A DNA stretch of 12,862 nt from Candidatus Thorarchaeota archaeon (GTDB taxonomy: Archaea; Asgardarchaeota; Thorarchaeia; Thorarchaeales; Thorarchaeaceae), in contig JAWAQK010000061.1 in assembly GCA_038893995.1 (NCBI GenBank), forward strand, positions 1 to 12,862, given 5' to 3'. Under the pieces are notes generated by a model that did not search any database, had not been told where the DNA came from, and worked only from the letters and a program-made list of their open reading frames with translations. Made by a program: the position numbers and the translations under genes. The stretch's first letter is position 1. The number at the start of each line of letters is the position of its first letter. Shown here one piece after another: positions 1 to 12,862 of the stretch.

Positions 1-308
1 GAAAGGTATTCCATGAGAACAGCACTGTGCCACCAGACGACCCGTTGCAGAAGCAGATCCCAGATTGAGGGGATTGAAAGCCGTCGGACCCATGCAGGTG
101 GCCCGTGCTGGTGATGTTGCAGAAGCAGATCCCAGATTGAGGGGATTGAAAGCATCGACATAGGAACGCCAGTATTGGAAGGACGAGAATGGTTGCAGAA
201 GCAGATCCCAGATTGAGGGGATTGAAAGAGTACTGGCGGAGTTTCGCTGATGTCTACATAAAATCAGTTGTTGCAGGAGCAGATCCCAGAGATTGAGGGG
301 ATTGAAAG
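1..308 (+). CRISPR. CRISPR array, trailer-side end (continues upstream of the window); repeat GTTGCAGAAGCAGATCCCAGATTGAGGGGATTGAAAG (37 bp)
   Basis: Partial repeat at 1-5 (GAAAG); identical repeats at 44-80, 116-152 and 192-228; variant at 270-308 (A8G plus a 2-nt GA insertion in the loop). Unique spacers of 38, 35, 39 and 41 nt. The repeat has an internal ATCCC/GGGAT stem and a 3' ATTGAAAG end, typical of Cas6-processed type I/III archaeal repeats. Degeneration increases rightwards, so the leader is probably left of the window. Confidence 0.97.
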
Positions 309-309
309 A

Positions 310-417
310 TTGAAGATAGATGATCCACTGGTCTTGTTTGTGATGTTGGTGATTCTTCTAGTGATATTATACATTGTGATGAAGGTGATGAAGATTGCCC
401 TGGGACTACGTGTATGA
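310..417 (+). CDS. Putative 35-aa single-TM peptide inside the oversized CRISPR spacer (may be the 3' fragment of a captured gene)
   Basis: Translated by hand (not in the ORF track): TTG start, MKIDDPLVLFVMLVILLVILYIVMKVMKIALGLRV, TGA at 415-417. It has an ~18-residue hydrophobic run followed by basic residues. The repeat's GAGGGG (295-300) lies 9 nt before the TTG. It overlaps the next ORF. Confidence 0.4.
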   Translation: MKIDDPLVLFVMLVILLVILYIVMKVMKIALGLRV

Positions 418-691
418 GGCGCTCAAGAGAGTCGGCACTCTCAGACCAGAACTCGTCGGTACGCAGGCGAGAGATTATGTGTATGTTTTGTCGCTTGACA
501 GTGGTGAAGAGATAGGTAGAGTCGTGTACAACAAGGCTGAGCAGACAGTACTGCTGGTGGGTGACGATGGCGATGACACCGTACGCTTTGCACTACGTCT
601 CAAGCTCAAGGGAGACCTTGCAGAAGACTTCATGAGAAATGTAAGGAAGGGGATCAGACTCAGATGGTCGCAGGAGCAGATCCCAGATTGA
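395..691 (+). CDS. 98-aa hypothetical protein inside the oversized CRISPR spacer; C-terminus and stop codon supplied by the downstream repeat
   Basis: Open frame with a globular alpha/beta-like composition. Archaeal SD AGGTGA at 383-388 lies 6 nt before TTG 395. The last residues SQEQIPD and TGA (668-691) are read from the degenerate repeat. Confidence 0.6.
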   Translation: MPWDYVYEALKRVGTLRPELVGTQARDYVYVLSLDSGEEIGRVVYNKAEQTVLLVGDDGDDTVRFALRLKLKGDLAEDFMRNVRKGIRLRWSQEQIPD

Positions 692-696
692 GGGGA
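667..696 (+). repeat. Degenerate CRISPR repeat lacking the 3' TTGAAAG
   Basis: GTCGCAGGAGCAGATCCCAGATTGAGGGGA matches the first 30 nt of the consensus at 28/30 positions and shares the A8G variant with repeat 270-308. Confidence 0.93.
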
Positions 697-712
697 CCGG
701 GGGGTCCCCTTT
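691..712 (+). terminator. GC-rich hairpin replacing the 3' end of the degenerate repeat; possible terminator or processing signal
   Basis: Perfect 8-bp stem AGGGGACC (691-698) / GGTCCCCT (703-710) with a 4-nt loop and only a short T run after it. Confidence 0.3.
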
Positions 713-727
713 CCGCGCAGATATGTG

Positions 728-735
728 TTTAAGTA
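728..735 (+). promoter_or_regulatory. Possible TATA box for the membrane-protein gene
   Basis: TTTAAGTA in an AT-rich patch about 45 nt upstream of ATG 780. Confidence 0.35.
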
Positions 736-743
736 GTAGGGAG

Positions 744-779
744 GTCTCGGGGCAGTATCCCGATTGAGAGGACTGAGAG
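744..779 (+). repeat. Highly degenerate terminal CRISPR repeat
   Basis: GTCTCGGGGCAGTATCCCGATTGAGAGGACTGAGAG. The last 18 nt match the consensus 15/18 and the GCAG(T)ATCCC core is retained. It starts 77 nt after the 667 repeat, within the array period of 72-78 nt. Confidence 0.7.
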
Positions 780-2381
780 ATGCAGTGGTGTCGGGTCGCG
801 TCCCTGCTGGTGAGTGTGCGTCAAGTCGCTCGCTCCGCTCTGGTGGATTCGCCCAGGTCTCGATCGCTCGTGAAGGCTCTCGTGACGGGGGTCCTCCTTC
901 TCGACCTATTCATCGTCCTGTTCGTCCTGGCTGTGATGGTCATCCGGCAGTCGTCTGCAGGGCTAGGCATGCTTGACTCCATTCCCCTTGCGTTGTATGT
1001 CCTGCCACTTACGATCATCATCCCATCTCTGTCGAGGGCCTGCTACCGTCTTCAGAATGGGCTTCTGTTCATTCTCATCATGTTGCTGGCGTCTGTCGTG
1101 CTGCTGACCGTGTCGGTCCTTGTACGTCTCCTGTTGCTGGTGTCTCTCCTGAACGTGATATCAGCTATACTCGTCTCTCTTGTGGCCGAGCTGAAACCGA
1201 GAGGTAGTCTGAGATCGGTTGGACGTCGTGGGCTTGTCTGGCTAGTCATTCTCAATCTGGTCGGGCTCATGTTTCCAGCATCAGTGTATCTCATGGGTCA
1301 GAATCCTATCACGACCGTCCGTGGTGGTCCGCCGGCTCACATCAGCCTTGAGGTACCCCTTGCACCATTCTCCCCCCAGACTGTGCCAGTGCCGCCAGAC
1401 GCCCAGCTTGTCAACGGCATCGAAGATGGTGATTTCGGGGTCACCCTCTGGGTCCTCGCACAGAGTGACGAGTCCATGGCCCTGCTGAGGGGCTGGATTG
1501 CCTCCCTGAGGAGCACTGAGGTACCAGTTGTCATTGTCATATCTGCCGACAGGGAAGCACACCTGTCCCCTGTTCCAGACACACTTGGCTCCACGGAGAC
1601 GACCATTCTCATTCTATCGGAGATCGGTGAGGCGATTGGAGATGTCGTGACTATCCTCAGTGAGGAGGGAATGCCTGCGGACCGCCTCTCCATCCTACTC
1701 GACCTGACCCTGTCTGACTCTGAGTTTGAAGTCCTGATGTCAAGGGTCCGCTCTATCGACCTGTTCGGATTTGCCTCGCTCTTCAGGGCCTCACTGGAGA
1801 GAGTAGATCTGACGATGGTAGCGCCCGTCCTTGATTCCGTAGTCGAGGAGGCGCGCTCTGCCGGCCTGAGGATTGGAGCAAGAGTGGAGGGGTATGTGAT
1901 AGACGATGCTCTTGACTCAGACGCTCTCTTCATGTTGACCTGCGGGCTGGACCTGAACATGCTCTCGCGACTGGATCTGGTCGAGCTGGACTGCCAGAGG
2001 TATCGCTACTCGATGCACATGGCCGGCGATGTCGGTGAGTATCTTGTTCATTCCTACTCTAGGACAGCCGCGATCAGTCCCCTGGGAGTCCCATGGACAC
2101 TGAGACTTGGTGTTGTTGACACTGACGCATACGACGACTGTTGTCTCTACTCACTGGCATCTCTTGTGAGCGATATTGTGATAGCTGGTGCTAACGGTGT
2201 CCAGAGGGTGACCGTCTCTTCTCTTGACGGTCTCACGGCAGGGCCTGGTGTGGACGGCGTGACAATGTTGAGGGCCGCACTGAATGCAGCCGGACCACAG
2301 GATATTACCTACACCTTCAGGATCTACGCCTTCAGGTCTATACTGATGGCCCTCGACACGCTTGATCCAGTGATGCTGTGA
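780..2381 (+). CDS. Hypothetical membrane protein (about 5 N-terminal TM helices plus a ~360-aa soluble alpha/beta domain)
   Basis: 533-aa ORF with several long hydrophobic segments in the first ~170 aa and no recognisable motif. Exact start uncertain. Confidence 0.8.
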   Translation: MQWCRVASLLVSVRQVARSALVDSPRSRSLVKALVTGVLLLDLFIVLFVLAVMVIRQSSAGLGMLDSIPLALYVLPLTIIIPSLSRACYRLQNGLLFILIMLLASVVLLTVSVLVRLLLLVSLLNVISAILVSLVAELKPRGSLRSVGRRGLVWLVILNLVGLMFPASVYLMGQNPITTVRGGPPAHISLEVPLAPFSPQTVPVPPDAQLVNGIEDGDFGVTLWVLAQSDESMALLRGWIASLRSTEVPVVIVISADREAHLSPVPDTLGSTETTILILSEIGEAIGDVVTILSEEGMPADRLSILLDLTLSDSEFEVLMSRVRSIDLFGFASLFRASLERVDLTMVAPVLDSVVEEARSAGLRIGARVEGYVIDDALDSDALFMLTCGLDLNMLSRLDLVELDCQRYRYSMHMAGDVGEYLVHSYSRTAAISPLGVPWTLRLGVVDTDAYDDCCLYSLASLVSDIVIAGANGVQRVTVSSLDGLTAGPGVDGVTMLRAALNAAGPQDITYTFRIYAFRSILMALDTLDPVML

Positions 2382-2420
2382 GAACGAGACACCAATGTCC
2401 CTACACACAATCAGTGAATA

Positions 2421-2496
2421 TGGAGCCGGCCGTGGGAATTGCACCCACGTGGGAGGGATCTGCAGTCCCTTGCGTCAGCTTCTCCGCCAGACCGGC
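2421..2496 (-). tRNA. tRNA-Cys(GCA), intronless, CCA encoded
   Basis: Minus strand GCCGGTCTGGCGGAGAAGCTGACGCAAGGGACTGCAGATCCCTCCCACGTGGGTGCAATTCCCACGGCCGGCTCCA folds as a 76-nt cloverleaf: acceptor GCCGGTC/GGCCGGC, anticodon arm AGGGA-CTGCAGA-TCCCT, T arm GTGGG/CCCAC, U73 discriminator, G37. Confidence 0.93.
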
Positions 2497-2521
2497 CCGA
2501 TCTGAGAAGAGTGTCCCTCTT

Positions 2522-3088
2522 CTATTCGGGACTGTATTTAAGCTCTCCCCCACTGGCATACAGCTCGTCGACTATGACTGAGCATGCCAGTATCACGAGT
2601 CGGTCTGCACTCGGGTCAACGATCCTGACACGCATCTCATCGACGGTATCGAGACTCGCAGCAGGTCCCCCTGGACTCATGAGGGGCCAGCTCAGGCACG
2701 CACATGTCTTCCCATCCTTTCCCGCGGTGGCTATAGTCGCTCTGTGTGAAACTGCACTCATGATTGCCGTGCAGATGATCTCGCCATCAGGCTGGGTGAC
2801 TCGGACCATGCCTCTTGCTGATGCCTCTACGGGCCTGGCCTGAGCGACCATCGACCCATCAGGCCATCTCACCTCGTAGACTGGTCCAGTGATACTTGAC
2901 CTCCTGTCTATGACACAGACCAGAGTTGAATCCGCATCCTCAAGCTGGGTCAGCTCATGAGGGGGCAGTGTTCTCTGCCTCAGTCTTCCAATCCGGTTCA
3001 TTCTCTGGTCGTATAGGTCTCCTCTCTCAGGCTGCCCTGCCACCCTCCTCATCACATAGAGAGTATGACTCTTGTCGAGCAGTCCCAT
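2522..3088 (-). CDS. LURP-one-related / phospholipid scramblase (Tubby C-terminal-like) family protein
   Basis: 188 aa of repeated beta-hairpin units (LEDADSTLVCVI, VRWPDGSMVAQA, VTQPDGEIICTA) ending in a hydrophobic helix DRLVILACSVIVDELY, the pattern of a barrel around a central C-terminal helix. Confidence 0.7.
   Translation of the reverse strand: MGLLDKSHTLYVMRRVAGQPERGDLYDQRMNRIGRLRQRTLPPHELTQLEDADSTLVCVIDRRSSITGPVYEVRWPDGSMVAQARPVEASARGMVRVTQPDGEIICTAIMSAVSHRATIATAGKDGKTCACLSWPLMSPGGPAASLDTVDEMRVRIVDPSADRLVILACSVIVDELYASGGELKYSPE
2535..2542 (-). promoter_or_regulatory. Probable TATA box of tRNA-Cys, within the last codons of the upstream CDS
   Basis: CTTAAATA on the minus strand about 39 nt upstream of the tRNA 5' end. 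Confidence 0.45.
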
Positions 3089-3312
3089 GTGCGTGAGTAT
3101 TGCCGATAGTGATTTATCAGTATCTGCTCTCGACCCTTTCTGTCACGACTTCGGAACTCTGTCATCCGACCCCGGCACTCAGGGAGCAGTCAATCTGAGG
3201 GCTGCTGTCGCGACCGGGTTGGTCATATTGACACTGTTCCCAGTTTCGAACTACGAGTCTAAGAGCGTTCTGAGTCTCGCACGCGTAGATTTCGGCTCTG
3301 GAGGTCGATGTC

Positions 3313-3600
3313 ATGAGGATCAAGGCGGTACTTAGGGATGCTGAGATATTGTCGATGGAGCCTGGGTCTCAGCGGAGGATAGTTGCCGCGGCCCTGAAGA
3401 ACATTGACCGGACGGTAAACTTGGGTAGCCTCCTGAAAGTCATGGGTCTACCACCAGATGGTCGTATTCAGATGTTGACTGTTCTTGCCAACGAACCCAT
3501 CCATATCTGGTTGACGAAGGATGGGGACCAACATGTGATACACATGAGCAGGGCACCGACCCCGGCTGACCCGGAGTTCTCCGGATATATGTGGCAGTAG
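3313..3600 (+). CDS. Small hypothetical protein (95 aa)
   Basis: ATG with a strong SD GGAGGT at 3300-3305 and a globular composition. No function assignable. Confidence 0.8.
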   Translation: MRIKAVLRDAEILSMEPGSQRRIVAAALKNIDRTVNLGSLLKVMGLPPDGRIQMLTVLANEPIHIWLTKDGDQHVIHMSRAPTPADPEFSGYMWQ

Positions 3601-3855
3601 AGTCCTTCCGCGAGTCGTTACCTCGTGTTGCGGGAGTAGTCTCCAGGACTGGGTCGCGCCTGTGCCTCTGGCGGTCGTGACCATGTGCTGCGTCGCACGC
3701 CAGGCAGGCTCAGTGCATACAGGTGTCTCCGTCATAGCAGTGTCAGTCTAGCCTGAACATCCGTCATAGTAATGTTGATAGACTGTCTGACATTGGGTGA
3801 TGCAGAATGGACTCCCTCCCATGGTAGAGTACGTCCGCGACAGAGGCTGGTCCGA

Positions 3856-5802
3856 TTGATTCACAATGTCCTCATCATCGACAGTAAGGATGGTACTATT
3901 CTTGTCCGGGTCAGGTTCTGGAAGATCGATTTCCTTGAGCAACACGTGAACGAGTTCCTGATCGGGTACCGAGACCTCAAGGAGACAGAGGGCATCGCAG
4001 ACGACACTCCGATATTCGTGGACAAGCACAAGGTGTTTCACAGTCCGATCAACGACGACATGATCCTGTTGTTTGTGACCGACGGACGCGATGAGGATCG
4101 CGTGATAAGACACAAGGTGAGAGAGGGCGCCGCAAGAGTGGCCACAGCCCTGAGAGGGAGCACCATCAGCTACGTCCGTGACAACTTGAGTGACATCCTT
4201 GGAGAGCTCATCTTCACTCACTTCAAGGTCTCGTTCGTTGGGTCTGGTGGTGTCGGAAAGAGTACTCTGCTCAGGCTCCTGTTTGGCAAGGACCCGGCCC
4301 CGGGAGGATATGTGCCGACGATCAACGTATCAGTCGACTCGTCAGAGACAATCCAGTTTGGTACTTTCATGGTGACTATCTGGGACTTTGCAGGACAGGC
4401 GGTGTTTCAGGATCTATGGGGGTTCTACTTCCAGGGCACTGATATCATCTTCCTTGTCACCGACTCCAGTTTCCGCAACGTGATGCAGACCAAGACTCTG
4501 TTGAGGAGCATCCGGAAGGAGGCCCCCGCAGTACCACTGTTCATAGTCGCCAACAAGCAGGACCTCCCCGAGTCTATGAAGGCTGACAAGATTCAACGAC
4601 TGCTTGGAGCGCCAACCTTCCCAATGGTGGCCACTGACAGGTCTCGCAGGGAGGAGTTCATCAGGTTCATGCTTGAGGTTGCCGCCAAGACAGTTGGCGT
4701 TCAACTGCCAGATCTCCCATTGAGCGAGATGATCACAGTCCACAGGCGCTCCGAACCAGTCTCTGCCCCCGATGCCGAGGCAATCGAGAGGATGCGTAGT
4801 ACGCCGAGGGACCACGGTTTCGAGGATGTGCCCTGCGAAACTGAAGAGGAGCCGTGTGAGGCAGATTTACCTGCAGAGGATCTACCGGTTGAATCGACAG
4901 GTGAGGCTGTCACGCAGAGAGTCCCGGTCCACGAATCGACTGCCACAGATTCCGCTCCACAACCAGCCACATCAAAGATACTCCATCTCGCCCTGCTCCT
5001 GAGGAGAGAGGGCCTCTATGAACCAGTGTTCCACCTAGACTATGCCGAAGAGTCGTCATCAACGAGCTCGCTGGCTGGTGTGATCTCAGCCCTCGACTCG
5101 TTCAGCGGCATTGAGGCCGAGAGCGAGGATGGGACGGTCACCGATGCGCTCAGGACGATCAAACACGAGGGCAATCTTGTACTGGTCGAGAGGTCCAATC
5201 ACTTCATACTCGTCATGGTAGTGACCGGAAGTGCTGAAGACCGTCGACAGGTGCTGAGCTCCCTACTGACTGAGATTGAGGACATGTACCGTGACGTCTG
5301 GGACAACTGGAATGGTGATAAGAGCGTCTTCGAGACCTGTGTCTTCGCAGTGATCGATAGGATTCCCCTGAAACATGTGAGTCTCGACTACATGCTCAAG
5401 ACGCGCGAGGCGGGGAAGAACCTGCCCTTCTCGAACAGGGAGGTGGGCAGAGAGATCGTTGAGGTGCTGAGCGCAATAGAGCCGAACATGACCGTTGGTG
5501 GACTAGTGCGCGCCCTGGGTCTGCCGAGGGAGGTCGTGCTTGGTGCCCTCCAGATACTGGTCAAGTTTGGCTGGGTCGATTTCAGGGTCGAGGTCTTGCC
5601 GAGCAGCATGCTGAGGAAGATAGGTCCGGTCGACGAGGAGACGAGAAAGACCTACGGCGATGTCATAGTGAAGTTTGCAGACATGTGCGATGGGACTTCG
5701 ACTCTAGAGGAGGTCGCGAAGCGGGCCAATCTGAGTCTACCGGCCATGCGGTTCGTCGCTACCAAGCTAGTCCTCAATGGAGTACTTGAGATAGTGGTCT
5801 GA
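3856..5802 (+). CDS. Asgard-type multidomain small GTPase: longin - Arf-like GTPase - acidic linker - longin - 2x winged helix
   Basis: G1 GSGGVGKST (from 4240), G2 PT, G3 WDFAGQ (4381-4398), G4 NKQD (4552-4563). The start is re-called at TTG 3856 (MIHNVLIIDSKDG, resembling a longin first strand; GAGG upstream) instead of ATG 3772. A second longin-like block (LAGVISALDSF...YRDVWDNWNGDKSVF) and two wHTH-like repeats follow. Confidence 0.88.
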   Translation: MIHNVLIIDSKDGTILVRVRFWKIDFLEQHVNEFLIGYRDLKETEGIADDTPIFVDKHKVFHSPINDDMILLFVTDGRDEDRVIRHKVREGAARVATALRGSTISYVRDNLSDILGELIFTHFKVSFVGSGGVGKSTLLRLLFGKDPAPGGYVPTINVSVDSSETIQFGTFMVTIWDFAGQAVFQDLWGFYFQGTDIIFLVTDSSFRNVMQTKTLLRSIRKEAPAVPLFIVANKQDLPESMKADKIQRLLGAPTFPMVATDRSRREEFIRFMLEVAAKTVGVQLPDLPLSEMITVHRRSEPVSAPDAEAIERMRSTPRDHGFEDVPCETEEEPCEADLPAEDLPVESTGEAVTQRVPVHESTATDSAPQPATSKILHLALLLRREGLYEPVFHLDYAEESSSTSSLAGVISALDSFSGIEAESEDGTVTDALRTIKHEGNLVLVERSNHFILVMVVTGSAEDRRQVLSSLLTEIEDMYRDVWDNWNGDKSVFETCVFAVIDRIPLKHVSLDYMLKTREAGKNLPFSNREVGREIVEVLSAIEPNMTVGGLVRALGLPREVVLGALQILVKFGWVDFRVEVLPSSMLRKIGPVDEETRKTYGDVIVKFADMCDGTSTLEEVAKRANLSLPAMRFVATKLVLNGVLEIVV

Positions 5803-5809
5803 AGAGAGT

Positions 5810-7948
5810 TCAGACGTCAATGCTTATTCGTTCACCCGGTCTGGGTAGCATTATCTCGGGAGGTGGTCTCTGCTCCGGCGTGTGGACCATCACCCTCTTG
5901 CCACCACACGACATGATCCACTCCTCGAGCTTTCCTGAGGATGTGTGTGCTGAAAGTCTTGCGTATTCCACCCTGCATGCATGGCTCTCCAGTCCCTTGA
6001 GTAAGTTCCAGCCTGGTGTCCGAGGTGCAAGGTAACCACACAGGATCACGGCGGCATCAGGGTCGTTTCGGTATTCCTGGAATGTCGACCAGGCAAGACC
6101 TCCGCTCATCATACCGCCACCACTCACGAGCACGTCCTCCCTTTCGAGTGTCACCTTGTTCTTCTTGATGGCAGACCATCTGCCGCTGAGACCGCACACC
6201 TTTGTCACTCTGTCGGCCATTCCTGCTACTATGACATTTCTGCTCCCTGTGATGCCCATCCTCTCAAGCATCAGGAGGATCTCCTGAGCCCTGCCCACAG
6301 CAAAGCTGGGAATGATGACTGGTCCGTGGTCGGCAATGACCTCGGCAATCTGACCGGCCGCCCGGTCCCTGTCGAAGTCTTCGCGTTGCCAGTATGTTCC
6401 GTCGTAGATGGTCAGGTCACAGTCAGTGGGAAGGCTGGCCCCCTCGAACAGTGCGGAGCGCTCAGCATTGAAGTCGCCCGTATAGAGGATCCTCACCCCC
6501 TCTATGTCGATGATGAAGCCAGCGCTCCCCGGTATGTGAGACGCCGGTATGGGTGTGACCATGATACCGCCAGCCAGCTCGGCGGTCTTCCCATATTCGA
6601 GACTGACGTGTGAGTCCATGACCCTCCTCAGACTGGCTGCGCTGACCCCTCGCACAGGTTCCTCTGGCGGGATACGACCAGACGAGGTTGGCATCCCCAC
6701 CCTCATTGCGTCATCGAGTAGTATCGAGGATATTGGGCCAGTCAGCCCGACCGAGCACCAGTTGCCTCGATAGGTCTCGTACAGGATGGGTAGTCCTCCC
6801 ACATGGTCGAGATGGGCATGACTCACGAGCACACAGTCGACCATCTCGATCTCCGGAATCCAGCGTGGCACTCTCAGATTTGCCACAGACAGACCATAGT
6901 CCATCAGTATGCACGCCGTGTCAGTCCTGACCAGTATTCCGCTTCGTCCAATCTCTGTGCCAGCGAGGAAGAATACCTCGATCCTTCTGGTCTTTCTCGA
7001 GTAGACGACTGAACCCAGGAGACTCTTCCTCAGCCTGTCAGGGACCAACTCAAGGACTATCGTGTTCGAGAGCTCGATGGCCGGTGGTGCAGGCAGCCGG
7101 TGGAGATTGATGGGTAGGACGGAGCCGGGTCCCGAGCTGATGCCCTCGCGGATGAATACTCCCTCGACCTTGTCAATGGCATCCTCAACGCTATCTTCAG
7201 ATGTGATCTCTCTCTGAGCATTCGAATAGGCTCGTCTCAGGCAGGACGCCAGTACCTCCGATGACAGGCTGTCGGGTAGCCATTCTTGCGTCGCCTGCCT
7301 GAGGTCCACATACCTCCTTCCCTCTGTGGCCTCGTCGACGTAGGCCGGATGTCTGACTAGCGTGCTGACTAACCTGAAGTCCTCCTCCTGTAGGACTGAG
7401 TCGATATCAATCCCCGCGGAACGTGCCTCTTCTGCGAGGTCGCTGGGCAGACACAGTGAGATGCCGGTGTAGTCAATCCACTCCCTGACCCTCGACAGGA
7501 ACGGTCTGGGTTGTTCCTCGGAGGCTGCTGACAGGAAGACTATGGCTGACCTGACATGTCTCTCAATCGCGGTACTGTCGCGCCTGGTCGATAGCGAGAT
7601 GCGTACCAGGTATCTGAAGTCCTCCCTATCGTAGACTCCGACCAGGACGCCATAGGTGCAGAAAGATATGCAGTCCCTCAGGGTAGCCTCATCTGCTCCC
7701 CTGGCCTGTTGGAGATAGACGTTCTCCAGGCTCCGATACACATGTTCTCCGGTTGCCAGCCAGGAGGCATCTGCCCCGATGGCATGGCTCAGTGCACACA
7801 CGATCAGTTCTCCGGTCTCTCCAAACAGCCCTCTGAAGTCTGGATGCCTGCGTTCTGTCACACAGGCCAGTGCGTCGCGCAAGAGTCCTGCGATACGTGG
7901 GTTCTTGATCCTGTCAGCCAGGCTCCTCATTCTTTCTACGCTACTCAT
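5810..7948 (-). CDS. Metallo-beta-lactamase / beta-CASP ribonuclease (aCPSF2/YSH1-like) with a ~320-aa unknown N-terminal extension
   Basis: GTEIGRS, MDYG, SHAHLDHVGGLP (HxHxDH), SHIPGSA, YTGDF, DGTY, PSFAVGRAQE, SAH and VH motifs in the C-terminal ~390 aa. Confidence 0.9.
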   Translation of the reverse strand: MSSVERMRSLADRIKNPRIAGLLRDALACVTERRHPDFRGLFGETGELIVCALSHAIGADASWLATGEHVYRSLENVYLQQARGADEATLRDCISFCTYGVLVGVYDREDFRYLVRISLSTRRDSTAIERHVRSAIVFLSAASEEQPRPFLSRVREWIDYTGISLCLPSDLAEEARSAGIDIDSVLQEEDFRLVSTLVRHPAYVDEATEGRRYVDLRQATQEWLPDSLSSEVLASCLRRAYSNAQREITSEDSVEDAIDKVEGVFIREGISSGPGSVLPINLHRLPAPPAIELSNTIVLELVPDRLRKSLLGSVVYSRKTRRIEVFFLAGTEIGRSGILVRTDTACILMDYGLSVANLRVPRWIPEIEMVDCVLVSHAHLDHVGGLPILYETYRGNWCSVGLTGPISSILLDDAMRVGMPTSSGRIPPEEPVRGVSAASLRRVMDSHVSLEYGKTAELAGGIMVTPIPASHIPGSAGFIIDIEGVRILYTGDFNAERSALFEGASLPTDCDLTIYDGTYWQREDFDRDRAAGQIAEVIADHGPVIIPSFAVGRAQEILLMLERMGITGSRNVIVAGMADRVTKVCGLSGRWSAIKKNKVTLEREDVLVSGGGMMSGGLAWSTFQEYRNDPDAAVILCGYLAPRTPGWNLLKGLESHACRVEYARLSAHTSSGKLEEWIMSCGGKRVMVHTPEQRPPPEIMLPRPGERISIDV

Positions 7949-9026
7949 CTATGTAGACCTCCCCAGCGGTCGACGTCGTTCCAGACCTCGCTATTGCAAA
8001 TATTGACTGCCTGCTGTCTCTGAGCGACACACGTCGCGTGACCAGCCCCTCCGATATGAGTGTGGAGAGCGCGTGTCTGACGGTCCTTGCTGGTAACTTC
8101 GTCTCCTCGACAATCTCGCTCTGCGTCATGGAGTCTTGGTACTCGAGTACCTTCAGTACGAGTTTGGCGCTTGGTGGTAGGTCGTGTGGCACACTCTCAG
8201 GGGTCTGCGTTTTCCTCTGCAGCTTGCCCTGCAGCATCGCGACCCTCTCATCAGTCAGCTTCACCACGAGTGCATCGTGAGGAGACCTCATGATCTCTAT
8301 CGCTCTGTCCCTGATTGGTCTTCTTATCTGGCCATCGAGTACTGCCTCTACGGCCGTGCGTGGAGAGATCTCGCCCACTCCAATCCTGGTGGTGTCTGGA
8401 ACAATCAGGGGTCGTCTCATTGGGTTTCCACTGTTCACAGGTACTATGGCCACAACCCTTGCAGAGTTCAGTATGACAGGACCACCTACACTCATGGCGT
8501 AGGCCGTACTGCCTGTCGGAGTCGTGACAATGACTCCGTCAGCAGAGTCCTTCCAGACGCGTTCTCCGTCTATTGTGAGTGAGTAGGTGATCAGTGTAGC
8601 GCTTCTCTTGGCAAAGACCCCTATCTCATTGAGCACTGGAGGCGTCTGCTTTCCCGAGATTGTCGCAACAATTCGGGACCGGCGGTCCACACTCCACCTG
8701 CGTTGGACTATGTCATCAGCGACCGAGCTGAAGTTGTCTGCTGTCACATCGAACAGGAAGTCGGGTTGACCACGTGAGGCGACGGGAAGGATAGGTACTT
8801 CCCGGCTCCCGAGTCTGAGTAGTGTGTAGAGCAGGGTCCGGTCAGAGCCCACAACCAGCAGGAGGTCGACGTCCATGTGCTCCAGAGGTTCCCCGGACTC
8901 CCCTCTCTCTTGACCTATGAACTCATCAAGGACGACATCGACACCCCTCTCTCTGAGGGGAATGGCAATCCTGACCGCGTCCTCTATCATTCCTGCCTCG
9001 TGGCCGGACACGACCCCGACCTTCAA
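7941..9026 (-). CDS. NAD kinase-fold protein fused to a C-terminal winged-helix (MarR-like) DNA-binding domain
   Basis: NAD kinase motifs VLNEI, DGVIVTTPTGSTAYAMSVGGP and LDGQ are present; the GGDGT motif reads GSDRT (8835-8849). The C-terminal LPPSAKLVLKVLEYQDSMTQSEIVEETKLPARTVRHALSTLISEGLV...RDSRQSIF is an archaeal wHTH. Overlaps the RNase start by 8 nt. Confidence 0.9.
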   Translation of the reverse strand: MKVGVVSGHEAGMIEDAVRIAIPLRERGVDVVLDEFIGQERGESGEPLEHMDVDLLLVVGSDRTLLYTLLRLGSREVPILPVASRGQPDFLFDVTADNFSSVADDIVQRRWSVDRRSRIVATISGKQTPPVLNEIGVFAKRSATLITYSLTIDGERVWKDSADGVIVTTPTGSTAYAMSVGGPVILNSARVVAIVPVNSGNPMRRPLIVPDTTRIGVGEISPRTAVEAVLDGQIRRPIRDRAIEIMRSPHDALVVKLTDERVAMLQGKLQRKTQTPESVPHDLPPSAKLVLKVLEYQDSMTQSEIVEETKLPARTVRHALSTLISEGLVTRRVSLRDSRQSIFAIARSGTTSTAGEVYIDE

Positions 9027-9078
9027 TCGTCTATCGCCTCACGCATACTGAGATAGAGATGTCGATGAAAGCCAGTCC

Positions 9079-9085
9079 TATTAAA
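9079..9085 (-). promoter_or_regulatory. Probable TATA box of the NAD kinase-wHTH / RNase operon
   Basis: TTTAATA on the minus strand about 53 nt upstream of TTG 9026. Confidence 0.5.
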
Positions 9086-9099
9086 GGAAACCGAGTCGT

Positions 9100-9151
9100 C
9101 AAATGGCAAAAGTTGCCTGTTGCGCACACATCATGCATGTGTTGCCTGTTG
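9100..9151. promoter_or_regulatory. Two tandem imperfect 23-bp palindromes (consensus CAACAGGCAA-N3-TTGCCTGTTG); candidate operators
   Basis: 9100-9122 CAAATGGCAA-AAG-TTGCCTGTTG and 9129-9151 CATCATGCAT-GTG-TTGCCTGTTG. The right half-sites are identical, and the left halves match their reverse complement 8/10 and 7/10. Confidence 0.6.
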
Positions 9152-9159
9152 GAGTTCTG

Positions 9160-9165
9160 TTAAAT
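9160..9165 (+). promoter_or_regulatory. Probable TATA box of nadA
   Basis: TTAAAT about 36 nt upstream of ATG 9201. Confidence 0.45.
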
Positions 9166-9200
9166 GGGATTCTACCCAGTGCTCACTTGGTGCATCGTCT

Positions 9201-10160
9201 ATGAGACACAGGTCAAGGGCAGAGGGACTTCAGAAGACGGTCCTGAGGCTCAAGCGAGAGAACAATGCGCTGATCCTTGCCCACAACTATCAGCCTATCG
9301 AGATACAGCAGGTTGCTGACTTTGTGGGCGACTCACTTGAACTGGCGCGTCAGTCTGCCTCAGTGAACTCCTACGACGTCGTTGTGTTCGCCGGGGTCCG
9401 GTTCATGGCTGAGGTTGCAGCGATCCTGTCAGAGAAGACCCCCGTCTATCTGCCGAGACCTGACACACTCTGTCCGCTCGCGTCATGGCTGACTCCTGAG
9501 AAGGTCAGGGCCAAGAGGACAGAGTATCCCGATGTGCCCGTCGTCGTCTATGTGAACACCACTGCAGAGGTCAAGGCAGAGGCTGATGCCATATGCACGT
9601 CTGGCAATGCTATCCAGGTCATAGAGTCGCTCGATGCCGACACAGTACTGTTTGGTCCCGATGCCAGTCTCGCCGAGTATGTCCGGCGGCGGTCACATGT
9701 GCGCGTGATCGATCTGGAACCGCTCGGTCACTGCTACGTCCATCGCAGATTCAAGAGTGAGGACATCCTTGCCCTCAAGAGGTCATTCCCCGATGCAAGA
9801 GTCATAGCGCATCCAGAATGTGACGTCGATGTACAGGACATTGCAGACTACGTGTGCTCGACGGGGAGTATGGCGAGAGTGATCTCTGAGAGTCGTTTTG
9901 GACGCTTCATAGTGGCCACTGAGATCGGAATGGTTGAGCAGCTGAGGTCCATGTTTCCTGAGCGCGAGATAATGGCTGCAATGCCGGATGCGGTGTGCCT
10001 GCAGATGAAGAAGAACACGCTTGACGGAATAGTCCATGTACTACGGCACAGACCGCCCGAGAATCTGGTCACAGTTCCGCATGAGGTCGCTCAGCGTGTC
10101 AGAGTACTGATCGATAAGATGACCCAGACCGTCGCGTCTGCACCGGCGATGCGGTCATGA
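9201..10160 (+). CDS. nadA: Quinolinate synthase A
   Basis: LAHNYQ, DFVGDS, GVRFMAE, YVNT, HPEC and three 4Fe-4S cysteines (CPLA, HCYVH, CLQMK). The start is re-called at ATG 9201 because the 9120 extension overlaps the promoter and operators. Confidence 0.96.
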   Translation: MRHRSRAEGLQKTVLRLKRENNALILAHNYQPIEIQQVADFVGDSLELARQSASVNSYDVVVFAGVRFMAEVAAILSEKTPVYLPRPDTLCPLASWLTPEKVRAKRTEYPDVPVVVYVNTTAEVKAEADAICTSGNAIQVIESLDADTVLFGPDASLAEYVRRRSHVRVIDLEPLGHCYVHRRFKSEDILALKRSFPDARVIAHPECDVDVQDIADYVCSTGSMARVISESRFGRFIVATEIGMVEQLRSMFPEREIMAAMPDAVCLQMKKNTLDGIVHVLRHRPPENLVTVPHEVAQRVRVLIDKMTQTVASAPAMRS

Positions 10161-10823
10161 TGCCAACACGGATGAGCTGCATGTGCCTGTTATGATTGGA
10201 ACGGTCTCCGACAGGCGATGTACGACTGGACCCGAGTGACCCGCCCTGCGAAAGTCTTCCTCGCTGAAGATGCCCGTGAGCCCGATGAATCTGCAGAAGC
10301 CTCTCGATCTCTCAAAGTCCTTCAGAGAGTCCCCCACGAAGACGACCCTCTCGAGTCGTATCCTGTGTGTGTTGGCAACATACCTGAAGTGGTCTGCGCC
10401 CTTCTCAAAACCAGGCCTGTAGCCCATCACGTCCCTTATTAGCTGAACAAGACTGACCCGCCTGAAGTACTCGCGGATCGTACTCTCGAAGGTGGACGAT
10501 GAAACGAATACGAGTACGCCTGCGCGATTGAGTGCCTCCAGAGTAGGCCTCGTGTCCGGGAACAGTTTCTGTTCGTATATTCTCTCGATCTTCAGCCTCT
10601 CGAACTCCTCGACTGCGGCACGATTCCGGGGGTCCCCGGGGAAGTTGACCTCTATCTGGTGCTCATACGGGAGCCCAGTGGTAGTCCTGTATCGCTGAGT
10701 CGCGTCCTCGAACGTCACTCCGTAGTGCCTCGTCATGACGTCCACACCAATGGACTCCAGGAATCCCATGCTGTCGGCAAGTGTCCCGTCAAAGTCGAAT
10801 ATGACCGCATCGAAGGAATTCAA
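10155..10823 (-). CDS. HAD-superfamily hydrolase (subfamily IA, phosphoglycolate phosphatase-like)
   Basis: Motif I FDFDGTLADS, motif II VSSS, motif III K (FEKG), motif IV VGDSLKD. Convergent with nadA, with a 6-nt overlap. Confidence 0.92.
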   Translation of the reverse strand: MNSFDAVIFDFDGTLADSMGFLESIGVDVMTRHYGVTFEDATQRYRTTTGLPYEHQIEVNFPGDPRNRAAVEEFERLKIERIYEQKLFPDTRPTLEALNRAGVLVFVSSSTFESTIREYFRRVSLVQLIRDVMGYRPGFEKGADHFRYVANTHRIRLERVVFVGDSLKDFERSRGFCRFIGLTGIFSEEDFRRAGHSGPVVHRLSETVPIITGTCSSSVLAS

Positions 10824-10972
10824 TAAGCATTACTCCCGTGCGAAGTTGTCCGCTGCAACAGTCGGGAATGCTTTAGGAGCTTTTTGGTAGTGCGAGACTG
10901 ATACGAACGAGTAACTATTTTTATGGAAGTGTCGGCATTCTTAGTCAGATTGGGCAGCAAGGTGGACCGTGT

Positions 10973-11548
10973 ATGGGAAGGTCAGAGAGGCTCGATGTTG
11001 CATCCCTCTTCAGAGGGACCATCTCGGTGGCGCTATTGGTCGAGGTCGTCACCGGCATCATGATGCTCGGATCTGCAGCGGCATTCGTCATAAGCCGCTC
11101 AGGTCTGACACAGGTTGTCAACGAGGAAACGGCAGGTATCCTTCTCCTAGTTGGCGGGGTCATCACACTGATGTTCTTCCTCCTGACGATCAGTTTCTTT
11201 GTACGCGTGAGCAGAAGGATTGGCAGGATGGCCATATGGGATGGCAGTGCGGAGGTCGACCTGAAGCGTCCTGCAGCCAAGGCCGTTGTGACAATCTACG
11301 GGTCCGCCATAGGACTGGTCGTCATAATCGGGATGTATCTGTTCTACCTATTCTACAAGAACTACCTGCGGGAGATGGCGACGACATCGCTCAGCGTATT
11401 TGGTTTCTCAATTTCCCTGGCCGTGTTCCTCTTAGCCCTACTGCTTCAGCTTGTCGTGATAGTGATCGGACGTAGTGCGGCAAAGGTGATACGAACGGTC
11501 CTGGCCGAGGATGGGACCTCCGCAGAGAGGACAGCTGATGGGCAATAG
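10973..11548 (+). CDS. Hypothetical 4-TM membrane protein
   Basis: 191 aa with four hydrophobic segments in two hairpins; AAGGTGG SD-like element upstream. Confidence 0.85.
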   Translation: MGRSERLDVASLFRGTISVALLVEVVTGIMMLGSAAAFVISRSGLTQVVNEETAGILLLVGGVITLMFFLLTISFFVRVSRRIGRMAIWDGSAEVDLKRPAAKAVVTIYGSAIGLVVIIGMYLFYLFYKNYLREMATTSLSVFGFSISLAVFLLALLLQLVVIVIGRSAAKVIRTVLAEDGTSAERTADGQ

Positions 11549-11567
11549 TAGTAGTTAGAGACTCGAG

Positions 11568-11801
11568 TCATAGTGCCCTGTTGTCACGAAGCAACTGGAC
11601 CTTTATCACCGCGGACTCGAGGATGAACTCGTCGGGCTCCTCCCTCTCCTGGTGCTTGATGACGATGAGATTATCGCCGACCCCTGATATGAACCCCTCA
11701 GAGAGGATCGTCATTGGCGCACCAATCAGCCTCACTCTCGCACGGGTCCTCATTGCCTCCAGGAGCACGTCGTGTAGAGTACGTTTCTCCTGACCTTGCA
11801 T
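11568..11801 (-). CDS. Small protein, possibly Sm/LSm-like fold
   Basis: 77 aa: an N-terminal helix (LHDVLLEAMR), then strands VRLI, EGFISGVGDNLIVI and FILESAVIKVQL, resembling the Sm1/Sm2 layout. Confidence 0.6.
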   Translation of the reverse strand: MQGQEKRTLHDVLLEAMRTRARVRLIGAPMTILSEGFISGVGDNLIVIKHQEREEPDEFILESAVIKVQLLRDNRAL

Positions 11802-11907
11802 GGTACATCATTGGTACCAGGGGAGATTAACTCTTCGCCAGGATCGAGTATGTCTGACACAATGGGATGAGCAGGGATGGACGTGGTCGCCATCCCTCTA
11901 CTCTCTA

Positions 11908-12862
11908 TCACACAATGTTGAGGCTCTTGCCTATCTTCTCGTAGGCCCTCAGAGCAACATCGAGGTGCTCGCGGGTCAGTCCGGAGTTCATGATGTTCCT
12001 GATACGGGCCTTATCACGAGCGACCATCGGATAGACGATTGGCAGGGCGAGTATGCCCTCCTTGTACAGCCCCTCGCTGAGGGCGACTGCCTTTGCGCTG
12101 TCTCCGACCATCGCAGGCACGATCGGTGTCTGACTCATTCCAATGTCGTATCCTATCTGTTTCAGTCCCTTCACGAAATACTCCCGGTTTGACCACAGTG
12201 TCTTGACATGCTCCTCTTCTGTCTCGAGTACATCAATTGCGGCTATGCAGGCTGCTGCGGTCGCCGGTGGATGAGACGCACTCAACAGCCATGACCTGCT
12301 CTTGTTCAGTGCGTAGTTCACCATGTCTCGGCTGCCTGAGACGTGTCCACCCATCACGCCGAATGCCTTTGAGAATGTGCCCATCTCGAAGTGCACATCC
12401 TTGTGCGTCAGCTTGAAGTGTGACACTATACCCCGTCCACCCTTTCCGAGTACAGCCTCTCCGTGAGCGTCGTCCACGTATATCATCGCACCGTGCTCTC
12501 TTCCAAGCTTGACGATCTTGTCCAGCGGAGCAATGTCACCATCCATTGAGAAGACCCCGTCCGTGATTATCAATATCCTTCGGGGGTTCTCCTTCTCCAC
12601 TTCTGCAAGTACCCTCTCCAGGTCTGCCATATCACGGTGCTTGTAGACGTACCTCGTCGCCTTTGTCAGCCTCACACCGTCAATGATGCTCCCGTGATTC
12701 AGCTCATCTGAGATGATAGCATCACCCTGATCAACGAGCTGGGGAATCAGCCCCTCATTCGCAGTGAAGCCGGCCGAGTAAGTCAGTGAGGCCTCAGCTC
12801 CCTTGAACTTTGCCAGTCTTCTCTCGAGCTCCAAGTGAAGGTCCATCGTACCGGCGATTGCC
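11908..12862 (-). CDS. kbl: Glycine C-acetyltransferase (2-amino-3-ketobutyrate CoA ligase) / BioF-family PLP enzyme, 5' partial
   Basis: SDELNHGSIIDG, TDGVFSMDGD, VDDAHG and GTFSKAFG (PLP lysine). The frame stays open to the window edge (AIAGTMDLH), so the true start lies beyond 12862. kbl and bioF cannot be fully separated from sequence alone. Confidence 0.88.
   Translation of the reverse strand, partial: AIAGTMDLHLELERRLAKFKGAEASLTYSAGFTANEGLIPQLVDQGDAIISDELNHGSIIDGVRLTKATRYVYKHRDMADLERVLAEVEKENPRRILIITDGVFSMDGDIAPLDKIVKLGREHGAMIYVDDAHGEAVLGKGGRGIVSHFKLTHKDVHFEMGTFSKAFGVMGGHVSGSRDMVNYALNKSRSWLLSASHPPATAAACIAAIDVLETEEEHVKTLWSNREYFVKGLKQIGYDIGMSQTPIVPAMVGDSAKAVALSEGLYKEGILALPIVYPMVARDKARIRNIMNSGLTREHLDVALRAYEKIGKSLNIV

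What the first reader, a model, noticed from the sequence alone, without database searches (positions are those of the whole stretch)
270..779. CRISPR array carries a 358-nt gene-bearing 'giant spacer' bracketed by matching variant repeats
Seen: after four 35-41-nt spacers, 309-666 (358 nt, ~47% GC by hand count versus ~58-63% in sampled lines of flanking genes) sits between repeat 270-308 and a further repeat at 667. Both flanking repeats share the A8G variant that is absent from the upstream repeats, and the array period resumes afterwards (667 to 744 = 77 nt). The insert is almost fully coding, with two overlapping ORFs and an internal archaeal SD, like a piece of virus or plasmid genome. 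Established: Cas1-Cas2 integration duplicates the repeat, and spacers are normally trimmed to about 30-45 nt. Inference: this is an untrimmed, gene-sized acquisition (or an element that uses the repeat as its integration site), so the array may act as a gene-capture cassette transcribed from the leader promoter.
Basis: partly seen in the sequence, partly recalled or inferred. Interest (0 to 1): 0.85.

Follow-up and report, generated by a model that had tools for sequence, protein, structure and literature searches.

The report
Oversized gene-fragment spacer in CRISPR array
One slot at the oldest end of a CRISPR array in a hot-spring Asgard archaeon holds 358 bases of protein-coding DNA instead of about 39; this is real and rare, but it matches a known oddity first described in Sulfolobus and looks like a leftover mistake, not a gene-capture device.

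Summary
Positions 309-666 (358 nt) sit exactly between a repeat ending at 308 and a repeat starting at 667, at the leader-distal (oldest) end of a type I-D array in a Thorarchaeota-family MAG. Unitigs from the possible source sample and a second sample of the same study span both junctions. The insert is coding DNA: a 35-codon transmembrane frame and a 91-codon frame that runs off the right edge and borrows its stop from the repeat. No homologue or source element was found in any collection searched. Three supporting claims weaken. A8G also marks the third trailer repeat (744), and the two flanking repeats differ by six substitutions plus a 2-nt insertion. The low GC comes from the membrane-helix codons; the longer frame has host-like codon use. 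Nothing shows expression or selection. Best reading (0.55): an old, untrimmed Cas1-Cas2 acquisition of a gene fragment, now inert. Published precedents: SiL-E1 (2 kb, S. islandicus) and an 899-bp plasmid piece in S. solfataricus locus F. This scan has also noted such giant spacers in at least eight other genomes. New member of a known kind; I found no earlier Asgard or type I-D report.

The parts
6..43 (+). Ordinary 38-nt spacer (1-5 is the end of a repeat cut by the contig start)
   Evidence: matches a 5.9-kb contig of run X2 over 6-43 with no other letters
44..228 (+). Three canonical 37-nt type I-D repeats (44-80, 116-152, 192-228) with 35- and 39-nt spacers
   Evidence: repeat family sits beside cas1 and csc2 in three other genomes
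229..269 (+). Ordinary 41-nt spacer
270..308 (+). Variant repeat R4: A8G plus a 2-nt AG insertion in the hairpin loop; stem and 8-nt 3' handle intact
309..666 (+). 358-nt oversized spacer (pseudo-spacer), single copy in the MAG, coding to both edges
310..417 (+). ORF1: 35 codons, one strong transmembrane helix; the frame is open across the left edge, so probably the 3' end of a cut gene (or a tiny TTG-start gene)
   Evidence: no Pfam or PHROG family
384..389 (+). Shine-Dalgarno-like GGTGAT, ending 5 nt before TTG 395
   Evidence: sequence; motif about 5-fold enriched before host starts
395..691 (+). ORF2: 98 aa from TTG 395 (93 aa from GTG 410); predicted helix, five-strand meander, helix; no stop inside the insert, last 7 residues and TGA come from repeat R5
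667..703 (+). Degenerate repeat R5, 30/37 identical; all 7 changes are T>C or A>G; its 3' end pairs with 704-713 in a G/C hairpin that competes with the Cas6 stem
704..743 (+). Last 40-nt spacer; contains a TATA-like box at 728-735
   Evidence: promoter role inferred, not tested
744..779 (+). Terminal, strongly degenerate repeat R6 (shares C3 and G8 with R5), abutting the ATG of the next gene
   Evidence: 0 of 20,000 random windows
780..2381 (+). Conserved 533-aa chromosomal gene that anchors the array in the host chromosome
   Evidence: matches in 63 of 85 genomes of the family

Best explanation
The 358 nt are an oversized spacer ('pseudo-spacer'). Early in this array's life, the type I-D Cas1-Cas2 integrase joined both ends of a DNA piece that Cas4 had not trimmed to the then leader-proximal repeat and duplicated that repeat, as for any spacer. 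The piece was cut from gene-dense DNA, most likely a virus or plasmid adapted to this host: it ends one membrane-protein gene and carries most of the next. Later spacers pushed it to the trailer, where its flanking repeats decayed. Today it is probably read through as part of the pre-crRNA and cut at R4 but not at R5, giving a long RNA that is not a normal guide; it is most likely inert. SHOWN: anatomy, assembly, coding nature, trailer position, array type, presence of cas1 (partial), cas2, cas4 and cas6. INFERRED: Cas1-Cas2 as the agent, mobile-element origin, timing, RNA processing, inertness.
For: The insert begins at the first base after a complete repeat 3' end and stops at the base before a repeat 5' end, and a normal 40-nt unit follows. 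Coding signal in the expected frame reaches both edges, though modestly, and neither frame has a stop before its edge. No transposon signature at the ends. Repeat states form a gradient along the array: C3/G8, C3/G8, T3/G8, then T3/A8. C3 is the usual state of this repeat family in other genomes and also in the C43 terminal repeat, as expected for one array growing from the leader. Leaders lie upstream in repeat orientation at three other contig ends. A type I-D locus with a cas1 3' end, cas2, cas4, cas10d, csc2 and cas6 is on contig C41. The insert is not the gene found at this place in relatives: 17 of 19 relatives' loci have a divergent reductase gene there. Published cases have the same anatomy: SiL-E1 (PMC3718332) and S. 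solfataricus locus F (PMC4390879).
Against: No source element is identified, so neither foreign origin nor a PAM is shown. The two flanking repeats, which should have been identical at integration, now differ by six substitutions and a 2-nt insertion while ORF2 has kept its frame; this needs later decay or conversion of the repeats. ORF2's synonymous codon use (45th percentile of host genes) and the insert's 5-mer profile (62nd percentile) are host-like, which fits host DNA equally well. Cas4, which normally trims prespacers (established knowledge), is present.
Confidence: 0.55

Rival explanations
1. Host-DNA rearrangement. The insert is a lineage-specific chromosomal ORFan pair. R5-R6 is an older two-repeat relic, and a deletion or rearrangement brought the trailer of the active array (ending in R4) next to it, so the 'spacer' was never integrated as a unit.
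For: ORF2 codon use and 5-mer profile are host-like. R5 and R6 share C3, G8, C31 and G35, of which R4 has only G8. The locus is a synteny break: the reductase neighbour seen in relatives lies on contig C38 here. The genus has no second genome in the collection.
Against: Needs G8 in both R4 and R5 by common descent or by chance; G8 is in no other repeat copy listed for the genome. Needs a breakpoint that leaves both junctions flush with repeat ends while cutting ORF2 before its stop. ORF2 was not found in 399 other Asgard genomes searched.
Confidence: 0.15
2. Recombinational capture. An episome recombined with the array, either through two existing spacers that matched it (the alternative proposed for SiL-E1) or through a repeat copy it carried; a larger insertion may later have been whittled down.
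For: Proposed by Jaubert et al. for the same anatomy. Sulfolobus plasmids carry small CRISPR loci. It would allow unlike flanking repeats.
Against: If the last 35-41 nt had been a spacer, its PAM would sit inside the insert at about 623-631. The type I-D GTN motif (recalled from other I-D systems, not established for this one) is absent there; the only GT in 610-666 is at 641. No viral contig with this repeat was found in IMG/VR.
Confidence: 0.15
3. Functional gene-capture cassette. ORF2 (and perhaps ORF1) is translated from the array transcript or from the Cas6-cut RNA starting at 301, ends in the repeat-encoded stop and the hairpin behind it, and is kept by selection.
For: SD-like motif before TTG 395. 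A single-sequence model gives a compact helix/five-strand/helix domain within residues 3-84, inside the insert (pLDDT 65, pTM 0.56). The frame is unbroken although both flanking repeats have decayed. A G/C hairpin follows the stop.
Against: A stop in the repeat arises in one of three frames by chance. The hairpin is not significant (12 of 200 shuffles fold as well) and fails the terminator scan. An SD and an open frame are expected in any fragment of an operon. It is a single case: about 237 spacers of this repeat family in other genomes are at most 63 nt.
Confidence: 0.08
4. Remnant of an integrase-, IS- or MITE-type insertion that targets the repeat or a spacer.
For: Precedents: phage AP1.1 uses the S. 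pyogenes repeat as attB; Tn7-like elements target cyanobacterial arrays; rare IS and MITE insertions occur in archaeal arrays.
Against: Both flanks are full-length repeats, not two halves of one. No terminal inverted repeat or direct repeat above chance (P 0.28 and 0.78). Single copy in the MAG. No spacer remnant is evident, as the coding frames reach both edges. No tyrosine integrase found in the 91% complete MAG.
Confidence: 0.05
5. Assembly chimera through the repeats.
For: Repeats break the assembly at ten other contig ends, and the window starts inside the array.
Against: Unbranched unitigs cross both junctions in two samples at chromosomal depth (7.0 against 7.2, and 5.8 against 5.4), and no joint skips the insert. 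Both flanking repeats are unique variants, so they do not collapse with the consensus. Caveat: one study, and X1 may be the source sample.
Confidence: 0.02

Closest known systems
SiL-E1 'pseudo-spacer' in CRISPR_2 of Sulfolobus islandicus LAL14/1 (Jaubert et al. 2013, PMC3718332)
   Same: Hot-spring archaeon; an ORF-bearing segment far above spacer size fills one slot between repeats and is followed by further repeat-spacer units; the authors proposed faulty protospacer processing or recombination.
   Different: SiL-E1 is about 2 kb with five ORFs, lies between identical repeats and is 82% identical to pING1-like plasmids. This insert is 358 nt, lies between decayed, unlike trailer repeats and has no known source.
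899-bp pNOB8-like fragment in locus F of Sulfolobus solfataricus (reviewed in Garrett et al. 2015, PMC4390879)
   Same: Large fragment inserted between two repeats of an archaeal array.
   Different: That piece matches a plasmid and is about a whole number of repeat-spacer units long; 358 nt falls between the expected 341 and 417.
Type I-D CRISPR-Cas adaptation (Cas1-Cas2-Cas4) and ordinary spacers
   Same: 37-nt hairpin repeat, conserved leaders, I-D cas operon in the genome, flush repeat-insert junctions.
   Different: About nine times the normal length (35-41 nt here); R5 has lost its 8-nt handle sequence, so normal crRNA maturation is unlikely.
Prophage AP1.1 integration into CRISPR repeats (bioRxiv 10.1101/2020.10.09.333658) and array-targeting Tn7-like transposons (PMC11837452)
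   Same: Foreign genes inside a CRISPR array, often at the degenerate terminal repeat.
   Different: These split a repeat at an 8-bp core or insert within a spacer, and carry their own recombinase; neither is seen here.

Membership tests
CRISPR array (type I-D) | Regular 37-nt repeats with unique spacers of constant size | tested here: met
CRISPR array (type I-D) | Conserved leader upstream in repeat orientation | tested here: met
   three similar leaders at C70, C29 and C31; which one belongs to this trailer is unknown
CRISPR array (type I-D) | Cognate cas10d, csc2, cas6 and cas1-cas2-cas4 | tested here: met
   C41 locus, cas1 cut by the contig end, cas10d and cas6 below the curated cut-offs; same repeat family beside the I-D locus in G019, G006 and G400
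Oversized spacer / pseudo-spacer (SiL-E1 type) | Segment far above spacer size occupying one slot, flush with a repeat on each side, array continuing beyond | tested here: met
Oversized spacer / pseudo-spacer (SiL-E1 type) | No hidden degenerate repeats inside (not a decayed stretch of array) | tested here: met
Oversized spacer / pseudo-spacer (SiL-E1 type) | Flanking repeats alike, as after a repeat duplication | tested here: inconclusive
   share G8 but differ by six substitutions and a 2-nt insertion; trailer decay could explain this
Oversized spacer / pseudo-spacer (SiL-E1 type) | Sequence traceable to a mobile element over its whole length | tested here: inconclusive
   no relative found in any collection searched
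Oversized spacer / pseudo-spacer (SiL-E1 type) | PAM next to the leader-proximal end in the source | not testable with these tools
   source unknown
Integrase-mediated insertion into a repeat (AP1.1 type) | One repeat split into attL and attR around a short core | tested here: not met
   both flanks are full-length repeats
Integrase-mediated insertion into a repeat (AP1.1 type) | Integrase gene in the element | tested here: not met
   none in the insert; PF00589 not found in the 91% complete MAG
IS / MITE / Tn7-like insertion | Terminal inverted repeats, target-site duplication, further copies | tested here: not met
Expressed gene cassette | Transcript and translation of ORF1 or ORF2 | not testable with these tools
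   only DNA contigs were available

The most novel reading that the evidence does not exclude
An Asgard type I-D array captured a near-complete small gene that has been domesticated: it is translated from the CRISPR transcript, with the repeat supplying its stop codon and the decayed repeat a terminator, so the array serves as an expression platform for captured genes.
Probability: 0.07. Interest if true: 0.75.

Novelty: new member of a known kind. Interest (0 to 1): 0.3.

Why it matters
As an inert relic, it adds an Asgard, type I-D example to a short published list of gene-sized pieces lodged in spacer slots. That supports the idea that Cas1-Cas2 can sometimes integrate long, untrimmed DNA in vivo even when Cas4 is present. 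Standard array callers treat such slots as array ends, so they are probably under-counted (inference). The insert may also be a 358-nt sample of an unknown Thorarchaeota virus or plasmid, usable as a probe. It would matter much more if ORF2 proved to be translated and selected.

Tried and rejected
Source or homologue searches, all blank: own genome by blastn; IMG/VR by protein patterns, by repeat and by spacer 6-43; 40 relatives and 399 Asgard genomes; the 5.8-billion protein set at near and longer lengths, self only; GTDB contigs; INPHARED phages; Pfam and PHROGs, including reverse frames; Rfam. These mean 'not found in those searched'. Rejected hits: P0006 and P0007 are sums of weak matches over repeat proteins, P0006 being a bacterial FctA-repeat protein; L047 and L048 are 38-residue pattern-selected matches in high-GC bacterial DNA. 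Atlas feature hits (0.80-0.83) are at shuffle level. Fold searches gave only generic beta-meander matches (best Z 6.7 to ThermoDBP-RP2; BFVD best E 1e-3, rmsd 6.1), so no family or function follows. No RNA holder listed. Runs X3 and X4 hold only small downstream parts. No second contig covered 309-666 in the four runs, which does not exclude a rare free element. The flank of the contig matching spacer 6-43 gave no clear PAM from a single case. ORF1 and ORF2 as one frameshifted membrane-anchored gene was considered; the overlap scores do not decide. ORF 268-417, open only through the AG insertion, and the repeat-encoded stop of ORF2 are treated as chance. Shiimori et al. 2018 on Cas4 and spacer length was not held and is not cited as evidence. 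One search timed out and was rerun; two searches were input slips.

Full report
SETTING. The window is the start of contig C61 of a 2.33-Mb, 91% complete MAG held in hot-spring metagenomes. A genome of the same family is labelled Ca. Thorarchaeota (G042:C213 and L065 are the same 3,607-nt contig). The 37-nt repeat occurs at six contig ends. Three carry a conserved leader (C70, C29, C31) and three end in degenerate repeats (C61, C43, C69), so there are probably three arrays broken by the assembler, and this window is a trailer, the oldest end. In three other genomes the same repeat family lies beside cas1 and csc2. This MAG has the orthologous type I-D operon on C41: a cas1 3' end at the contig edge, cas2, cas4, cas10d, csc2 and cas6. 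Two further type I-B loci have their own 30-31-nt repeats.

OBSERVATION. The insert is 309-666, 358 nt, flush with the end of repeat R4 (270-308) and the start of R5 (667-703). A 40-nt spacer and a very degenerate but real R6 (744-779; 0 of 20,000 random windows) follow. No decayed repeat hides in the insert, and its length is not a whole number of units (341 or 417 expected). Unbranched unitigs span both junctions at chromosomal depth in run X1 (possibly the source) and run X2 (another sample of the same study), with no joint that skips the insert. Misassembly is therefore unlikely. The size is exceptional: about 237 spacers of this repeat family in other genomes are 33-48 nt apart from one of 63 nt, and all other spacers seen in this MAG are about 35-41 nt.

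A8G is confined to this trailer but includes R6, so it does not single out the bracket. R4 and R5 differ at position 3, by an AG insertion and at five of the last seven bases; they are not a fresh duplication. Read from the far end, the states run C3/G8, C3/G8, T3/G8, then T3/A8, and C3 is the usual state of this repeat family elsewhere. That fits one array that grew from the leader and decayed at the trailer. The GC deficit is real (1.3rd percentile of genome windows) but comes from the membrane-helix codons of ORF1 (38.5%). ORF2 is 51% GC, its synonymous codon use is at the 45th percentile of host genes, and the insert's 5-mer profile is at the 62nd percentile. Composition therefore does not show foreign origin; a host-adapted virus or plasmid and the host itself both fit.

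THE CARGO. The DNA is coding. ORF2 (395 or 410 to 691) outscores 99.97% of off-frames, and ORF1 (310-417) encodes a hydrophobic helix that none of 1000 shuffles reaches. The favoured frame is ORF1's from the left edge and ORF2's to the right edge. ORF2 has no stop of its own and ends in R5; ORF1's frame is open across the left junction. That is the pattern of a piece cut out of a gene-dense sequence. An SD-like motif precedes ORF2, and a single-sequence model gives a plausible small helix/five-strand/helix domain. No relative was found in any protein, genome, virus or metagenome collection searched, and no fold match rises above the generic (see Tried and rejected). It is not the gene that relatives have here: the 533-aa gene at 780 has matches in 63 of 85 family genomes, and 17 of 19 inspected loci have a divergent reductase gene upstream (by sequence motif, geranylgeranyl-reductase-like), whose best match in this MAG lies on C38.

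MECHANISM. Best (0.55): an untrimmed prespacer was integrated by the I-D Cas1-Cas2 early in the array's history. Flush junctions and cut frames are shown; the agent, the source and the timing are inferred. R4 keeps its stem and 3' handle, so Cas6 probably still cuts at 300/301. R5 has lost the handle sequence and its stem competes with a G/C hairpin (12 of 200 shuffles fold as well, so weak). The likely product is a long RNA that is not a normal guide (inference). Rivals: host rearrangement joining an active trailer to an older two-repeat relic (0.15), favoured by the host-like codons and the closer likeness of R5 to R6; recombination with an episome through spacers or a repeat copy (0.15), disfavoured by the lack of a GTN motif where a second protospacer would start (PAM recalled from other I-D systems); a functional cassette (0.08; compatible with the best reading as to origin); integrase or transposon remnant (0.05; no split repeat, no terminal repeats, single copy); misassembly (0.02).

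COMPARISON. Jaubert et al. described SiL-E1, a 2-kb, five-ORF 'pseudo-spacer' between two repeats of a S. islandicus array, and proposed faulty protospacer processing or recombination (PMC3718332). An 899-bp pNOB8-like piece sits between two repeats in S. solfataricus locus F, and the review notes that such irregularities are very few (PMC4390879). This case works like those and meets the anatomical criteria; the criterion of a traceable mobile source is inconclusive. Earlier notes of this scan report similar giant spacers in at least eight other genomes. They are unchecked leads, and I did not count them as support. My ten literature searches found no Asgard or type I-D case, but the library is partial.

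VERDICT. Real, rare and of a known kind; probably an inert relic whose source is unknown. Interest 0.3. The cassette reading is not excluded (0.07) and would deserve about 0.75.

Noticed in passing
window 6-43: This spacer, near the old end of the array, matches a 5,908-nt contig of run X2 (depth 29, host about 6) with no other letters: a co-occurring virus or plasmid candidate for this Thorarchaeon. The contig could not be fetched.
   Followed up: partly
window 667-713: All seven changes in R5 are T>C or A>G, and its altered 3' end forms a G/C hairpin with the next spacer; this could be one template-switch event that ends array transcription or blocks Cas6.
   Followed up: partly
window 704-782: The last spacer and terminal repeat occupy the promoter and 5' region of the conserved 533-aa gene; a TATA-like box lies at 728-735 and the repeat abuts the ATG.
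   Followed up: no
window 780-2381: 533-aa membrane-anchored protein with no Pfam match, with relatives in 63 of 85 family genomes, usually divergent from a reductase gene; that synteny is broken here.
   Followed up: partly
window 3772-5802: 676-aa protein with small-GTPase motifs in the middle and long N- and C-terminal extensions, by eye an Asgard-type GTPase fusion.
   Followed up: no
window 7941-9026 (-): By eye an NAD kinase with a C-terminal helix-turn-helix extension, divergent from a quinolinate-synthase-like gene at 9120-10160.
   Followed up: no
G000 contigs C41, C48, C72: Three separate adaptation modules (one I-D, two I-B), each with its own repeat family, in a 2.3-Mb genome.
   Followed up: partly
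L049 (G019:C9:1-2456) and L050: Arrays of a relative contain terminal-type degenerate repeats in mid-array, as if arrays had fused or restarted.
   Followed up: no
L066: One 63-nt and one 47-nt spacer in an otherwise 35-42-nt array of the same repeat family.
   Followed up: no

What the first reader, a model, noticed from the sequence alone, without database searches (positions are those of the whole stretch)
7941..10160. Candidate NAD-sensing regulatory system: NAD-kinase-fold/wHTH fusion divergent from nadA
Seen: the protein keeps the NAD-binding motifs (NE, DG..TPTGSTAY..S.GGP), but GGDGT is GSDRT and the usual G.N.G.LGFL segment is PVASRGQPDFL. It carries a C-terminal wHTH and sits head-to-head with quinolinate synthase. 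Established: GGDG is the phosphate-binding/catalytic signature of NAD kinases, and the known NAD-pathway regulators (NadR, NiaR, NrtR, NadQ, Rex) use other sensor folds. Inference: the kinase domain has been repurposed, wholly or as a bifunctional enzyme, into an NAD(P) sensor for feedback control of de novo NAD synthesis. Similar fusions may exist in other archaea, but I know of no functional characterisation.
Basis: partly seen in the sequence, partly recalled or inferred. Interest (0 to 1): 0.8.

Follow-up and report, generated by a model that had tools for sequence, protein, structure and literature searches.

The report
NAD-kinase-derived regulator of archaeal nadA
An Asgard (Thorarchaeota-type) archaeon carries a second, altered copy of NAD kinase fused to a DNA-binding winged helix, sitting head-to-head with the NAD-synthesis gene nadA across two conserved palindromes, so it is very probably an undescribed transcription factor that tunes NAD synthesis to the cell's NAD(P) level.

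Summary
Window 7941-9026(-) encodes a 361-aa protein with a complete NAD kinase fold and a C-terminal MarR-like winged helix. GGDG reads GSDR, G.LGFL reads GQPDFL, and the NE and TPTGSTAY..GGP motifs are intact. It is divergent from nadA, whose true start is ATG 9201, not 9120.

- The genome has a separate canonical GGDGT NAD kinase, as do all 24 sampled genomes of the same family.
- nadA lies head-to-head with the fusion in 19 of 20 related genomes, and also in Bathyarchaeota and Heimdallarchaeia.
- The spacer holds GGCAA-N3-TTGCC (9105-9117) and a second imperfect copy exactly 29 bp away (9134-9146), just upstream of the nadA TATA box.
- This composite site is unique in the genome. It is missing upstream of nadA in five relatives without the regulator, decayed in one where the regulator was deleted, and present at a second, unlinked nadA copy in another genome.
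- Across 70 fused representatives, GGDG is intact in only 18, while NE/ND is kept in all 70.

Best reading: an NAD(P)-sensing transcription factor of nadA that also regulates itself. Repressor or activator, the ligand, and residual kinase activity remain untested. I found no paper on it. This scan reached the same reading on other genomes.

The parts
7941..9026 (-). Regulator gene: 361 aa, TTG start. NAD-kinase-like sensor domain plus a C-terminal winged helix.
   Evidence: The start is supported by conservation of the first beta-strand (KVGVVSG) and a GAGG Shine-Dalgarno-like motif upstream.
8256..9026 (-). NAD-kinase-fold domain (residues 1-257).
   Evidence: Pfam NAD_kinase_C 1.2e-20. Foldseek TM 0.84-0.89 to solved NAD kinases. 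The predicted homodimer interface uses residues 170-213.
8835..8849 (-). Altered GGDGT motif, read as G60-S61-D62-R63-T64.
   Evidence: Alignment A1: GSD(R/K) is family-wide, whereas the genome's canonical NAD kinase has GGDGT.
7992..8174 (-). Winged helix-turn-helix (residues 285-345), nearly invariant across the family.
   Evidence: Pfam MarR_2 32.3 bits, HTH_24, HTH_IclR. Three helices plus a wing in the model. Conservation.
9080..9086 (-). Probable TATA box of the regulator's promoter (read on the minus strand).
   Evidence: A conserved CTTAAAT element sits at the same position in 17 related spacers. This is an inference from archaeal promoter architecture.
9105..9117 (.). Operator site 1: the perfect palindrome GGCAA-AAG-TTGCC.
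   Evidence: At least 9 of 10 half-site bases match in all 18 Thor-type spacers. It is the only intergenic exact copy in the genome. The same motif occurs in Bathyarchaeota L065 and Heimdallarchaeia L072.
9134..9146 (.). Operator site 2: the imperfect palindrome TGCAT-GTG-TTGCC (family consensus G(T/A)CAA-N3-TTGCC), 29 bp from site 1.
   Evidence: The 29-bp spacing holds in 17 of 18 loci. The composite position-weight matrix scores 37.9 here against 14.3 for the next best place in the genome.
9147..9166 (+). Promoter-proximal conserved box (TGTTGGAGTTCTG) plus the nadA TATA box TTAAAT (9160-9165).
   Evidence: Conserved as TTGAGATTCnGTTAAAA in all related spacers. It persists in genomes without the regulator.
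9201..10160 (+). nadA, quinolinate synthase, the predicted regulated target (true start ATG 9201).
   Evidence: Pfam NadA 332.8 bits; NCBIfam NF006878 347 bits against a cut-off of 294. Start inferred.
5810..7948 (-). beta-CASP/metallo-beta-lactamase gene. It overlaps the regulator's stop codon by 8 nt and is probably co-transcribed.
   Evidence: It follows the regulator in 17 of 18 Thor-type loci.

Best explanation
The 361-aa protein is a transcription factor that evolved from NAD kinase. Its kinase-fold domain keeps the NAD(P)-binding pocket and the dimer interface. The glycine-rich phosphate loop (GGDG to GSDR) and the following G.LGFL segment have changed, so the domain most likely acts as a sensor of the NAD(P)(H) pool and no longer as the cell's NAD kinase; that job is done by a separate canonical paralogue.

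As a dimer, or as a dimer of dimers, its two or four winged helices bind two GGCAA-N3-TTGCC palindromes spaced 29 bp apart. These lie between the divergent promoters of its own operon (regulator plus beta-CASP nuclease) and of nadA. Ligand occupancy changes DNA binding, so that quinolinate synthase, the Fe-S step of de novo NAD synthesis, is made when NAD(P) is low and shut down when it is high. I favour ligand-dependent repression (about 55:45) over ligand-relieved activation.

Shown: the domain make-up, the motif pattern, the co-occurrence with a canonical kinase, the synteny, and the conserved, genome-unique operator that tracks the regulator.
Inferred: DNA binding, ligand identity, the sign of regulation, and loss of catalysis.
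For: 1. Domains and fold.
2. A canonical GGDGT NAD kinase is present elsewhere in the genome and in 24 of 24 genomes of the same family regardless of the fusion. The fusion is therefore not needed as the enzyme.
3. Family-wide GSD(R/K) and GQPDFL, with NE/ND, DG and TPTGSTAY..GGP kept and a nearly invariant wHTH. Across 70 fused representatives at 50% identity, GGDG is intact in 18, the Asp is kept in 59, and NE/ND in 70. Nearly all unfused relatives in the same list keep GGDG.
4. nadA is divergent in 19 of 20 relatives. The fusion also lies head-to-head with nadX-nadA (Bathyarchaeota), nadA, nadA-nadC (Heimdallarchaeum) and nadA-nadC-nadB.
5. The two-site operator keeps its 29-bp spacing in 17 of 18 spacers that are otherwise unalignable. 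It is unique in the own genome (37.9 against 14.3).
6. Across 41 genomes, all zero-mismatch composite matches lie at nadA. One is at a second nadA copy in G012 that is not linked to the regulator. The reversed control pattern gave 2 hits in total.
7. Five regulator-less relatives lack the operator upstream of nadA (scores -14 to 12, against 27-48). G020 shows a deleted regulator with a decaying site 1. No stand-alone orthologous wHTH exists in those genomes.
8. Fused members with intact GGDG (5 sampled) have no NAD de novo genes within 3-4 kb, whereas 7 of 8 degenerate non-Thor members do.
9. Predicted homodimer: ipSAE 0.49, best control 0.09. This mark was reached by 20 of 30 proteins solved as pairs of one chain and by 1 of 23 solved as single chains. 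The runs share at least 69% of contacts and the partner pLDDT is at least 78. The interface is the conserved region II that forms the NAD site across subunits in solved kinases (PMC8553519). Because NAD kinase dimers are solved, this pass may be from memory.
Against: - No experiment exists for any member.
- All five residues shown essential in M. tuberculosis Ppnk, including the catalytic Asp, are retained (D62, N133, E134, T174, Y176; PMC8553519). Kinase activity is therefore not excluded.
- Both operator sites lie upstream of the two TATA boxes. They do not lie over a TATA box or downstream of one, which is where many archaeal repressors bind, so activation is equally compatible.
- The right half of site 2 and the adjacent box persist upstream of nadA in genomes without the regulator. 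Part of 'site 2' may be core promoter.
- nadB and nadC of this genome lie in other operons without a site, so the predicted regulon is a single enzyme.
- Kin genomes are not independent, which inflates the counts.
Confidence: 0.72

Rival explanations
1. Bifunctional enzyme-regulator, as in RbkR or NadR. The protein is still an active NAD (or NADH) kinase. It uses substrate and product occupancy of its active site (ATP or NAD against NADP) to control DNA binding.
For: The catalytic Asp and all four other residues essential in Ppnk are kept. The fold is complete and confidently predicted. RbkR is a proven archaeal precedent for an active kinase fused to a wHTH (PMC5397151). Fused members with intact GGDGT exist, and in G031 the fusion is the only NAD-kinase-like gene found.
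Against: Two glycines of GGDG are replaced in the whole Thor family, and the G.LGFL segment is rewritten. GGDGT is present in 124 of 127 archaeal NAD kinases (PMC8553519). The motif drifts freely among fused representatives, and 11 of 70 have lost the Asp. A canonical kinase co-occurs in every genome of the same family sampled; this is the opposite of the complementary pattern used to argue that RbkR is bifunctional. All NCBIfam NAD kinase equivalog scores are far below their cut-offs (144.8 against 326).
Confidence: 0.2
2. A transcription factor of nadA that responds to something other than NAD(P) level. Candidates are the NADH/NAD+ redox ratio (Rex-like logic), ATP or polyphosphate energy status, or a pathway intermediate.
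For: NAD kinases bind ATP, polyphosphate, NADH and NADPH as well as NAD+ (PMC8553519, PMC9763689). The altered phosphate loop gains a basic residue (R, K or H) in about 30 of 52 degenerate representatives, which could change ligand preference. nadA is an oxygen-sensitive Fe-S enzyme, and in G012 the second regulated nadA sits next to a cysteine-desulfurase-like gene.
Against: The residues kept under the strongest constraint are those that recognise the adenine, the ribose and the nicotinamide of NAD (N133, E134, T174, Y176; PMC9763689). The only conserved target is an NAD-synthesis gene. No Rex-type or other sensor domain is present.
Confidence: 0.06
3. Not a regulator of nadA. The winged helix serves protein-protein contacts or general DNA association, and the head-to-head arrangement and palindromes are inherited synteny without function.
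For: The wHTH is also fused to apparently normal NAD kinases in DPANN archaea that have no NAD de novo genes nearby. Part of the spacer motif persists without the regulator.
Against: The spacers are unalignable except for the two palindromes at fixed spacing and the promoter boxes. The palindrome recurs in different phyla and at an unlinked nadA copy. It is lost where the regulator is lost. The recognition-helix region is nearly invariant.
Confidence: 0.02

Closest known systems
RbkR, the archaeal riboflavin kinase/wHTH regulator (Rodionova et al. 2017, PMC5397151)
   Same: An archaeal cofactor-pathway regulator built by fusing a kinase of that pathway to a MarR-like winged helix. It binds palindromic operators upstream of the biosynthesis genes and of its own gene, as a dimer, with the kinase domain as the sensor.
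   Different: The kinase fold is unrelated (cradle-loop barrel against the NAD kinase two-domain fold). In RbkR the wHTH is N-terminal; here it is C-terminal. RbkR is an active kinase that never co-occurs with stand-alone RibK. Here the signature motif is altered and a canonical NAD kinase co-occurs in every genome of the same family sampled.
NrtR, the Nudix-related NAD regulator of bacteria (Rodionov et al. 2008, PMC2330246; PMC6800001)
   Same: An enzyme-derived sensor domain followed by a C-terminal wHTH. It controls NAD de novo and salvage genes and often regulates itself. Some members are catalytic remnants.
   Different: Its sensor is a Nudix fold that binds ADP-ribose, and it is bacterial. 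There is no sequence or fold relation to the NAD kinase domain (one search shows no Nudix match).
NadR of Enterobacteria and NiaR of Bacillus/Clostridium
   Same: Feedback regulators of nadA/nadB that respond to NAD or niacin. NadR also joins a DNA-binding domain to NAD-pathway enzyme domains.
   Different: NadR has an N-terminal HTH plus NMN adenylyltransferase and ribosylnicotinamide kinase domains. NiaR has an HTH plus a 3H domain. Both are bacterial, and neither fold is present here.
Canonical NAD kinase (NadK/Ppnk; for example PDB 7MH7, 1SUW, 1U0R)
   Same: Same fold (TM 0.84-0.89). The NE/D motif, conserved region II and the dimer interface are kept.
   Different: GGDG reads GSDR and G.LGFL reads GQPDFL. 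The protein carries an extra 100-aa linker plus wHTH, scores below every NCBIfam equivalog cut-off, and is a paralogue beside the real kinase.
ThiR, the archaeal thiamine regulator with a ThiN-like sensor (Rodionov et al. 2017, J Bacteriol; recalled from memory, the paper is not in the searchable library)
   Same: As I recall it, a degenerate copy of a pathway enzyme fused to a DNA-binding domain serves as the ligand sensor, beside an active paralogue.
   Different: Different pathway, fold and domain order. I could not check this against the paper.

Membership tests
NAD kinase (EC 2.7.1.23, Pfam PF01513 + PF20143) | Two-domain NAD kinase fold | tested here: met
   AF2 model with pLDDT 91.3. 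Foldseek E 6e-28 and TM 0.84-0.89 to 7MH7, 4HAO and 1SUW.
NAD kinase (EC 2.7.1.23, Pfam PF01513 + PF20143) | GGDG motif intact (GGDGT in 124 of 127 archaeal enzymes, PMC8553519) | tested here: not met
   The motif reads GSDRT, and GSD(R/K) is family-wide. The Asp itself is kept.
NAD kinase (EC 2.7.1.23, Pfam PF01513 + PF20143) | [quoted passage not shown] | tested here: met
   N133-E134 and D163...TPTGSTAY...GGPV184 are present.
NAD kinase (EC 2.7.1.23, Pfam PF01513 + PF20143) | Scores above the curated family cut-offs | tested here: not met
   The best NCBIfam equivalog scores 144.8 bits against a cut-off of 326. Pfam PF01513 scores 24.6 against 25.5. PF20143 passes.
NAD kinase (EC 2.7.1.23, Pfam PF01513 + PF20143) | Phosphorylates NAD with ATP or polyphosphate | not testable with these tools
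   This needs an enzyme assay. A canonical paralogue exists at G000:C63.
MarR-type winged-helix transcription factors | wHTH DNA-binding domain | tested here: met
   Pfam MarR_2 at 32.3 bits (cut-off 27), HTH_24 and HTH_IclR at their cut-offs. The model shows three helices plus a beta wing at residues 285-345.
MarR-type winged-helix transcription factors | Dimer that binds a palindromic operator near the regulated promoter | tested here: inconclusive
   Conserved palindromes track the gene. The homodimer prediction gave 0.49 against a best control of 0.09 (the mark was reached by 20 of 30 solved pairs of one chain and 1 of 23 single chains). DNA binding itself was not measured.
RbkR-like bifunctional kinase/regulators of Archaea | Pathway kinase domain fused to a wHTH, with an operator upstream of pathway genes and of its own gene | tested here: met
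   The kinase fold and the domain order differ from RbkR.
RbkR-like bifunctional kinase/regulators of Archaea | Complementary phyletic pattern with the stand-alone kinase (the fusion is the only kinase) | tested here: not met
   The canonical NAD kinase co-occurs in the own genome and in all 16 fusion-bearing genomes of the same family. Only the outlier G031 fits the RbkR pattern.
RbkR-like bifunctional kinase/regulators of Archaea | Substrate- and product-binding residues all conserved | tested here: not met
   The NAD-binding residues are kept, but the GGDG phosphate loop and the G.LGFL segment are altered.
NrtR / NadR / NiaR / Rex (known NAD-related regulators) | Nudix, NMNAT/RNK, 3H or Rex Rossmann sensor domain | tested here: not met
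   Pfam and NCBIfam scans of the protein list only NAD kinase and wHTH families.

The most novel reading that the evidence does not exclude
A pseudo-kinase switch. NADP(H) or NAD binding to the remodelled active site, where an Arg, Lys or His has replaced the fourth glycine of GGDG and would lie where the transferred phosphate sits, drives a dimer-to-tetramer transition of the kind that feedback-inhibits true NAD kinases. That transition lets four winged helices clamp the two operators 29 bp apart. This would be the first NAD regulon factor of Archaea. It would also give a visible evolutionary series: active NAD kinase-wHTH fusions (DPANN, G031) leading to a duplicated sensor locked to nadA in Asgard, Bathyarchaeota and other archaea.
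Probability: 0.3. Interest if true: 0.8.

Novelty: new variant of a known kind. Interest (0 to 1): 0.72.

Why it matters
A 2019 paper counts three types of regulatory system for NAD+ biosynthesis and salvage (NadR, NiaR and NrtR; PMC6800001), and my searches found none described for Archaea. This family would fill that gap for Asgard archaea, Bathyarchaeota and other lineages. About 70 clusters at 50% identity carry the fusion.

It adds the NAD kinase fold to the short list of enzymes recruited as ligand sensors of transcription factors. It also offers a natural series from apparently active fusion to sensor paralogue.

In practice, hundreds of database entries now named 'NAD(+)/NADH kinase' or 'sugar kinase' are probably regulators. 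The operator GGCAA-N3-TTGCC gives a ready handle for EMSA and for a possible NAD(P)-responsive genetic switch.

Tried and rejected
- Wider regulon in the own genome. The four other exact GGCAA-N3-TTGCC copies all lie inside long ORFs. nadB (C51) and nadC (C2) sit inside other operons without a site. I therefore dropped the idea of a multi-gene NAD regulon here.
- Aspartate dehydrogenase (nadX) was not found in the own genome, which is 91% complete.
- Stand-alone wHTH in regulator-less relatives. Only generic wHTH proteins at 32-42% identity turned up, so a split form is rejected.
- Genome-contig scan with the family alignment. Only three fused loci were gained.
- Tree of fused and unfused kinase domains. 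Only the quick tree finished. Unfused enzymes form a clade with 100% support and the degenerate fusions cluster apart from it, but the deep order and the root are unresolved. I make no claim about direction from the tree alone.
- The sigma-70 promoter and terminator scan is irrelevant for an archaeon and gave nothing above chance.
- Literature searches for an NAD-kinase-derived regulator returned nothing relevant. The ThiR paper is not in the searchable library.
- No solved structure joins an NAD kinase to a wHTH.
- I did not use sequencing-run or read tools, because expression data for an uncultured sediment archaeon seemed unlikely to resolve transcription start sites.

Full report
**What is there**

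The window is a whole 12.9-kb contig (G000:C61) of a 2.33-Mb, 91%-complete genome. The closest database relatives of its proteins are named Candidatus Thorarchaeota.

The ORF 7941-9026(-) encodes 361 aa. Pfam finds NAD_kinase_C (1.2e-20, residues 132-256) and a MarR_2 winged helix (32.3 bits, residues 281-340). The N-terminal NAD_kinase domain scores just under its cut-off (24.6 against 25.5 bits). Every NCBIfam NAD kinase equivalog scores far below its cut-off, the best being 144.8 against 326.

An AlphaFold2 model built on an 83-sequence alignment has mean pLDDT 91.3. It shows a complete kinase fold (residues 1-257), a low-confidence linker (258-283) and a three-helix wHTH with a wing (285-345). 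Foldseek places the kinase part on solved NAD kinases at TM 0.84-0.89. No solved structure carries the added wHTH.

- GGDGT reads G60-S-D-R-T64.
- The G.N.G.LGFL segment reads PVASRGQPDFL.
- N133-E134 and D163-G...TPTGSTAY..S.GGP183 are intact.

The divergent gene is nadA (Pfam 332.8 bits; NCBIfam 347 against a cut-off of 294). Its start is ATG 9201, not the TTG at 9120. The 81 bases in between hold the operator, a TATA box (9160-9165) and a GGTG Shine-Dalgarno-like motif.

**Is it the cell's NAD kinase? No.**

The genome has a canonical 290-aa NAD kinase on contig C63, with GGDGT, NRGTVGFL and TPCGSTAY. It also has a third, COG3199-like 377-aa relative on C4.

The canonical enzyme was found in all 24 sampled genomes of the same family, at 53-65% identity, whether or not they carry the fusion. 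This is the opposite of the complementary pattern that was used to argue that RbkR is bifunctional (PMC5397151).

**The family**

More than 120 clusters at 90% identity share 52-61% identity with the query over its full length. Sources call them NAD kinase, sugar kinase, hypothetical protein, or wHTH/MarR regulator.

In 24 of them:
- GSD(R/K) and P(I/V)LP(V/I)(A/S)S.GQPDFLFD are family-wide.
- The NAD-site motifs are kept.
- The wHTH is nearly invariant (LPPSAKLVLKVLEY...RTVRYALS...SLRDSRQG).

An exhaustive search of 1.84 billion representatives found about 70 full-length fused clusters at 50% identity. Named members come from Bathyarchaeota, Micrarchaeota and Diapherotrites, and from Nitrososphaerales and Heimdallarchaeum.

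Across these 70 fused representatives:

| Feature | Kept in |
|---|---|
| GGDG intact | 18 of 70 |
| Asp at position 3 of the motif | 59 of 70 |
| NE/ND | 70 of 70 |
| DG | 63 of 70 |
| TPTGST(A/G)Y | most |

Nearly all unfused relatives in the same list keep GGDG. So the phosphate loop is under relaxed or altered constraint, while the residues that read the adenine, ribose and nicotinamide of NAD stay fixed (PMC9763689; PMC8553519).

One caveat matters. The five residues shown essential in M. tuberculosis Ppnk (D85, N159, E160, T200, Y202) are all present here (D62, N133, E134, T174, Y176). Residual activity therefore cannot be excluded.

**Link to NAD synthesis**

Among 41 related genomes, 20 carry the fusion. 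In 19 of those 20, nadA lies head-to-head with it.

The link crosses phyla:
- A Bathyarchaeota member (GGDS) faces a nadX-nadA operon.
- Another lineage (GNDR) faces nadA.
- Heimdallarchaeum (GDTG) faces nadA-nadC.
- A GDDN member faces nadA-nadC-nadB.
- Two more degenerate members have nadA or nadC within 2 kb.

By contrast, five fused members with intact GGDG have no NAD de novo genes within 3-4 kb. These come from Micrarchaeota, Diapherotrites, two unnamed sources, and genome G031, where the fusion is the only NAD-kinase-like gene found.

**The operator**

The spacers of 18 Thor-type loci cannot be aligned except for a fixed set of elements:
- the regulator's TATA box (CTTAAAT on the minus strand);
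- a palindrome GGCAA-N3-TTGCC (site 1; at least 9 of 10 bases in all 18 loci; window 9105-9117);
- a second site G(T/A)CAA-N3-TTGCC exactly 29 bp further on in 17 of 18 loci (window 9134-9146);
- the box TTGAGATTCnG;
- the nadA TATA box.

A position-weight matrix of the composite scores 37.9 at this place, against 14.3 for the next best place in the 2.33-Mb genome. The four other exact palindromes in the genome lie inside long ORFs.

The same palindrome appears in the Bathyarchaeota spacer (GGCAAATATTGCC), in the GNDR lineage and in Heimdallarchaeum (AGCAAAAATTGCC).

A pattern search over the 41 genomes found zero-mismatch composites only at nadA. The reversed control pattern gave two hits in all. 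One of the real hits lies 48 bp upstream of a second nadA copy in G012. That copy is on another contig from the regulator, next to a class-V aminotransferase gene. This argues for action in trans on nadA itself.

Five family genomes have nadA but no regulator, and they lack the composite (scores -14 to 12, against 27-48). In G020 the regulator gene is deleted, and a decayed site 1 (GGTAAAAGATGCC) remains between the beta-CASP gene and nadA. Two genomes of one genus lack both nadA and the regulator. No stand-alone orthologous wHTH hides in the regulator-less genomes.

**Mechanism**

NAD kinases form their NAD site across a homodimer interface (PMC8553519). Mammalian NADK is feedback-inhibited by NADP(H) through tetramerisation (PMC9763689).

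A homodimer prediction for this protein gave ipSAE 0.49 against 0.09 for the best control. The mark was reached by 20 of 30 proteins solved as pairs of one chain and by 1 of 23 solved as single chains. The runs agree in at least 69% of contacts, and the partner pLDDT is at least 78. The interface uses residues 170-213, that is, conserved region II. Because NAD kinase dimers are solved, this pass may be from memory.

Two palindromes at fixed spacing fit two dimers or one tetramer. Both sites lie upstream of the two TATA boxes: site 2 ends 13 bp before the nadA TATA, and site 1 begins 18 bp beyond the regulator's TATA. Position alone therefore does not separate a repressor from an activator.

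The repeated, apparently harmless loss of the regulator (absent from 8 of the 24 genomes of the same family; six of these still have nadA) fits a repressor slightly better. Also, the right half of site 2 and the adjacent box persist without the regulator, so that stretch may be core promoter.

In this genome nadB and nadC lie elsewhere without sites. The predicted regulon is therefore nadA plus the regulator's own operon. That operon seems to include the beta-CASP nuclease, which overlaps the regulator's stop by 8 nt and follows the regulator in 17 of 18 Thor-type loci.

**Evolution**

A quick maximum-likelihood tree of the kinase domains puts 49 of the 55 unfused enzymes, including this genome's canonical kinase, in one clade with 100% support. 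The degenerate fusions cluster apart from it. GGDG-intact fusions are scattered at poorly supported basal positions. The root and the deep order are unresolved.

I take from the tree only that the regulator is an old paralogue and did not arise by a recent duplication. The order 'active fusion first, sensor later' is plausible but not shown.

**Comparison and novelty**

The logic is that of RbkR (riboflavin kinase plus wHTH in Archaea), NrtR (Nudix plus wHTH) and NadR. The NAD kinase fold has not, as far as I could find, been described as the sensor of a transcription factor, and I found no NAD-synthesis regulator described for Archaea. Five full-text searches returned nothing relevant. A 2019 paper lists only NadR, NiaR and NrtR (PMC6800001).

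This scan has flagged the same fusion on many other genomes, and two follow-up reports reached the same reading. I re-derived the evidence here independently.

I class it as a new variant of a known kind: an enzyme-derived ligand sensor fused to a wHTH that controls its own cofactor pathway. The comparative evidence is strong, and no experiment has been done.

Noticed in passing
window 5810-7948 (-): A 712-aa beta-CASP/metallo-beta-lactamase protein whose first ~320 residues have no Pfam match. It overlaps the regulator's stop codon by 8 nt and follows the regulator in 17 of 18 Thor-type loci and in L066 and L070, so it looks co-transcribed. Any functional tie to NAD control is unknown.
   Followed up: partly
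L156:2584-2625 and L156:2679-3620 (G012:C34): One relative has a second nadA copy far from the regulator. It carries a full two-site operator 48 bp upstream and is divergent from a class-V aminotransferase (cysteine-desulfurase-like) gene followed by a ThiI gene.
   Followed up: yes
L049:1290-1500 (G020:C16): The regulator gene is deleted here. The beta-CASP gene now sits directly head-to-head with nadA. Site 1 has decayed to GGTAAAAGATGCC while site 2 and the promoter box are intact.
   Followed up: yes
L039, L041, L043, L045, L053 (nadA upstream regions of regulator-less relatives): The box TTGCC-NN-TTGAGATT-N3-TTAAAA persists upstream of nadA without the regulator. It may be an unusual BRE or core promoter, or the target of another factor.
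   Followed up: partly
L025:1468-2511 (G031), L068, L161, L162, L163: NAD kinase-wHTH fusions with intact GGDGT and G.LGFL, from Micrarchaeota, Diapherotrites and others, are not near NAD genes. In G031 the fusion is the only NAD-kinase-like gene found. What the winged helix does in these is unknown.
   Followed up: partly
window 3772-5802 (+): A 676-aa protein with an Arf/Roc/Ras-type small GTPase domain at residues 149-311 and long unmatched flanks. The same neighbour recurs in the related locus L066.
   Followed up: no
G000:C4 (L003:781-1914): A third NAD-kinase-like gene (377 aa, GGDGT kept, atypical longer architecture), followed by a 254-aa gene. It was not examined further.
   Followed up: no
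window 780-2381 (+) and 10973-11548 (+): ORFs of 533 aa and 191 aa with no Pfam or NCBIfam match.
   Followed up: no
window 10155-10823 (-); L025:2508-3203: A HAD-family hydrolase lies tail-to-tail with nadA here. A HAD hydrolase also abuts the GGDG-intact fusion in G031. A link to NAD(P) or nucleotide phosphatase activity is possible but untested.
   Followed up: no
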